A stretch of DNA of 64,000 nt from Actinobacillus vicugnae. Its GTDB lineage: Bacteria; Pseudomonadota; Gammaproteobacteria; Enterobacterales; Pasteurellaceae. The position numbers and the translations under genes are program-made. Where the stretch lies: the NCBI RefSeq assembly GCF_901687125.1, contig NZ_CABFJY010000033.1, positions 48,101 to 112,100 of the forward strand, written 5' to 3'. The notes under the pieces are model-generated. The model saw only the letters and a program-made list of their open reading frames with translations. It did not search any database and was not told the origin of the DNA. How positions within the stretch are numbered: the stretch's first letter is position 1; every line of letters begins with the position of its first letter. Shown piece by piece: positions 1 through 64,000 of the stretch.

Positions 1-393
1 AAAAAGCTGTATTTGCGTACGGATTACCATCGTCATCAATAAAATGAAATTGAATTTTATAATTTTTTTCTTTATTAAGTATAATATCTTCTGCAAATAA
101 AGAATCTATACTATAGTGCTCATCTCCATCCACCCAAACCAAGTTCTGCGAGCCGATTAAAATCGCACCACAGGAAATTCTCATTCCTTCTAAGGCTACA
201 CCTTTGCCATTGCTTGTCATTTTGGATGATCCCTCAATAATCGGAAAATTTCCGTTACATTTTGGGCAAGTAACTAAATCACCTTCTAAAGAAATGTTAT
301 TTCCCGATATACTCATTCCATGAGAACCTTGAATAACGATTCCGCCGTGCGTAGTTTTATCTCCAACAATTATTGCTCTACGACTCGCCATAT
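1..393 (-). CDS. PAAR-like domain protein, 5' part only; the gene continues past the left window edge. Start ATG at 393..391
   Basis: Reverse translation from 393 gives MASRRAIIVGDKTTHGGIVIQGSHGMSISGNNISLEGDLVTCPKCNGNF...GMRISCGAILIGSQNLVWV. The GDxxxHGGxVxxGS and CG..I.GS motifs are those of PAAR/PAAR-like zinc-binding cone domains. The ORF then runs on (…DGDEHYSIDSLFAEDIILNKEKNYKIQFHFIDDDGNPYANTAF…) to position 1 without a stop. It is not in the supplied ORF track because it is truncated. Confidence 0.5.
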
Positions 394-510
394 TTATTCC
401 TATTACATATTAATAAAATTATGCTGAATTATTATTTTGACTACGAAGATACCTCTCTTAAACGTTCATAGCATTTAAAATAGATAAAAATTAGATTCTA
501 TTTTTGAAAC

Positions 511-804
511 CTAAAATACTTTTTTAAATGGTTTGATAATGACATCGCCATATACACCTGCTTCTACATACGGATCTTCCGACGCCCAAACTTGCGCATC
601 TGCTAATGACTCAAACTCAGCAATCACTGTAGAGCCTGTTACGCCAGTGCCGTCTTCTGTGGGATTAGGACCTGCAATTAATAAACGCCCTTCTGCTTGC
701 AATTTTTCTAAACGAGCTAAATGTGCTGGGCGAACCTCCAAACGTTTTTCAAGTGTGTTTGGGTTATCTTGTGCAAAAATAACGTAGTACATAATTTTCT
801 CCAA
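511..804 (-). CDS. yciI: YciI-like protein
   Basis: 97 aa with the YciI-family fold signature. It sits next to yciA/yciB/yciC, as in enterobacteria. Confidence 0.75.
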
Positions 805-815
805 TAATTGCTATT

Positions 816-1283
816 TTAGTTTTCATCATTAATAAGGCGCTGTTCCAAAATTGCCAACGCTTCATCTAATTCGGGGTTATTTTCACGAGGAATCGCGCGA
901 GATTTACCCTCTTTATCTACTGCAACATAGGTAAACAGCGCTTCAGTTACACGGAAACGCTCACGTGCACCTTCATAAACTTGCTTGATAAACACTTCCA
1001 CTTTCACTTGCATAGAAGAACGTCCAACTTTAACTAAAGTGCCGTAGCAACAAACCACATCACCTACAGAGATTGGTAGGTGGAAAATCATTTTATCAAC
1101 GGTTACCGTCACCACTCGCCCTTTTGCCAACTCTTTTGCCAAAATTGCGCCACCTAAATCCATTTGAGACATAATCCAGCCACCAAAAATATCACCATTT
1201 GCATTGGTATCGGATGGCATTGCAAGCGTGCGTAAAATTAGCTTGCCTTCTGGCTCTTTATCATAAGGTTTATTTTTGCTCAT
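816..1283 (-). CDS. yciA: acyl-CoA thioester hydrolase YciA (hotdog fold)
   Basis: 155 aa. The central region (…[21 protein letters not shown]…[21 protein letters not shown]…) is typical of YciA thioesterases. Confidence 0.85.
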
Positions 1284-1821
1284 TGGTATTCTCCAAATTT
1301 TTAAGGTAAGGATAGAGATATGCGCCTGTTGCGATTGCGGCTGCTAAGCTCAATCCTGTAAAGCCAAAGGTTTTAAATGTTGCCCAAACGTCATCAGAAA
1401 AATAAGTGCTAATCACAATATTAAGCAACATACAAACAATAAAAAAACCTGCCCAACCTAAGTTGAGATTATTCCAAACATTCACAGGGAGTTTTAATTC
1501 TTTGCCTAATAGTAATTGAATCAACGGCTTTTTAAACACAAATTGGCTCACTAATAACACCAACGCAAATAAGCCGTTAATAATGGTAACTTTCCATTTT
1601 AAGAAATTTAAATCATTAAAATAAGCGGTCAAAATGCCGAAGAAAATTACAAAAATGCCCACAATCCACTGCGATTTTTCAACTTTTTGATAAAGCACAC
1701 GCAATGCGATTAATTGCACTATTGTCGCAATCACTAACGTGATCGCTGCTTGCTGAACACCATATAATTTATACACGGCAAAAAATAAAATCAGTGGAAT
1801 AAATTCTAATAATTGCTTCAT
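1270..1821 (-). CDS. yciB: intracellular septation protein A (YciB/IspZ)
   Basis: 183 aa polytopic membrane protein beginning [18 protein letters not shown], the conserved YciB N-terminus. Confidence 0.85.
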
Positions 1822-1832
1822 GTTCTGCCCTT

Positions 1833-2543
1833 TTATTGACGATATGCTTGATAAAAACGGAAGCTAAATACAGTAATAAATAAAGAGAAAAACGAACTCA
1901 GCAATACTGAAATGATCACGCCAATCTCGCCTTTTAGTAACACACTTAAAAATGACATCAAAATTTGTGGTACAAAATAAGCAATGATACAAAATAGCAC
2001 TAATGCGATACCTTTGCCTCGACTTAATTGCCAAGTAAAACGGATACTCTCTTTTACGCTCGGTAACTCTTCCACTAAATAGGCATAAACAGCTAAACAC
2101 AATTTAATAAACAAAAACGCCCCACTCACAATAAGTGGAAAAGCAACGAGTTCTAAGCCATTTCCAGATTGTCTTGCAAACACAAAAAAAGCAATCCCCA
2201 CCGAAATCGGTAAAACCATAATGACATTCAACCAAATAACAGAGAATAATTTGCTCGCCGCACTAGAGATATGCTGAAAGAAATGCTTAAAACTGCCATC
2301 ATTAATCGCTTTAATATTCAAAATTAACAAAGCAGTAATAAAAATATTAGCAACACCCATAAACATCAAAGGAAACAGGCCTGATAAAGTTATGTTTTGA
2401 GAGTTTGTACCACCTAATGGGATAAGAACTAGATTAGTAAATTGCAATGCACTAAATAAAATGATGGCAATTAACGAGAATTGCGTTTGATTACGGATAA
2501 AATTCCAACTATCTTGTAGTAAGTCTGGAAATTTAATTGGCAT
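1833..2543 (-). CDS. yciC: UPF0259 inner membrane protein YciC
   Basis: 236 aa multi-TM protein sitting immediately after yciA-yciB, which is the conserved synteny. Confidence 0.65.
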
Positions 2544-2684
2544 TTATCGTTCCTTCTATAACTGTAAAAAAATTGTTGCAAAGTATAGCAACTGTTCGCT
2601 ATTACTGCATTAAAATCTGTACATTTTCGCTAGAGAAAACTTATGCTATGCTGTTTTTATTATTTTTTGCACTAAATCACACTT

Positions 2685-3119
2685 ATGAATATGACTCTTC
2701 AAGCAGGGCAACGTTATCTTAACACCTACCCCAATAAAAAAAAGCTCGGGCTGTTTATGCCTGATTATCGGTTAATTCGTTTGGTAAAATTAGCCTCTCG
2801 TTTTATGCCTGCTTTCGCCTGTTTTTCCATTTTATGGCAATACTTTTTTGCAGATCCAAGCCAATCTATTCTTGCCAATGCCATTATCACTGCATTATTT
2901 GCGCTAAGTTTGCCATATCAAGGCTTATATTGGCTGGGTAAACGTGCTAGCTCGCCACTTCCGCTTTCGTTATTGGGTTGGTATCAAGAATTAAAACAAA
3001 AATTGATTAATGAAAATAAAAAAGTCGAAGATCAAGCAATGCCCTCTTATCAAGATTTTGCGAACTTACTGCAACTAGCCGAACAAACTTGGGGCGATGC
3101 ATATTTTGATAAACTCTAA
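2685..3119 (+). CDS. yfbV: UPF0208 membrane protein YfbV
   Basis: 144 aa. The motif …RFMPAFACFSILWQ…ALFALSLPYQGLYWLGKRASSPLP… matches the conserved YfbV core. Confidence 0.7.
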   Translation: MNMTLQAGQRYLNTYPNKKKLGLFMPDYRLIRLVKLASRFMPAFACFSILWQYFFADPSQSILANAIITALFALSLPYQGLYWLGKRASSPLPLSLLGWYQELKQKLINENKKVEDQAMPSYQDFANLLQLAEQTWGDAYFDKL

Positions 3120-3367
3120 TTTGCAAAAAAATGCTAAAATTAGACCGCTTGTCCGTGCATGAAAGCTTGCAAAAAATGTGGAAATCTTTAGTATGGCGGA
3201 CTTCATTTTTATTCGTACACCCAAAAATTTCGAAATTATGTAGCAAATGCACAAAAGTGCGAATTTGTTTCAATAAAGATGTAGAGGCAAATTGCATTCG
3301 CACCTACAACAAAATGCCTGTGTAACTGCTACATAATACCGAAAAATTTACTTAATTACCTAGTATT

Positions 3368-4324
3368 ATGAACCAAGAGACTCAATCAGCTACTCTCCAA
3401 CAAGAAAAAAAACTTGCCTATAATTTTAACAAATTACAAAAACGTTTACGTCGCAATGTGGGCAATGCGATTGCTGATTTCAACATGATTGAAGAAGGCG
3501 ATAAAGTAATGGTTTGCTTATCTGGTGGGAAAGATAGCTACACGTTATTAGATATTCTGCTCAATCTAAAATTAAGTGCACCAATTCATTTTGATATTGT
3601 GGCGGTAAATTTAGACCAAAAACAACCTGGTTTCCCAGAACATATTTTGCCTGAATACTTAGCATCTATTGGGGTAGAATACAAAATCGTTGAAGAAAAT
3701 ACTTACGGTATCGTAAAAGAAAAAATTCCTGAAGGAAAAACCACTTGCTCACTCTGCTCACGCTTACGCCGTGGGATTTTATATCGCACTGCAACCGAGC
3801 TTGGCGCAACAAAAATTGCACTGGGTCATCACCGCGATGATATGTTAGAAACACTCTTTTTAAATATGTTTTACGGCGGTAAGTTAAAATCAATGCCACC
3901 AAAACTGATTTCAGATGACGGTAAGCAAATTGTGATTCGCCCGTTGGCTTATTGCAAAGAAAAGGACATTGAAAAATATTCACAAGCGAAGCAATTCCCG
4001 ATCATCCCTTGTAATCTGTGTGGATCACAACCTAACTTACAGCGCCAAGTGGTAAAAGAAATGCTTCAAACTTGGGATCGCCAATACCCAGGGCGTATTG
4101 AAACCATGTTTAGCGCAATGCAGAACATTACTCTCTCGCATCTTTGCGATCCGACATTATTTGATTTCAAAGGGCTAAAACGAGGTCAAATGTTAGAGGG
4201 TGTAGAAGGTGATATTGCTTTTGATAAAGCCGAGCTCCCAACTCAGCCTCCTCTGATTCAAGATGAAGACGAGCAAATTGATTACAGCGAAAACGGTATG
4301 ATTCAATTTAAAGAAGTTCAATAA
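3368..4324 (+). CDS. ttcA: tRNA 2-thiocytidine(32) synthetase TtcA
   Basis: Contains the PP-loop SGGKDS and CxxC pairs (CSLCSR, CNLCGS). Length of 318 aa fits. Confidence 0.9.
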
Positions 4325-4329
4325 AAACA

Positions 4330-4359
4330 AAGAGCAAACTTTCGGGTTTGCTCTTTTCG
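4330..4359. terminator. Rho-independent hairpin (AAGAGCAAAC-tttcgg-GTTTGCTCTT) between ttcA and the convergent small membrane-protein gene
   Basis: Perfect 10-bp stem followed by a T-run on the + strand. Confidence 0.6.
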
Positions 4360-4394
4360 TTTACAAGCGGTCAAATTTAACTGCTTTTTTGCAT

Positions 4395-4703
4395 TTAAGC
4401 GGTGGCTAGTTTACGTCTCGCAAGGTTTTTATAAATGCCCATTGCAGAAATTGAAATCCAAAAAACCTCAATCACAAACGAACCTAAATTAAAATGTACA
4501 CACAAGCTAAGAATCAATAACACAGCACCAATGCCATTTAAAATATTATATGACAAAGATGTTGGTTTCCAGCGTTCACTCACGACAAACCAAAATGCCA
4601 ATACTACACACGCCATACCAATAAAACCGACAATATGCGCCGAAGTATTTACCAGCTCTAGCTGTGATGCGTCAAGCGCATCAAAATTCAACATACCACT
4701 CAT
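4395..4703 (-). CDS. small inner-membrane protein (~102 aa, about 3 TM helices), function unknown
   Basis: The internal ATG at 4703 is preceded by GGAGG with 7-nt spacing. The product MSGMLNFDALDASQ…FIGMACVVLAFWFVV…ILNGIGAVLLILSLCVHF…FVIEVFWISISAMGIY is strongly hydrophobic. The longer 179-aa ORF in the track adds a non-protein-like N-terminus that overlaps the malS 3' end. Confidence 0.5.
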   Translation of the reverse strand: MSGMLNFDALDASQLELVNTSAHIVGFIGMACVVLAFWFVVSERWKPTSLSYNILNGIGAVLLILSLCVHFNLGSFVIEVFWISISAMGIYKNLARRKLATA

Positions 4704-4800
4704 TTTTTTCCTCCGTTTTCTTATTGAATTTGTAGCACAAATTCCCCTCCATTTTGGCAAGAGGGAGTCGGAGTATACCCCAGTTTTTCGTGGTGTAAAA

Positions 4801-6870
4801 TTAAAAATTCCCTGCCCAAACCACCATAATTTGGTCATTTTGATAGCTTCGGCTGAAAGCAAAATACCGCTCATTAGATGTAATCGTTTGCTCCCCTTTT
4901 CCCACCGCAATGTGATTTTTTCTGAAATTGGCAAGGATTTGCCAGTGCGATTTTAGCGCTTGATTTGTTTGCTTATTTTTTAAACTATCCCAATTCATAT
5001 CTGAACGTGTCCCTTGAATAGGATCCGAGCCAGTCGAACCAAATTCACGTCCGCTTTCATCACCATAAAAGATTTGCACTGCACCAGGTGCTAGCATTAA
5101 TAAATTTGCAGCGGTCTTTTGTTTATTAAAATCTCGCTCGCTATCTGAATGAAAAAATAAACGTGTATCGTGTGAAGAAAGGTAGCTCAACATATTAAAA
5201 TCGGTGAGTTTTTCACTCATTTTCTGATAAGTCGGCTCAATATTGGCAAAACAAGCTAAACTTTGTTTCGCTTGATCTTGAAAGTCAAAATTTAGCATTG
5301 CATCAAAACCATGTTGGAAATAATCGCTTTTAATCACAGTATGCCCCCAAGCCTCGCCCACCATCCAAAATTTATCATTAAATTGCTGTTGTGGATTATG
5401 CGCTTGCCATTCTTGCAACGCTTTTTCTGCCGACTGTTTTAACGCCAGCCAACTATTTTTTTCAACATGCTTTGCTGTATCAACTCGAAAGCCGTCCACC
5501 CCATATTTTCTCACCCAATCCGAAAGCCAACCAATTAAGTAATCTGCAACCGTTGTATTTTCACGCTCGATGGCATTGGTATGCTTATTTGCAAAAAATT
5601 GCGGTAATTTAACCGCTTGTTGTGCCTCGGTTTTTAAATCCGGCAACGATGCCAATGACATACGCAAATCATCAAATTTAGGGCTGTCATAATCGCCTAA
5701 ATCCGAACGTACCCAATCTTTGCCCCACCATTTTGCCCAAGCATTTTTATCGGAAAAATTGATAAAGTTATTAAATGAATGCCAATTTTGCCCTGATTTT
5801 GGCGTCCAATTCGTCCATTTTTCACCTAAAGTTTGCTGAATTTCATCGCCTTTTAAATGAAGTGAACCAAAGCCAAACTCTTGCATATCCGCCAGTGTCG
5901 CATAACCTGTATGGTTCATCACAATATCAAAAATGACCCGAATGCCTCGTTGGTGAGCTTGTTCAATTAAATGTTGTAGCTCTTGTTCTGAGCCCATATT
6001 GGCATCAATTTTTGTCCAATCTTGATGATAATAACCATGGTAGGCATAATGTGGAAAATCTCCCTTTTCTCCGCCCCCAACCCAACCGTGAATTTGCTCT
6101 AAGGGCGAACTAATCCATAACACATTCACACCAAGCTCCTGCAAATAATCCAGTTTTTGCGTAAGCCCCTTCAAATCACCGCCATGAAATGTACCGATTT
6201 CTTGCATGCCGTCATTTCGTCTACCATAACTATGATCATTGCTTGGATCGCCATTATAAAAACGATCGGTAAGCACAAAATAAACCGTTGCATTGTGCCA
6301 ATCAAATTCTACACTCGTTCGAGTCACGGCTCTCTCTAATAGTAATAAACCGTTTGAGCCTGGCGCTGGTTGTAAACGAATTTTGCCATTTATCACCTGA
6401 GCAATTTGCCCTGAATAAGCATCTCGAATGTTTTCACCTTCTTTAAAGGTATTTTTTACGTCAATTTCGACCGTTTGCCCGTCCCAAACAGGACAAATTT
6501 TCGGCTTCGTTTCCGCAGTTTGTTCGATACTTAAACGTAAGGTTGGTGTGCCACTTCTTAAATCAATTTGTACGTGATAATTACCGTCACGAAACACTCG
6601 AAATTGTGGAATGTTTGCGCTACAAGGCACTAAAGAAATAGTTTGATTTAGCTTAATCGCTGATTGAGATTGAAAACACTTTTGCGCCACCTGAAAAGTG
6701 AGTGGATAAACACCCTTCTTCAACATTTGCGTGGCTTGTAATTGTAAATCTTCTGTTTGTATTAATTCTGGAAATAATTCACTTTGCCAATTATTGGCGA
6801 AAGCGTTTGGTAACGGTAACCCCAGTGCAGAACAAAACGCCCAAGTACAAAAATTTTTGACTAAATGCAT
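4801..6870 (-). CDS. malS: periplasmic alpha-amylase (GH13, MalS-like)
   Basis: 689 aa with an N-terminal signal peptide and the GH13 conserved regions (…GFRVDTAKHV…, …MVGEAWG…, …SSHDT…). Confidence 0.85.
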   Translation of the reverse strand: MHLVKNFCTWAFCSALGLPLPNAFANNWQSELFPELIQTEDLQLQATQMLKKGVYPLTFQVAQKCFQSQSAIKLNQTISLVPCSANIPQFRVFRDGNYHVQIDLRSGTPTLRLSIEQTAETKPKICPVWDGQTVEIDVKNTFKEGENIRDAYSGQIAQVINGKIRLQPAPGSNGLLLLERAVTRTSVEFDWHNATVYFVLTDRFYNGDPSNDHSYGRRNDGMQEIGTFHGGDLKGLTQKLDYLQELGVNVLWISSPLEQIHGWVGGGEKGDFPHYAYHGYYHQDWTKIDANMGSEQELQHLIEQAHQRGIRVIFDIVMNHTGYATLADMQEFGFGSLHLKGDEIQQTLGEKWTNWTPKSGQNWHSFNNFINFSDKNAWAKWWGKDWVRSDLGDYDSPKFDDLRMSLASLPDLKTEAQQAVKLPQFFANKHTNAIERENTTVADYLIGWLSDWVRKYGVDGFRVDTAKHVEKNSWLALKQSAEKALQEWQAHNPQQQFNDKFWMVGEAWGHTVIKSDYFQHGFDAMLNFDFQDQAKQSLACFANIEPTYQKMSEKLTDFNMLSYLSSHDTRLFFHSDSERDFNKQKTAANLLMLAPGAVQIFYGDESGREFGSTGSDPIQGTRSDMNWDSLKNKQTNQALKSHWQILANFRKNHIAVGKGEQTITSNERYFAFSRSYQNDQIMVVWAGNF

Positions 6871-7105
6871 AAAGCCTCCCGATAAATAAATTAGACGCGA
6901 TACAATATAATGTTAAAAATTAAGTCAAAAAACCTCCCCATTCCAAAAGCTAAAGTAGGAGGAAAAGGGCGTAAAAATGCCCAAAAGACAACCGCTTTAA
7001 AGGCAAGTTCCATTATTTTGTTTATTCTGTAAAAAAATACTCGACAACTGTATTTTTTCCGTTACATTAAAAGCTTATTTTTCTATTACAAAAGGGTAAA
7101 ACACA

Positions 7106-8482
7106 ATGTTCTCTAACGAAGTTGTTATCTCAATTATCGTATTGCTTGGTTTGAGCTTGCTCAGAATCAATGTGGTAATTGCGCTAATTATTGCCGCATT
7201 AACCTGTGGGGTGATCGGTTTTTATGGGGTTGATGGAATGAGCCTATTTGAAGCGCTCACAAAAACCATTGAAAAATTTACAGGCGGTTTAGGCGGTGGC
7301 GCTGAAACTGCAATGAATTATGCCGTACTCGGCGCATTTGCTGTTGCACTCTCAAAATCAGGAGTAACAGATTTACTTGCCTATAAAGTGATTTCTGCAT
7401 TTGGTTCTCGCCCTTCTGGACGCTCAGTTTTTTGGTTTAAATATATTGTTTTATTTGTATTAACCGCCTTTGCAATTTCATCACAAAACTTAATTCCAAT
7501 TCATATTGCGTTTATTCCGATTGTAGTTCCGCCTCTTTTAAGTGTGATGAATCAATTAAAAATTGACCGCCGTGCGGTAGCTTGCGCTTTAACTTTCGGT
7601 TTAACCGCAACTTATATGTTAATTCCAGCGGGTTTCGGTCAAATTTTTATTGAAAGCGTTTTGGTAAAAAATATTAACCATGCAGGACAAGCATTTAATT
7701 TAGTTGCAACCACACCAGAAATGACTAAAGCAATGGCAATCCCTGTATCGGGTATGATTTTAGGTTTACTTTTTGCATTTTTTGTTTCCTACCGTAAGCC
7801 TCGTACTTATATAGAAAACGTGAAAGAGCCAACCGCTGATGAAGTTGCTGCTCGTGTAGCGAAAGTAAAACCATTCCAGATTGGCGTGAGTATTGTTGCG
7901 ATTCTTACGACTTGTTCTGTGCAATTAGCGACAAACTCAACCGTAATGGGAGGGCTAGTAGGGTTAATTATTTTTGCATTAGGCGGTGTGTTTAAATTAA
8001 AACAAACTAACGATTTATTCCAAGACGGCTTACGTCTAATGGCAATGATTGGTTTTGTAATGATTGCAGCATCTGGCTTTGCAAGTGTTGTCAATGCAAC
8101 AGGTGGCGTACCTGAATTAGTAGAAGCGTTAAGAGACTCAATTCAAAGCAAAGAAATGGCAGCATTATTGATGTTAGTGGTTGGTTTATTTATCACCATG
8201 GGAATTGGTTCTTCATTCTCAACAGTGCCAATTATTACTTCAATTTATGTACCACTTTGTGTTTCATTTGGTTTTTCACCGTTAGCTACCATGGCTATTG
8301 TAGGTGTTGCAGCAGCACTGGGCGACGCAGGTTCACCTGCTTCAGACTCAACTTTAGGTCCAACATCGGGCTTAAACGCAGACGGCAAACACGACCATAT
8401 TTGGGATTCAGTTGTACCTACTTTTTTACACTTTAACATTCCATTATTAATGTTCGGCTGGATTGCAGCAATGACACTTTAA
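7106..8482 (+). CDS. NhaC-superfamily transporter (YuiF/DUF1504-like, putative histidine or Na+/H+ transporter)
   Basis: 458 aa polytopic protein. The motifs GGLGGGAETAMNYAVLGAFAVALSKSG and GDAGSPASDSTLGPT resemble YuiF-type permeases. The family call is from memory and is approximate. Confidence 0.55.
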   Translation: MFSNEVVISIIVLLGLSLLRINVVIALIIAALTCGVIGFYGVDGMSLFEALTKTIEKFTGGLGGGAETAMNYAVLGAFAVALSKSGVTDLLAYKVISAFGSRPSGRSVFWFKYIVLFVLTAFAISSQNLIPIHIAFIPIVVPPLLSVMNQLKIDRRAVACALTFGLTATYMLIPAGFGQIFIESVLVKNINHAGQAFNLVATTPEMTKAMAIPVSGMILGLLFAFFVSYRKPRTYIENVKEPTADEVAARVAKVKPFQIGVSIVAILTTCSVQLATNSTVMGGLVGLIIFALGGVFKLKQTNDLFQDGLRLMAMIGFVMIAASGFASVVNATGGVPELVEALRDSIQSKEMAALLMLVVGLFITMGIGSSFSTVPIITSIYVPLCVSFGFSPLATMAIVGVAAALGDAGSPASDSTLGPTSGLNADGKHDHIWDSVVPTFLHFNIPLLMFGWIAAMTL

Positions 8483-8494
8483 TTTTTATTTACG

Positions 8495-8550
8495 CCACGG
8501 ATAATGCAAATTTTTGCGGAAAAATGACCGCTTATTTGTATTATCCGTGG
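8495..8550 (+). terminator. Hairpin CCACGGATAAT…ATTATCCGTGG with a reverse USS in the loop
   Basis: 11-bp inverted repeat followed by a T-rich stretch after the transporter stop. Confidence 0.55.
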
Positions 8551-8569
8551 TTTCTATTTGGGTTTAATT

Positions 8570-9373
8570 ATGAAATTTATTTCTTTTAATATTAATGGGT
8601 TACGCGCTCGTCCTCATCAGTTAGAAGCGCTCATTGAAAAACATCAGCCCGATATTATCGGCTTACAAGAAATTAAAGTAGCCGATGAAGATTTTCCGTG
8701 GGATTTAGTGAATCATTTAGGCTATCACGTGTTTCACCACGGTCAAAAAGGCCATTATGGAGTGGCACTGTTAACCAAAAAACAACCGCTTGCAGTGCGT
8801 AAAGGCTTCCCAACAGATAGTGCAGATGCTCAAAAACGGATGATTATGGCGGATATTGAAACAGAATTTGGTGTACTGACTGTGCTAAATGGCTATTTTC
8901 CACAAGGAGAAAATCGCGCGCATGAAACCAAATTCCCTGCAAAACAAAAATTCTATGCTGATTTGCAAAACTATTTAGACAGCGAACTTTCACCTGAAAA
9001 GCCTATAGTGATTATGGGAGATATGAATATCAGCCCAACTGATTTAGATATTGGTATCGGTGAGCCAAATCGTAAACGCTGGTTGCGTGATGGCAAATGC
9101 TCTTTCTTACCTGAAGAACGTGAATGGTTAGATCGTTTATATCATTATGGTTTAGTTGATACTTTTCGTGCAATGAATCCAGAAGCATCGGATAAATTCT
9201 CGTGGTTTGATTACCGTTCAAAAGGATTTGATGATAATCGAGGATTACGCATTGACTTAGTACTTGCCTCAAAACAATTAGCAGAGCGCTGTGTAGAAAC
9301 AGGAATTGATTTAGAAATCCGAGCAATGGAAAAACCTTCTGATCATGCCCCTGTTTGGGCAGTATTTAAATAA
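8570..9373 (+). CDS. xthA: exodeoxyribonuclease III
   Basis: [18 protein letters not shown]… is the canonical XthA N-terminus. …SDHAPVW… appears at the C-terminus. The ATG at 8570 is preferred over the TTG at 8558. Confidence 0.9.
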
Positions 9374-9375
9374 CC

Positions 9376-9440
9376 ACAAGCGGTCAAATTTACTGGATTT
9401 TTTGCAAATTCTCCGTGAAATTTGACCGCTTGCTTTTTTA
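9376..9440. terminator. Inverted USS pair (ACAAGCGGTCAAATTT … AAATTTGACCGCTTGC) plus T-run; bidirectional terminator for xthA and lysR
   Basis: Seen directly. The two USS copies form a long stem. Confidence 0.6.
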
Positions 9441-10322
9441 GCTTTTTGGTAATAACTCCCAAAATGCCTTGATAATGGGTTCTTGTAATCGTTTTTCTTG
9501 CACACAAATGCCTAGCTCGAATGGCGATATTGGTGCGGGCAATTTTAGATAGGAAATCTGATTATTCATTGGGCTGTGCTTAATCACCACATCGGGCAAT
9601 AATGCCACGCCACAACCTAACGCTACCATCGGTACAATCGCCTCATGGCCTGTAACCGTGGCATAAATATGCGGCTCTTTGATTTTTTGCTCTTTGAACC
9701 AACGGTCAATCCGCTTTCGAACAGGCCCATCAACAGGCAGAATAAACGGTACATTTTGCCAATCAATTGGCTGTTGCTGTAAACATTGCGTTGCCATGCA
9801 AGCTACGCGAGGCGCAATCACCGAAAGATGAATATCATCAATATAATGAAAAACAACACTATTTGGTAAATGCTCGGGTTTACCCGTTAAAGAAATATCT
9901 GCTTCAAAAGCATGTACCGTATTCACTGCTTGGGCAGGATCCCCCGTGCTAAGTTTAATTTCTACCTTAGGATAAGCTTGTCGAAAACGCTCTAAAATTT
10001 GCGGCAAATGACTATATGCTGCCGTTACCGAACAAAATACTTTCAGTTCCCCTTCTAATTCTCCCTGGGTAGGTGAAAGCTGACGCTGTAGTTGTTGCCA
10101 TTCCGACCAACTTTGTGTTGCAAAAATCAGAAATTTTTCGCCCGCTTCTGTTAAACGTACCTGGCGATTATCTCTAATCAATAACGGTTGCCCCAATTCC
10201 TCTTCAATGCGTTGAATATGGCGCGTGAGGGTCGAAGCGCTCATATAATTATTTTCAGCCGAACGAATAAAACTGCGTGTTTGGGCAATATCTAAAAACA
10301 ATTTAAGTGATTGGAATTCCAT
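9438..10322 (-). CDS. LysR-family transcriptional regulator
   Basis: N-terminal helix-turn-helix (LKLFLDIAQTRSFIRSAENNYMSASTLTRHIQRIEEELGQPLLIR) followed by a LysR substrate-binding domain. Its ATG directly abuts the stop of the upstream GT9 gene (TAAATG). Confidence 0.85.
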   Translation of the reverse strand: MEFQSLKLFLDIAQTRSFIRSAENNYMSASTLTRHIQRIEEELGQPLLIRDNRQVRLTEAGEKFLIFATQSWSEWQQLQRQLSPTQGELEGELKVFCSVTAAYSHLPQILERFRQAYPKVEIKLSTGDPAQAVNTVHAFEADISLTGKPEHLPNSVVFHYIDDIHLSVIAPRVACMATQCLQQQPIDWQNVPFILPVDGPVRKRIDRWFKEQKIKEPHIYATVTGHEAIVPMVALGCGVALLPDVVIKHSPMNNQISYLKLPAPISPFELGICVQEKRLQEPIIKAFWELLPKS

Positions 10323-11345
10323 TTAGTTGACCCATTCAGTTTTGATCTGACTAAAATCTAACTCATTAACACTTTGCTGAAAACGTAAAATATGCGTTTC
10401 CGCCTGATTATTCGGGTGCCAGTGAATAAAATTTTGCTGATCCGAGCTATAAAAACCAATAATTTTCTTAGATAGCCCTGAAGCGATATGCACCGTCGAA
10501 GTATCGGGAGAAATTAAAACATCTGCATGGCGAATTAATTCAATTGTATCAAACACCGTTTTAGTATTTTCATACACAAAAACATGTTCAAATTGGCTCG
10601 CAAGCTGTTTTAGTTTTGCAGTTACTTCAGGAAAAGTGAGTAAAACAATAGGTTTCACGCTATGTTTTCTCAAATAAGTAAGCAGTTCTATAATTTTACT
10701 ATCGCTAAAACGACGTGCCGAACCTGCTCCGAATAAGTTTAGCGCGATAAAATGGTTAAGCTGATTTTCCGCTAAATAAGTGTTAATTGCGTTAGCGCTT
10801 GCTTGATTTTGTGGCACTTCATAGCTGGTATCAATATTGCTAAACCCCGCCAGTTCTAGCGCTTGTTTATAGATCTGTGCAAAATGCTGTTGCTCATTTT
10901 TAACATTTAAACTAAACAACTTATAGTGTGACTTTTCATAGCCGATATAGCATTTCGCCTTAATTGTTCGTAAAAATAATAAATCTCTATTCCGCAACGT
11001 TACGGTAGGATCAATCAATAGATCATATTGTTCACGTGCCAATTGTTGGCCGCATTGAAGATAATCCGCAATGCTTTTGGTTTTCACTAAATATAATTGA
11101 TCTATATAAGGGTTATCCTCAAATAAATAAGCATTTTTATACGAACACACTACGCCAATATGAATTTCAGGAGATTGCTTTTTGATCTCTCGAAACACAA
11201 ATGAACTGACGATATAATCGCCAATTTTTCCATCTTGACGGAGGAATAGGATTTTTTTTAGTGGAAAAGGTTTGCTGCTGGCAGGATTTTTGATCTTTTT
11301 ATCTAAAAACAGCTTACCTAACGATAATCTAATCTTTCTTAACAT
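10323..11345 (-). CDS. GT9-family glycosyltransferase (LPS/LOS heptosyltransferase-like)
   Basis: The motif …KKILFLRQDGKIGDYIVSS…IGVVCS… is the typical GT9 N-terminus. The start among M1/M3/M6 is uncertain and the last candidate is used. The gene is AT-rich. Confidence 0.65.
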   Translation of the reverse strand: MLRKIRLSLGKLFLDKKIKNPASSKPFPLKKILFLRQDGKIGDYIVSSFVFREIKKQSPEIHIGVVCSYKNAYLFEDNPYIDQLYLVKTKSIADYLQCGQQLAREQYDLLIDPTVTLRNRDLLFLRTIKAKCYIGYEKSHYKLFSLNVKNEQQHFAQIYKQALELAGFSNIDTSYEVPQNQASANAINTYLAENQLNHFIALNLFGAGSARRFSDSKIIELLTYLRKHSVKPIVLLTFPEVTAKLKQLASQFEHVFVYENTKTVFDTIELIRHADVLISPDTSTVHIASGLSKKIIGFYSSDQQNFIHWHPNNQAETHILRFQQSVNELDFSQIKTEWVN

Positions 11346-11415
11346 TGCTTTCATATTCATTTTTACATACCATTATGCGAAATTTTTAGAGGCTCACACG
11401 GAATATATTATAGAG

Positions 11416-12447
11416 ATGAAATCTTTAGTGATAAAATTTTTTGGAACAAAAAAACATAAAAAACAGTTTTATTTTGCCAATATTCAATCCATTTTACTCA
11501 AACCCATTGGTGATGCCGTTGGTGATGCCATCGTACATACTTCTCATTTAAGGCAAATTAAAGAAGCGAATCCACATATCAAACTCGGTGTTTTAGTTAC
11601 TGAGCGAAATAAGTTAATCTACCAACATGCAGGATTTATTGATGCTATTTTAGATGAGTCTGTCTCAACTTATATACAAGAACACGCCAAATGGGATTTA
11701 TATCTCGATTTTATGCCGTCTTTTACCAGCAAAAGTATTTTTTGCGATTGGTTATTAGCACCTAAATTTAGTATAAACTTCGGAAAAAAAGAGAAAAAAC
11801 ATTATAATTTAAACACTGTAAAAAATTATGATTTTTCAACTCATATTCCCAAATACACACATATCAAAAACTATTTAAATTGCTCGATTATAAAAGATAA
11901 TATTAAATCTGATGCCGAATATATCGTTCCATTCAATTCAGAACAGGTTGAAAAAGTTGAAAAATTTTGGAATAAAAATAAATCATTACGTATTTTATTA
12001 AATCCTCAGGGTAGTAAAAATGAAATACCGCCAGCAGAATTAAAACAATTAATGGATAATATTCCTCAACATTATGTTGAAAAGATTGAGTTTTTACTCA
12101 CTAATACTCATGGTGCTCAAGAATATATTAATCGCTTAGGCATAAATTTAAAATTAAGCCCTAAAACGACTATTTTAGAATATTTTGCTTTTGTAAATTC
12201 TGCCGATATTGTTATTGCTGTAGATGGTGGCGGCGTTCATGTGGCTTGTGCCTGTGCAAAACCGTTATTGGCGTTCTATGCTAATAATCCTAAACTGACA
12301 AATATGTGGGCTCCTATCACTAAAAAAGGGGGGGATTCATTACTATTAGTGGGTAAAAATTTAGCTAATAATGCCAGTGAAACCTATAACTTTGATATTC
12401 AAGCTGCTTCCGAATGGCTAAATAATCAAATAAAAAAACATTTATAA
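11416..12447 (+). CDS. GT9-family glycosyltransferase (LPS/LOS glycosyl/heptosyltransferase-like), divergent from the previous gene
   Basis: From the internal ATG at 11416 the product begins MKSLVIKFFGTKKHKK…ILLKPIGDAVGDAIVHTS…, which is GT9-like. The region upstream of 11416 overlaps the divergent gene. The gene is very AT-rich and contains an A6G7 tract at 12322..12334. Confidence 0.6.
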   Translation: MKSLVIKFFGTKKHKKQFYFANIQSILLKPIGDAVGDAIVHTSHLRQIKEANPHIKLGVLVTERNKLIYQHAGFIDAILDESVSTYIQEHAKWDLYLDFMPSFTSKSIFCDWLLAPKFSINFGKKEKKHYNLNTVKNYDFSTHIPKYTHIKNYLNCSIIKDNIKSDAEYIVPFNSEQVEKVEKFWNKNKSLRILLNPQGSKNEIPPAELKQLMDNIPQHYVEKIEFLLTNTHGAQEYINRLGINLKLSPKTTILEYFAFVNSADIVIAVDGGGVHVACACAKPLLAFYANNPKLTNMWAPITKKGGDSLLLVGKNLANNASETYNFDIQAASEWLNNQIKKHL

Positions 12448-12454
12448 CTAAAAA

Positions 12455-12474
12455 GCTCCCTTTAAATAGGGAGC
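12455..12474 (+). terminator. Hairpin GCTCCCT-ttaaat-AGGGAGC after the GT9 gene
   Basis: 7-bp stem. The T-run after it is weak. Confidence 0.4.
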
Positions 12475-12675
12475 GTTATATTATTCTTTATCTCGTAAAT
12501 ACCAATTTTTTGATCCAAAATTTTCTTTCCCGCTATCTAAACATTTCTAATATTTAACGAACAGTATCAGTATCTACTATAGTTCTAGCGCCAAAAATAA
12601 TCTTTGGAAAAAGCTAAGTAAATTTTATCAATCGTTTTTTATTTTATCTAACGTTCCTTTTATCTCTCTAAAGCC

Positions 12676-12706
12676 TATAAAACAAAACCTCGCAATTGCG
12701 AGGTTT
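12676..12706 (-). terminator. rpmE terminator (AAACCTCGC-aatt-GCGAGGTTT followed by TTTTGTTTT on the minus strand)
   Basis: Perfect 9-bp stem plus a U-tract. Confidence 0.7.
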
Positions 12707-12723
12707 CGTCAATAATTCGGAAA

Positions 12724-12936
12724 TTATTTTGTGCTTGGGATTGAGAAACGTTTGTTGAAACGTTCAACACGACCACCAGTATCAACAACACGTTGTTTAC
12801 CAGTATAGAATGGGTGGCAGTTACCGCACACATCAAGATTTAAGTTTTTACCCACTGTTGAGCGAGTTTTGATTACGTTACCGCATGAACATGTTGCAGT
12901 AATTTCTGTATATTCTGGGTGAATACCTTGTTTCAT
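12724..12936 (-). CDS. rpmE: 50S ribosomal protein L31 (zinc-ribbon form)
   Basis: [20 protein letters not shown]…[13 protein letters not shown]…. Confidence 0.95.
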
Positions 12937-13325
12937 TGGAAAACCTCTAATGAAGCCATATCGCCACTTATCTTGTTATACCCTACATTATAATGCTGGT
13001 ATATCCGCTGATAAGTACCATATGTGATAAAAAATATGCCGAGTAATTACTCGACGCCAAAAAGAGTGCGTATTCTAGGGTATTTATCTATCAAGATCAA
13101 TACTCGCTCTACATTATTCACTGAATTTTCCACAAAATATCCCCAAAGCAACAGGCAATCAAAACAAATCATTTTTAATCAAGTTTTTCTCATGTTTTGT
13201 GAAGATGATCACAGATTTTCCTGAGATTTTTTGAGTATTACTTCAAAAATAGTGTAGAATGAATTTCATTATTGAATCTATTATTTTATAGAATATTTGT
13301 CATTTTCTTGTCTAGGAGTAAACAC

Positions 13326-15332
13326 ATGGCAGAACGTAGAGTATTAGCGAATGCAATTCGTTTTTTAAGTATGGACGCAGTGCAAAAAGCCAATTCTGGT
13401 CACCCAGGAGCGCCAATGGGTATGGCAGACATTGCAGAAGTGTTATGGCGTGATTTTCTAAAACATAATCCAACCAATCCTAAATGGGCTGATCGCGACC
13501 GTTTTGTTCTGTCCAATGGCCATGGCTCTATGCTTATTTATAGCCTTTTACATTTAACTGGCTACGATCTTTCAATCGAAGATTTAAAACAATTCCGCCA
13601 ATTACATTCTAAAACGCCAGGTCACCCTGAATATGGTTATGCTCCTGGTGTAGAAACCACTACTGGTCCATTAGGTCAAGGCATTACTAATGCAGTTGGT
13701 ATGGCGATTGCTGAAAAAACATTAGCAGCACAATTTAACCGTGAAGGTCACAAAATTGTTGATCACTATACTTATGCTTTCTTAGGTGACGGTTGTTTAA
13801 TGGAAGGTATTTCGCACGAAGCTTGTTCATTAGCAGGAACCTTAGGCTTAGGCAAATTAATCGCATTCTATGACGACAACAATATCTCAATTGATGGACA
13901 TGTTGATGGCTGGTTCTCAGATGATACAGCACAACGCTTTGAAGCATACGGTTGGCAAGTAATTCGTAATGTAGATGGTCATGATGCAGAACAAATTAAA
14001 TTTGCGATTGAAAATGCAAAAGCAGAAACCGAACGCCCAACATTAATTATCTGTAAAACCATTATTGGTTATGGTTCTCCAAACAAATCTGCGTCACACG
14101 ATTGTCACGGCGCACCATTAGGTAATGATGAAATTGCATTAACTCGCCAAGCGCTTAACTGGGAATATGCACCATTTGAAATTCCAGCTGAAATTTATGC
14201 AGATTGGGATGCTAAAGCACAAGGCTCTGTAGCAGAAAAAGAATGGAATGCTAAATTTGCAGCTTATGAAGCGGCATATCCTGAATTAGCGGCAGAATTT
14301 AAACGCCGTATGGCTGGCGATTTACCAGCAAACTGGGAAACAGAAAGCAAAGCATTTATTGAAAAATTACAAGCAAATCCAGCTGCTATCGCAAGTCGTA
14401 AAGCATCACAAAATGCAATTGAAGCTTATGCACACATTTTACCTGAATTCTTAGGTGGTTCTGCAGACTTAGCAAGTTCTAACTTAACCTTATGGTCTGG
14501 CTCAAAACCAATCCGTGCTGATCACAATGTAGATGGCAACTATATCAACTACGGTGTTCGCGAATTTGGTATGTCTGCAATTATGAACGGTATTGCATTA
14601 CACGGCGGTTTCATTCCTTACGGTGCAACCTTCTTAATGTTCTACGAATACGCACATAACGCAGTACGTATGGCGGCATTAATGAAACAACGTGCATTAT
14701 TTGTTTATACACACGACTCTATCGGTTTAGGTGAAGACGGCCCAACTCACCAACCAGTAGAACAAACCGCCTCATTGCGTTTTATTCCAAATTTAGAAAC
14801 TTGGCGACCAGCAGACCAAGTTGAGTCTGCAGTAGCATGGAAAGCAGCTGTTGAGCGTAAAGATGGTCCTAGCGCATTAATCTTTACTCGTCAAAACCTA
14901 GCTCAACAAGAACGTACTGCAGAGCAATTAGCTAACGTAGCTCGTGGTGGTTATATCTTACGTGAATGTTGTGAAAAAGGTGGTTGTCCTGATTTAATCC
15001 TTATTGCAACAGGTTCTGAAGTGGATTTAGCGATGAAAGCGGCTGATGTTTTAGATGCAGAAGGTGTGAAAGTACGCGTTGTATCAATGCCAAGCACGAA
15101 TGTATTCGACAAACAAGATGCGGCATATCGTGAAAGCGTATTACCGAGCACAGTAACAAAACGTGTTGCTATCGAAGCACAATTATCCGATTTCTGGTAT
15201 AAATACGTTGGCTTTGAAGGTCGAATTGTTGGCATGAATAGCTTTGGTGAATCAGCGCCAGCTGACCAATTATTTAAACTATTCGGCTTCACTGTTGAAA
15301 ACGTAGTAGCAAAAGCAAAAGAAATTCTATAA
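13326..15332 (+). CDS. tktA: transketolase
   Basis: [41 protein letters not shown]… with the thiamine-diphosphate motif [13 protein letters not shown] lies 8 nt upstream of the ATG at 13326. The track's longer N-terminus is spurious. Confidence 0.95.
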
Positions 15333-15433
15333 TTTCTCTAAACACACAAAAGGCGAGATATATTCTCGCCTTTTTCATCTTCAGCAAGCGGTCAGATTTG
15401 TAAAATCTTTTGCAAATTCACCCGCTTGTTTAG

Positions 15434-16504
15434 CTATAACTGCTCTGCTTGTTCTAAAATTTTTTGTTGCTCTAAAGCCAATTTTTCTAAACGACGTTGT
15501 TCACAACGTTGCTCGTCCTCAGCTTCCCAAACATCATAAGCCTGTACAATTTTTGCCACCACGGGGTGACGTACAATATCATGGCTATCAAAATAATTAA
15601 AACTTAAATCAGGTACTTCTTTTAAAACTTCCATTGCATGTTTTAAACCCGATTTTTGACTACGAGGTAAATCCACTTGAGTAATATCGCCCGTAATTAC
15701 TGCCTTTGAATTAAAACCAATACGAGTTAAGAACATTTTCATTTGTTCTATCGTGGTATTTTGGCTTTCATCTAAAATGATAAAAGCATCATTTAATGTG
15801 CGACCACGCATATAAGCAAGCGGTGCAATTTCAATAACATTTCGCTCCATTAACTTTTGTGCTTTTTCAAATCCTAACATTTCGAATAAAGCATCATACA
15901 AAGGTCTTAAATATGGCTCAATTTTTTGCCCGAGATCACCAGGTAAAAAACCAAGTTTTTCGCCCGCTTCAACAGCAGGGCGAGTCAGTAATATTCTGCG
16001 AATCTCTTGTCGTTCGAGTGATTCTACCGCCGCCGCTACAGCAAGAAATGTTTTCCCTGTCCCCGCAGGACCGATACCAAAACTAATATCATGACTGAGA
16101 ATATTTCTTAGGTAGGCTTGCTGATGTTCACCGCGAGGCTTAATCACACCTCGCTTAGTTTTGATTGAAATTTCTCCTTGAACCCCAGATGTCCACTGGC
16201 TTTGAAGTAACATTCGACTTTCTTGAATGGCCAAATGAATATCTTCTAAATCCAATTCTTTAATTTTTCCTTTAATCGGTGCGGTATCGGCATAAAGCTG
16301 TTTGAGCAACTTTGCTGCATTTTGAATTAACGACACCGAATAATGGTTTTCATCATTAGATTGGATGGAAAAAGAAAATCCATTACGTGCAATAATAAGA
16401 TTAAAACTTTTTTCAATTAAAGTTAAATGTTCATCAAATGCACCACACAGTGATTGCAAACGAGCGTTATCTTGAGGTTCTAAAGTTAAGAGAATTTCGT
16501 TCAA
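15434..16504 (-). CDS. phoH: PhoH-family ATPase
   Basis: Walker A GPAGTGKTFLAVA and a PhoH core. An apparent TTG start lies 8 bp after the fadR stop. Confidence 0.85.
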   Translation of the reverse strand: MNEILLTLEPQDNARLQSLCGAFDEHLTLIEKSFNLIIARNGFSFSIQSNDENHYSVSLIQNAAKLLKQLYADTAPIKGKIKELDLEDIHLAIQESRMLLQSQWTSGVQGEISIKTKRGVIKPRGEHQQAYLRNILSHDISFGIGPAGTGKTFLAVAAAVESLERQEIRRILLTRPAVEAGEKLGFLPGDLGQKIEPYLRPLYDALFEMLGFEKAQKLMERNVIEIAPLAYMRGRTLNDAFIILDESQNTTIEQMKMFLTRIGFNSKAVITGDITQVDLPRSQKSGLKHAMEVLKEVPDLSFNYFDSHDIVRHPVVAKIVQAYDVWEAEDEQRCEQRRLEKLALEQQKILEQAEQL

Positions 16505-16512
16505 AATACATC

Positions 16513-17247
16513 CTATTTATGTTCACCGAAAGTTTCTGGAATATTTTGTAAAAGCTTCCCCCAAATTTCGCTGCTAGATTGGCGATTCTGCATCATGGCT
16601 CTCGCTGCTTTCTCTGCATCCTTCTCTAAACAAGCATTTAATAATTCTTGGTAGAAAGCTAATGTCAATTGGCGACAAGCTGGATCTGCAAAGAAAATAC
16701 TCGCAACTTGGTGATACATTCCTTTGAAGCTATTTAAAATTAAGGCATATACAGGCTTATTCGCCGTAAAAGTGAATTGTCTAAATAAGGTATAGTCGAA
16801 TTTAGCAAATGCTTCTGCTGAATCTTGTAAGGAATCCAATTGTGCAAAATACTGTACACATTCTTCTGGATCTAATTTAACTGCTTCGGGGATATAAGAT
16901 TCTGCCATACGGGTACGCAGTGAAACCACGTTAGCAATAATGACGGGTAAATACGATTTATCTAATTTAATAATCGTACTAATAATATTTGGACCTGCGG
17001 TTTCCCAAACATCATTTACACGTGTTGGTTTACCATGCTGAATATGTAACCAACCATCACGAGCTAAACGCTGTAATACTTCTCGTAGCGTTGTTCGTGT
17101 TACCCCAATACGATCCGCTAGCTCTCGCTCTGCGGGTAAATCTGTTCCTGCAGGAAATTTTTTATCCCAAATACTCCTAACAATATATTCTTCTGCAAGA
17201 GCAGCTGGACTCTGAGCTTTTAAAATATAAGATCTGTCCATCATTTT
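16513..17247 (-). CDS. fadR: fatty-acid metabolism regulator FadR (GntR family)
   Basis: …ILKAQSPAALAEEYIVRSIWDKKFPAGTDLPAERELADRIGVTRTTLREVLQRLARDGWL… is close to E. coli FadR. GGAGG lies 7 nt upstream of the ATGATG at 17247. Confidence 0.85.
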   Translation of the reverse strand, partial: KMMDRSYILKAQSPAALAEEYIVRSIWDKKFPAGTDLPAERELADRIGVTRTTLREVLQRLARDGWLHIQHGKPTRVNDVWETAGPNIISTIIKLDKSYLPVIIANVVSLRTRMAESYIPEAVKLDPEECVQYFAQLDSLQDSAEAFAKFDYTLFRQFTFTANKPVYALILNSFKGMYHQVASIFFADPACRQLTLAFYQELLNACLEKDAEKAARAMMQNRQSSSEIWGKLLQNIPETFGEHK

Positions 17248-17414
17248 TATGCCTCCATAACATGGCTTGCGAAATGTGCGCAAAAATAAATATAAAAGAA
17301 ACGATTTTTATCCAAAATCAAAAACATTCCCAGAATACGGGGGAATTACTATTATCCTTTAATCTAAACTAGATTACAATTAGCTTATATTTTTTATTTA
17401 CAAGGAGATCCTTA

Positions 17415-18956
17415 ATGAATAGCCAAAACGCTATATTCAAAAGCTTTTTAGGTAAAGCGCCAGAATGGTATAAACTTGCTATTTTAGCTTTTTTAGTGAT
17501 TAACCCGCTTATTTTCTTCTTTATCAGCCCATTTGTCGCGGGTTGGGTGTTAGTTGCTGAATTTATTTTCACCTTATCAATGGCGTTGAAATGCTATCCA
17601 CTCCAACCTGGCGGTTTATTAGCAATTGAAGCAGTTGTTATTGGTATGACCAGTCCATATCACGTCAAAGAAGAAATAATGGCAAATTTTGACGTTATTT
17701 TATTACTGATGTTTATGGTGGCTGGTATTTATTTTATGAAGCAATTGTTATTATATCTTTTTACAAAATTGCTCATCTCTATTCATTCAAAAAAACTTCT
17801 CTCTCTTGCCTTTTGCTTAAATGCAGCTTTCTTATCTGCCTTTCTTGATGCGCTAACGGTAATTGCAGTTATCATTAGTGTTGGTACAGGTTTCTATGGC
17901 GTCTATCATAAAGTTGCCTCTGGTAACAATTTTGAAGATTCAACCGATATCAGCAACGATGAAAAAATCATCACCAATAAACAAATTCTTGAGCAATTTC
18001 GTGCGTTCTTACGTAGCTTATTAATGCATGCAGCAGTCGGTAGTGCCTTAGGCGGTGTAATGACTATGGTGGGCGAACCGCAAAATTTAATTATTGCAGG
18101 TCAAGCTGAATGGGGATTCGTTGAATTTTTCTTACGTGTTGCGCCAACTAGTTTACCCGTTTTATTCTGTGGTATCGTAACTTGTTTATTGCTAGAACAC
18201 TTTAAATTATTTGGCTATGGCGAACGTTTACCTCGCCGAGTATGGGGTGTGCTTGCTCGTTATAACTTATTAAAAGAACAACGCATGACCAAGCAAGACC
18301 GAGTAAAAATGACCATTCAAGCGCTTACTGGTATTTGGTTGATTGTCGGTTTAGCTCTCCATTTAGCTGATGTGGGCATTATTGGCTTAACCATTATCAT
18401 TATTTGTACTGCATTTTGTGGGATTACTGATGAACACGTTATTGGTCGTTCATTCCAAGAACCGATGCCGTTTACCGCATTAATTGTAGTGTTCTTTACT
18501 ATTGTTGCGATCATTGTTGATCTCAAATTATTTGAACCAATTATCCAATTTGTGCTTTCGGCCGATTCACACTCTCAATTAGCGCTGTTTTATATTTTTA
18601 ACGGCTTGCTTTCAATGGTTTCAGATAACGTATTCGTTGGTACCGTTTACATTAATGAAGCGAAGAGCGCATTAACCTCAGGTATTATTAGTCGTGAACA
18701 ATTTGATTTATTAGCTGTTGCAATCAACACTGGCACAAACTTACCTTCAGTTGCAACGCCAAATGGTCAAGCAGCATTCTTATTCTTGCTCACTTCACCC
18801 TTTGCACCGCTTATCCGACTTTCATACGGTAAAATGTTATATATGGCATTGCCTTATACTATTGTGCTGTCCTTGGTAGGGTTCCTTACTTTAGAGTTTT
18901 TACTACCACCACTTACAGAATTAATGACCCATTGGGCCTGGCTCATTACTCGTTAA
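17415..18956 (+). CDS. nhaB: Na+/H+ antiporter NhaB
   Basis: …[64 protein letters not shown]… is near-identical in pattern to NhaB. The fadR-nhaB-dsbB synteny is the same as in E. coli. Confidence 0.9.
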
Positions 18957-19069
18957 TTTAATAAAAATCTCCTCCTAATTGAGGAGATTTTTTTTACGAA
19001 AGCGAGATAAAATCAGGTACAATACCTCTGCTAAACCGTAGCTAAACTATTCAAACTAAAGGAACGCTT

Positions 19070-19609
19070 ATGCTCAATTATTTCAAACAACTTTCATTAA
19101 ATCGCACGGCATGGCTTTTATTGGCTTTTATTGCTTTTGCCCTTGAAGCAACGGGTATTTATTTCCAATATGGAATGGGGCTAGTGCCTTGCGTGATGTG
19201 CGTTTACGAACGTCTAGCTATTTTAGGGCTGATTTTTGCGGGTTTAATTGGAGCGTTAGCACCTCGCTTTTTCCTCATGCGCTGGTTTGCTTTATTGATT
19301 TGGGGATTTAGCGCTTTTAAAGGCTTAGCGCTAGCAATTAAACACTACGATTATCAAGCGAATCCCTCTCCTTGGAATCAATGTGAATTTAAACCAGAAT
19401 TTCCACAAACGATGCCATTTGATCAATGGTTCCCAAGTATTTTTGCTTCAGGCCCTGTAAATTGCGGTGAAAAACAATGGGAAATGTTAGGCTTTGGTAT
19501 GCCTGAATGGTTGATTGTCGCTTTTGCAATCTTCTTTCTCGCATTCGTAATCGTATTAATTAGCCAATTCAAACGAGCTAAACCACAATACCGTAGCGTA
19601 TTCAGATAA
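19070..19609 (+). CDS. dsbB: disulfide bond formation protein B
   Basis: 179 aa with the Cys pairs CVMC and a second periplasmic loop CEFKPEF…C. Confidence 0.9.
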   Translation: MLNYFKQLSLNRTAWLLLAFIAFALEATGIYFQYGMGLVPCVMCVYERLAILGLIFAGLIGALAPRFFLMRWFALLIWGFSAFKGLALAIKHYDYQANPSPWNQCEFKPEFPQTMPFDQWFPSIFASGPVNCGEKQWEMLGFGMPEWLIVAFAIFFLAFVIVLISQFKRAKPQYRSVFR

Positions 19610-19612
19610 TTT

Positions 19613-19660
19613 ACAAGCGGTCGAATTTTTGCAAAATTTTGCTGGAATCCGACCGCTTTC
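19613..19660. terminator. Inverted USS pair with AATTTTTGCAAAATTTT spacer
   Basis: ACAAGCGGTCGAATTTTTGCAAAATTTTGCTGGAATCCGACCGCTTTC. Confidence 0.5.
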
Positions 19661-19684
19661 GCATAACTAGAACAAGGAAACACA

Positions 19685-20875
19685 ATGTCAAATTCATCTC
19701 AACTTGAAACCAAATTTGTCCATGCAGGGCGAAAACCTCGTTATACCCAAGGTTCAGTTAGTCCTGTTGTACAACGAGCGTCTTCTTTAGTATTTGAATC
19801 CGTTGCTCAAAAAAAACACGCCACTCGCAACCGTTATAAAGGTGAATTATTTTATGGACGACGAGGCACTCTCACCCACTTTGCTTTACAAGATGCAATG
19901 TGTGAATTAGAAGGTGGAGCGGGTTGCTACCTTTACCCATGTGGCGCAGCTGCCGTAACGCATTCTATTCTCGCTTTTGTTACACAAGGTGATCATGTAT
20001 TGATGACGGGCGCGGCTTATGAACCAACCCAAGATTTCTGTAATGTGATCTTAAAAAATATTGGCGTGAGTACCACATATTACGATCCACTCATTGGTGA
20101 AGGTATCCGAGCGTTAATTCAGCCGAATACTAAAGTGTTATTTTTAGAATCACCAAGCTCACTCACGATGGAAGTACCTGATATTCCAACTTTAGTGCGT
20201 GTAGCCCGTGAGCAAAATCCAGAGATTGTGATTATGATTGATAACACTTGGGCGGCTGGTGTGTTATTCCCTGCGCTTGAATTTGACATTGATATTTCAA
20301 TTCAAGCTGGCACAAAATATTTAGTCGGGCATTCCGATGTAATGATTGGCACGGCAGTTGCTAATGCACGTTGTTGGGATCAACTCCGTGAACGCTCATA
20401 CTTAATGGGGCAAATGGTGGATGCCGATTCCGCTTATACCACCGCACGAGGCTTACGCACGCTTGGTATTCGTTTAAAAGAGCATCAAGAGCGCTCAATT
20501 CAAGTGGCACAATGGTTGGCACAACGTCCTGAAGTAAAAGCAGTATTCCACCCAGCGCTCGAAAGTTGCCCTGGTCATGAATTTTTCAAAAGAGATTTCA
20601 AAGGTTCAAGCGGTCTATTTTCGTTTGAACTTTGCCAAAAATTAACCGATGAACAACTTTCAAACTTTTTAGATCATTTTGAATTATTTACCATGGCATA
20701 TTCTTGGGGAGGGTTTGAATCACTGATTCTCGCTAACCAACCAGAAGAAATTGCCCGAATTCGCCCTGCTATTAACAGAAAATTAAATGGCACATTGGTT
20801 CGAATCCATGTCGGCTTAGAAGCCGTTGAAGATTTAATCGCTGATTTAGAACAAGGTTTTGAACGCTTAAAATAA
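19685..20875 (+). CDS. metC: cystathionine beta-lyase (PLP-dependent)
   Basis: Collinear with E. coli MetC over its whole length (…[37 protein letters not shown]…[20 protein letters not shown]…). Confidence 0.9.
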
Positions 20876-20961
20876 AGCTTTATAAGCGGGTAACTTTGCC
20901 ATATTTTTTGTAAAAAATCAGTGAAATTTAACCGCTTGTCCCAACCGACAAAGCACAAACA

Positions 20962-20986
20962 AAAGGCTATCTTTCGATAGCCTTTT
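20962..20986. terminator. Bidirectional hairpin AAAGGCTATC-tttc-GATAGCCTTT between metC and htpG
   Basis: Perfect 10-bp stem flanked by A/T runs on both sides. Confidence 0.65.
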
Positions 20987-21003
20987 TAGTGGGTAAAAAT
21001 AGA

Positions 21004-22881
21004 TTAGCCCAATAATTTATTCATACGTTTGATAAATGCGGTTGGATTTTCCAGTGAGCCACGCTCTGCCAGCAATGCTTGTTCAAACAATAATTCGATC
21101 CAATCATTAAACTCTGCTTCGTCTGCTACATCTGCAATTTTCTTAACCATTTTGTGATCAGGGTTTAGCTCAAATGTATATTTCACTTCAGGTACTTTCT
21201 GCCCCATTGCTGCAAACAGTTTTGCCATTTGAGTCGTCATTTCATCTGAATCAGTTGAAACAATCGCAGGTGTATCGGTTAAACGATGAGTTAATACCAC
21301 TTTTTTCACACGGTCACCAAAATAGTTCTGTGCACGTTCAATAAAAGATCCAAATTCCGCTTGTTGCGCTTTTTGCTCTTCCTCTTGTGCTTTATCCGCT
21401 AAGTCGCCCAAATCTAAATCTGATTTGGTGATGCTTTGCAACGGTTTACCGTCAAATTCAGTTAAATGTCCTACTACCCATTCGTCAATACGATCAGACA
21501 ATAACAGCACTTCAATGCCTTTTTTATTGAATAATTCAAGGTGTGGGCTATTTTTTGCTGCCAGATAACTATCTGCCGTTAAGAAATAGATCGCTTTCTG
21601 CCCTGCTTGCATTCTGCTAACATAATCCGCCAAACTTACAGTCTGTTCATTCGAATCATTGTGGGTTGAAGCAAAATGGAATAATGAAGCCACTTGTTGC
21701 TTATTAGCAAAGTCTTCGCCCACGCCTTCTTTTAACACTAAACCAAATTCGTTCCAGAAGTTTTGATATTTGGCTTGATCGTCTTTGGCTAATTTTTCTA
21801 ATAGCTGTAACGCACGTTTAGTTAATGCTGAACGCAGTGAAGCGGTAACTTTGTTCTCTTGTAAAATTTCACGAGAAACATTAAGCGGTAAGTCGTTTGT
21901 GTCTAATAAACCTCGCATAAAACGCAGATAATTTGGCATAAACACTTCTGCATCATCCATAATAAACACACGCTGAACATAAAGTTTTAAGCCATGTTTT
22001 TGTTCTCGATTAAACAGATCAAAAGGTGCTTTCGCAGGCACATAAAGTAAACTGGTGTATTCCTGTTTACCTTCCACTTTATTGTGTGCCCAGATAAGTG
22101 CATCGTTATAATCGTGGCTTAAATGCTTATAAAATTCTTGATATTCTTCATCAGAAATTTCAGTTTTTGCACGTATCCAAAGCGCTTGTGCTTTGTTAAT
22201 TTTTTCCCATTTTTGACCGCTTACTTTGCCTTCCTCATCATATTCTGTGGTTTGAATTTCGACAGGTAAGCCAATGTGATCGGAATATTTTCCAATAATT
22301 TCACGCAAACGCCACTCGTTTAAAAATTCTTTTTCTTCTTCACGTAAATGCAAAATCACATCGGTACCACGACTTGCTTTTTCAATATCTGCAACAGTGT
22401 AATCGCCTTCACCCGCCGACTCCCAAAGTACACCTTGCGTTTCGCCTGCAGCACGGCTTTTAACGGTAACTTTGTCCGCCACAATAAACGCCGAATAAAA
22501 ACCAACACCGAATTGACCGATTAATTGGCTATCTTTAATTTGATCAGCACCTAATGCATTTAAAAATTCTTTAGTACCAGATTTTGCAATCGTGCCTAAG
22601 TGATCAATCACTTGTTCACGGTTCATCCCGATACCGTTATCGCTGATGGTGAGTGTGCCTAGCGTTTCATCAAAACTCACTCGTACACGTAGTTCGCCAT
22701 CGCCTTCATAAAGCGCAGGATTCGATAATGCTTTAAAACGCAGTTTGTCTGCCGCATCTGAAGCATTTGAGATTAATTCACGTAAGAAAATTTCTTTATT
22801 TGAATAAAGTGAATGGATCATTAATTGAAGTAGTTGTTTTACTTCTGATTGAAAGCCTCGTGTTTCTTGATTAGTACTCAT
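21004..22881 (-). CDS. htpG: chaperone HtpG (Hsp90)
   Basis: …[37 protein letters not shown]…. Confidence 0.95.
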
Positions 22882-23116
22882 TTTTATCCTCTTTTAATTT
22901 GCAAAAAATAAGCGGAATCAAACCGCTTTTAAAAACGCCTTAGTAGATGGGGAATAATCAACGTTTTTCAAGCAGTAATTTCAAAGTTATTTTCTATTAA
23001 AAAATCTAATTTAATCGTTAAATTTTATTAAACTGATAGTTTTACAAAGAATACAACAATCAATAATAATATATCCATTGATTATACCTATGATAACTTT
23101 TGAAGGAACTTTTATT

Positions 23117-24649
23117 ATGTCTGAACAGAAATGTCCATTTCATCACACATCATTAACGATGAACAACGGTGCTCCTGTTGTTGATAACCAAAATAGTTTA
23201 ACTGCTGGCGCTCGTGGCCCACTGCTTGCTCAAGATTTATGGTTAAACGAAAAATTAGCAAACTTCGTACGTGAAGTGATCCCAGAGCGTCGTATGCACG
23301 CAAAAGGTTCTGGCGCATTCGGTAAATTTACTGTGACGCACGATATTACTCAATACACTAAAGCTGCAATCTTCAGCCAAGTTGGTAAAGAAACCGAATT
23401 ATTTGCACGTTTCACAACAGTGGCAGGAGAACGTGGTGCGGCAGATGCTGAGCGTGATATTCGTGGCTTTGCAGTGAAATTCTACACCGAGCAAGGTAAC
23501 TGGGATTTAGTGGGTAACAACACACCTGTATTCTTCTTACGTGATCCACGTAAATTCCCAGACTTAAACAAAGCCGTTAAACGTGACCCTCGCACCAATA
23601 TGCGTAGTGCAACCAATAACTGGGATTTTTGGACATTATTACCAGAGGCATTCCACCAAGTAACCATCGTAATGTCTGAACGTGGTATTCCAGCATCTTA
23701 CCGCCATATGCACGGTTTTGGTTCACACACTTATAGCTTAATTAATGCGAACAATGAGCGTTTCTGGGTGAAATTCCATTTCCGCACGCAACAAGGCATT
23801 AAAAACTTAACGAACGAAGAAGCGGCGGCAATTATTGCTAAAGATCGTGAATCACACCAACGTGATTTATACGAATCAATCGAAAAAGGCGATTTCCCGA
23901 AATGGACACTTTACATTCAAGTAATGCCTGAAGCGGATGCAGAAAAAGTAAACTTCCACCCGTTCGACTTAACTAAAGTTTGGTCGAAAAAAGATTACCC
24001 ATTAATTGAAGTGGGCGTAATGGAATTAAACCGCAACCCAGCAAACTTCTTTGCTGATGTGGAACAATCTGCATTTGCACCGAGCAATTTAGTACCAGGT
24101 ATCAGTGTATCGCCAGACCGTATGTTACAAGCTCGTTTATTTAACTATGCAGATGCACAACGCTACCGTTTAGGCGTAAACCATCACCAAATCCCAGTAA
24201 ATGCACCTCGTTGCCCTGTGCACAGCAATGCGCGTGACGGTCAAGGTCGTGTAGATGGTAACTATGGTTCAACGTTACATTATGAGCCAAATAGTTTTGG
24301 TCAATGGCAAGAACAATCACAGTTTGCTGAACCACCACTCAAAATCAACGGTGATGCAGCACATTGGGATTATCGCCAAGACGATGCTGACTACTTCAGC
24401 CAACCACGCGTATTATTCAACAATATGACTGATTCAGAAAAAGAATCATTATTTAATAATACTGCAGCAGGTATGGGTGATGCGTTAGATTTCATTAAAT
24501 ACCGTCATATTCGTAACTGTTACTTCTGTGACCCAGCGTACGGTGAAGGTGTAGCAAAAGCATTAGGCATGACTGTAGCTGATGCAATGGAAGCATACAA
24601 TACAGATCCAGCAATGGGTCAACCAGGTTTATTAAAACCAAACCTCTAA
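23117..24649 (+). CDS. katA: monofunctional haem catalase (clade-3; hktE/katA-type)
   Basis: …RERIPERVVHAKG-like motif ([13 protein letters not shown]), distal His/Asn and the Tyr ligand region. GAAGGA lies 9 nt upstream of the ATG at 23117. Confidence 0.95.
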
Positions 24650-24747
24650 TTTAATCGCTAGAAGTACCGTATTTGCAAATGCCGACTTTTCAAAACCTGC
24701 GAGAAATCGCACAATAGTCCTCCTTACATAATGGCATTTGCCTTATC

Positions 24748-24784
24748 AAAGCTCTATCGTCACGATGATAGGGCTTTTCTTTTG
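24748..24784 (+). terminator. Catalase terminator (AAAGCTCTATC-gtcacgat-GATAGGGCTTT followed by TCTTTT)
   Basis: 11-bp stem with one G·U pair, followed by a T-run. It lies inside the 5' end of the track ORF 24738..25934, which argues that the downstream gene starts later. Confidence 0.55.
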
Positions 24785-24854
24785 TCTAACTAAACGATCT
24801 AAGTTACAATCGCTATTCATCACAATCTATCCTCTCTCAATCAAAGGAAAACTT

Positions 24855-25934
24855 TTGGAATATCGTTATTACATTACTACAACAATTGTGATTATTGTAT
24901 TGCAATGTTTGATTTTTAATTTGTCACGCACCTTAGCTTGGTTATTTAATTTATCTGCAAAACCTCGTAAGATCGTCACATTTATAAGCTATTTAGCCGC
25001 AAATGGTTTAGCAGTTCTAACTGTAACACGTACGTTTAACGGCTTTAGAATCACTGCGCTAATATTAGCTTTATTACTATTTGCCTTATTTGTTAGCCTC
25101 ACTTGTGCGGTGATTTATCACCTATTTAAAGGTAAACAAGCGGTCAATTTTGCGCTAAAAATTGCCTATCCTTTTGCATTTTTCGGTCTTGTTGGATTAG
25201 CGTTATATAACGCCTATACACCGAAAGTAGTACATTATTCTGTACAATTAGATAAGCCCCTAAGCCAACCAGTGCGAATTGGTGTAGCAAGCGATCTACA
25301 TTTAGGGCAATGGTTTGGTGCGAAACAATTAGATCAGTTAGCGAATATTTTTGATCAACAAAAAGTCGATCTAATTTTATTACCTGGCGATATTATGGAC
25401 GATAATACCGATGCTTATTTGGCAGAAAATATGCGTCCACATTTCGCAAAATTGAAGGCGCCACTCGGCGTATATGCAACATTGGGTAATCATGATTTCT
25501 TTGGTCACCAGCTAGCCATCGCTAATGAAATTGAGCAGGCGGGTATTCACGTTTTATGGGATCAAGCGGTCGAAATTAATGGCACATTAACCATTATTGG
25601 ACGCAACGATGATTTAGTTAAAAAGCGCCCAACTGCCGAGCAATTACTCAGTAAAGTGAATAGCAATCTACCTGTATTTTTGCTTGATCACCGTCCAACA
25701 GAAATCGAAAAACACGCAGTTCTACCGATTGATTTACAGGTATCTGGACACTCTCATAGAGGTCAAATTTTCCCAGCAAATTTAATCACCAAAATGATCT
25801 ATCGCTTAGATTATGGCTATGAGAAAATCGGATTAGGTCATTATTTTGTCACTTCAGGTTACGGCTTTTGGGGGGTTCCAATGCGATTGGGTACTCAATC
25901 AGAAGTGTTTATTATTGATGTAACAGGTAAATAG
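24855..25934 (+). CDS. membrane-anchored metallophosphoesterase (calcineurin-like phosphoesterase, YkuE-like)
   Basis: Catalytic motifs GVASDLHLG, LLPGDIMDD, LGNHDFF and SGHSHRG. The N-terminus has TM helices. The proposed start is the in-frame TTG at 24855, with AAGGA 6 nt upstream and lying after the catalase terminator. The start is uncertain. Confidence 0.6.
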   Translation: MEYRYYITTTIVIIVLQCLIFNLSRTLAWLFNLSAKPRKIVTFISYLAANGLAVLTVTRTFNGFRITALILALLLFALFVSLTCAVIYHLFKGKQAVNFALKIAYPFAFFGLVGLALYNAYTPKVVHYSVQLDKPLSQPVRIGVASDLHLGQWFGAKQLDQLANIFDQQKVDLILLPGDIMDDNTDAYLAENMRPHFAKLKAPLGVYATLGNHDFFGHQLAIANEIEQAGIHVLWDQAVEINGTLTIIGRNDDLVKKRPTAEQLLSKVNSNLPVFLLDHRPTEIEKHAVLPIDLQVSGHSHRGQIFPANLITKMIYRLDYGYEKIGLGHYFVTSGYGFWGVPMRLGTQSEVFIIDVTGK

Positions 25935-25951
25935 CCTGAGTTTTTTTATGC

Positions 25952-25987
25952 AAACCCCTGAATTGATTTTCAGGGGTTTATTTTTTA
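25952..25987 (+). terminator. Hairpin AAACCCCTGAA…TTCAGGGGTTT followed by T7
   Basis: Seen directly. Confidence 0.75.
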
Positions 25988-26073
25988 TATTTCTCAAATG
26001 TACCACAGCTTCAATCACTTAGCTTTTGTCAATATCTCTTTACAAAACTTTCCGCTTGCACACCCTTCAATAA

Positions 26074-26119
26074 ATCAATATCTTGTATATAAAAGATTTG
26101 AAAGCACAATATATAGTGT
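26074..26119 (+). promoter_or_regulatory. Two candidate NrdR boxes upstream of nrdA: a weak one at ATCAATATCTTGTAT (26074..26088) and a strong one at CACAATATATAGTGT (26105..26119)
   Basis: The second box is a near-perfect match to the NrdR palindrome (CAC-w-ATATATA-w-GTG). The two boxes are about 31 bp centre to centre, the usual three-turn spacing. Confidence 0.5.
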
Positions 26120-26151
26120 TTTTATGTTGAGGGTAAAAGGAGACAATTTTT

Positions 26152-28422
26152 ATGCAGAAAACATTGATGGTGACCAAACGTAATGGACAACAAGAAGCTT
26201 TTGATTTGGATAAAATCCATCGAGTGATCACTTGGGCGGCAGAAGGTTTACAAAATGTATCGGTTTCACAAGTGGAATTGAGTGCACATATTCAATTCTA
26301 TCAAGGCATTCGCACTGCCGATATTCATGAAACGATCATCAAAGCTGCGGCGGATTTAATCAGTAAAGAAACGCCTGATTATCAATATCTTGCTGCCCGT
26401 TTAGCAGTATTTCATCTGCGTAAAAAAGCTTATGGCGATTTCACTCCACCACATTTATTCAGCCATGTAAAAAAGCTAGTTGAACTTGGTAAATACGATA
26501 AAAGCTTGCTTACCGATTATAGTGAACAAGAATGGCAATTGATGAATGAATTTTTAGTTCACAGTCGAGATATGGATTTTTCTTATGCTGCGGTAAAACA
26601 GCTCGAAGGAAAATATTTGGTACAGAACCGAGTAACGGGTGAAATTTATGAATCTGCTCAATTTTTATATCTGTTAGTTGCTGCTTGCTTATTTTCTAAA
26701 TATCCGAAAGCCACTCGTTTAGATTATGTAAAACGCTTTTACGATGCGACTTCAACTTTCAAAATTTCTTTGCCAACTCCAATTATGGCTGGCGTTCGCA
26801 CCCCAACACGGCAATTTAGTTCTTGTGTACTAATTGAGTGCGGAGATAGTTTAGATTCAATAAATGCGACTTCGGCTGCAATTATCAAATACGTTTCACA
26901 ACGGGCAGGCATTGGCATTAATGCAGGTGCGATCCGTGCGTTAGGTAGTCCAATTCGCCAAGGCGAAGCGTTCCACACAGGTTGTATTCCGTTCTACAAA
27001 CATTTCCAAACCGCAGTGAAATCTTGTTCGCAAGGCGGTGTACGAGGTGGTGCAGCAACCGTTTACTATCCACTATGGCATTTAGAAGTTGAAAGTTTAT
27101 TAGTGTTGAAAAATAACAGAGGGGTTGAAGATAACCGTTGTCGCCATATGGATTATGGTGTGCAAATCAATAAGCTGATGTATCAACGCTTAATCAAAGG
27201 TGGCGAAATTACCTTATTTAGCCCATCGGATGTAGAAGGTTTATATGAAGCATTTTTTGCCGATCAACAAAAATTTGAGCAACTTTATTTACAATATGAG
27301 CAAGACCCAACCATTCGCAAACGTAGCGTAAAAGCAGTCGAATTATTTTCGTTATTAATGCAAGAACGTGCGTCAACGGGTCGTATTTATATTCAAAATG
27401 TCGATCACTGCAACACGCATTCACCATTTAATCCACAAGTTGCACCAATTAGACAATCAAATTTGTGCTTAGAAATTGCATTGCCAACTAAACCGCTTAA
27501 CGATATTAATGATGAAAATGGTGAAATTGCGCTCTGTACGCTTTCGGCGTTTAACTTAGGCACCTTGCAAAATTTAGATGAATTTGAACCGCTTGCCGAT
27601 TTAGTGGTAAGAGCGCTGGATGCTTTATTGGACTATCAAGATTACCCTGTGAAAGCCGCTAAATATCCTGCACTCGCTCGCCGTTCACTCGGCATTGGTG
27701 TGATTAATTACGCCTATTATTTAGCCAAAAATGGCGTGCGCTATTCAGATGGTTCAGCAAATGCGCTCACACATCGCACTTTTGAAGCAATGCAATATTA
27801 TTTGTTAAAAGCTTCAATGAATTTAGCCAAAGAACAAGGTGCTTGCGCTCGTTTTAATGAAACTAGCTATGCGCAAGGTATTTTGCCGATTGATAGCTAC
27901 AAAAAAGAGTTAGATAACCTAATCCAAGAGCCTCTACATTACGATTGGGAAACTTTGCGTGCAGAAATTAAACAATTTGGTTTACGAAATTCCACACTTA
28001 GTTCGTTAATGCCATCAGAAACTTCATCGCAAATTTCAAATGCAACCAATGGTATTGAGCCTCCTCGTGGTTATGTAAGCATTAAAGCCTCAAAAGACGG
28101 TATCTTAAAACAGGTTGTGCCTGAATACGAAAAACTGCGTGGACAATATGAATTGCTATGGGATATTCCCGATATGAGCGGTTATTTGCAATTAGTTGGC
28201 ATCATGCAGAAATTCGTTGATCAGGCAATTTCCGCTAATACCAATTATGACCCGCAACGATTTGAAGACGGTAAAGTGCCAATGAAGCGTTTACTCGCTG
28301 ATTTACTCACTGCTTATAAATACGGTTTAAAAACCTTGTATTACCAAAATACTAGAGATGGTGCAGAAGACGCTCAAGAAGATTTAAATGATGGTTGCGC
28401 AGGCGGTGCTTGCAAAATTTAA
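26152..28422 (+). CDS. nrdA: class Ia ribonucleoside-diphosphate reductase alpha subunit
   Basis: N-terminal ATP-cone (VTKRNGQQEAFDLDKIHRV), an active-site NxCxE motif (SNLCLEIAL) and the C-terminal CxxC tail (CAGGACKI). Confidence 0.95.
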   Translation: MQKTLMVTKRNGQQEAFDLDKIHRVITWAAEGLQNVSVSQVELSAHIQFYQGIRTADIHETIIKAAADLISKETPDYQYLAARLAVFHLRKKAYGDFTPPHLFSHVKKLVELGKYDKSLLTDYSEQEWQLMNEFLVHSRDMDFSYAAVKQLEGKYLVQNRVTGEIYESAQFLYLLVAACLFSKYPKATRLDYVKRFYDATSTFKISLPTPIMAGVRTPTRQFSSCVLIECGDSLDSINATSAAIIKYVSQRAGIGINAGAIRALGSPIRQGEAFHTGCIPFYKHFQTAVKSCSQGGVRGGAATVYYPLWHLEVESLLVLKNNRGVEDNRCRHMDYGVQINKLMYQRLIKGGEITLFSPSDVEGLYEAFFADQQKFEQLYLQYEQDPTIRKRSVKAVELFSLLMQERASTGRIYIQNVDHCNTHSPFNPQVAPIRQSNLCLEIALPTKPLNDINDENGEIALCTLSAFNLGTLQNLDEFEPLADLVVRALDALLDYQDYPVKAAKYPALARRSLGIGVINYAYYLAKNGVRYSDGSANALTHRTFEAMQYYLLKASMNLAKEQGACARFNETSYAQGILPIDSYKKELDNLIQEPLHYDWETLRAEIKQFGLRNSTLSSLMPSETSSQISNATNGIEPPRGYVSIKASKDGILKQVVPEYEKLRGQYELLWDIPDMSGYLQLVGIMQKFVDQAISANTNYDPQRFEDGKVPMKRLLADLLTAYKYGLKTLYYQNTRDGAEDAQEDLNDGCAGGACKI

Positions 28423-28512
28423 CCTCAAATAAGCGGTAAAATTTTCTAAAAAAATAGCAAGGGCAAACATAGTTTTGCCCTTACCAATAAAAAAATTAAA
28501 GAGGGGGACAAT

Positions 28513-29643
28513 ATGGCTTATACCACTTTCTCACAAAACAAAAATGACCAATTAAAAGAACCTATGTTTTTCGGGCAGAATGTGAATGTCGCCCGCTACG
28601 ATCAACAAAAATATGAATTATTTGAAAAGCTGATTGAGAAGCAACTTTCATTTTTCTGGCGTCCAGAAGAAGTGGACGTATCGCAAGACCGCATTGACTA
28701 TCAAGCGCTACCAGAACATGAAAAGCATATTTTTATCAGCAACTTAAAATACCAAACGTTATTAGATTCGATTCAGGGCCGTAGCCCAAATGTCGCTTTT
28801 TTACCACTGGTTTCTATTCCAGAGTTAGAAACTTGGATTGAAACATGGACATTTTCTGAAACAATTCATTCTCGTTCTTATACGCATATTATTCGCAATA
28901 TTGTGAATGATCCGTCAATTGTGTTCGACGATATTGTTACAAATGAAGAGATCATTAAACGTGCGCGTGATATTTCTTGTTATTACGATGATTTAATTCG
29001 AGATTCACAACTTTACACGTTGTATGGGGAAGGCTGTTACACTGTAGATGGTAAACAATGCCAAGTTACTTTACGTAATTTAAAACGTCAGCTCTATTTA
29101 TGTTTAATGAGCGTAAATGTATTAGAAGCGATTCGCTTTTATGTTTCATTTGCTTGTTCTTTTGCTTTTGCCGAACGCCAATTAATGGAAGGTAACGCCA
29201 AAATTATTAAATTTATCGCACGTGATGAATATCTACATCTTACTGGCACACAAAATATGTTGAATATTATGGCTTCAGGACAAGACGATCCTGAAATGGC
29301 GGAAATTGCCGAAGAGTGTAAACAAGAAGCCTACGACTTGTTTGTAGCTGCTGCCGAGCAAGAAAAAGAATGGGCGGCTTATTTATTTAAAGACGGCTCA
29401 ATGATTGGCTTAAATGAAGATATTTTAGTGAAATATGTCGAATATATTACCAATATTCGGATGCAAGCGGTCGGATTACCTCGCCCTTTTGCAACGGCTT
29501 CAAATCCAATTCCGTGGATCAACGCTTGGTTAGTTTCGGATAATGTACAAGTTGCACCACAAGAAGTAGAAGTAAGTTCTTATTTGGTTGGGCAAATTGA
29601 TGCTAAAGTCGATACTAGTGATTTCGATAGCTTTGAATTATAA
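28513..29643 (+). CDS. nrdB: class Ia ribonucleoside-diphosphate reductase beta subunit
   Basis: 376 aa. The diiron/tyrosyl-radical motifs are collinear with E. coli NrdB (…[14 protein letters not shown]…[11 protein letters not shown]…). Confidence 0.95.
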
Positions 29644-29669
29644 AATATCTAATTGATTTTTCTCGTTTT

Positions 29670-29689
29670 GGGCGAATAGCAGTTCGCCC
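29670..29689 (+). terminator. Hairpin GGGCGAA-tagcag-TTCGCCC after nrdB
   Basis: 7-bp GC-rich stem. The T-run is weak. Confidence 0.4.
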
Positions 29690-29825
29690 TATATTGAATA
29701 AAGTCGTGCATAAAGCTACTCTGCTACCGCATCGCGGTCTTCCTCGCACCTCTCTCCAAATTATCCATAATTCTCTCGCCAAATAAGCTATAATAGATTC
29801 TCATCTATAATTTATTAGGAAAGCA

Positions 29826-30941
29826 ATGATTTTATTACGAAACATATTTTTAGGCATCGTGATTATTGCCTGCGTATTGGCTTTGTCCGCTTATCTGTTT
29901 ATGCAAACTAAGCCTTTTGGTAAATTGCCGAGTGGCGAACATTTAACCCGCATTCAGCAATCACAGCATTATTTAAACGGCGAATTTAAAAACCTATCGC
30001 CAACTATTTTATCTACTGGCAACAAAAGCCGTTGGCGAGTATTTTACGATTTTGTATTTGATCGCATTGAACATCTCACTCCGCCAGCGCCATTGCCAAC
30101 GGTAGAAATCAACCTAAAAGCATTACCTACCGATCGTAATTTCTTTGTCTGGTTTGGGCATTCTTCTTATTTGATCCAATTAGATGGCAAGCGTTTTTTA
30201 ATCGATCCTGTATTGGTCGCAGGTTCACCCCTTTCATTTATCAATAAAATGTTTGCTGGTTCGAATCCTTACTCACCTGATGAAATGCCAGAGATTGATT
30301 ATCTGATTATCACCCATGATCACTGGGATCATTTAGATTACGAAACAGTCAGTCAGCTAATGCCAAAAGTGAAGCACGTTATCACCACACTCGGGGTAGG
30401 TTCGCATCTTGAATATTGGGGATATGATCCGAAAAAAATCACTGAATTAGATTGGTTTCAACAAAATCCATTAGCCGCTCAACTTAACATTACTGCGTTA
30501 CCCGCCCGCCATTTTTCAGGACGAGGCATCACAGGTAATAAAACGCTTTGGGCTTCATTTATGCTGCAATCTGCAACTGAAACCATTTATATCGGGGGCG
30601 ACAGTGGCTACGATCGTTTCTACCAAGATATTGCTAAACACTTCCCAAATATTAGCTTAGCAATTATGGAAAATGGTCAATACAATGTGAATTGGGCGAA
30701 TGTTCACATTCAACCCCATGAGTTGGTGCAAGCAATCAAAACGCTTAAGCCGAAAAAATTGCTTGGCGTACATAATTCTAAATTTGCCTTAGCGAAACAT
30801 TCTTGGAAAGAACCTCTCGAACAGCTTTACCAGCATTCTCAACAAGAAAAACTACCGCTATTTACCCCAATGATTGGCGAAGTGTTTTATTTTTCTGAAG
30901 ATAATCAACACTTTAGTAAGTGGTGGGATAACGTAAAATAA
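29826..30941 (+). CDS. MBL-fold metallo-hydrolase with N-terminal TM anchor
   Basis: Motif HxHxDH (ITHDHWDHLD) plus downstream His/Asp ligands. Confidence 0.75.
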   Translation: MILLRNIFLGIVIIACVLALSAYLFMQTKPFGKLPSGEHLTRIQQSQHYLNGEFKNLSPTILSTGNKSRWRVFYDFVFDRIEHLTPPAPLPTVEINLKALPTDRNFFVWFGHSSYLIQLDGKRFLIDPVLVAGSPLSFINKMFAGSNPYSPDEMPEIDYLIITHDHWDHLDYETVSQLMPKVKHVITTLGVGSHLEYWGYDPKKITELDWFQQNPLAAQLNITALPARHFSGRGITGNKTLWASFMLQSATETIYIGGDSGYDRFYQDIAKHFPNISLAIMENGQYNVNWANVHIQPHELVQAIKTLKPKKLLGVHNSKFALAKHSWKEPLEQLYQHSQQEKLPLFTPMIGEVFYFSEDNQHFSKWWDNVK

Positions 30942-31283
30942 AAATCTAACCTTACTAAGCTGGACTTTCAAAGACGTAGCAAATAATAAAAGCGTTCATT
31001 ACTATTAACATTTCTGTTTATTAGTCATGGACGTTTTTTTATTTTAGGCATAAAACAAGTAATTTCCACCATTACATTTATGGTTATCACTATAAAAACT
31101 TGTTAAAACATCCTAGTTTATTAACTACAAGCTAAAATTGGACAATACCCTCAGCATTTGGAGCTAATTAAATTTATTATAAGCAGCTACTAATATACAA
31201 AAGCTAGCCTGTTTCAATAACTTAGCCACTGTGCCTAACGTAAAAAAAGTGAGGTCCAGTGGCTAAAATAACCGCTTATGACA

Positions 31284-32717
31284 TTAGTTATCAGAAGCTT
31301 TTGGTTCTGAATTGTTTGAACCTAAAAACTTACCAATCAGCGCTTTACCTAATTCTGATTGATTTAAGCCTTCTAAGGTTGCGGCAATTTTGGTACCGCC
31401 TGTTGAGCTAAATAATTCGCCTACACGCTGGATACCTTTATCGACTTTCTCATCATTAATAATAAATTTCATATCTGAATTTGAAAGCGCTTTCGCTTGT
31501 TCGATGCCAATTGCTTGATTTGCTTCAATTTGACGAATGCTGATTAAGTAGCTTTGATAGCCTTCGTTTCCGCCAATTTCTTTCGCAAGTTCAATTTGAC
31601 CAGACACTAATGAAATCTCAAGTTTTTGCTTCGCTTCTGCTTCCGCAGAACCGATTTTCGCAATACCTTGCGCCTCTTTGTCTTTGGTTTCAAGCAAAGC
31701 TTCGGCAGCTAAGAATGCTTTTTGTTTTTCCCCTTCTGCCACTAAAATTTGATGTTGTTTTTCTGCCTCAGAATCAATAATTAACGCATTTTTATTTGCC
31801 TCAGCTTTAATTTCCTGCGTACGTTTTTCTTGATCAGCTTTTACGATTTCCACATCTTTGGCAATTTCAGCCTGTTTCACTTCAGCGACACGTTTAACTT
31901 CCATCTCACGTTCTTTCGTGATTTTTTCTTGTTCTTTCACCAATTGTTGCGCCTGCTCGTTAGAAACCGCAACCTCTCGTTGATTTTCTACCGTTTTCAA
32001 GCCAACTTCTTTCTCTGCTTCTTGACGTTTTACATCAGCCTCTTTTTTCGCTTCAATTTCTGCAATTTGCGCTTCTTTCTGATTGCGAGCCACTTCTACT
32101 CGACTTTCTTTTTCAATAAAGGATTTTTTAATTTCCATAATATTGAAAATAACCTTTGAATTACCGCTATCACGAATATCCATGAGCTCAATATTTTTAA
32201 CAGGCTCAATACCCCAATTTTTCAATTGCTCTTTAACCGCTTGAGTAAAATCATCGCCGAGTTCTGAGCGCACTTGTAAAATATCGTTTAAATTACGGCT
32301 AGATAAAATCGAACGCACCGAACCTTGAATAATATCCACCAATTGAATATTCATGTCATGGAAATCTGATACACGTTGCGCCGCAAGATTTGAGTCTGAC
32401 ACACGGAAGAACGCGGTAATATCGACTACAAACGGCAAACGTTCTAAATCGTACGCCTCATAGTTATCAATTTTGATTGAGAACACTGAAACAGGTAGCA
32501 CAATCGTACTCACCCCGATTACAGGTAACCACGACGGAAACGCATAATAAACGTTGCCATTACCAGTATCTTTACCATAAGAAGTCGTTTTACCACCCGA
32601 TTGTACAATATGCACCTCATTGGTTTTCACCACACGGCGAAACAGCAAGGCAATCACCAATGAAAGCACGATAATTGCAACCAATAAACTACCAGTAGCA
32701 ATATAAATAAAATCCAT
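31284..32717 (-). CDS. flotillin-like SPFH/band-7 protein (YqiK family)
   Basis: N-terminal TM, an SPFH domain, then a long Glu/Lys/Ala-rich coiled coil (…EAEKQHQILVAEGEKQKAFLAAEAL…). AGGAGG lies 6 nt upstream of the ATG. No NfeD partner gene is adjacent. Confidence 0.75.
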   Translation of the reverse strand: MDFIYIATGSLLVAIIVLSLVIALLFRRVVKTNEVHIVQSGGKTTSYGKDTGNGNVYYAFPSWLPVIGVSTIVLPVSVFSIKIDNYEAYDLERLPFVVDITAFFRVSDSNLAAQRVSDFHDMNIQLVDIIQGSVRSILSSRNLNDILQVRSELGDDFTQAVKEQLKNWGIEPVKNIELMDIRDSGNSKVIFNIMEIKKSFIEKESRVEVARNQKEAQIAEIEAKKEADVKRQEAEKEVGLKTVENQREVAVSNEQAQQLVKEQEKITKEREMEVKRVAEVKQAEIAKDVEIVKADQEKRTQEIKAEANKNALIIDSEAEKQHQILVAEGEKQKAFLAAEALLETKDKEAQGIAKIGSAEAEAKQKLEISLVSGQIELAKEIGGNEGYQSYLISIRQIEANQAIGIEQAKALSNSDMKFIINDEKVDKGIQRVGELFSSTGGTKIAATLEGLNQSELGKALIGKFLGSNNSEPKASDN

Positions 32718-32858
32718 ACTTTAGCCTCCTTTTGAAAGAATGAATCTTTTCCAATTTACGCGATCAAGCGGTTAAATTCTAGCAAAATTTTGCAAAAATT
32801 TATTTAACTCGCAATTTCCATTACAATAGCGCAATGACTATTTATTAAAGAACAAATT

Positions 32859-33590
32859 ATGCGTATTCCTAGAATTTATCATCCAGAACCCTTAGCCAAT
32901 CAAACTCAATGTATTTTAAGTGAAGATGCCACCAACCACGTTGGTCGAGTATTACGAATGAACGTAGGCGATCAAATTACCTTATTTGATGGCTCAAATC
33001 ATATCTTTCATGCCACATTACAAGCGGTCGAAAAAAAGCAAATTATTGCAAAAATTGATTCAAGTGAATTAGATAATCGTGAATCTAATTTACCGATTCA
33101 TTTAGGACAAGTAATTTCTCGTGGTGATCGCATGGAATTTACTATCCAAAAATCGGTTGAATTAGGCGTTAAAACCATTACCCCACTTTGGTCTGAACGT
33201 TGTGGTGTGAAACTTAATGATGAACGCCAAGACAAAAAATTACAGCAATGGCAAAAAATTGCGATTGCTGCTTGTGAGCAATGTGGTCGTAATGAAATTC
33301 CTGAAATTCGCCCAATTATGAAGCTAACTGATTGGTGTAAAGAGCAAGACGATATGTTGAAATTGAACTTGCACCCTCGTGCAAAATACACTATTCGCCA
33401 ATTACCTCATGTCCCTGAAGCAGGGGTTCGTTTATTAATTGGTTCAGAAGGCGGACTTTCTGCAGAAGAAATTGTGATGACTGAAACCCAGGGTTTCACC
33501 GAAGTGTTACTTGGCAAACGAGTATTAAGAACAGAAACTGCTTCACTCGCAGCCATTACTGCACTGCAAGTATGTTTTGGAGATATTTAG
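32859..33590 (+). CDS. rsmE: 16S rRNA (uracil1498-N3)-methyltransferase
   Basis: [12 protein letters not shown]… and a C-terminal SPOUT knot region. Confidence 0.9.
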
Positions 33591-34151
33591 ATGTTAGAAA
33601 ACCTACAAGGCAAATTTCTAATTGCAACGCCCGAAATCGATGACGATTATTTTGATCGAACTGTGATTTATATTTGTGAACACAATAGCAACGGTGCAAT
33701 GGGGCTGGTGATTAACACCCCAACTGATTTATCTGTTTTAGAGTTGATTACACGTATGGATTTCCAAATGGCGAATCAACGCAATTATCATAAAGATCAA
33801 ATGGTGTTGAGCGGGGGGCCTGTCAGCCAAGACAGAGGTTTTATCGTTCACACCAAAACCGCACATGAATTTTTACACAGCTACCGCGTGACCGATAATA
33901 TTTTCCTAACGACATCTGGCGATGTATTAGATAGCCTCGGTAAACCAGAAGCACCAGAAAAATTTATTGTTTGTTTAGGTTGTGCCACTTGGAAACCTGA
34001 ACAGCTTGAACACGAAATTGCTCGTAATTACTGGCTGATTTCAGAAGCGAATGAAAAAACATTATTCGAAACAGGTTATTTAGAACGCTGGGTTGAAGCA
34101 AATGAAATGCTTGGCATTTCTGGCGTATTGGCTCGTTCAGGCAGAGCCTAA
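33591..34151 (+). CDS. yqgE: YqgE/AlgH family protein (UPF0301)
   Basis: [44 protein letters not shown]. Confidence 0.85.
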
Positions 34152-34192
34152 CAAGCGGTCTAATTTTCATCATTTTTTGCAATAGGAAAAGC

Positions 34193-34606
34193 ATGGCAAG
34201 AACAATTCTCGCATTTGATTTTGGTACTTACAGCATTGGGTGTGCGGTGGGGCAAGATATTACTGGCACAGCACAAGGCTTACCCTCCTTCAAAGCACAA
34301 AACGGCATTCCCAATTGGGAACAAATTGAAAAAGTGATTAAAGAATGGCAACCTGAACGCTTAGTGGTAGGCTTGCCATTAAATATGGACGGCACGGAAC
34401 AGCCACTCACCCAACGTGCAAAGAAATTTGCTAATCGCTTAAATGGGCGTTTTAATTTACCCGTTGAGCTACAAGATGAACGCTTAACCACTGTTTCAGC
34501 TAAAGCGGAAATCTTTGAACGAGGTGGCTATCGTGCGTTAAAAAAAGATAAAGTCGATTCAATTTCCGCCTGCTTAATTTTAGAAAGCTGGTTTGAAACC
34601 CAATAA
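34193..34606 (+). CDS. ruvX: putative pre-16S rRNA nuclease / Holliday-junction resolvase-like YqgF
   Basis: [21 protein letters not shown]…. Confidence 0.9.
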
Positions 34607-34611
34607 AAACA

Positions 34612-34645
34612 AAAGACCGCTGACAAGCGGTCTAATTTTTGCGAT
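34612..34645. terminator. USS-based hairpin AGACCGCT-gaca-AGCGGTCT followed by a T-rich tail
   Basis: Seen directly. It lies between the convergent ruvX and the phosphatase gene. Confidence 0.6.
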
Positions 34646-34657
34646 TTTTTGTAAGTA

Positions 34658-35290
34658 TTATACCAAATGATCTATACTATTAAACTCGACTAATTCCACT
34701 TTACCATTTTCAACTACCGCTCGATTAATCGCTGTGTTAATCACAAAACTGTGTTTGGTTTCATCACGACATTCCGACCAATGCAAGCCACGCAATACTG
34801 CAGTCAATACGGTTAGCGTCATACCATGTGCCACAATTAACACGTTTTCATTATCTTGATGTAATTGTGCAATTTGGTTGAACACTTTGATAACTCGATT
34901 ATAAAGCTCTTCGTAAGTTTCTCCGCCATTAGTTTCAGCACGATATTCTGCGGGTGTTTTTTTCATCGTCCAATATTCATCATGCGTATGTAAATCAACA
35001 GATTTTGTACCTTCCCAAAGCCCAAAATCAAACTCATTTAAACCGAAATGATGAAAGTGCGGGACATTTTTATCATCATTTTCCGCCAAAATATAATTTG
35101 CGGTATCTTGCGCACGTTTTTGCATACTTGAATAAGCGGCAGAAAATTTAACTGCTTTTAAAGCTCTGCCTGCTTGTTTTGCCCCTTCAATTCCCTCTTC
35201 AACGAGCGGTGAATCGCCCGAGCCTTGCAAACGCCCTTCTAAATTCCAAACGGTTTTACCATGACGGACTAAATAAATGTTGAGTGCCAT
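34658..35290 (-). CDS. histidine phosphatase family protein (phosphoglycerate-mutase-like)
   Basis: LVRHGKTVWN catalytic RHG motif. The ATG at 35290 has AGGGAA upstream. Confidence 0.75.
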   Translation of the reverse strand: MALNIYLVRHGKTVWNLEGRLQGSGDSPLVEEGIEGAKQAGRALKAVKFSAAYSSMQKRAQDTANYILAENDDKNVPHFHHFGLNEFDFGLWEGTKSVDLHTHDEYWTMKKTPAEYRAETNGGETYEELYNRVIKVFNQIAQLHQDNENVLIVAHGMTLTVLTAVLRGLHWSECRDETKHSFVINTAINRAVVENGKVELVEFNSIDHLV

Positions 35291-35339
35291 ATTCAATTCC
35301 CTGTTAAAATAATTAAAATTATTCGGAGTATAGCAAAAA

Positions 35340-35981
35340 ATGACTGAAAAATTGACTATTTGCTTGCAACATCATGACTTTGTCGTAATTGATAAACCTG
35401 CTGGTATCAGCGTACACAAAGATGAGGAAGCGGTCGGATTAACCGAAAAATTAGCAAAACAATTACAAGTGAAGCAAGTTTGGCTTGTACATCGTTTAGA
35501 CAAAACCACTTCAGGCTTACTGATTTTTGCACTAAACAAACAAGCTGCAGCAAATTTTTACCACTTATTTGAACAGCATAAAATTGAGAAAACCTATTGG
35601 GCACTCAGCGATCAAAAACCCAAAAAGAAACAGGGCAAAATTGTTGGCGATATGCAAAAAAGCCGTAACGGTGCATGGAAATTATGTCATAGCAAACAAA
35701 ATCCTGCTGTTACCCAATTCAGTTCATATTCGGTTGAACCTAATTTACGCCATTTTATCTTACGGCCGAAAACAGGTAAAACCCACCAATTAAGAGTCGC
35801 AATGAAAAGCTTGGGTAGCCCGATTTTAGGGGATAGTTTATACGCTGGCACAACAGCGGATCGTGTTTATTTGCACGCTTATCAACTAAAATTTGATTAT
35901 CAAGGTGAATCTTTTTGCATCCAAACTCTGCCTACAAGCGGTCAAATTTGGGCTAAAATTTGTAAAACTAAAAACATATAA
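35340..35981 (+). CDS. RluA-family pseudouridine synthase (TruC/YqcB-like)
   Basis: …VVIDKPAGISVH…VHRLDKTTSGLLIFA… is the catalytic Asp motif. Confidence 0.75.
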   Translation: MTEKLTICLQHHDFVVIDKPAGISVHKDEEAVGLTEKLAKQLQVKQVWLVHRLDKTTSGLLIFALNKQAAANFYHLFEQHKIEKTYWALSDQKPKKKQGKIVGDMQKSRNGAWKLCHSKQNPAVTQFSSYSVEPNLRHFILRPKTGKTHQLRVAMKSLGSPILGDSLYAGTTADRVYLHAYQLKFDYQGESFCIQTLPTSGQIWAKICKTKNI

Positions 35982-36005
35982 AATTGATATTAAATAGAGG
36001 ATATT

Positions 36006-37301
36006 ATGAGCTTATTTGAGGCAAGTTTAATTATTTTGTTGTTAATTATTGCCAGTGCGATCATTTCTTCCGCAGAAATTTCATTGGCTGGCGCTAGAAA
36101 ACTGAAGCTGCAAGCGATGATTAATGAAGGTGATCTGCGTGCTGAAAAAGTACTAAAATTGCAAGAACAACCTGGTCGCTTTATCACCGTCGTACAAATT
36201 GGCTTAAATATGGTGGCTATTTTGGGCGGTGTGGTGGGCGAAAGTGCGATCAATCCCTATTTCAGCCACTTATTAGCGCAATATACGCAAGCAGAATGGG
36301 TCGACAGTGCAGCTTCTTGGATCGCTTTTATTATGGTGACCTCTGCCTTTGTGCTATTTGCCGACTTAATGCCAAAACGTATTGCGATGACCTATCCAGA
36401 AAAAATTGCGGTGCGTACTATCGGAGTTATGACATTTTGTATCGCATTATTTAAACCGCTAGTGCTGTTTTTTGATTGGATTGCGAATGCTTTATTCAAA
36501 CTCTTTCACGTTTCAACTGTACGCCAAGACAATATGACCTCAGAAGATATTGTTGCTGTGGTAGATGCAGGAGCTAAAGCAGGGATCTTAAAAGCACAGG
36601 AACATTATTTAATCGAAAATGTATTTGAAATGCAAGAACGTCGTGTCACTTCAACCATGACTACCCGTGAAAATATTGTGTTTTTAAACCGCACCGATAA
36701 TCGAGAAAAAGTATTAGAGACACTGGGTGAAGATCCTTATTCAAAAGTATTGATTTGTGATGACGGTTTAGACAAAATTTTAGGCTATATCGAAACCCAC
36801 GATTTGCTTACTCAATATCTAAAAAACGATAACGTATCGCTAACGGATACGAAATTACTGAAAAAATCATTGTTTATTCCCGATACGTTATCACTTTATG
36901 AAGTGTTGGAACTGTTTAAATCTGCTGGTGAAGATTTTGCCGTGATCGTGAATGAATATGCGCTGGTTGTTGGGATTTTAACACTCAATGACGTAATGAG
37001 CATTGTAATGGGAGAATTAGTTTCAACGGAAGAAGAACAAATTGTTCGCCGAGATGAAGACTCATGGTTAATTGACGGCGCAACTCCGCTTGAGGACGTA
37101 ATGAAAGCGCTCGAGATTGAAAGCTTTCCTAATGCAGAAAATTATGAAACTATCGGCGGCTTTATGATGTATATGCTACGCAAAATCCCGAAAAAAACCG
37201 ATTTTGTACTGTACGATCAATATAAATTTGAAATTATCGACACCGAGAATTTTAAAATCGACCAACTAATGGTTTCTTTCCGAAAAGACCTTCAAAACTA
37301 A
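36006..37301 (+). CDS. HlyC/CorC-family transporter (DUF21-CBS-CorC_HlyC; YtfL-like)
   Basis: N-terminal DUF21 TM domain, a CBS pair and a C-terminal CorC/HlyC transporter-associated domain. Confidence 0.8.
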   Translation: MSLFEASLIILLLIIASAIISSAEISLAGARKLKLQAMINEGDLRAEKVLKLQEQPGRFITVVQIGLNMVAILGGVVGESAINPYFSHLLAQYTQAEWVDSAASWIAFIMVTSAFVLFADLMPKRIAMTYPEKIAVRTIGVMTFCIALFKPLVLFFDWIANALFKLFHVSTVRQDNMTSEDIVAVVDAGAKAGILKAQEHYLIENVFEMQERRVTSTMTTRENIVFLNRTDNREKVLETLGEDPYSKVLICDDGLDKILGYIETHDLLTQYLKNDNVSLTDTKLLKKSLFIPDTLSLYEVLELFKSAGEDFAVIVNEYALVVGILTLNDVMSIVMGELVSTEEEQIVRRDEDSWLIDGATPLEDVMKALEIESFPNAENYETIGGFMMYMLRKIPKKTDFVLYDQYKFEIIDTENFKIDQLMVSFRKDLQN

Positions 37302-37308
37302 ACATTGT

Positions 37309-37339
37309 AAAAAGGCTCCAAATCAACTGGAGCCTTTTT
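37309..37339. terminator. Bidirectional hairpin AAAAAGGCTCCA…TGGAGCCTTTTT
   Basis: Perfect 12-bp stem between convergent genes. Confidence 0.8.
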
Positions 37340-37340
37340 A

Positions 37341-37640
37341 TTACCAATGATGACGATGTCTGTGGTAGCCGTAGCCAATGCCGATACTCGGATAAATCAC
37401 AGGCTCTCTTACCACCTGTCTCACCACTTTCGGGCGCTTGTCGCTTTGATTCAATGGTTCATCTGCCTCCACTTGCTGTGCTACACGTTGCTTTTGTTTT
37501 GCAGAAACCGTGTTACCACTTGCCACTCGCTGTTGATATTCCGCTACCGTTTTCATATCTAACGGCACACTGCTTTGTTGTGGCGGTGTAGCACAAGCTG
37601 CCACCACTAAAGACAAAGCAATGAAGGTTAAACGTTTCAT
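37341..37640 (-). CDS. small lipoprotein with His-rich C-terminus (…YGYHRHRHHW)
   Basis: Signal peptide plus lipobox LSLVVAAC. Confidence 0.5.
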   Translation of the reverse strand: MKRLTFIALSLVVAACATPPQQSSVPLDMKTVAEYQQRVASGNTVSAKQKQRVAQQVEADEPLNQSDKRPKVVRQVVREPVIYPSIGIGYGYHRHRHHW

Positions 37641-37672
37641 GATTTTTTCCTCTTTGTCAAAATAAGCGGAAA

Positions 37673-38212
37673 TTAGACCGCTTTCATTGATTTTTTATCC
37701 TGTTTACTACGCATTTTTTCCAAAATTTTACTCATAAAATCAGGCATTTTTTTGATCGGCTCAATGATAATTTCATCTGCTAGTAACTGGTTTTCTAACG
37801 CTAAATACATATTCAGCACCGTATAAACATCAACTTGGTGTTGATTTTTAAAGAAATTCATTAAGCGATATATTTCAATTTGAAGTTGTAATTTATGTGC
37901 AATTCTTTGGTAATTTTCGACCGCTTGTAGGCTCACATTCACATTACTGATCACAATTAGCACGGACTTTTGCGGATATTTTTTAACAAATGCCCATGCC
38001 TCCTCTAATTTTTGTTCAGCCAGTTTTTTCGCTAATTGAAAGCGCTCTTTTGTCCAAATATACCGCCCATTTTGGTATAGAAATTGGTCATTTTCAATAT
38101 GAAAAATTTCTGCCATTGGAAATTGGCGCTTAAACGCTTCAATTTGCTGTTGAGCAAAGGTCGATTTTCCCGAACCAGAATGCCCACGAATAATAATCAA
38201 TTTTTTCATCAT
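37673..38212 (-). CDS. uncharacterized P-loop NTPase (kinase-like AAA domain)
   Basis: Walker A GHSGSGKST at residues 10-17. There is no SD, and the ATG lies 2 nt after the rplT terminator U-tract. Confidence 0.55.
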   Translation of the reverse strand: MMKKLIIIRGHSGSGKSTFAQQQIEAFKRQFPMAEIFHIENDQFLYQNGRYIWTKERFQLAKKLAEQKLEEAWAFVKKYPQKSVLIVISNVNVSLQAVENYQRIAHKLQLQIEIYRLMNFFKNQHQVDVYTVLNMYLALENQLLADEIIIEPIKKMPDFMSKILEKMRSKQDKKSMKAV

Positions 38213-38240
38213 ATAAAAAAGGACGCCCGAAGGCGTCCTA
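38213..38240 (-). terminator. rplT terminator (AGGACGCC-ttcg-GGCGTCCT followed by U6)
   Basis: Seen directly. Confidence 0.8.
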
Positions 38241-38257
38241 ATCTCTATTCTTTAAAA

Positions 38258-38614
<357 letters not shown>

Positions 38615-38680
38615 TTAATCTCCTAAATGTAATAAATTGAACTAAAATTCACTAAAGTACGTTTTAACTTGACTCAACGC

Positions 38681-38878
38681 TTATGCGTATGGTAAGCACG
38701 CTACTACTAATACTTGGTCTGCTTTCGCTACCATTGATTTGTGGCGTAAGTGACGTTTACGTTTAGTGGTTTTCTTAGTCAAAATATGACGTAAGTGAGA
38801 TTGTTTACGTTTGAAACCGCCTGAAGCTGTTTTCTTGAAACGCTTAGCAGCACCACGTACTGTTTTAATTTTAGGCAT
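38681..38878 (-). CDS. rpmI: 50S ribosomal protein L35
   Basis: [33 protein letters not shown]…. Confidence 0.95.
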
Positions 38879-39124
38879 TGTTTAATAAACTCCGCATTGT
38901 TTTATCAAATACATAATAATCAGGCGAAAAATTCGCTTATTGCTAAGCGTACTTTTACTTGGAAGCACTGATTATCTCGAATGGAGCGTTACCGCTCGTA
39001 AGCTTATACAGCTTAAAAAGCAAATCAGGCTGCGAAATGTGCCTGTAGATTGCTTTACTCCTCTTTTTACAAAAGAGAAAGCGGACGGATTTTATAGGAT
39101 CCGCCCGCTTTATGCAAGAATAAA

Positions 39125-39657
39125 TTATTTTTTCTTCGGTGCAATAACCATCACAGCTTGACGACCTTCCAGTTTACCTGGTGCTGATTCAACTACTGCA
39201 ACTTCAGCGGTATCTGTTTTCACACGCTCTAAAACATCCAAACCGATATCTTGGTGTGCCATTTCACGACCACGGAAACGAACAGTAATTTTTACTTTAT
39301 CGCCATCTTCTAAGAAACGTAAGATACTACGTAATTTGATTTGGTAATCGCCTTCATCTGTACCTGGACGGAACTTAATTTCCTTAATTTGTACGACTTT
39401 TTGCTTTTTCTTCTGCTCTTTTGCCGCCTTTTCTTTTTCGTAGATGAACTTACCATAGTTCATAATACGACAAACTGGCGGTTCCGCATTAGGGCTGATT
39501 TCAACCAAATCTAATTCAGCATCTTCCGCTCTCGCCAAAGCATCTTGAATTGACACAATTCCAACTTGTTCGCCATTTTCATCAGTTAAGCGAACTTCTT
39601 TCACGCCACGAATTTCATCATTTAAACGATGTGTGCGATTTGACTGAACACGTTTTA
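39125..39657 (-). CDS. infC: translation initiation factor IF-3, with the conserved non-canonical AUU start codon
   Basis: Extending the track ORF upstream gives …[27 protein letters not shown]…, which aligns with the E. coli IF3 N-terminus. The frame opens with ATT at 39657..39655, preceded by AGGAA. Confidence 0.9.
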
Positions 39658-39835
39658 CAGGTTTAATAGTATTATTCCTCTAGATAGTTACTTGGTGTTT
39701 TGCAACCTTGGTTGCAAAAAATAGTGGTCATTTATTCTACGCCACAAAGGCAAAACAAAAACAGCATGATTCTACTTGAATTATTTATTTTAAGCAAGCC
39801 TCTACAATATTTTACTGTTCGTTTCAAACAAAAAT

Positions 39836-39860
39836 AGCCATACAAGCTTTGCATGGCTAC
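39836..39860 (-). terminator. Hairpin AGCCAT…ATGGCT followed by ATTTTTGTTTG after the lipoprotein operon
   Basis: Seen directly. Confidence 0.45.
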
Positions 39861-39875
39861 CATTTTCTAAATAGG

Positions 39876-40535
39876 CTATTTCTTTGCCTCTTCTTTTCCA
39901 TAAAACGGATGGCGAGGACCAACTAATAAACCGCCCGATTTACCGATATAAACAAGATTACTCATTGCAGATGCTGAAACTTCATAACCCTTATCTTTTG
40001 TGGTGTCTACAACTTGGCTAATTGCCGCTTTAACTAGAGCAGTCAAAGCACCATCATTTTGATGTGTTGAGCCTTGAGCATAAGCTCCCGTTCCCTCCCA
40101 CAAGGTTTTACCCGTTTTTAGATCTACTAGTTTTCCTTCTAATTTTACCTCTGTAACGCTATCAAAAACTTTATAGCTTGTGCCATATTCATTGACATTA
40201 ATATATAAAATACTATCTGCGCCGAAGATATCATAGACTTTTTTAATGTTCGCACTACGAATTGCATTGCTATCTGTTAAGCCATTTTGCTTAAACATCT
40301 CATCAACTAGAGATACAGGAAAAACATAATATCCTTTCTCAGCTAAAGGATAGCTAGCACGAGCAAGTACACTACTATCAGCCTTTACATCTACAGAGTT
40401 ATTTGTTGGCATGACAACCAAAATAGATTTTGGCTTACTCTCTTTTAAGGCACTATAATCATACGTAGGAGCCGTTTTTTGTACACAAGCTGATAATAGA
40501 ATAGCACTTGTAATTAAGAGCAATAATTTTCTCAT
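39876..40535 (-). CDS. DUF799-family lipoprotein (GNA1162-like)
   Basis: Lipobox LLSAC. About 215 aa. Sits in an operon with the next two genes. Confidence 0.6.
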   Translation of the reverse strand: MRKLLLLITSAILLSACVQKTAPTYDYSALKESKPKSILVVMPTNNSVDVKADSSVLARASYPLAEKGYYVFPVSLVDEMFKQNGLTDSNAIRSANIKKVYDIFGADSILYINVNEYGTSYKVFDSVTEVKLEGKLVDLKTGKTLWEGTGAYAQGSTHQNDGALTALVKAAISQVVDTTKDKGYEVSASAMSNLVYIGKSGGLLVGPRHPFYGKEEAKK

Positions 40536-40546
40536 TCTACTTATCC

Positions 40547-40894
40547 TTATCTTTTACGTTGTAAATGTTGCATAAAGACTTTACTTTCAGGAAATAATTG
40601 CTGTTCTTGCTGGAATGCATTTTGTGCCTCGAGAGTTTTCCCCTGCTTTAATAAAGCAAGTCCCAAATGTCCATACACGCCTGGTGCGACAGGTTTATTT
40701 TTTTCCTTTGCGGTTTGAATAATATTATTCAAACTATCTGCTTGTTTTGCAAAATCATTCGGTTCATTGTAATAACTGTAAACGACATCCGAATAATTTC
40801 CCCAATAATATATATCGGTATCAACCGATTTAGACAAGCAACCTGCTAACATCATCGTAATAGCAACAAATACACCTGCATAAATCTTGTTCAT
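40547..40894 (-). CDS. DUF4810-like small lipoprotein
   Basis: Lipobox MLAGC. 115 aa. Middle gene of the triad. Confidence 0.5.
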   Translation of the reverse strand: MNKIYAGVFVAITMMLAGCLSKSVDTDIYYWGNYSDVVYSYYNEPNDFAKQADSLNNIIQTAKEKNKPVAPGVYGHLGLALLKQGKTLEAQNAFQQEQQLFPESKVFMQHLQRKR

Positions 40895-40903
40895 GCTTAC
40901 TCC

Positions 40904-41578
40904 TTAGTTAGTTGGATTCCAGCGCCCAGTTTCAATACCATTTACGAGATTATTTACCGCTTCTCTAATTGCTAGATCAAGTACTTTGCCATTTAAGGTT
41001 GAATCATAACCCGCTGTACCGCCAAAACCTAAAACTTCTCGATTTGATAAGTTATATTCGCCCGCACCTTGTACCGAATAAACCACTTCCGAAGTATTTA
41101 CATTCACCACATTAAGCGTCACTTTTGCGTAGGCGACTTGCTCTTTTCCACGGCCTAAAATACCAAATAATTGATGATCACCCACCGTTTTACGGCCGAA
41201 TTCTGTTACATCTCCTGTAATAACATAACTAGCACCCTTAAGTTTTTGTTGTTGCCCTTTGATTTTAGCTTCAACCGCCGCTTCACTCATATTTGTTCGG
41301 TCAAGTACAGAAAAACGCCCCGTTTGCTGTAAATGGGAAACTAAAATTGTTTTTGATTGATTGCCCAGCTGATCTTGTCCATCTGAAAACACACCATTTT
41401 GAAAACTGGATTTATTATCAAACTTACCAATTGAAATAGCCGATTTTACACCGTGATAATTTGCAGCAGTACTTGCAACCTGTGTTACCGTTGGTGCAAT
41501 AGTTCTAGATCCTTCAGTTGCACATCCCATTAAACTAAGTGTTGCAACACATAATGTAGTCATTAGTAATTTTTTCAT
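40904..41578 (-). CDS. CsgG-family lipoprotein (curli-secretion-channel-like)
   Basis: Lipobox LSLMGC. 224 aa with CsgG-like beta-rich composition. Confidence 0.6.
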   Translation of the reverse strand: MKKLLMTTLCVATLSLMGCATEGSRTIAPTVTQVASTAANYHGVKSAISIGKFDNKSSFQNGVFSDGQDQLGNQSKTILVSHLQQTGRFSVLDRTNMSEAAVEAKIKGQQQKLKGASYVITGDVTEFGRKTVGDHQLFGILGRGKEQVAYAKVTLNVVNVNTSEVVYSVQGAGEYNLSNREVLGFGGTAGYDSTLNGKVLDLAIREAVNNLVNGIETGRWNPTN

Positions 41579-41672
41579 TTATAACTCCTTTTAGTTAGAT
41601 AGAAACTCACTTGGGATTCTAGCATATCGAAAAATGCTTTTAAATATACAAACCTTGACTTAAATAAACAAA

Positions 41673-41700
41673 AAAGCGGTCAAATTTGACCGCTTTTTTA
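41673..41700 (-). terminator. thrS terminator: perfect inverted USS pair AAAAAGCGGTCAAATTTGACCGCTTTTTT
   Basis: Seen directly. Confidence 0.8.
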
Positions 41701-41712
41701 CAAATAATGAAA

Positions 41713-43644
41713 CTACTCTTCGCCTAATAATTTAAGTTCACGAGCCTTCACTTGGTTTTTTAGAATTTCAACAAATTCTTCAATAGTGAATGTGCCTAAA
41801 TCCGCACCTTTACGAGTACGTACCGATACTTTGCCCGCTTCGATTTCTTTATCGCCACAAACTAACATATACGGCACGCGGCGTAAGGTATGTTCACGTA
41901 CTTTAAAGCCCACTTTTTCGTTACGTAAGTCTGATTTCGCTCGGATACCTGCATCTGAAAGTGCTTTTGTCACTTTTTGTACATAATCCGCTTGGCTATC
42001 TGTAATATTCATCACCACCGCTTGTGTCGGTGCTAACCATGTTGGGAAGAAACCAGCGTACTCTTCAGTAATAATACCGATAAAGCGTTCGATTGAACCT
42101 AAAATCGCACGGTGAATCATCACTGGTGTACGACGACCATTATCTTCTGCAACATAAGAGGCATCTAAGCGACCTGGTAATGCGAAGTCTAACTGAATCG
42201 TACCGCATTGCCATTCACGATCTAAACAGTCACGTAATGCGAACTCAATTTTCGGACCATAGAATGCGCCTTCACCTTCTTGAATTTCATAACTTAAACC
42301 GTTCGCAGTTAACGCTTTCGCTAAACCGTCTTCCGCACGATCCCACATTGTATCTTCACCGATACGATTTTCAGGACGGGTCGAAAGTTTTACTTGAATA
42401 TTACTAAAGCCAAACGTGCTGTAAATGTCGTACACCATTTTGATACAGCTGGTTACTTCAGATTCAATTTGATCTTCAGTACAGAAAATATGCGCATCAT
42501 CTTGGGTAAAACCACGCACTCGCATTAAGCCGTGTAATGAACCTGATGGTTCGTTACGGTGGCACGAACCAAATTCTGCCATACGAATTGGTAAATCACG
42601 GTACGATTTTAAACCTTGGTTAAAGATTTGCACGTGACCTGGGCAGTTCATCGGTTTAATTGCATATTCACGGTTTTCAGATTGAGTGGTGAACATTAAA
42701 TCTGCATAGTTTTGCCAGTGACCTGTACGTTCCCAAAGCACTCGATCCATCATAAACGGACCTTTTACTTCTTGGTAATCGTACTCTTTTAATTTGGTAC
42801 GCACGAAAGTTTCAAGTTCACGGAAGATTGTCCAACCATCGTTGTGCCAGAACACCATACCTGGTGCTTCTTCTTGCATATGATATAAATCTAATGCTTT
42901 ACCAATACGGCGGTGGTCACGTTTTGCCGCTTCTTCTAAACGAGTTAAATATTCGCTTAATTGTTTTTTATCTGCCCACGCTGTGCCGTAAATACGTTGT
43001 AACATTTTATTTTTGCTATCGCCACGCCAATATGCACCCGCTACTTTTTGTAATTTAAAGTGATGGCAGAAACGCATATTTGGCACGTGAGGACCACGAC
43101 ACATATCAATATATTCTTGGTGATGATATAACGCTGGCGTTGCAGTGCGTTCAATATTTTCATCTAAAATCGCCATTTTGTATGGTTCGCCACGTTTTTC
43201 AAACGTATCACGTGCTTCTTGCCAGCTAACGCGTTTTTTTACAACGTCATAATTCGTTTTAGCCAGTTCAAGCATACGTTTTTCGATCGCATCTAAATCT
43301 TCTTGTGTGAGTGAGCGATCTAAATCTACGTCATAATAGAAACCATTGTCGATTGTCGGACCAATCGCCATTTTTACATCTGGGAATAATTGTTTGATCG
43401 CATGACCTAATAAGTGCGCACATGAGTGACGAATGATCTCTAAACCGTCTTCGTCTTTTGCCGTAATAATTTCAAGTGAGCTATCTTCAGAAATGAGGTC
43501 GCACGCATCACGGCGTTCGCCATTTACACGCCCTGCGATGGTTGCTTTTGCAAGCCCTGCACCGATTGAAAGAGCTACTTCCATGACAGAAACAGGATTA
43601 TCAAATTGGCGTTGTGAGCCGTCTGGTAAAGTGATAATAGGCAT
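41713..43644 (-). CDS. thrS: threonine--tRNA ligase
   Basis: [28 protein letters not shown]… is the TGS domain. Class II motifs follow. AAGGAT lies upstream of the ATG at 43644. Confidence 0.95.
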
Positions 43645-43861
43645 TTTTATATCCTTGTTACAGTGGTCACCCATACGAGAGGTGACTTGTTGGTTTAAAA
43701 ATAAAAACCGCTTACAAGCGGTCTAATTTGAATCGTTTTTTACAATTTGTTTTACATCACCCCAACCATGGATGAATCGCAAAACGAGTGAATTTTATCA
43801 CAAATTCTCAATAAGCGGTCTTATTTATCCGCTAATTTGCAAAATTTCTATAAAAATTTAG

Positions 43862-43890
43862 GCTTCACTGCCGTATAGGCAGCTTCGAGA
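43862..43890 (+). CRISPR. Solitary, degenerate type I-F CRISPR repeat with no spacers
   Basis: CTTCACTGCCGTATAGGCAGCTTCGAGAAA contains 21 consecutive nt identical to the I-F consensus GTTCACTGCCGTA(T/C)AGGCAGCT. This includes the Cas6f hairpin CTGCC-GTATA-GGCAG. It lies 80 bp upstream of cas1. No second copy is found anywhere in the window. Confidence 0.6.
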
Positions 43891-43971
43891 AAAAAAAACT
43901 AATTTATTTCGGTGCGCTTGCCCTTTCATTACCATAGTGGCAATTTAAATTATAAATGACAAGGAGCTTGT

Positions 43972-44928
43972 ATGAAAAAAACACCTTATATTCCTTCTTC
44001 AGATTTAAAAACAATTTTACATTCTAAACGTGCAAATATTTATTATTTAGAACATTGTCGAATCTTGTTGAACGGGGGGCGAGTTGAATATGTTACAGAT
44101 CAGGGAAGCGAGTCACTTTATTGGAATATTCCTATTGCAAATACTACTTGTCTGCTATTAGGAAGCGGAACATCTGTCACGCAAGCAGCTATGCGTGAAT
44201 TATCCAAAGCAGGAGTGATGGTTGGCTTTTGTAGCGGCGGAGGTACACCACTATTCAATAGCACAGAAGCCGAAATTGGTTGTGATTTTTTTAGCCTTCA
44301 AAGTGAATATCGTCCTGTCGAATACCTACAGCAATGGTGTCAATTTTGGTTTGATAACGATAAGCGGTTAAATTCGGCAAAAACATTGCAATTACTTCGT
44401 TTACAATTACTGCTCCGTACATGGAATAAATTTGATTGGGAATATTCTCAAACAAAACTTACGGAGCTAGTACAGCAATATCAAGCAGAATTTACTCAAG
44501 CAAAAGATAGTCAATCGCTATTAGCCGCAGAAGGGCGTTTAACCGCTAAGTTATATGCATTAGCCAATCAGGCAACAGTTAATGACGAAGATTTTAAAAG
44601 AGAAAGTGGAAAAGAAGGTGCAAATCAATTTTTAGATCATGGAAATTATTTAGCTTACGGACTCGGTGCAACAGCTTGTTGGGTATTAGGTTTATCGCAT
44701 GGATTAGCGGTATTACATGGAAAAACGCGTCGCGGAGGATTAGTATTTGATGCGGCAGATATTATTAAAGATGCTATGATTCTACTTCAAGCATTTATCT
44801 CTGCCCAAAATGGAGATAATGAAAAACAATTTCGTCAAACTTGTATTAATAATCTACTTCGGTTTGAAGCACTAGATATTATCATCAATACGCTTAAACA
44901 ATTAGCTGCTGAAGGCGCCAACTCATGA
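43972..44928 (+). CDS. cas1: CRISPR-associated endonuclease Cas1, subtype I-F
   Basis: …LKTILHSKRANIYYLEHCRILLNGGRVEYVTDQG…NIPIANTTCLLLGSGTSVTQAAMRELSKAGVMVGFCSGGGTPL…GLAVLHGKTRRGGLVFDAADIIKD… is collinear with Yersinia/Pseudomonas I-F Cas1. The AAGGAG SD is present and the stop overlaps the cas2/3 start (ATGA). Confidence 0.9.
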   Translation: MKKTPYIPSSDLKTILHSKRANIYYLEHCRILLNGGRVEYVTDQGSESLYWNIPIANTTCLLLGSGTSVTQAAMRELSKAGVMVGFCSGGGTPLFNSTEAEIGCDFFSLQSEYRPVEYLQQWCQFWFDNDKRLNSAKTLQLLRLQLLLRTWNKFDWEYSQTKLTELVQQYQAEFTQAKDSQSLLAAEGRLTAKLYALANQATVNDEDFKRESGKEGANQFLDHGNYLAYGLGATACWVLGLSHGLAVLHGKTRRGGLVFDAADIIKDAMILLQAFISAQNGDNEKQFRQTCINNLLRFEALDIIINTLKQLAAEGANS

Positions 44929-47900
44929 ATATTTTATTGATTAGCCAATGTCATAAAAATGCACTTACTGAAACAAGACGTATATTAGATCAATTTGCCG
45001 AGCGTTGTGGTGAACGCTGTTGGCAAACGGCAATTACCCAAGTTGGATTAGAAACCCTTCATTCGATGTTACGTCAAACCGCGCGCAAAAATACTGCTGT
45101 GGCGTGCTATTGGACACATGGCAAAAACTTAACTGAATTATTGTGGATTGTTGGCGATAAAAGCCAATTTAATACCGAAGGGCGAGTGCCAACTAATCGA
45201 ACTAAGCGGAATATCTTGCGTACCGAGGATGAAAACGGTTGGTTAAGTGCATATTCTATCCAAATCTTGACCGCTATTGCGGCATTGCTACATGATATTG
45301 GCAAAGCGAATCTCGCCTTCCAGCAAAAATTAAAACCTAAAGCGAAATTTTTCCCTGATTGTTATCGACATGAATGGATTTCTGCTCGCTTATTCGAAGC
45401 GATGATTGCAGGTTGTACAACAGATGAACAATGGCTCACCCGTTTAGCAAATTGGCAAGGCTATGTTGAATCTAATCCTCATTGGCTACCAAACCTCACA
45501 TTAAATGCCGACAAACATGATTTTCTGCATAATTTTTCTCATTTTCCACCGCTTGCAAAAGCGATTTTGTGGCTTATTCTTTCACATCACAAATTGCCTT
45601 TTACTCAAAAAACGCTCAATTGCCATCGTGATCAAGAACATATTCTAAGGGAACATTTTATAACCAAGACCGCAGTAGTTCCCTTCTATTGCTTTTTAGC
45701 ACCTGTAGAACATTGGGTGATGAATTATAGCGAGCATCCTCATCCAGAAAATTTTTGGCAATTTGCAACATTACCGATGGAAAGCAAATCTTGGCAAAAA
45801 GCAATGCAACGTTGGGCGAATAAGGCGCTTAATCATGCACCGTTGCGTGACCTATCTTTACTGAACCAAACAATTAACGATCCTTTTCTACTACTTTTAT
45901 CACGTTTGTGCTTAATTGTTGGCGATCATCATTACTCTTCTGTGCCAGCTGATCGCCAGTTAGGTGATATGCTTTTTTTTGAAAAATTAATTGCAAATAC
46001 CGATAGAAAAACGAAACATCCAAAACAAGCACTTGATGAACACTTACTTGGCGTTTGTAAAACCAGTGCAAAATTTGCCCGCTTGTTACCTAAATTATCG
46101 AAAGCATTACCAACTGTTCAGCAACATCGTCCGTTTATGAAACGGACAAATGTTGAGCGTTTTAAATGGCAAAATAAAGCATTTGAATTAGCTCAAACGT
46201 TACAAGTTGAAAGTGACCAAGCAGGCTTTTTCGGGGTAAATATGGCAAGTACAGGGCGAGGCAAAACGCTCGCTAACGCAAAAATCATGTATGGATTAAC
46301 AGCCCCTAAAAAAGGCGCTCGCTTCACTATTGCACTTGGTTTACGTGTATTAACCCTACAAACAGGTATCTCGCTTCGACAAAAGCTCATGCTGTCATCC
46401 GAACAACTTGCCGTTTTAGTTGGGGGAGCAGCTAATAGGGAATTATTTGAATTACAACATGAAGCTGAAATGGCAACGTATGGCAGTGAAAGCGCTCAAG
46501 CTTGGTTAAATGAAAATGAAATTTATGGCATGAATTTTACTGAAAATGGAATAGATAAAAATGCATTTGGTACAATCTTAGTCGATAAGAAGGCTCAATA
46601 ACTCCTCTACGCTCCCATTGTAAGCTGTACCTTAGATCATTTGGTTCAAGCAAGTGAAACCATTCGAGGAGGTAAACATATTGTCCCTACTTTACGTTTA
46701 CTCACGTTAGATCTTGTATTAGATGAACCCGATGATTTTAGCCAAAATGATCTACCTGCTCTCAGCCGTTTAGTACATTTAGCGGGTATGTTTGGTAGCA
46801 AGGTCTTATTGTCTTCCGCCACACTCACACCCGATCTGATTATTGGGCTGTTTAATGCTTATCAAGCAGGGCGAAAAATTTATAATCGTCATCAAGCTAT
46901 TAACACCGAATCGGCTATCTGTTGCGCTTGGTTTGATGAGTATAAACAGCAACAACAGCAATGCGCTACCGCCAATGATTTCGAACAGCTACATCACCAA
47001 TTTACCCTCGCACGAGCAGAAAAATTGGCACAAGCTCCTGTACGCCATAGAGCTGAAATTATCCAGCTCCCTGCACTTTCGTCTATAGAAAATCAAGGGC
47101 TGGATTACACTACACTCGGAAACACATTACTTGAGCACGCCATCACTTTACACCATAGATATGCCCAACAAGATTCGGTTTCTCAAAAATATGTGAGTAT
47201 TGGTCTTATCCGCTTTTCAAATATTAGACCGATGATCCCTTTAGCTAAAAGATTATTTAACCTGCCTTTAAATAGTCAATTTAGCCAGTATAAAATACAT
47301 TTATGTTGCTACCACTCTCGTCAGCTACTAATGCTACGCTCTGAACTAGAAGAAAAGCTAGATAGAATCTTAAATCGTAATGACCCTAACTTGCTTTTTT
47401 CTCAACCAGAAATTGCTAGCGCACTTATGCAAGATCAGGCTACTCATCATATCTTTATTGTATTAGGCAGCCCTGTAACAGAAGTTGGTAGAGATCACGA
47501 TTATGATTGGGCGATCGTTGATCCTTCTTCTATGCGATCTATCATTCAACTTGCAGGGCGGGTATGGCGACATCGTTCAGAAAAAATCGCAAACCAAGCT
47601 AATATTTTCCTATTACCAACCAATTGGAAAGGGCTAAAAAATCGAAATAAGGGTTTGGATCCTATTTTTTATCGCCCAGGTTTTGAAGATAAGAATAACA
47701 AATTAGCAAGTCACAAAACTGTTGATTTAATTCATCCTGAGCATTTAGATCAGATAAATGCCATTCCTCGCATCATAAAAGCAGAGAGATTACAGCCACA
47801 AAACAATTTGGCGGATTTAGAACATAACGTTATTGCAGATTTATTAAACAATAAAGAAATTAATCGAGTAAATGCCTATTGGAAAGACGATTTAACCAAT

Positions 47901-48281
47901 AGGATAAATGCTAATTTGCCACTTATCACTCCGTTTAGGAGAAATGAAGGACAATGGCAAACAGATATAGTGTGCTTGCCAAGTGAACAAAATGAATGGG
48001 GATTTATCTTTAAAACGAAAGAAAAAGCTTGGGAAAACCCGAATGACGAAAGTAATTATTTACCTGAAATCCGCTACCAAAAACTGGAAAATCGCTCTCC
48101 ATGGGTCACACCATGGCTTACAACACCTTTAAATCAAGCACTTACCCAACTAGGGGAACAACTTGACGAACAGGATCTCATTCAGGTCGCACTACGTTTT
48201 GCAACAATTTCGCTCCAACATTACGGTAAAGAATTACCTATTTGGCGATTTAATGAAAGCTTAGGCTTTTGGCAGGAGTAG
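44925..48281 (+). pseudogene. cas3: cas2/3 (Cas2-Cas3 fusion, subtype I-F) interrupted by one in-frame TAA at 46599..46601
   Basis: Track ORFs 44925..46601 and 46641..48281 are in the same frame (both ≡0 mod 3). Translating through the TAA gives …VDKKAQ*LLYAPIVSCTLDHLVQASETIRGGKHIVPTLRLL…, which aligns without a gap to the I-F Cas2/3 helicase region. The Cas2 N-terminus, HD motifs (HDIGK, SHHK, GDHHYSS), Walker A (ASTGRGKTL) and DExD (LDEPDD) are all intact. Confidence 0.85.
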
Positions 48282-48369
48282 TAAGCGGTCACATTTGCTT
48301 AAAATTTTGCATATCTTATCGATAAAAAAAAGGATAGAATTCTGAAGTTGTTATTTTGTGAGTAGAAAG

Positions 48370-49257
48370 ATGAAATCCCCAAAACGATTTTTTGAATGTA
48401 TTGCGATTGTAGGTAAACCTCGCCATGATATTGCCTTAGAGACACATTTGGCAGTTTATAATTGGCTAAAAGATCGCCATTACAGCGTATTATTAGAAAA
48501 AAATATCGCCCAACAACTAAACCTCCCTGATGGCAAAACTTTAGATGAAATTGGTCAGCAGGCTAATTTAGTAATTGTGATAGGCGGTGACGGAAATATG
48601 CTTGGAATGGCGCGCCAATTGGCTAAATATCGTATTCCACTGATTGGTATTAATCGTGGAAATTTAGGTTTCCTGACCGATATTGCACCACAATCTGCTT
48701 TCGAACAGTTGCACAATTGTATTGAGCGTGGTGAATATGTAATTGAAGAACGTTTCTTGCTTGAAGCCCGTATTGAACGTAACGGTAAAATTATTGCGAG
48801 CAATAATGCGCTAAATGAAGTGGTGATTCATCCCTCACAAGTAGCGAGAATTATTGAATTTGAAGTTTATATTGATGGCAAATTTGCTTTTTCACAACGT
48901 TCAGACGGGCTAATTATTAGCACGCCAACGGGTTCAACTGCTTATTCATTATCTGCTGGCGGACCAATTTTAACGCCAAATATGAATGCAATCGCACTGG
49001 TGCCAATGCATCCCCACACGCTTTCTTCTCGACCGCTAGTTATTGATGGCGATAGCCAAATTTCTTTGCGCTTTGCTCAACATAATCAACCTAGCCTAGA
49101 AGTGAGTTGTGATGGTCAATACGATATGCCGTTTACACCTGAAGATCGTATCATCGTCACCAAAAGCCCTGACCCACTACATTTATTGCATCTAAAAGAT
49201 TATAACTATTTCACCGTGCTAGGCTCTAAACTAGGTTGGTCTAGCAAACTATTTTAA
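48370..49257 (+). CDS. nadK: NAD+ kinase
   Basis: …[11 protein letters not shown]…GGDGNMLG…[10 protein letters not shown]… is collinear with E. coli NadK. The ATG at 48370 is preferred over the GTG at 48358. Confidence 0.9.
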
Positions 49258-49426
49258 ATATCGCATTCATACCAAGCGGTTAAATTTTGTAGAAGTTAAG
49301 GAAAATTTAACCGCTTGTTGGTTCGATAAATCTTTTTCATGATTAGCACAAATTAATATGCAATAGTTGTGATAAAAAAAGACTATCTTAGTACACAATA
49401 AATGTGTAGAATGCTTACATTCTCTA

Positions 49427-49446
49427 TTGCGCAAACGTTTGCGCAA
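49427..49446 (+). promoter_or_regulatory. PurR operator (PUR box) upstream of glyA
   Basis: TTGCGCAAACGTTTGCGCAA is a perfect 20-bp palindrome whose core CGCAAACGTTTGCG equals the PurR consensus. It is 32 bp upstream of the glyA ATG. Confidence 0.6.
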
Positions 49447-49477
49447 TTTTATTTACTAGCACACAGAGGACCTTCAT

Positions 49478-50743
49478 ATGTTTACAGCAAACATGAATAT
49501 TCAAGACTACGACCCTATTTTATGGCAAGCAATTGAAGACGAGAATCGTCGCCAAGAAGAGCATATTGAGTTAATTGCGTCAGAAAACTATGCAAGTCCT
49601 CGAGTGATGCAAGCGCAAGGTTCACAATTTACTAATAAATACGCTGAAGGCTATCCAGGCAAACGTTATTATGGCGGTTGTGAATATGCTGATGTCGTTG
49701 AGCAATTAGCAATTGATCGAGCGAAACAACTATTTGGTGCAGATTATGTGAATGTGCAGCCACACTCTGGCTCACAAGCTAATGCTGCCGTATATGGTGC
49801 ATTAATTCAGCCAAATGATACCATTTTAGGTATGGATTTAGCGCACGGTGGTCACTTAACACATGGTGCAAAAGTAAGTTTTTCAGGCAAAATTTATAAT
49901 TCTGTGCTATACGGTATTACGGCTGAAGGCTTAATTGATTATGAAGACGTGCGCCAAAAAGCGCTTGAATGTAAACCCAAAATGATTGTGGCGGGCTTCT
50001 CTGCGTATTCACAAATCGTAGATTGGGCAAAAATGCGTGAAATCGCCGATGAAGTTGGTGCTTACTTATTTGTAGATATGGCGCACGTTGCAGGTCTAAT
50101 TGCAGCAGGTTTATACCCCAATCCATTACCACATGCGCACGTTGTTACCACAACAACCCACAAAACATTAGGAGGCCCTCGTGGCGGTTTAATTCTTTCA
50201 GCTTGTGGCGATGAAGAAATTTATAAGAAACTACAATCATCAGTATTCCCAGCGAATCAAGGTGGCCCGTTAGTACATATTATTGCAGCAAAAGCAGTTT
50301 GTTTTAAAGAAGCATTAGAGCCTGAATATAAAGTGTATCAGCAAAATGTGATTAAAAATGCTAAAGCAATGGTGGAAGTATTTAAACAACGTGGCTATGA
50401 CGTGGTATCTAACGGTACTGAAAACCATTTATTCTTAGTCAGCTTTATTAAACAAGGCAAAACAGGCAAAGCTGCTGATGCAGCATTAGGTAAAGCGAAT
50501 ATCACAGTAAATAAAAATGCGGTGCCAAACGATCCTCAAAAACCATTTATCACTTCTGGTATTCGTGTCGGTACCCCATCTGTCACTCGTCGTGGCTTTA
50601 ATGAAGCGGACGTGCGTGAATTAGCAGGCTGGATGTGTGATGTACTAGATGCAATGGGTACAGAAAACGAAGAAAGCGTCATCGCCAAAACCAAAGAAAA
50701 AGTGTTAGCAATTTGCGCACGTTTACCGGTTTATCCAAATTGA
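49478..50743 (+). CDS. glyA: serine hydroxymethyltransferase
   Basis: …[21 protein letters not shown]… and the PLP-lysine region [14 protein letters not shown]. Confidence 0.95.
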
Positions 50744-50745
50744 CA

Positions 50746-50930
50746 TCCTCCCCTGCTTAAAGGCAGGGGATTCCTACTAGCTCCCACGACTTTGTCGTGG
50801 GCTACTCTCGGTGGGTTCTTGTTGCTGATGGCTAATGCCATTCACTTCACAAGCTAACTGGACGTGTCCCGCCCTTAATACATTCATTGCTCCAACCACG
50901 TCCGCATTTTCACGCCAGCCACATTCCACA
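50746..50930 (-). ncRNA. Putative TnpB omega-RNA (reRNA) scaffold overlapping the tnpB 3' end and right end
   Basis: Inferred from the general architecture of IS200/IS605 TnpB loci together with the two stable hairpins at and just beyond the tnpB stop. The extent is not measurable from sequence alone. Confidence 0.3.
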
Positions 50931-52000
50931 CATTCAAATTTCGCCTGTGTTTGGCGATTTTCTTTGGCAATATGCCCACAACTCGGGCAAGTGCGACTGG
51001 TATTTTTCGGATTAACCGCAACTAAATAACCACCCTGCCAAGCGGATTTGTATTCCAACTGACGGCGGAACTCAAACCAACCCTGATCTAAAATCGAACG
51101 GTTTAATCCCGATTTTGGGGCAACATTTTTGCCCTGTTGCTCGGCTGTTCCTTTGGCTGATTTGCTCATATTCACCACCTGCAAATCTTCAATGAAGATC
51201 ATTGCGTGGTTTTTGCTGATTTCTGTTGAGATTTTATGCAAGTAGTCCTGACGAGCATTGCGGATTTTGTGATGGATTTTGCTGACTTTTGCTTTCTGTT
51301 TCAGCCAGTTTTGGCTAAATTTCACTTTTCGGCTTAATGATTGTTGTGCCTTTCTTAGGCTTTCTTGATGTTTTTTGAAACTGTTTAACGGTTCAAAAAA
51401 TTTGCCATTGGAGAGTGTCGCAAAACGTGCCACGCCCATATCTATGCCGATTTCTGAACCCTGATGTTGCGGTATTTCCTGTTCAAATTCCGTTTGAATG
51501 CTCACAAAAAATTTACCGCATTTTTTGCTTACGGTTACATTTTTAACTTCACCTACAATTTCACGGCTATTACGATAGCGAACCCAACCGATTTTTGGTA
51601 GATACAAGCGGTCATTTGTCTGCTCAATTTTGCAACCTTGCGGATAGCGAAAACTGTCTTTTACGCCTTTTTTCTTGAATTTAGGAAAGTCTGATCGCTT
51701 GCTGAAAAAGTTACGGTAAGCACTTTCTAAATCTTTAAGAGACTGTTGCAACACTTGGCTATGGCAGGCTTTCAACCACTCAAATTCTTTTTTCCATTGA
51801 GGCAAAAAGTTCGCTAATTTGGTGTAGCTAAATTTGATTTTCGGATCTTGTTCGTACGCCTGTTTTTGCCAATCCAACGCCTTATTAAACACAAAACGAG
51901 AACAACCACAAAATTGTGCAATTTTGCGTTGCTGTTCTCCATTTGGTCTAATTTCAAATTTAAAGGCTTTACGAATGAGCATAGGTATCCGATAATTCAA
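50777..52000 (-). CDS. tnpB: IS605-family transposase-accessory protein TnpB (OrfB; RNA-guided endonuclease, RuvC-like plus zinc finger)
   Basis: 407 aa. Zinc finger CPSCGH…CVECG. Typical OrfB N-terminal and central regions. Confidence 0.9.
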   Translation of the reverse strand: MNYRIPMLIRKAFKFEIRPNGEQQRKIAQFCGCSRFVFNKALDWQKQAYEQDPKIKFSYTKLANFLPQWKKEFEWLKACHSQVLQQSLKDLESAYRNFFSKRSDFPKFKKKGVKDSFRYPQGCKIEQTNDRLYLPKIGWVRYRNSREIVGEVKNVTVSKKCGKFFVSIQTEFEQEIPQHQGSEIGIDMGVARFATLSNGKFFEPLNSFKKHQESLRKAQQSLSRKVKFSQNWLKQKAKVSKIHHKIRNARQDYLHKISTEISKNHAMIFIEDLQVVNMSKSAKGTAEQQGKNVAPKSGLNRSILDQGWFEFRRQLEYKSAWQGGYLVAVNPKNTSRTCPSCGHIAKENRQTQAKFECVECGWRENADVVGAMNVLRAGHVQLACEVNGISHQQQEPTESSPRQSRGS

Positions 52001-52026
52001 ATTTTCAACAATTATACACTTGGTCT

Positions 52027-52443
52027 ATGGAAAAAGAAATGGATATTAGACGTGGTCGCCACGTTGTTTTTAATTTACATGTTCACTTAGTCTTCGTTAC
52101 CAAATATCGCAGACACGTTTTCACAAAAGCCATTCTTGATGATTTAAAACTGATTTTTGAGAATGTTTGTCGTGATTTTGAAGCTGAACTTGTCGAGTTT
52201 GACGGAGAAGACGATCACGTTCATTTGCTTGTGAATTACCCTCCCAAAGTCGCTATTTCAAATTTGGTGAATAGTCTGAAAGGTGTTTCAAGTCGAATGA
52301 TTAGACAGAAGAATTATCCCACAATTAAGCAAAAATTATGGGGAAATGCTCTGTGGTCTCCATCTTACTTTGCAGGAAGTTGCGGTGGTGCTCCTATCTC
52401 AATTATTCGCCAATACATCGAACAGCAAAAAACACCTGATTAG
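52027..52443 (+). CDS. tnpA: IS200/IS605-family Y1 (HuH) transposase TnpA
   Basis: 138 aa. HuH motif (HVHLVF / DHVHLLV) and the catalytic Tyr region. Confidence 0.9.
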   Translation: MEKEMDIRRGRHVVFNLHVHLVFVTKYRRHVFTKAILDDLKLIFENVCRDFEAELVEFDGEDDHVHLLVNYPPKVAISNLVNSLKGVSSRMIRQKNYPTIKQKLWGNALWSPSYFAGSCGGAPISIIRQYIEQQKTPD

Positions 52444-52607
52444 TTAGAGCCGCCTTATATCCCTGCCCTAAACGGCAGGGTTTTATGGCGGAGATTGATA
52501 AAACCTATCTTAATCAAGAAGTCCTGCTTAGGGCTTCTTTTTCTGCTTTATCTTTTACAATATTCAATTTGAGCTTTTCACTTCTTAAGATTTGATTAAT
52601 CTTTTTT

Positions 52608-52640
52608 TGATATAATGCATACGTTGGCAAACAATGCCAA
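52608..52640 (+). promoter_or_regulatory. ygiW promoter region: extended -10 (TGATATAAT, 52608..52616) and palindrome TTGGCA-aacaa-TGCCAA (52624..52640)
   Basis: Seen directly. The palindrome is a candidate operator, possibly for QseB. Confidence 0.35.
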
Positions 52641-52685
52641 ACTATTTTATTTTTTATTTAACGACTTTTTATTCGGAGCAAATTT

Positions 52686-53060
52686 ATGAAAAAATCAGCT
52701 ATTTTAAGCACTATTTTATTCCTCTCAGCGCCAGTATTCGCTGGTTTTCAAGATAACAATGCAACAGCAAATCAAGGTGGCTTTAGTGGCAAAGGAGCAA
52801 AAACAGCTCCGACAACCGTTGCACAAGCCCACAAAGCGTGGGACGATACGCCAGTAACTCTCACGGGTTATATTACGAAGCAAATTGATCATGATGAATT
52901 CTATTTCAAAGATGCTACAGGAGAGATCAAAATCGAAGTAGAAGATCACGCTTGGAATGGGCAAAACATCACTCCAAAAGATAAAATAACTATCCAAGGC
53001 AAAGTGGATAAAAACGATTCGGGTAAATCAACAATCGACGTATATCACATTAAAAAATAA
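52686..53060 (+). CDS. ygiW: YgiW/YdeI (BOF, OB-fold) periplasmic stress protein
   Basis: Signal peptide. …VAQAHKAWDDTPVTLTGYITKQIDHDEFYFKDATGEIKIEVEDHAWNGQNITPKDKITIQGKVDKN… matches the YgiW family. Confidence 0.75.
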   Translation: MKKSAILSTILFLSAPVFAGFQDNNATANQGGFSGKGAKTAPTTVAQAHKAWDDTPVTLTGYITKQIDHDEFYFKDATGEIKIEVEDHAWNGQNITPKDKITIQGKVDKNDSGKSTIDVYHIKK

Positions 53061-53083
53061 TTTTAGTTTTCTGGGAGTTTAAG

Positions 53084-53443
53084 ATGAAAAAACTAACAAT
53101 TATCTCAACATTAATCGCAACAACCTTATTAGTAGCTTGCTCTACCCCACCTGTTCAAAATCAAACTTTCGGGGCTAATCGCACCAATGCTGTAACAGTT
53201 GCACAAGCAAAATCGTTACATGACGATAGCCGTGTAAGCTTAGAAGGCAAAATTCTGCGCCAAGTAGATCATGATGAATATATTTTTGCAGATAGCACAG
53301 GCGATATTAAAATCGAAATTGATGATCACGTTTGGAATGGTTTAAACGTAACACCAAATGATAACATTCGTATTCAAGGTAAATTAGATAAAGAAACCTT
53401 CCATTCATCAATTGATGTCTACACGATCGAAAAAGTACAATAA
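53084..53443 (+). CDS. second YgiW/BOF-family paralogue (lipoprotein-type signal LVACS)
   Basis: …VAQAKSLHDDSRVSLEGKILRQVDHDEYIFADSTGDIKIEIDDHVWNGLNVTPNDNIRIQGKLDK… is a tandem paralogue of the previous gene. Confidence 0.75.
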   Translation: MKKLTIISTLIATTLLVACSTPPVQNQTFGANRTNAVTVAQAKSLHDDSRVSLEGKILRQVDHDEYIFADSTGDIKIEIDDHVWNGLNVTPNDNIRIQGKLDKETFHSSIDVYTIEKVQ

Positions 53444-53456
53444 TCTCTCCTCTCTC

Positions 53457-53510
53457 ACAAGCGGTTGAATTCTGCAAAATTTTTGCAAAAATCGACCGCT
53501 TATTTGTTTT
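53457..53510 (+). terminator. Inverted USS pair with AATTCTGCAAAATTTTTGCAAAAAT spacer
   Basis: ACAAGCGGTTGAAT…ATCGACCGCTTATTTGTTTT. Confidence 0.5.
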
Positions 53511-53525
53511 AATGAAAGGATAAAA

Positions 53526-54191
53526 ATGCGCATATTGCTTATTGAAGACGACCGATTAATAGGTGAAGGTTTAAAACTTGGCTTAACTAAACAGCAATTT
53601 GTAGTCGATTGGTTTCAAGACGGCAAACAAGGCTTTGAAGCGTTATTTGTTACACAATATGATGCAGTCGTTTTAGATCTCAGCCTGCCAAAAATGGATG
53701 GCTTAGATATATTGAAACGCTGGCGCAAAGAAAATCAGGATATTCCCGTACTGATTCTCACTGCCCGTGATACGTTAGACGAACGTATTCTCGGCTTTAA
53801 TTCGGGGGCGGATGATTATTTGTGTAAACCTTTTGCATTAATGGAAGTAGTAGTACGCTTACAAGCACTGATCCGCCGTCGTTACCGACAAAGCTCCAGC
53901 GAAATTGTTATCGGCAATTTACACATTGATAACAACACGCACAGCGTAACTTTGGCTGATAAAGCCGTGATTTTAACTGCTAAAGAATTTCAATTATTAC
54001 AGCTATTTGTAAGCAATAAGGATAAAGTCTTAACCCGCTCATCTATTGAAGAGAAATTATATAGCTGGGATAACGATGTGGGTAGTAATACGCTTGAGGT
54101 TTATATTCATAATTTACGCAAAAAACTTGGAAAAAGCTGGATTAAAACCGTACATGGAGTCGGCTATCGTTTAGGGAATGAATATGATTAA
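53526..54191 (+). CDS. qseB: OmpR-family response regulator (QseB/FirR/BasR-like)
   Basis: Receiver domain (MRILLIEDD…DAVVLDLSLPKMDG) plus a winged-helix C-terminus. It lies downstream of ygiW, as in the Aggregatibacter/Haemophilus ygiW-qseBC locus. Confidence 0.8.
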   Translation: MRILLIEDDRLIGEGLKLGLTKQQFVVDWFQDGKQGFEALFVTQYDAVVLDLSLPKMDGLDILKRWRKENQDIPVLILTARDTLDERILGFNSGADDYLCKPFALMEVVVRLQALIRRRYRQSSSEIVIGNLHIDNNTHSVTLADKAVILTAKEFQLLQLFVSNKDKVLTRSSIEEKLYSWDNDVGSNTLEVYIHNLRKKLGKSWIKTVHGVGYRLGNEYD

Positions 54192-55578
54192 AAGCTTTAA
54201 CAAGCACAGCCTTCGCTACCGTCTTATCGTAGCATTATCAGGTATTTCATTACTGATTTGGCTAATTTCCGCTCTTATTGAATGGCGAGTGTTACATAAA
54301 GAAATTAATGAATTATTTGATTCACAACAAATTTTCTTTGCCGAACGACTAGCTTCATCTAATATCGCTGAAGGCTTTCACAATGTACAAAACAAAAGTA
54401 ATTTTTACCAAGCTGATGTGGATGATGATGCGCTAGCTTTTGCGATTTTTACCGATAAAGGTGAACAAATTATTAACGATGGTCGTAACGGACAATTCTT
54501 TACTTTCACACCTACCGAAGGCTTTCAAAATATCCGTTTAATTGAAACCGATGATGAAGATGATGACGATGAACAAGATATTGATATTTGGCGTATTTAT
54601 TGGCTAAAAGGAAATAATGCTTATATTGCGGTGGGGCAAGAAATCAATTATAGAGACGAACTCATCAATAAAGCCGTGATTTCACAATCGTGGAGCTGGC
54701 TATTTGGTTTTCCAATGACAATTTTAGCCATTTTATGGATTATTCATCGTGAGTTAGCAAGTCTTAAGCGATTAGAAAATGAAGTTGCACAGCGCAGACC
54801 TGATGAATTAAAAGCGATTAGCACTTCACAATTACCAAGCGAAATCATACCACTAGTAAATAATCTCAATCACTATTTTGAACGCACCCAAACTATGTTT
54901 AATCGGGAACGTCGTTTTACTTCTGATGCTGCACACGAATTACGTAGTCCGATTGCTGGCTTGCGCATCCAAACTGAAATTGCACAAATGACAGCGGATG
55001 ATCCGATCGCACATCACAAAGCGTTGCAAAATATCACAGGCAGCATCGATCGTATTTCGCAGTTAATTGAGCAATTGCTCACGCTTTCACGACTAGAGAG
55101 TCTCGCTGAACTAAATGAGTTAGAACCAATTAATTGGCGAACATTAATAGAAAATAATTTGAATCAGTTCTACTCACTCGCAGAAAACAAGCGGTCAAAA
55201 ATCATTGTAAATTTGCAAAATGAACCGAAAAAACAGCTCGGAAAAAGTCTCTTGCTCAATTTAGTGTTGCGTAATTTACTTGATAATGCACTAAATTACA
55301 CACCTGCTGGCAGTACTATTCAGCTAACACTATCAGAGAAAAGTTTAACGATTGAAGATAACGGTAATGGCGTGAGCGATGAAGATTTGGCAAAACTCGG
55401 GCAGCCTTTCTACCGTCCAACAGAGAGACCCGTGACACATTCAACGGCTTCAGCTCAAGATGAAAAAGGCAGTGGGCTTGGCATTTCAATTATTAAACGT
55501 ATCGTTGCACTACACCATTTTGATTTAAAACTTTCTCGTAGCGAATTAGGTGGTTTAAAAGTTGAAATTTTGTTCTAG
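54178..55578 (+). CDS. qseC: sensor histidine kinase (QseC/FirS-like)
   Basis: Two TM helices flank a periplasmic domain that contains an acidic run (ETDDEDDDDEQDID). An H-box (AAHELRSPIAG) and an HATPase (…DNGNGVSDEDL…GSGLGISI…) follow. It overlaps qseB by 14 nt. Confidence 0.75.
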   Translation: MNMIKSFNKHSLRYRLIVALSGISLLIWLISALIEWRVLHKEINELFDSQQIFFAERLASSNIAEGFHNVQNKSNFYQADVDDDALAFAIFTDKGEQIINDGRNGQFFTFTPTEGFQNIRLIETDDEDDDDEQDIDIWRIYWLKGNNAYIAVGQEINYRDELINKAVISQSWSWLFGFPMTILAILWIIHRELASLKRLENEVAQRRPDELKAISTSQLPSEIIPLVNNLNHYFERTQTMFNRERRFTSDAAHELRSPIAGLRIQTEIAQMTADDPIAHHKALQNITGSIDRISQLIEQLLTLSRLESLAELNELEPINWRTLIENNLNQFYSLAENKRSKIIVNLQNEPKKQLGKSLLLNLVLRNLLDNALNYTPAGSTIQLTLSEKSLTIEDNGNGVSDEDLAKLGQPFYRPTERPVTHSTASAQDEKGSGLGISIIKRIVALHHFDLKLSRSELGGLKVEILF

Positions 55579-55585
55579 TGAAACA

Positions 55586-55658
55586 ACAAGCGGTCAAATT
55601 TCCTGCCGTTCTTGCAATGTGTAACTTACAAAAAACAAGAAGAATTTGACCGCTTTTC
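55586..55658. terminator. Inverted USS pair between convergent qseC and the RTX gene
   Basis: ACAAGCGGTCAAATTT…AATTTGACCGCTTTT. Confidence 0.55.
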
Positions 55659-55678
55659 ATTAGCCGTTAAACCACAAA

Positions 55679-56832
55679 TTAGAATACAAATGCGTTACTG
55701 TATTCTGGATAAGTTACGGTTGAAATTTCTGATATTGGCACAAGCAGATCATTGTAACCAGAAGGCTCAATAATCACATCAGGAATTTGTGTACCTTTAT
55801 CAATTGGCATTGCAGGCGGTAAATTTAGTAATTCAGATAAATCTTCTACGCTATAAACTTGTGAAAAACCTGTTCCAAACACAAATTTTGAAATCGCAGT
55901 AGTCTCACCATTATTTGAATACTGATCATGAATAATAATGAAATGATCGGTATCATCCACATGGATTTCCCAAGTCGTATTCCCGAGATCATTTTCCGTA
56001 ATATAAACTTTTAAATCTTCGGGACGAATACCATTACCAAATTGCAGAGTATTTTCGCCTTGTGAATCGAAAATATGGTCTTGACCAGCACCTTTATAGA
56101 AGTAATAGGTGTCGTTACCCTCACCGCCATATAAAGCATCATTGCCATTACCGCCATTTAGCCAATCTGCTCCCGTTGAACCATATAGCGTATCATCGCC
56201 ATCCCCTCCTAATAATCGGTCATTACCTGCTCCACCATTAAGCGTATCATTACCATACCCACCGCTGATAAAGTCATTACCATTTAAACCATGAATCGTA
56301 TCATCTGCATAAGTACCAAACAGACTATCCGCACCATCTGTACCGAATATAATGCGATTGCTTGAAGTTAAATCTTGTACATCAAAATGAATGGTGTACT
56401 TATCAGTATAAATAGGTGAACTACTCATGCCATTTGCTTCAACGTGGAATTTCACATGAATTCTAGCATCCACAGCATCTGGTGAATTTGGTAAGAAATA
56501 AAGACGGCTATGTTCCGTATTTCTTAACTCGCTATATACCCAGCTGTTATTGTTTGAATCATTAATCTCACGATAATTGCCATCATTGCTAACAAGCAAT
56601 AAACGTCCGCCACTAATGTCATCAAACACAATACGGTCTTTATAACTTGGAGGAGATACCCAATGATTAATTAATACTAATGTGGCTTGATCATCATCAA
56701 TCACAACTTGTCGCAGAATTTGGACAGGAATACTGGATGCAGGGGTTAGTGATAATGGGTTAGATCCATTATTTCCCCCATGGTATAAATTGTAACCCTC
56801 ATTCCCAAAATTAAAATTGTCAAAAGCCATAA
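55679..56832 (-). CDS. RTX-repeat (haemolysin-type Ca2+-binding) protein, a likely T1SS substrate with no adjacent T1SS genes
   Basis: About 8 tandem GGxGxDxLx nonapeptides (…GTDGADSLFGTYADDTIHGLNGNDFISGGYGNDTLNGGAGNDRLLGGDGDDTLYGSTGADWLNGGNGNDALYGGEGNDTYYF…). There is no N-terminal signal peptide. The ATG at 56832 has AAGGAA upstream, whereas the track start at 56905 has none. Confidence 0.7.
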
Positions 56833-57004
56833 TATATTCCTTATGTAAAGTGGAAGGAAATTGAACAATATAAAACTTATGCTCAAAAAACCAGCCTGAC
56901 CACAACAGGCACGGCTAGATCCTGTTCAGGTTCGGAGCAATTTTGCTACAGCCTGATAAATTACTCTCTATAATTTACACAACATTTATTAACCACAAAA
57001 AAAT

Positions 57005-57020
57005 CGTGATCTCGTTCACA
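57005..57020 (+). promoter_or_regulatory. CRP binding site (cGTGA-tctcgt-TCACA) in the galT promoter region
   Basis: Perfect TGA-N6-TCA half-sites. Confidence 0.5.
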
Positions 57021-57032
57021 TTTTTTAGATAT

Positions 57033-57064
57033 TTTGCTTTTAAAAGCAAATTGGTAACGTTAAC
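57033..57064 (+). promoter_or_regulatory. 18-bp perfect palindrome TTTGCTTTTAAAAGCAAA (57033..57050) followed by a LacI/GalR-type operator-like sequence GGTAACGTTAAC (57053..57064)
   Basis: Seen directly. GTAACGTTAC-like cores are typical GalR/GalS operators. Confidence 0.4.
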
Positions 57065-57153
57065 ATTCAAGTATTCTGCAAAAAACAGAAAACTTCTATG
57101 ATTACAAAATTATCGGTAATCCTCTGATAGAACTTAAATTGGAGTAATTCATA

Positions 57154-58203
57154 ATGAGTGAACCATTTATCCTAAACGATCACCCGCATCGCCGTTTTAA
57201 CCCATTGAAAAACCAATGGATTCTAGTTTCTCCTCATCGAGCAAAACGCCCATGGCAAGGTCAGCAAGAAGAAAATGTCGCGGACGATAAACCAAGCTAT
57301 GATCCGACTTGTTATCTCTGCCCGAGCAATAAACGTATTACAGGCGAGCAAAATCCTGCCTATACCAAACCTTTTGTGTTTAAAAACGATTTCTCGGCGT
57401 TATTGCCCGACACCCCAGCGCCAGAAGCGAATCAAGATCCGCTCTTTCAAATTTCACATACGCAAGGTGAAAGTCGTGTAATTTGCTTTTCGCCCGATCA
57501 CAGCAAAACCTTACCACAACTTTCAGTTACAGAAATTGAGCAGGTGGTACAAGTTTGGCAAGAACAAGCCAATGAATTAAAAGCACGCTATCAGTGGGTA
57601 CAAATTTTTGAAAATAAAGGCGCCATGATGGGTTGTTCTAACCCTCATCCGCACGGGCAAATTTGGGCAAGTAATTTCTTACCAAATGAAATTGCGATTG
57701 AAGATGAATGCCAAGCCAATTATTTTGCGCAATACGGTCGCCCGCTACTGCTTGATTATGCCGAGCGTGAACTTTCTAAAAAAGAACGCATTGTCGTAGA
57801 AACCGAAGATTGGATAGCAGTTGTGCCTTATTGGGCAAGCTGGCCGTTTGAAACGCTCTTATTGCCCAAACGCAAACATTTCAAACAAATCACCGATTTA
57901 AATGAGACAGAACGAGAAGATTTAGCCTTGGCACTGAAAAAACTAACAACTCGTTACGATAACTTATTTAATATCAGTTTCCCATATTCAATGGGCTTCC
58001 ACTTTGCGCCATTTAATGGAAATGATAATGCACATTGGCAATTGCACGCTCATTTCTATCCACCATTGCTTCGCTCTGCAACAGTGCGTAAATTTATGGT
58101 TGGCTATGAAATGCTGGCAGAAAGTCAGCGTGATCTCACCCCAGAGCAAGCTGCAGAGAAACTGAATGCCGTAAGCGATAGCACTCACTATAAAGATCGA
58201 TAG
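57154..58203 (+). CDS. galT: galactose-1-phosphate uridylyltransferase
   Basis: Zinc/iron ligands and the HPHGQ active-site motif ([12 protein letters not shown]). Confidence 0.9.
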
Positions 58204-58223
58204 CAAGTAATAAGGAACAACAT

Positions 58224-59378
58224 ATGAAACCACAACAAATTTCTACTCAAAAATTTGCCGAACATTACGGCTATCAAGCATCGCAAACCGTATTCGCACC
58301 AGGGCGAGTCAATATTATTGGTGAACATACCGACTACAATGACGGCTTTGTTATGCCATGCGCCATTAATTATGGAATGGCAGTAAGTTTTAGCAAGCGT
58401 GATGATTCGATTTGGCGAGTGTATGCAATTGATATTGAACAGCACGATGAATTTGATCTTAGCCAACCCATTGAACCTTCTAAGCACAAATGGGCGAATT
58501 ATGTGCGTGGTGTAGTGAAATATATTCAAGCTAAATATCCTGAATTTAAACAAGGCGCAGATTTAGCGATGGCCAGCGATGTACCAATGTCTTCAGGGTT
58601 AAGCTCTTCGGCTGCATTAGAGATTTCGATTGGAAAAACTGCCCAACTTTTGGGTGAATTACCACTTAATTTGACAGAAATTGCCTTAATTGGACAAGAA
58701 GCGGAAAACAAATTTGTGGGTGCGAATTGCGGCAATATGGATCAACTAACCTCGGCACTTGGGCAAAAAGATCAATTAATTATGATTGATTGTCGCTCGT
58801 TAGCGATTACTCCAACGCCTGTGCCACAAGGTTATTCGATTGCGATTATTAACTCCAATGTCAAACATGATTTAGTAACAGGCGAATATAACAGTCGCCG
58901 TAAAGAATGCGAATTTGCTGCCCAATTCTTTGGTGTAAAAGCTTTACGTGATGTTACGCCTGAACAATTTATTGAACGGGCGCACGAGTTGCAAAGAGAA
59001 AACCAACTTGCTTACCAACGAGCAAAACACGTTATCAGTGAAAATCATCGTGTACTCGAAGCGGTGAAAGCACTAAAAGCTAATGATATGCAAAAACTCG
59101 GTCAGTTAATGGCAGAATCACACAACTCCATGCGTGATGATTTTGAAATTACCATTCCAGAAATTGATTATCTGGTGGAACTGGCGCAAGTTGCGATTAG
59201 TAAAAATGGTGGTGCACGTATGACGGGCGGTGGTTTTGGTGGTTGTATCGTTTGTTTAGTGCCAAACGACAAAGTGGAGCATTTACGCCAAATCATTGCA
59301 GAAAATTACGAAAAACAAACGGGCATTAAAGAAACCTTCCATCTCTGTACCGCTTGTGACGGAGTTCATCTCGTTTAA
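58224..59378 (+). CDS. galK: galactokinase
   Basis: GHMP kinase motifs (…[16 protein letters not shown]…, …[13 protein letters not shown]…). Confidence 0.95.
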
Positions 59379-59434
59379 TCATCAGATATGGCAATCACGA
59401 ACTCCCGTGATTGCCTCACTTGGGAATATGAGCT

Positions 59435-60403
59435 ATGCAAACATTTACCCTTGAAAATGCCTTTCTAAAAATCACACTCTCAGATTTTGGCGCAAGCTGG
59501 CTTTCTTGTGTAGTGAAACACCCGAAAGGCGAACGTGAAGTCTTAGTAAGCACTTCTGTCAAAAATTGGCAAAATCAGACCGCTTACTTTGGAGCAACCT
59601 GTGGGCGTTTTACGAATCGAATTGCCAATGCCCAATATCAGCTAAACGGCAAAAGCTATTTGCTTGCCAAAAATAATGGCGAAAATAATTTGCACGGAGG
59701 CATTCAGGGAGCAGACAAACAGATTTGGCAAGCCGAGCCAATTGGCCCACAAGCGGTCAAATTTAGCCGAATTTTTGCAGATGGCGAAGAGGGTTTTGGT
59801 GGCGAAGTGAACGCAACTGTGACTTATCGTTTACACGAAAAGCAGCTTGAGATTCAATTTGATGCGATTGCTAACCAAGACACACCATTAAGTTTAACCA
59901 ATCACGCCTATTTTAATTTACTTGGTGGTGGTAATGTACTGTCACATCAATTAACCATTAATGCGCAGGAGTATTTGCCCGTCGCTGCTGACGGTATTCC
60001 TGTTTTGCCGTTTAAAACAGTGGAGCAAACAGGCTTTGATTTCTCGACACCCAAAACAATCGGGCAAGATTTGCTAAAAGATAGCGATCAGCAATTAGTA
60101 AAGGGCTACGATCATGCTTTCAAACTTGTTAAAAATAATGAAAATCCGACCGCTTATTTAAGTGTAGAAGACCTTGCATTGGAGCTAAATACCTCAATGC
60201 CCGCACTTCAACTCTATTCAGGAAATTGGCTTGCAGGGCAACCTGATCTCAACGGTTCCTATTATTCAGATTACGCTGGCATTGCGCTAGAGCCTGAATT
60301 TTTCCCCGATGCCCCAAATCAAGCTGAATTGGCACAATTTGGAGGAATCAGCAAAGCGGGCGAAGCCTATCAACACCATATTCGTTACACTTTTCATTTT
60401 TAA
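59435..60403 (+). CDS. galM: aldose 1-epimerase (galactose mutarotase)
   Basis: 322 aa. Mutarotase His/Glu region (…NLHGGIQGADKQIWQ…TNHAYFNL…). Confidence 0.85.
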   Translation: MQTFTLENAFLKITLSDFGASWLSCVVKHPKGEREVLVSTSVKNWQNQTAYFGATCGRFTNRIANAQYQLNGKSYLLAKNNGENNLHGGIQGADKQIWQAEPIGPQAVKFSRIFADGEEGFGGEVNATVTYRLHEKQLEIQFDAIANQDTPLSLTNHAYFNLLGGGNVLSHQLTINAQEYLPVAADGIPVLPFKTVEQTGFDFSTPKTIGQDLLKDSDQQLVKGYDHAFKLVKNNENPTAYLSVEDLALELNTSMPALQLYSGNWLAGQPDLNGSYYSDYAGIALEPEFFPDAPNQAELAQFGGISKAGEAYQHHIRYTFHF

Positions 60404-63442
<3,039 letters not shown>

Positions 63443-63510
63443 CCTGTTTATATTATTCACATATACAAAATGTGTAGATTTTCTAAATAACAAATTCTTG
63501 TAAAAAAAAT

Positions 63511-63544
63511 AAACTGGCACAATCTATTAAAATTGTGCCAGTTT
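63511..63544. terminator. Bidirectional hairpin AAACTGGCACAAT…ATTGTGCCAGTTT between lacZ and the convergent final gene
   Basis: Perfect 13-bp stem. Confidence 0.8.
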
Positions 63545-63551
63545 ATTCTAA

Positions 63552-64000
63552 CTAAACTTCATCTAAAGTATAAGTATCGACCTCACCAATAAAATCAATA
63601 CCTACTGTTTTACCAATTCCAGACGGATCAATAATACTTTCCAAGCCTAAATTAACTAGGTTTGACCAAAAACCACCTTTAAAATCAAAATCTTCCTCTT
63701 TGTTGAGCGGTTCAATTCCAAAATTCTCAATATAGCGTTTTCCTGATTTTTCAATGACAAAATATAAATCTCGTCCAGATTGCCCCTTTACATTATCCCG
63801 AATTTTAAACCCTGTAGTATTCCAAAGGTAAGCCTGTGCCAATAAGTCACCTTTATTATCATCATAAAAGCCTAAAGCTTGTATCTCACCTGCAAATTTT
63901 ATATTTGCACCGTTTTTAGTATAACCTAGTATTTCTAATATCTGCGCTTTAGAATATTTACCCGGTTTTAAATCTACTAAGATACGAGCTTGAGGACTTA
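63552..64000 (-). CDS. hypothetical protein, 3' portion only; the ORF is open through the right window edge
   Basis: The reverse frame from 64000 reads …SPQARILVDLKPGKYSKAQILEILGYTKNGANIKFAGEIQALGFYDDNKGDLLAQAYLWNTTGFKIRDNVKG…TYTLDEV* with no stop upstream of the track's TTG. No family is recognised. Confidence 0.4.
   Translation of the reverse strand, partial: SPQARILVDLKPGKYSKAQILEILGYTKNGANIKFAGEIQALGFYDDNKGDLLAQAYLWNTTGFKIRDNVKGQSGRDLYFVIEKSGKRYIENFGIEPLNKEEDFDFKGGFWSNLVNLGLESIIDPSGIGKTVGIDFIGEVDTYTLDEV

What the first reader, a model, noticed from the sequence alone, without database searches (positions are those of the whole stretch)
43862..48281. Adaptation-module-only remnant of a type I-F CRISPR-Cas system (solitary repeat + cas1 + cas2/3, no csy1-3 or cas6f, no array) between thrS and nadK
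What the sequence shows: a good Cas1 (I-F) gene, a full-length Cas2/3 reading frame of about 1118 codons, and exactly one I-F-type repeat 80 bp upstream of cas1. nadK starts 89 bp after cas2/3, so there is no space for the four Csy/Cas6f genes. No second repeat occurs in the 64 kb window.

Background: canonical I-F loci are CRISPR-cas1-cas2/3-csy1-csy2-csy3-cas6f-CRISPR.

Inference: the interference module and arrays have been deleted, possibly with the help of the IS200/IS605 element 2.5 kb away. This leaves a decaying locus, or conceivably an adaptation/nuclease module used in trans or co-opted. Such minimal cas1+cas2/3 remnants are rarely annotated, because CRISPR finders need at least 2-3 repeats.
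Basis: partly seen in the sequence, partly recalled or inferred. Interest (0 to 1): 0.8.

Follow-up and report, generated by a model that had tools for sequence, protein, structure and literature searches.

The report
Broken-down I-F CRISPR-Cas locus remnant
This is what remains of a type I-F CRISPR-Cas immune system in Actinobacillus vicugnae after a deletion removed its effector genes and almost all of its array and a stop codon broke cas2/3, so it is an ordinary case of a defence locus being lost.

Summary
The window comes from Actinobacillus vicugnae. Its Cas1 is already named Cas1f in RefSeq (WP_150539540.1).

**Observation: mostly real.**
- cas1 (43972-44928) is a clear I-F Cas1.
- The next frame (44925-48281) is a clear I-F Cas2/3.
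- One I-F repeat lies at 43863-43890.

**Two corrections.**
- cas2/3 is not an open 1118-codon frame. An in-frame TAA at 46599-46601 (codon 559) splits it between the helicase Walker A and DExD motifs.
- The repeat is not quite solitary. A 33-nt spacer and a degenerate terminal repeat (43924-43951, 17/28) follow it.

**Comparison with relatives.** A. pleuropneumoniae, A. lignieresii and A. equuli carry a complete I-F system at the same thrS-nadK site. Their order is csy1-csy2-csy3-cas6f, leader, array of 13-41 repeats, cas1, cas2/3, with nadK about 90 bp after cas2/3.

**The deletion.** In the window, homology to the thrS-csy1 spacer region stops at about 43857-43861 and resumes at the penultimate repeat. 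One deletion of at least 4.2 kb therefore removed the csy promoter region, all four effector genes, the leader and most of the array.

**Timing and cause.** Apart from the stop, cas1 and cas2/3 show no excess substitutions, so inactivation looks recent. The IS200/IS605 element is not at the junction.

**Verdict:** an ordinary decaying locus of low novelty.

The parts
41713..43644 (-). thrS (threonine--tRNA ligase), the left flanking gene
   Evidence: It scores 819 bits on TIGR00418. It is an exact match to WP_150539539.1 of Actinobacillus vicugnae. It occupies the same flank as in the intact loci L081-L087.
43645..43861 (.). Retained part of the ancestral thrS-csy1 intergenic region, up to the left edge of the deletion. 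It contains a USS-like AAGCGGTC at 43813-43820.
   Evidence: blastn gives 92.7% identity over 286 nt to the A. pleuropneumoniae thrS-csy1 region, ending at window position 43857. The alignment shows that homology may run on to TAG at 43859-43861 and is then lost.
43863..43890 (+). I-F CRISPR repeat, the ancestral penultimate repeat. Its sequence is CTTCACTGCCGTATAGGCAGCTTCGAGA, matching the genus consensus at 26 of 28 positions, with both changes in the 3' handle.
   Evidence: It matches Rfam CRISPR-DR4 at 34.3 bits, E = 2.8e-6.
43891..43923 (+). The single remaining spacer, 33 nt long
   Evidence: It lies between the two repeats. No protospacer was found in IMG/VR by exact search, in GenBank phages, or in the window and fetched loci.
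43924..43951 (+). Degenerate terminal (trailer-end) repeat, TTTCATTACCATAGTGGCAATTTAAATT, matching the consensus at 17 of 28 positions
   Evidence: Only 7 of 127,946 positions reach 17 or more matches. This one lies at the expected phase (+61) and strand. It aligns in register with the terminal repeats of A. equuli, A. pleuropneumoniae and A. lignieresii, just upstream of cas1.
43972..44928 (+). cas1 (type I-F), an intact ORF of 318 aa
   Evidence: It scores 475 bits on TIGR03637 and is identical to WP_150539540.1. It is 91-92% identical to Cas1f of A. pleuropneumoniae, A. lignieresii and A. equuli. dN/dS is 0.04. Three of 155 near-invariant prolines are changed, which is within the range of the controls.
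44925..48281 (+). cas2/3 (type I-F Cas2-Cas3 fusion), a pseudogene with one in-frame stop
   Evidence: It covers TIGR02562 positions 1-552 and 574-1110 and carries PF21384, PF18019 and PF22590. It is 80% identical at the amino-acid level to A. pleuropneumoniae Cas2/3. All 241 near-invariant residues are retained. Neither half has a RefSeq protein accession.
46599..46601 (+). Premature TAA at codon 559 of cas2/3. It lies between the Walker A motif (GRGKT) and motif II (DEPD).
   Evidence: Homologues have K, Q or D in this column, and the closest relatives have K. A single base change from AAA or CAA would therefore give the stop.
48370..49257 (+). nadK (NAD kinase), the right flanking gene
   Evidence: It scores 568 bits on NF002579 and is an exact match to WP_150539541.1. 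It has the same position relative to cas2/3 as in intact loci.

Best explanation

**Ancestral state.** The ancestor carried the arrangement typical of this genus between thrS and nadK: csy1-csy2-csy3-cas6f, a 143-bp leader, the CRISPR array, cas1 and cas2/3, all on one strand.

**The deletion.** One deletion of at least 4.2 kb, plus an unknown number of repeat-spacer units, removed four things: the csy promoter region, all four effector and processing genes, the leader, and the whole array except its trailer end.
- The left edge lies in the thrS-csy1 intergenic region, at about 43857-43861.
- The right edge lies 1-5 nt before the penultimate repeat, at 43863.
- What remains is repeat, 33-nt spacer, degenerate terminal repeat, then cas1 and cas2/3.

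**The stop codon.** Separately, a single-base change created a TAA at codon 559 of cas2/3. It separates Walker A from the DExD box of the Cas3 helicase.

**Functional consequences (inferred, not measured).**
- There is no Cas6f to process crRNA and no Csy complex to bind it.
- There is no leader to direct spacer integration.
- There is no functional Cas3 helicase-nuclease.
- The locus can therefore neither interfere nor adapt, and cas1 is a still-intact gene on its way to decay.

**What is shown and what is inferred.** Shown here are the gene identities, the stop codon, the synteny, the deletion boundaries and the lack of excess substitutions. Inferred are the loss of function, the recency of the events and their order.
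For: **Identity of the parts.** Cas1f and Cas3f are identified, and the repeat.

**Stop codon.** It is seen.

**Organism and existing annotation.**

**Intact loci at the same site.** Four A. pleuropneumoniae genomes, one A. lignieresii and two A. equuli carry intact I-F loci between thrS and nadK. Their order is csy1-4, array, cas1, cas2/3. Their arrays have 13-41 repeats of CTTCACTGCCGTATAGGCAGCTTAGAAA, and the 143-bp leader is conserved.

**Boundaries.**
- The window's trailer end is homologous to the relatives' terminal repeat and cas1 start.
- The window has no leader or csy similarity.

**Vertical descent.** Divergence of the cas genes from the sister species (dS 1.2-1.7) matches that of flanking nadK and glyA (dS 0.9-2.1). 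The locus was therefore inherited at this site rather than newly acquired as a fragment.

**Recency.**
- dN/dS is 0.04 for cas1 and 0.08 for cas2/3, the same as between two intact loci.
- Relative-rate tests are essentially non-significant: only 1 of 28 comparisons reaches p<0.05 (0.047).
- Cas2/3 keeps 241 of 241 near-invariant residues.

**Effector genes elsewhere.** No Csy1 or Csy3 attributable to A. vicugnae was found in a 5.8-billion-protein collection that does hold its thrS, nadK, glyA, Cas1 and both Cas2/3 fragments. The Csy1 hits jump from 90% identity (A. equuli) to 58% (Pasteurella).

**Published background.** A complete I-F variant has been reported in all 26 complete A. pleuropneumoniae genomes examined (PMC8942016). 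Isolated or partial cas loci are common, about 12% of type I loci (PMC5294841).
Against: - cas1 is fully open and its catalytic His and Asp residues are in place. cas2/3 is otherwise pristine. These are also what one would expect if the two genes were still under selection.
- The TAA could be a sequencing error or specific to this strain. Only one assembly exists and no reads were available.
- The rest of the A. vicugnae genome could not be searched directly.
- The protein collection is clustered at 90% identity. A csy gene at least 90% identical to the A. pleuropneumoniae one could be hidden inside a cluster.
- Expression was not tested. A simple scan found no sigma-70-like promoter on the + strand upstream of cas1, but this is weak evidence.
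Confidence: 0.85

Rival explanations
1. The two genes form a functional stand-alone adaptation or nuclease module. Cas1 and Cas2/3 would be retained by selection after the effector genes were lost. They would act in trans with a second I-F locus or array elsewhere in the genome, or serve a non-defence role such as DNA repair or recombination. The stop codon would be an error, be read through, or be tolerated as a split protein.
For: - cas1 is intact.
- Cas2/3 keeps 241 of 241 near-invariant residues.
- dN/dS is low, and the rate has not accelerated relative to intact orthologues.
- The N-terminal 558-aa fragment still contains the Cas2 and HD domains.
Against: - The in-frame TAA separates Walker A from motif II of the helicase.
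- The leader is gone, and only a trailer-end mini-array with a mutated handle remains.
- No A. vicugnae Csy1 or Csy3 was seen.
- cas2/3 is independently broken in three other Actinobacillus lineages, which points to decay rather than retention.
- dS is saturated, so low pairwise dN/dS mostly reflects the long period before the deletion.
- From the literature as I recall it (not checked here), I-F adaptation needs the Csy complex in the systems that have been tested.
Confidence: 0.08
2. The structure is an assembly artefact. The real genome would hold a complete I-F locus, and the assembler would have collapsed or skipped the csy operon and array.
For: - The source is a draft assembly; the contig is 186 kb.
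- CRISPR arrays are often collapsed by short-read assemblers.
Against: - The missing segment includes about 4.2 kb of unique sequence: the csy promoter region, four genes and the leader. Repeat collapse cannot remove unique sequence.
- The left junction lies in unique intergenic DNA with no CRISPR repeat that could mis-join.
- No A. vicugnae Csy1 or Csy3 protein appears in the collection that holds this assembly's other proteins.
- The retained repeat carries two private substitutions, and the following terminal repeat is strongly degenerate. Both fit a real trailer end.
Confidence: 0.04
3. The remnant arose by IS-mediated deletion. The nearby IS200/IS605 element would have caused the loss of the csy genes and the array.
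For: An IS200/IS605 element lies 2.5 kb downstream of cas2/3, with TnpB at 50777-52000 and TnpA at 52027-52443.
Against: - The deletion is on the other side of cas1-cas2/3, about 7 kb from the IS.
- nadK and glyA lie between them, intact and in the ancestral order.
- The junction at 43857-43863 contains no IS sequence, only up to 5 nt of filler.
- The glyA-BOF interval is an independent insertion site, and A. pleuropneumoniae carries a different IS there.
Confidence: 0.03

Closest known systems
[quoted passage not shown]
   Same: - It occupies the same chromosomal site, between thrS and nadK.
- cas1 is orthologous (91-92% aa) and cas2/3 is orthologous (80% aa).
- The repeat family is the same, with the unusual C as first base.
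- The cas1/cas2-3 ATGA overlap is the same.
- The roughly 90-bp gap to nadK is the same.
   Different: - The window lacks csy1, csy2, csy3, cas6f, the 143-bp leader and all but one spacer of the array.
- Its cas2/3 carries a nonsense codon.
Degraded I-F loci in the same genus: A. ureae ATCC 25976 (L001), A. lignieresii (L085) and A. pleuropneumoniae strain L084. PMC8942016 also reports A. pleuropneumoniae D13039 with a disrupted cas8f.
   Same: Each shows independent inactivation of the same ancestral locus at the same site, and cas2/3 is hit repeatedly.
   Different: - The lesions differ between lineages.
- A. ureae lost cas1 and the 5' end of cas2/3 next to an IS, and has a frameshift.
- L085 has a frameshift near codon 335.
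- L084 has a nonsense codon at 666.
- L084 and L085 keep the csy genes and the array.
- Only the window has the csy-leader-array deletion.
Isolated or orphan cas loci as surveyed by Zhang and Ye 2017 (PMC5294841)
   Same: It is a cas locus without a usable companion array, interpreted as the remnant of a CRISPR-Cas system.
   Different: That survey defined isolated loci as having at least 3 cas genes. This locus has two genes, one of them a pseudogene, and its origin can be traced to a specific deletion.
Type I-F3 Tn7-associated (CAST) systems
   Same: Both are reduced derivatives of type I-F.
   Different: The pattern of loss is the opposite. I-F3 keeps the Csy/Cascade genes and an array and lacks cas1 and cas2/3. 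This locus keeps cas1 and cas2/3 and lacks the Csy genes. No Tn7 genes are adjacent. The description of I-F3 is from my own knowledge; no tns or tniQ search was run, and only the flanking ORFs were scanned against NCBIfam and Pfam.

Membership tests
Type I-F CRISPR-Cas system (complete, functional) | cas1 of the I-F subtype | tested here: met
   It scores 475 bits on TIGR03637 against a cutoff of 150, and the ORF is an intact 318 aa.
Type I-F CRISPR-Cas system (complete, functional) | Intact cas2-cas3 fusion gene | tested here: not met
   The sequence is clearly Cas3f with an N-terminal Cas2 domain (TIGR02562 and PF21384). However, the frame carries an in-frame TAA at codon 559.
Type I-F CRISPR-Cas system (complete, functional) | Effector genes csy1/cas8f, csy2/cas5f and csy3/cas7f | tested here: not met
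   tblastn with the A. pleuropneumoniae proteins finds nothing in the 64-kb window at E <= 1. No A. vicugnae Csy1 or Csy3 was found in the protein collection. The whole genome could not be searched directly.
Type I-F CRISPR-Cas system (complete, functional) | cas6f (csy4) crRNA endonuclease | tested here: not met
   tblastn finds no hit in the window.
Type I-F CRISPR-Cas system (complete, functional) | CRISPR array of 28-nt I-F repeats with a leader | tested here: not met
   Only one near-consensus repeat, one 33-nt spacer and one degenerate repeat remain. The leader sequence conserved in relatives is absent.
Actinobacillus thrS-nadK I-F locus (orthologous locus) | Position between thrS and nadK, with cas1-cas2/3 immediately upstream of nadK | tested here: met
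   The flanks, orientation and spacing are the same as in L081-L087.
Actinobacillus thrS-nadK I-F locus (orthologous locus) | Divergence of the cas genes consistent with that of the flanking genes (vertical descent) | tested here: met
   dS is 1.25-1.38 for cas1 and 1.46-1.66 for cas2/3, against 1.7-2.1 for nadK and 0.94-1.5 for glyA. dS is saturated, so this is only approximate.
Casposon / stand-alone Cas1 elements | A Cas1 from outside the CRISPR subtypes, associated with a PolB polymerase and terminal inverted repeats | tested here: not met
   This Cas1 is an I-F orthologue, 92% identical to those of canonical loci. The flanking genes are thrS and cas2/3.

The most novel reading that the evidence does not exclude
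After the effector operon, leader and array were lost, Cas1 and Cas2/3 of A. vicugnae stayed under purifying selection as a stand-alone module. The module would serve DNA repair or recombination in a naturally competent host, or supply adaptation in trans. The TAA at codon 559 would then be a sequencing error or a very recent change specific to this strain. The evidence cannot exclude this reading. Both genes are otherwise unblemished, and only one assembly of the species was accessible.
Probability: 0.07. Interest if true: 0.6.

Novelty: new member of a known kind. Interest (0 to 1): 0.15.

Why it matters
The practical value is mainly for annotation and for comparison within the genus.

- **Status of the species.** A. 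vicugnae should be scored as lacking a functional I-F system, even though it has an annotated Cas1f.
- **Defined event.** The loss can be traced to a specific deletion, mapped to within a few bases, and not to a vague 'orphan cas gene'.
- **Wider pattern.** This remnant joins independent cas2/3 lesions in A. ureae, A. lignieresii and one A. pleuropneumoniae strain. Together they show that the ancestral Actinobacillus I-F locus is being lost repeatedly. That is relevant to how CRISPR immunity and natural competence coexist in Pasteurellaceae.
- **Limits.** It does not reveal a new mechanism or a new type of system.

Tried and rejected
1. **Looking for the window's own genome or a conspecific.**
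   - Exact look-ups of Cas1 and GlyA in the contig index found nothing.
Its best match was A. ureae at 75%, and it missed the closer A. pleuropneumoniae and A. equuli loci. Those were recovered through the Cas1 protein search and contig look-ups.
2. **Searching for a second array or other structured RNA in the window.**
   - Tandem Repeats Finder and Rfam at gathering thresholds found no CRISPR array.
   - The direct-repeat families in the window are uptake signal sequences (ACAAGCGGTC), not CRISPR repeats.
3. **Searching for a protospacer for the single spacer.** Nothing was found in IMG/VR by exact search, in GenBank phages by blastn, or in the fetched loci and the window.
4. **Testing for relaxed selection.**
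   - Pairwise dN/dS, Tajima relative-rate tests and counts of changed invariant residues showed no clear signal.
   - The three Pro substitutions in Cas1 are not unusual: 13 of 120 controls have at least 3.
5. **IS involvement in the deletion.** This was rejected because of the geometry and the sequence at the junction.
6. **Assembly collapse.** This was rejected because unique sequence is missing.
7. **Whole-genome absence of csy genes.** It could only be approached indirectly, through the protein collection. Clustering at 90% identity leaves that test short of conclusive.


Full report
**What is at the coordinates**

ORF listing and translation show three features between thrS (41713-43644, minus strand) and nadK (48370-49257, plus strand).
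- A 28-nt CRISPR repeat lies at 43863-43890.
- An intact 318-codon ORF lies at 43972-44928.
- A 1119-codon frame at 44925-48281 overlaps that ORF by ATGA.

Profile searches identify the two ORFs.
- The first ORF scores 475 bits on the NCBIfam Cas1f model (cutoff 150).
- The second frame matches the Cas3f model over positions 1-552 and 574-1110.
- The second frame also carries the Pfam I-F Cas2 domain, the Cas3 HD domain and a Cas3 C-terminal domain.

The full 28-mer matches Rfam CRISPR-DR4 at E = 2.8e-6 on the + strand. The gene identifications and the repeat are therefore real.

**Two corrections to the observation**

First, the cas2/3 frame is not open.
- An in-frame TAA lies at 46599-46601 (codon 559), and the ORF finder returns 558-aa and 546-aa pieces.
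- The stop falls between the helicase Walker A motif (GRGKT) and motif II (DEPD).
- Homologues have K, Q or D in this column, and the nearest relatives have K. A single base change would give the stop.
- The two halves appear in the protein collection only as unnamed gene calls without RefSeq protein accessions. Cas1 has one, WP_150539540.1 'type I-F CRISPR-associated endonuclease Cas1f [Actinobacillus vicugnae]'.

Second, the repeat is not strictly solitary.
- Sixty-one nucleotides after it starts, at 43924-43951, a 28-mer matches the genus consensus repeat at 17 of 28 positions.
- Only 7 of 127,946 position-strand combinations in the window reach 17 or more matches. These include the true repeat and this one.
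- In a multiple alignment the 28-mer sits in register with the terminal repeat of the arrays of relatives, about 20 nt before the cas1 start, as in A. equuli.
- The remnant is therefore the trailer end of an array: repeat, 33-nt spacer, degenerate terminal repeat.

**Organism**

Exact look-ups identify thrS, nadK, glyA, Cas1 and several neighbours as proteins of Actinobacillus vicugnae on a 186-kb contig. The window is dense in the Apl-type uptake signal sequence ACAAGCGGTC, as expected for this branch of the Pasteurellaceae.

**Comparison with relatives**

A protein search with Cas1 found 91-92% identical Cas1f in many A. pleuropneumoniae genomes and in A. lignieresii and A. equuli.

Fetching the encoding contigs showed the same layout in four A. 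pleuropneumoniae genomes, one A. lignieresii and two A. equuli.
- The order is thrS (minus strand), then csy1-csy2-csy3-cas6f, a gap of 1.3-2.7 kb, cas1, cas2/3, then nadK about 90 bp further on and glyA.
- The gap is a CRISPR array of 13-41 repeats with consensus CTTCACTGCCGTATAGGCAGCTTAGAAA.
- A conserved 143-bp leader after cas6f precedes the array, and the array ends 20-36 nt before the cas1 ATG.

[quoted passage not shown] A second study describes I-F as universal in that species (PMC12242098).

In this genus the effector operon and array lie upstream of cas1. The short cas2/3-nadK distance is normal even in intact loci.

**The deletion**

- *Left edge.* The window is 92.7% identical to the A. 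pleuropneumoniae thrS-csy1 intergenic region up to position 43857. The alignment allows homology to run on to TAG at 43859-43861.
- *Right edge.* The next base, or the next few bases, lead straight into the repeat at 43863.
- *What is missing.* The window has no similarity to the csy genes or to the leader, by tblastn at E <= 1 and by blastn.
- *Size.* Measured on A. pleuropneumoniae locus L081, the missing segment runs from about 215 bp upstream of the thrS start codon to the penultimate repeat. It is 4.2 kb without the array and 5.3 kb with that strain's array. On A. equuli it would be about 6.6 kb.
- *USS pair.* In relatives the left breakpoint falls between the two halves of an inverted uptake-signal pair. 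The window keeps only the left half.
- *No IS.* No IS sequence lies at the junction.
- *The nearby IS.* The IS200/IS605 element (TnpB 50777-52000, TnpA 52027-52443) sits between glyA and the BOF-domain genes. It is about 7 kb away, on the far side of intact and syntenic nadK and glyA. A. pleuropneumoniae carries a different IS at that same spot, and A. equuli and A. lignieresii carry none. That insertion is therefore independent and is not implicated in the deletion.

**Age and selection**

- *Vertical descent.* Against A. pleuropneumoniae and A. equuli, cas1 is about 82% and cas2/3 about 77% identical at the nucleotide level. dS is 1.2-1.7, similar to flanking nadK (1.7-2.1) and glyA (0.9-1.5). 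The locus was therefore inherited vertically at this site.
- *dN/dS.* It is 0.04 for cas1 and 0.08 for cas2/3. Two intact loci compared with each other give 0.03 and 0.06.
- *Relative-rate tests.* With seven outgroups, the tests show no clear acceleration in the window lineage. All are non-significant for Cas1. For Cas2/3 the window-specific changes are slightly more numerous in 13 of 14 comparisons. Twelve of those are non-significant; the remaining one reaches p=0.047, and the next lowest is p=0.053.
- *Invariant residues.* The window's Cas2/3 keeps all 241 residues that are at least 97% conserved among 76 homologues, where controls lose 2.2 on average. Cas1 has three changed near-invariant prolines (P109L, P242S, P272L), but 13 of 120 controls also have three or more.
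- *Conclusion.* The deletion and the nonsense mutation are recent relative to the split between species. This is the usual look of a freshly inactivated locus. On its own it cannot rule out continued selection on the two genes.

**Effector genes elsewhere in the genome**

- *Csy3.* With A. pleuropneumoniae Csy3 the hits go from the 98% cluster to 75% unnamed metagenomic contigs. The cluster holds A. pleuropneumoniae, A. equuli and A. lignieresii proteins and a 115-aa A. ureae fragment.
- *Csy1.* With Csy1, the fastest-evolving subunit, the hits go from 99% (A. pleuropneumoniae) and 90% (A. equuli subsp. haemolyticus) straight to 58% (Pasteurella multocida). No hit falls in the 60-89% range where an A. 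vicugnae orthologue would be expected, and none is named A. vicugnae.
- *Caveat.* This supports absence but is not conclusive, because clustering at 90% identity could hide a very similar copy.

**Decay elsewhere in the genus**

cas2/3 is independently broken in several other lineages.
- One A. pleuropneumoniae genome has a nonsense codon at 666 (L084).
- A. lignieresii has a +1 frameshift near codon 335 (L085).
- A. ureae has a copy truncated at its 5' end beside a masked IS, plus a frameshift. This copy is of the A. pleuropneumoniae type (91-95% aa). No cas1 is present.
- The literature adds a disrupted cas8f in A. pleuropneumoniae D13039.

Partial or isolated cas loci are common in general, at about 12% of type I loci (PMC5294841).

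**Most likely function**

The locus is non-functional.
- Without Cas6f and the Csy proteins no crRNA can be processed or used.
- The retained repeat has two changes in the 8-nt handle (CUUCGAGA instead of CUUAGAAA).
- The leader that directs integration is gone.
- The Cas3 helicase is split.
- Whether cas1 and the 558-aa Cas2-HD fragment are still expressed is unknown. A simple scan found no sigma-70-like promoter on the + strand upstream of cas1.

I estimate about 85% for the plain-remnant reading. I give about 8% for a retained stand-alone function and a few percent each for an assembly artefact or an IS-mediated origin.

**Novelty**

The kind of object, a degraded CRISPR-Cas locus, is well known. 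The intact parent locus has been published for sister species, and the cas1 gene is already correctly named in RefSeq. The new points here are the exact mapping of the deletion in A. vicugnae, the overlooked stop codon and the overlooked mini-array. Interest is low.

Noticed in passing
window 46599-46601; L084 codon 666 of cas2/3 (locus 10954-14301); L085 about 11960; L001 8712-11638: cas2/3 is independently inactivated in four Actinobacillus lineages among the roughly eight loci examined. The lesions are a nonsense codon, another nonsense codon, a frameshift, and an IS-associated truncation with a frameshift. The literature adds a disrupted cas8f in A. pleuropneumoniae D13039. This may reflect recurrent selection against Cas3 activity in naturally competent hosts, or simply frequent decay.
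   Followed up: partly
window 50777-52443: A complete IS200/IS605 element (TnpB on the minus strand, Y1 TnpA on the plus strand) is inserted between glyA and the BOF-domain genes. A. equuli and A. lignieresii have no insertion there. A. pleuropneumoniae has a different IS, of the rve family, at the same spot, so this looks like an insertion hot spot.
   Followed up: partly
whole window, e.g. 43712-43747, 43809-43844 and 48279-48314: Apl-type uptake signal sequences (ACAAGCGGTC) are very dense, with more than 15 copies, often as inverted pairs after genes. Copies flank the cas block. The left breakpoint of the deletion falls between the two halves of an inverted USS pair that relatives carry in the thrS-csy1 intergenic region.
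   Followed up: partly
L002, L003-L006, L015 compared with L081-L087: I-F gene order differs within the Pasteurellaceae. In Aggregatibacter, Rodentibacter, Mesocricetibacter and Gallibacterium the csy operon is convergent and lies downstream of cas1-cas2/3. In Mesocricetibacter (L002) and Gallibacterium (L015) the array lies between them; in the Aggregatibacter and Rodentibacter loci (L003-L006) it follows the csy operon. In Actinobacillus the order is csy1-4, array, cas1, cas2/3, all on one strand.
   Followed up: no
L015 7793-8309 (Gallibacterium melopsittaci): cas1 appears fragmented, with hits only to residues 3-117 and 248-316, next to an intact cas2/3, a 4-repeat array and a csy operon. 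Phage-like genes lie immediately upstream. This is another partly degraded I-F locus.
   Followed up: no
window 37673-38212 (minus strand): A 179-aa ORF is named 'recombinase RecA' in RefSeq (WP_244298095.1). It gives only weak AAA_33, AAA_18 and nSTAND3 Pfam hits and is far too short to be RecA, so it is probably misnamed.
   Followed up: no
window 43972-44928: Cas1 carries three substitutions at prolines that are otherwise near-invariant: P109L, P242S and P272L. Two are second-position C-to-T changes in CCN codons and one is a first-position change. P242S lies 7 residues before the putative catalytic His249. The count is not statistically unusual, since 13 of 120 homologues have at least 3 such deviations.
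   Followed up: yes

What the first reader, a model, noticed from the sequence alone, without database searches (positions are those of the whole stretch)
46590..46650. Single in-frame ochre codon (TAA 46599..46601) splits an otherwise intact cas2/3
Both halves are in the same frame. The 13 codons between the TAA and the track's second ORF (LLYAPIVSCTLDH) continue the Cas3 helicase alignment. All catalytic motifs (HD, Walker A/B) are preserved. The options are very recent pseudogenisation, a sequencing or assembly error, strain-level polymorphism, or low-level readthrough. The truncated product would retain Cas2 + HD nuclease + RecA1 motif I only.
Basis: seen in the sequence. Interest (0 to 1): 0.6.

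Follow-up and report, generated by a model that had tools for sequence, protein, structure and literature searches.

The report
Broken cas2/3 in decayed CRISPR locus
A single stop codon really does cut the cas2/3 gene in two, but the gene sits in a CRISPR-Cas locus that has already lost its four interference genes and nearly all of its spacer array, so this is an ordinary, very recent step in the decay of a dead immune system.

Summary
TAA at 46599..46601 is the only lesion in a 1118-codon type I-F cas2/3 (44925..48281). It replaces a codon that is AAA (Lys) in the closest relatives and a sense codon in all 61 related loci checked. The rest of the gene looks selected: 247 of 249 near-invariant family positions are kept, dN/dS against A. 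equuli is 0.07-0.09 in both halves, and there is no rate excess downstream of the stop. The mutation is therefore very recent, or an error.

The window comes from Actinobacillus vicugnae. In A. equuli, A. pleuropneumoniae and A. lignieresii the same site reads thrS | csy1-4 | leader + 15-37 repeats | cas1 | cas2/3 | nadK. Here about 5.7 kb is gone: csy1-4, the leader and most of the array. What remains is one repeat, one spacer and a degenerate terminal repeat in front of cas1. Without a Csy complex or a leader, cas2/3 has no partner and no evident selection to keep it.

Independent cas2/3 lesions also occur in one A. pleuropneumoniae strain and one A. lignieresii strain. The best reading is a genuine nonsense mutation in a decaying locus. 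A sequencing error cannot be excluded, but it would not revive the system. Low interest; a known phenomenon.

The parts
41713..43644 (-). thrS, the conserved left flank of the locus
   Evidence: Pfam tRNA-synt_2b, TGS and anticodon-binding domains. 99.2% aa identity to A. equuli ThrS. Exact match to WP_150539539.1 of A. vicugnae.
43645..43857 (+). Remaining part of the thrS-csy1 intergenic region. Homology to relatives stops abruptly at 43857.
   Evidence: Aligns to A. equuli L081 3020-3232 at about 93% identity. The next 190 nt of the A. equuli spacer region and csy1 itself are missing.
43858..43862 (.). Deletion junction (TTAGG). About 5.7 kb present in relatives is absent here: csy1, csy2, csy3, csy4, the CRISPR leader and most repeat-spacer units.
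   Evidence: tblastn with A. equuli Csy1-4 finds nothing in the 64-kb window. The conserved clade leader is absent.
43863..43890 (+). Surviving type I-F CRISPR repeat, CTTCACTGCCGTATAGGCAGCTTCGAGA. It has 2 mismatches to the clade consensus, both in the 3' handle.
   Evidence: the DNA search. Rfam CRISPR-DR4 at 34.3 bits, E 1.2e-4. Alignment to the clade consensus.
43891..43922 (+). Single remaining 32-nt spacer, AAAAAAAACTAATTTATTTCGGTGCGCTTGCC
   Evidence: It lies between two repeats spaced 60 nt apart, the same period as the clade arrays. It has no second match in the window.
43923..43950 (+). Degenerate terminal repeat, 21 nt upstream of the cas1 ATG
   Evidence: 19 of 28 positions match the consensus with two 1-nt gaps, exactly one period after the first repeat. 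Only 0.02% of random 28-mers from the window score as well. The geometry matches the A. equuli terminal repeat, which lies 20 nt before cas1.
43972..44928 (+). cas1 (type I-F), intact, 318 aa
   Evidence: Pfam Cas_Cas1. 91-92% identity to Cas1f of A. pleuropneumoniae, A. lignieresii and A. equuli. dN/dS 0.04. Exact match to WP_150539540.1.
44925..48281 (+). cas2/3 (cas3f) pseudogene: 1118 codons with one internal stop
44925..46601 (+). Translatable N-terminal ORF of 558 aa. It holds the Cas2 domain (aa 1-79), the HD nuclease (HDIGK, aa 123-127) and the start of RecA1 with Walker A (aa 441-448).
46599..46601 (+). Ochre codon TAA at codon 559. The ancestral codon was most likely AAA (Lys), changed by an A-to-T transversion at 46599.
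   Evidence: The codon is AAA in A. equuli (L081, L082) and A. ureae (L007). It is a sense codon in 61 of 61 related loci. It is Lys in 26 of the 30 closest proteins.
46602..48281 (+). Part of cas2/3 that is no longer translated: motif Ib region, Walker B/DExD (46719..46736), motifs III-VI, RecA2 and the C-terminal domain
   Evidence: It shows no sign of neutral drift: dN/dS 0.07, and unique amino-acid changes are 30 in the window against 32 in A. equuli.
48370..49257 (+). nadK, the conserved right flank. The cas2/3-nadK junction is as in relatives.
   Evidence: Pfam NAD_kinase. 94.6% identity to A. equuli NadK. Same gene order in L081 and L083-L091.

Best explanation
[quoted passage not shown] The change is most likely AAA (Lys559) to TAA. 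Relative to the arrangement conserved in sister species (thrS | csy1-csy4 | leader + array | cas1 | cas2/3 | nadK), a deletion of about 5.7 kb removed all four Csy (Cascade) genes, the CRISPR leader and all but the two trailer-end repeats. Without Cas6f there is no crRNA processing. Without the Csy complex nothing recruits Cas2/3 to a target. Without the leader new spacers cannot be integrated in the normal way. cas1 and cas2/3 are thus orphans under relaxed selection, and the ochre codon is the first disabling hit they have taken. Translation stops inside RecA1, after motif I but before the DExD box. The product is a 558-aa Cas2-HD fragment that cannot hydrolyse ATP or translocate. Shown: the stop, the deletion, the mini-array, and the otherwise selected state of the gene. 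Inferred: that the mutation is real rather than an assembly error, the order of the two events, and the loss of function.
For: The stop and frame are confirmed. The ancestral codon is a sense codon in 61 of 61 loci, and AAA in the nearest ones. The synteny with csy1-4 and an array between thrS and cas1 is seen in A. equuli, in eight A. pleuropneumoniae loci and in A. lignieresii. Arrays there hold 14-36 exact repeat cores, 15-37 repeats with the degenerate terminal copy. The window has no Csy homologue anywhere, only one good repeat plus one degenerate repeat, and no leader. There is a sharp homology breakpoint at 43857. dS of cas1 (1.2) and cas2/3 (1.6) against A. equuli lies in the range of the flanking genes (0.6-2.1). 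The locus is therefore ancestral at this site and the gene loss is derived. The gene is otherwise under selection: 247 of 249 near-invariant columns are kept, within the range of intact homologues. dN/dS is 0.09 and 0.07 for the two halves. Tajima relative-rate counts are 52 v 50 overall and 30 v 32 downstream of the stop. From the count of stop-creating sites, one lesion in cas1 + cas2/3 corresponds to roughly 0.5% neutral divergence or less. The assembly is not error-ridden. The other 11 genes compared in the syntenic block, and ten large genes elsewhere in the window, are full length. Comparable independent lesions exist in relatives: nonsense at codon 666 in A. pleuropneumoniae CP190093 and a +1 frameshift in A. 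lignieresii UFRM01000001. There is precedent in the same family: deletions and nonsense mutations of cas genes in non-competent A. actinomycetemcomitans (PMC3484387). RefSeq appears to give cas2/3 no protein record. The 558-aa ORF exists only as an unnamed call, while ThrS, Cas1 and GlyA carry WP_150539539, WP_150539540 and WP_150539542.
Against: Only one genome of the species is available, so neither reads nor other alleles could be inspected. A single-base assembly error would look identical. cas1 and cas2/3 carry no other lesion. That fits a very recent deletion, but it would equally fit continued selection on them. Only 64 kb of the genome was visible, so a csy operon or further arrays elsewhere cannot be formally excluded.
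Confidence: 0.82

Rival explanations
1. Sequencing or assembly error. The true codon is AAA (or CAA) and cas2/3 is intact in the organism. It would still be an orphan without csy1-4.
For: The gene has exactly one lesion and otherwise looks fully selected, which is what an error in an intact gene would look like. The source is a draft assembly with a 186-kb contig, and no second genome is available.
Against: The change is a base substitution, not a homopolymer indel, which is the usual assembly artefact. No other gene in the window shows a break. The loss of the partner genes gives a biological reason for a real lesion. Real lesions of the same gene occur in complete genomes of sister species. 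By my own rough estimate, consensus substitution errors of about 1e-5 per base or less give about 0.2% chance of a spurious stop in a gene of this size. That figure is inference, not measured here.
Confidence: 0.1
2. Adaptive inactivation. The stop, and perhaps the deletion, was selected because an active or partly active I-F system was costly. Possible costs are autoimmunity from self-targeting spacers, interference with DNA uptake in a naturally transformable Pasteurellaceae, or toxicity of an unregulated Cas2/3 nuclease-helicase once the Csy complex was gone.
For: cas2/3 is hit independently in A. pleuropneumoniae CP190093 and A. lignieresii while their csy1-4 and arrays remain intact, so cas2/3 can be the first gene to go. 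A link between CRISPR-cas loss and transformation is documented in the family (PMC3484387).
Against: cas2/3 is simply the largest mutational target in the locus: 505 stop-creating changes against 169 in cas1. It is intact in 11 of the 12 A. pleuropneumoniae loci where the whole gene was read. The one remaining spacer has no target in the window. Nothing here distinguishes selection from drift.
Confidence: 0.12
3. Functional expression despite the stop, either by low-level readthrough of UAA giving full-length Cas2/3, or by two separately made polypeptides (N-terminal 558 aa plus a reinitiated C-terminal part) that reassemble, as in naturally split Cas3'/Cas3''.
For: Both halves are in frame and undamaged. 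A TTG lies 13 codons after the stop.
Against: No relative has a stop here. There is no significant RNA structure downstream (z = -0.71). UAA is the most efficiently terminated codon in bacteria (general knowledge). No Shine-Dalgarno sequence precedes TTG 46641 (sequence). The break lies inside RecA1 between motifs I and II, not at the HD/helicase boundary where natural splits occur. Without csy1-4 and a leader the product would have no system to serve.
Confidence: 0.02

Closest known systems
Type I-F CRISPR-Cas 'variant' locus of Actinobacillus pleuropneumoniae, A. lignieresii and A. equuli (csy1-4, CRISPR, cas1, cas2/3 between thrS and nadK; described as universal in A. pleuropneumoniae in PMC8942016 and PMC12242098)
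   Same: Same chromosomal site and flanks. Same repeat, CTTCACTGCCGTATAGGCAGCTTAGAAA, with 2 mismatches. Cas1 is 91-92% identical and Cas2/3 79% identical. A terminal degenerate repeat lies about 20 nt before cas1.
   Different: The window lacks csy1-4, the conserved leader and all but two repeats, and its cas2/3 carries an internal stop.
Pseudomonas aeruginosa Cas2/3 (PDB 5B7I, 5GQH, 8FLJ)
   Same: The two align end to end (query 1-1115) at E 1.5e-262. They share the Cas2-HD-RecA1-RecA2-CTD architecture and motifs.
   Different: Codon 559 is a stop here. It aligns to a variable residue just before the conserved LLxAPIxxCTxDH segment of RecA1.
Decayed CRISPR-cas loci of non-competent Aggregatibacter actinomycetemcomitans (Jorth & Whiteley 2012, PMC3484387)
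   Same: Same bacterial family. The same combination of cas-gene deletions and nonsense mutations, with a small residual array retained.
   Different: Competence status of A. vicugnae was not examined. This is a single genome rather than a set of lineages.
Independent cas2/3 lesions in A. pleuropneumoniae CP190093 (nonsense at codon 666) and A. lignieresii UFRM01000001 (+1 frameshift at nt 992)
   Same: The same gene in the same locus is inactivated by a single small mutation.
   Different: The sites and mutation types differ. In those genomes csy1-4 and arrays of 18 and 14 exact repeat cores are still present.
Naturally split Cas3' (helicase) and Cas3'' (HD) of some type I subtypes
   Same: Cas3 functions are encoded as two polypeptides.
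   Different: Natural splits fall between the HD and helicase domains, and each gene has its own start signal. Here the break lies inside RecA1 and is a stop codon in an otherwise fused gene (knowledge of the natural splits is from memory).

Membership tests
Cas2/3 (Cas3f) of type I-F | N-terminal Cas2 domain fused to Cas3 | tested here: met
   Pfam PF21384 Cas3_I-F_Cas2, aa 1-79, E 4.9e-43.
Cas2/3 (Cas3f) of type I-F | HD nuclease domain with the HD motif | tested here: met
   Pfam Cas3_HD, aa 112-328. HDIGK at aa 123-127, aligned to 5B7I.
Cas2/3 (Cas3f) of type I-F | SF2 helicase motifs I, II (DExD), III and VI, plus the C-terminal domain, at sequence level | tested here: met
   Motifs located. 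247 of 249 near-invariant family columns are retained. Pfam Cas3-like_C_2.
Cas2/3 (Cas3f) of type I-F | One uninterrupted reading frame of about 1100 codons | tested here: not met
   TAA at codon 559. All 120 best homologues are 1093-1167 aa and cover 100% of the query.
Complete type I-F CRISPR-Cas system | cas1 present and intact | tested here: met
Complete type I-F CRISPR-Cas system | Interference genes cas8f/csy1, cas5f/csy2, cas7f/csy3 and cas6f/csy4 | tested here: not met
   tblastn with A. equuli Csy1-4 gives no hit in the 64-kb window. They are deleted from their conserved position. The rest of the genome was not visible.
Complete type I-F CRISPR-Cas system | CRISPR array of 28-nt repeats with a leader | tested here: not met
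   Only one good repeat and one degenerate repeat around one spacer. The conserved leader is absent.
Programmed stop-codon readthrough or recoding | Stop codon conserved among relatives | tested here: not met
   A sense codon in 61 of 61 related loci.
Programmed stop-codon readthrough or recoding | Stimulatory RNA structure downstream of the stop | tested here: not met
   MFE -17.9 kcal/mol, z = -0.71 against shuffles.
Split Cas3'/Cas3'' | Break at the HD/helicase domain boundary, with an independent start signal for the second gene | tested here: not met
   The break lies between helicase motifs I and II. No Shine-Dalgarno sequence precedes TTG 46641 (sequence).

The most novel reading that the evidence does not exclude
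The orphan pair cas1 + cas2/3 has been kept by selection after the loss of csy1-4 for a non-immune role, such as DNA repair or recombination. In that case the ochre codon is either leaky or yields a functional Cas2-HD nuclease fragment that still pairs with Cas1. The complete absence of other lesions in 4.3 kb is the only hint in this direction.
Probability: 0.03. Interest if true: 0.5.

Novelty: already known. Interest (0 to 1): 0.12.

Why it matters
It matters little beyond annotation. The locus should be recorded as a non-functional type I-F remnant (cas1, cas2/3 pseudogene, two-repeat mini-array) rather than as a CRISPR-Cas system with one damaged gene. It adds one data point to a known pattern in Pasteurellaceae, where CRISPR-Cas loci are lost piecemeal through deletions and point mutations. 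Together with the independent lesions seen in A. pleuropneumoniae and A. lignieresii, it suggests that cas2/3 is a frequent early casualty. That idea could be examined in the many available A. pleuropneumoniae genomes.

Tried and rejected
- **Exact-protein look-ups.** I looked up the N-terminal ORF, Cas1, GlyA, ThrS and the histidine kinase to fetch the source contig or other strains. None is in the gene-position index.
- **Metagenome scan.** An exact pattern around the site, with N at the mutated base, gave 0 hits.
- **Genome-collection scan.** The read-through protein found no locus closer than 75% identity; no A. vicugnae locus was returned.
- **A. ureae ATCC 25976 (L007).** It looked like a third independent break, but it is a gapped draft with N runs over cas1 and upstream, so I do not count it.
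- **Self-targeting.** The remaining spacer has no other match in the window.
- **Shared spacer with relatives.** None was found.
- **Relaxed selection or long decay of cas2/3.** Rejected by the conserved-column, dN/dS and relative-rate tests.
- **Recent horizontal acquisition of cas1-cas2/3 alone.** Rejected because dS matches the flanking genes, and the thrS-csy1 spacer region and trailer repeats are still in place.
- **Promoter scan.** No plus-strand sigma-70-like site lies between thrS and cas1. This is weak evidence only.
- **Readthrough structure.** None was found.

Full report
**Observation.** The sequence reads ...AAG GCT CAA TAA CTC CTC TAC..., with TAA at 46599..46601. The ORFs 44925..46601 (558 aa) and 46641..48281 share a frame. 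A straight translation of 44925..48281 gives 1118 codons with a single internal stop at codon 559.

Pfam places the type I-F Cas2 domain (aa 1-79, E 4.9e-43) and the Cas3 HD domain upstream of the stop, and the Cas3 C-terminal domain downstream. The read-through sequence aligns end to end with P. aeruginosa Cas2/3, PDB 5B7I, at E 1.5e-262. HD (aa 123-127) and Walker A (aa 441-448) precede the stop. The DExD box (aa 599-604) and motifs III, V and VI follow it.

**What the codon was.** In 30 aligned homologues the position is Lys in 26. At DNA level the codon is AAA in A. equuli and A. ureae, and a sense codon in all 61 related loci where the flanking motif could be found: AAA/AAG, CAA/CAG, GAT/GAC and a few others. 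TAA is one substitution from AAA (A to T) or from CAA (C to T).

**State of the rest of the gene.** Three tests show no sign of decay.
- Among 249 alignment columns that are at least 97% conserved in 120 homologues, the window departs at only two (R223K, R708H). Intact homologues depart at 0-8.
- dN/dS against A. equuli is 0.09 for the half before the stop and 0.07 for the half after it. cas1 gives 0.04 and the flanking housekeeping genes 0.01-0.06.
- Tajima relative-rate counts with seven outgroups show no excess of unique amino-acid changes in the window lineage. With one outgroup the counts are 52 v 50 overall and 30 v 32 downstream of the stop.

The downstream half has therefore not drifted as untranslated DNA for any measurable time. 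Counting stop-creating single-base changes gives 505 in cas2/3 and 169 in cas1. One lesion in the pair is expected after roughly 0.5% neutral divergence or less, and less still once indels are included.

Downstream of cas2/3 come nadK and glyA, then an IS200/IS605 element. There are no csy genes. A search for the canonical I-F repeat finds a single copy at 43863..43890, between thrS and cas1. Rfam CRISPR-DR4 scores it at 34.3 bits.

The closest Cas2/3, from A. equuli at 79% identity, lies in a locus with the same flanks. It reads DUF4810, CsgG, thrS | csy1, csy2, csy3, csy4 | 27-repeat array | cas1 | cas2/3 | nadK, glyA, BOF genes, response regulator, histidine kinase, RTX-type protein, galT, galK. 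The same arrangement holds in eight A. pleuropneumoniae loci and in A. lignieresii, where the arrays hold 14-36 exact repeat cores, or 15-37 repeats once the degenerate terminal copy is counted. It matches the published 'new variant' of type I-F that is universal in A. pleuropneumoniae (PMC8942016; PMC12242098).

tblastn with the A. equuli proteins recovers every flanking gene in the window, but nothing for Csy1-4.

**The deletion junction.** The window's thrS-cas1 spacer region aligns to the A. equuli thrS-csy1 spacer region up to 43857. Five bases later the repeat begins. A 32-nt spacer follows, and then, exactly one 60-nt period after the first repeat, a degenerate copy at 43923..43950 that ends 21 nt before the cas1 ATG. 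Only 0.02% of random 28-mers from the window match the consensus as well. In A. equuli the terminal degenerate repeat lies 20 nt before cas1. The leader, which is almost invariant across the clade, is absent from the window.

About 5.7 kb has therefore been lost: csy1-4, the leader and all but the two trailer-end repeats. dS for cas1 and cas2/3 (1.2 and 1.6) lies within the range of the flanking genes (0.6-2.1). The locus was inherited vertically at this site, and the loss is derived in this lineage.

**Source.** The histidine kinase of the window is 100% identical to WP_150539548.1 of Actinobacillus vicugnae. ThrS, Cas1 and GlyA are exact matches to WP_150539539, WP_150539540 and WP_150539542 on one 186,213-bp contig. 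The 558-aa ORF is in the collection only as an unnamed, accession-less call on that contig. This suggests that RefSeq treats cas2/3 as a pseudogene, which is an inference.

**Mechanism.** Steps that follow from established knowledge of type I-F systems:
- Cas6f (Csy4) processes the pre-crRNA.
- The Csy complex finds the target and recruits Cas2/3.
- Spacer integration by Cas1-Cas2/3 needs the leader-repeat junction.

All three prerequisites are missing here. cas2/3 has no function left to select for, and a nonsense mutation is the expected next event. The truncated product ends inside RecA1, before the DExD box, so it cannot hydrolyse ATP (inference). The order of the deletion and the stop cannot be determined from this genome. 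Because cas1 and cas2/3 together carry only one lesion, both events must be recent.

**Rivals.**
- *Assembly error.* This would look the same and cannot be excluded. However, the change is a substitution, and the other 11 genes compared in the syntenic block, along with ten large genes elsewhere in the window, are unbroken. Real lesions of the same gene also occur in finished genomes of sister species: nonsense at codon 666 in A. pleuropneumoniae CP190093 and a +1 frameshift in A. lignieresii UFRM01000001.
- *Selected inactivation.* Those two cases, where csy1-4 and the arrays are intact, allow the idea that cas2/3 loss is sometimes selected. But cas2/3 is simply the largest target in the locus, and it is intact in 11 of the 12 A. 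pleuropneumoniae loci where the whole gene was read.
- *Readthrough or a functional split.* This has no support. No relative has a stop here. There is no downstream RNA structure. No ribosome-binding site precedes the TTG. The break falls inside a domain.

**Comparison and verdict.** This combination of cas-gene deletion, nonsense mutation and a tiny residual array has been described in the same family, in non-competent A. actinomycetemcomitans (PMC3484387). A disrupted cas8f has been noted in one A. pleuropneumoniae strain. The finding is real, correctly described and ordinary: a pseudogene in a CRISPR-Cas remnant. Interest is low.

Noticed in passing
window 50777..52443: An IS200/IS605-family element, tnpB (407 aa, minus strand, 50777..52000) and tnpA (138 aa, 52027..52443), sits between glyA and the BOF genes. 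It is absent at this site in A. equuli. A. pleuropneumoniae carries a different, rve-type IS immediately after glyA, so this position looks like an insertion hot spot.
   Followed up: partly
L086 10954..14301 (A. pleuropneumoniae CP190093.1) and L087 10954..14302 (A. lignieresii UFRM01000001.1): There are independent cas2/3 lesions in relatives whose csy1-4 and arrays are intact: an in-frame stop at codon 666 in L086, and a +1 insertion at nt 992 in L087. cas2/3 is intact in 11 other A. pleuropneumoniae loci.
   Followed up: partly
window 44925..48281 compared with 43972..44928 and the flanks: Cas2/3 is only 79% identical to A. equuli, while Cas1 is 92% and the flanking housekeeping proteins 94-99%. 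Yet dN/dS is 0.08 and there is no rate asymmetry. This points to a fast-evolving but constrained protein, not a decaying one.
   Followed up: yes
window 43705..43724, 43812..43822, 48284..48293: Uptake-signal-like motifs of the Actinobacillus type (ACAAGCGGTC / TAAGCGGTC) flank the cas remnant. The pair at 43705..43724 is inverted and scores as a terminator-like hairpin on the minus strand just upstream of thrS. It is conserved in A. equuli.
   Followed up: no
window 52686..53443: There are two BOF-family (PF04076) paralogues here, against three in A. equuli and A. lignieresii. One copy is missing next to the IS element.
   Followed up: no
window 55679..56905 (minus strand): An RTX/hemolysin-type calcium-binding repeat protein is only 62% identical to its A. 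equuli counterpart. It contains imperfect 27-nt tandem repeats at 56111..56311.
   Followed up: no
L007 (A. ureae ATCC 25976) 10001..12930: cas2/3 appears broken near codons 379-395. The scaffold has N runs over cas1 and the upstream region, so this may be a draft-assembly artefact.
   Followed up: partly
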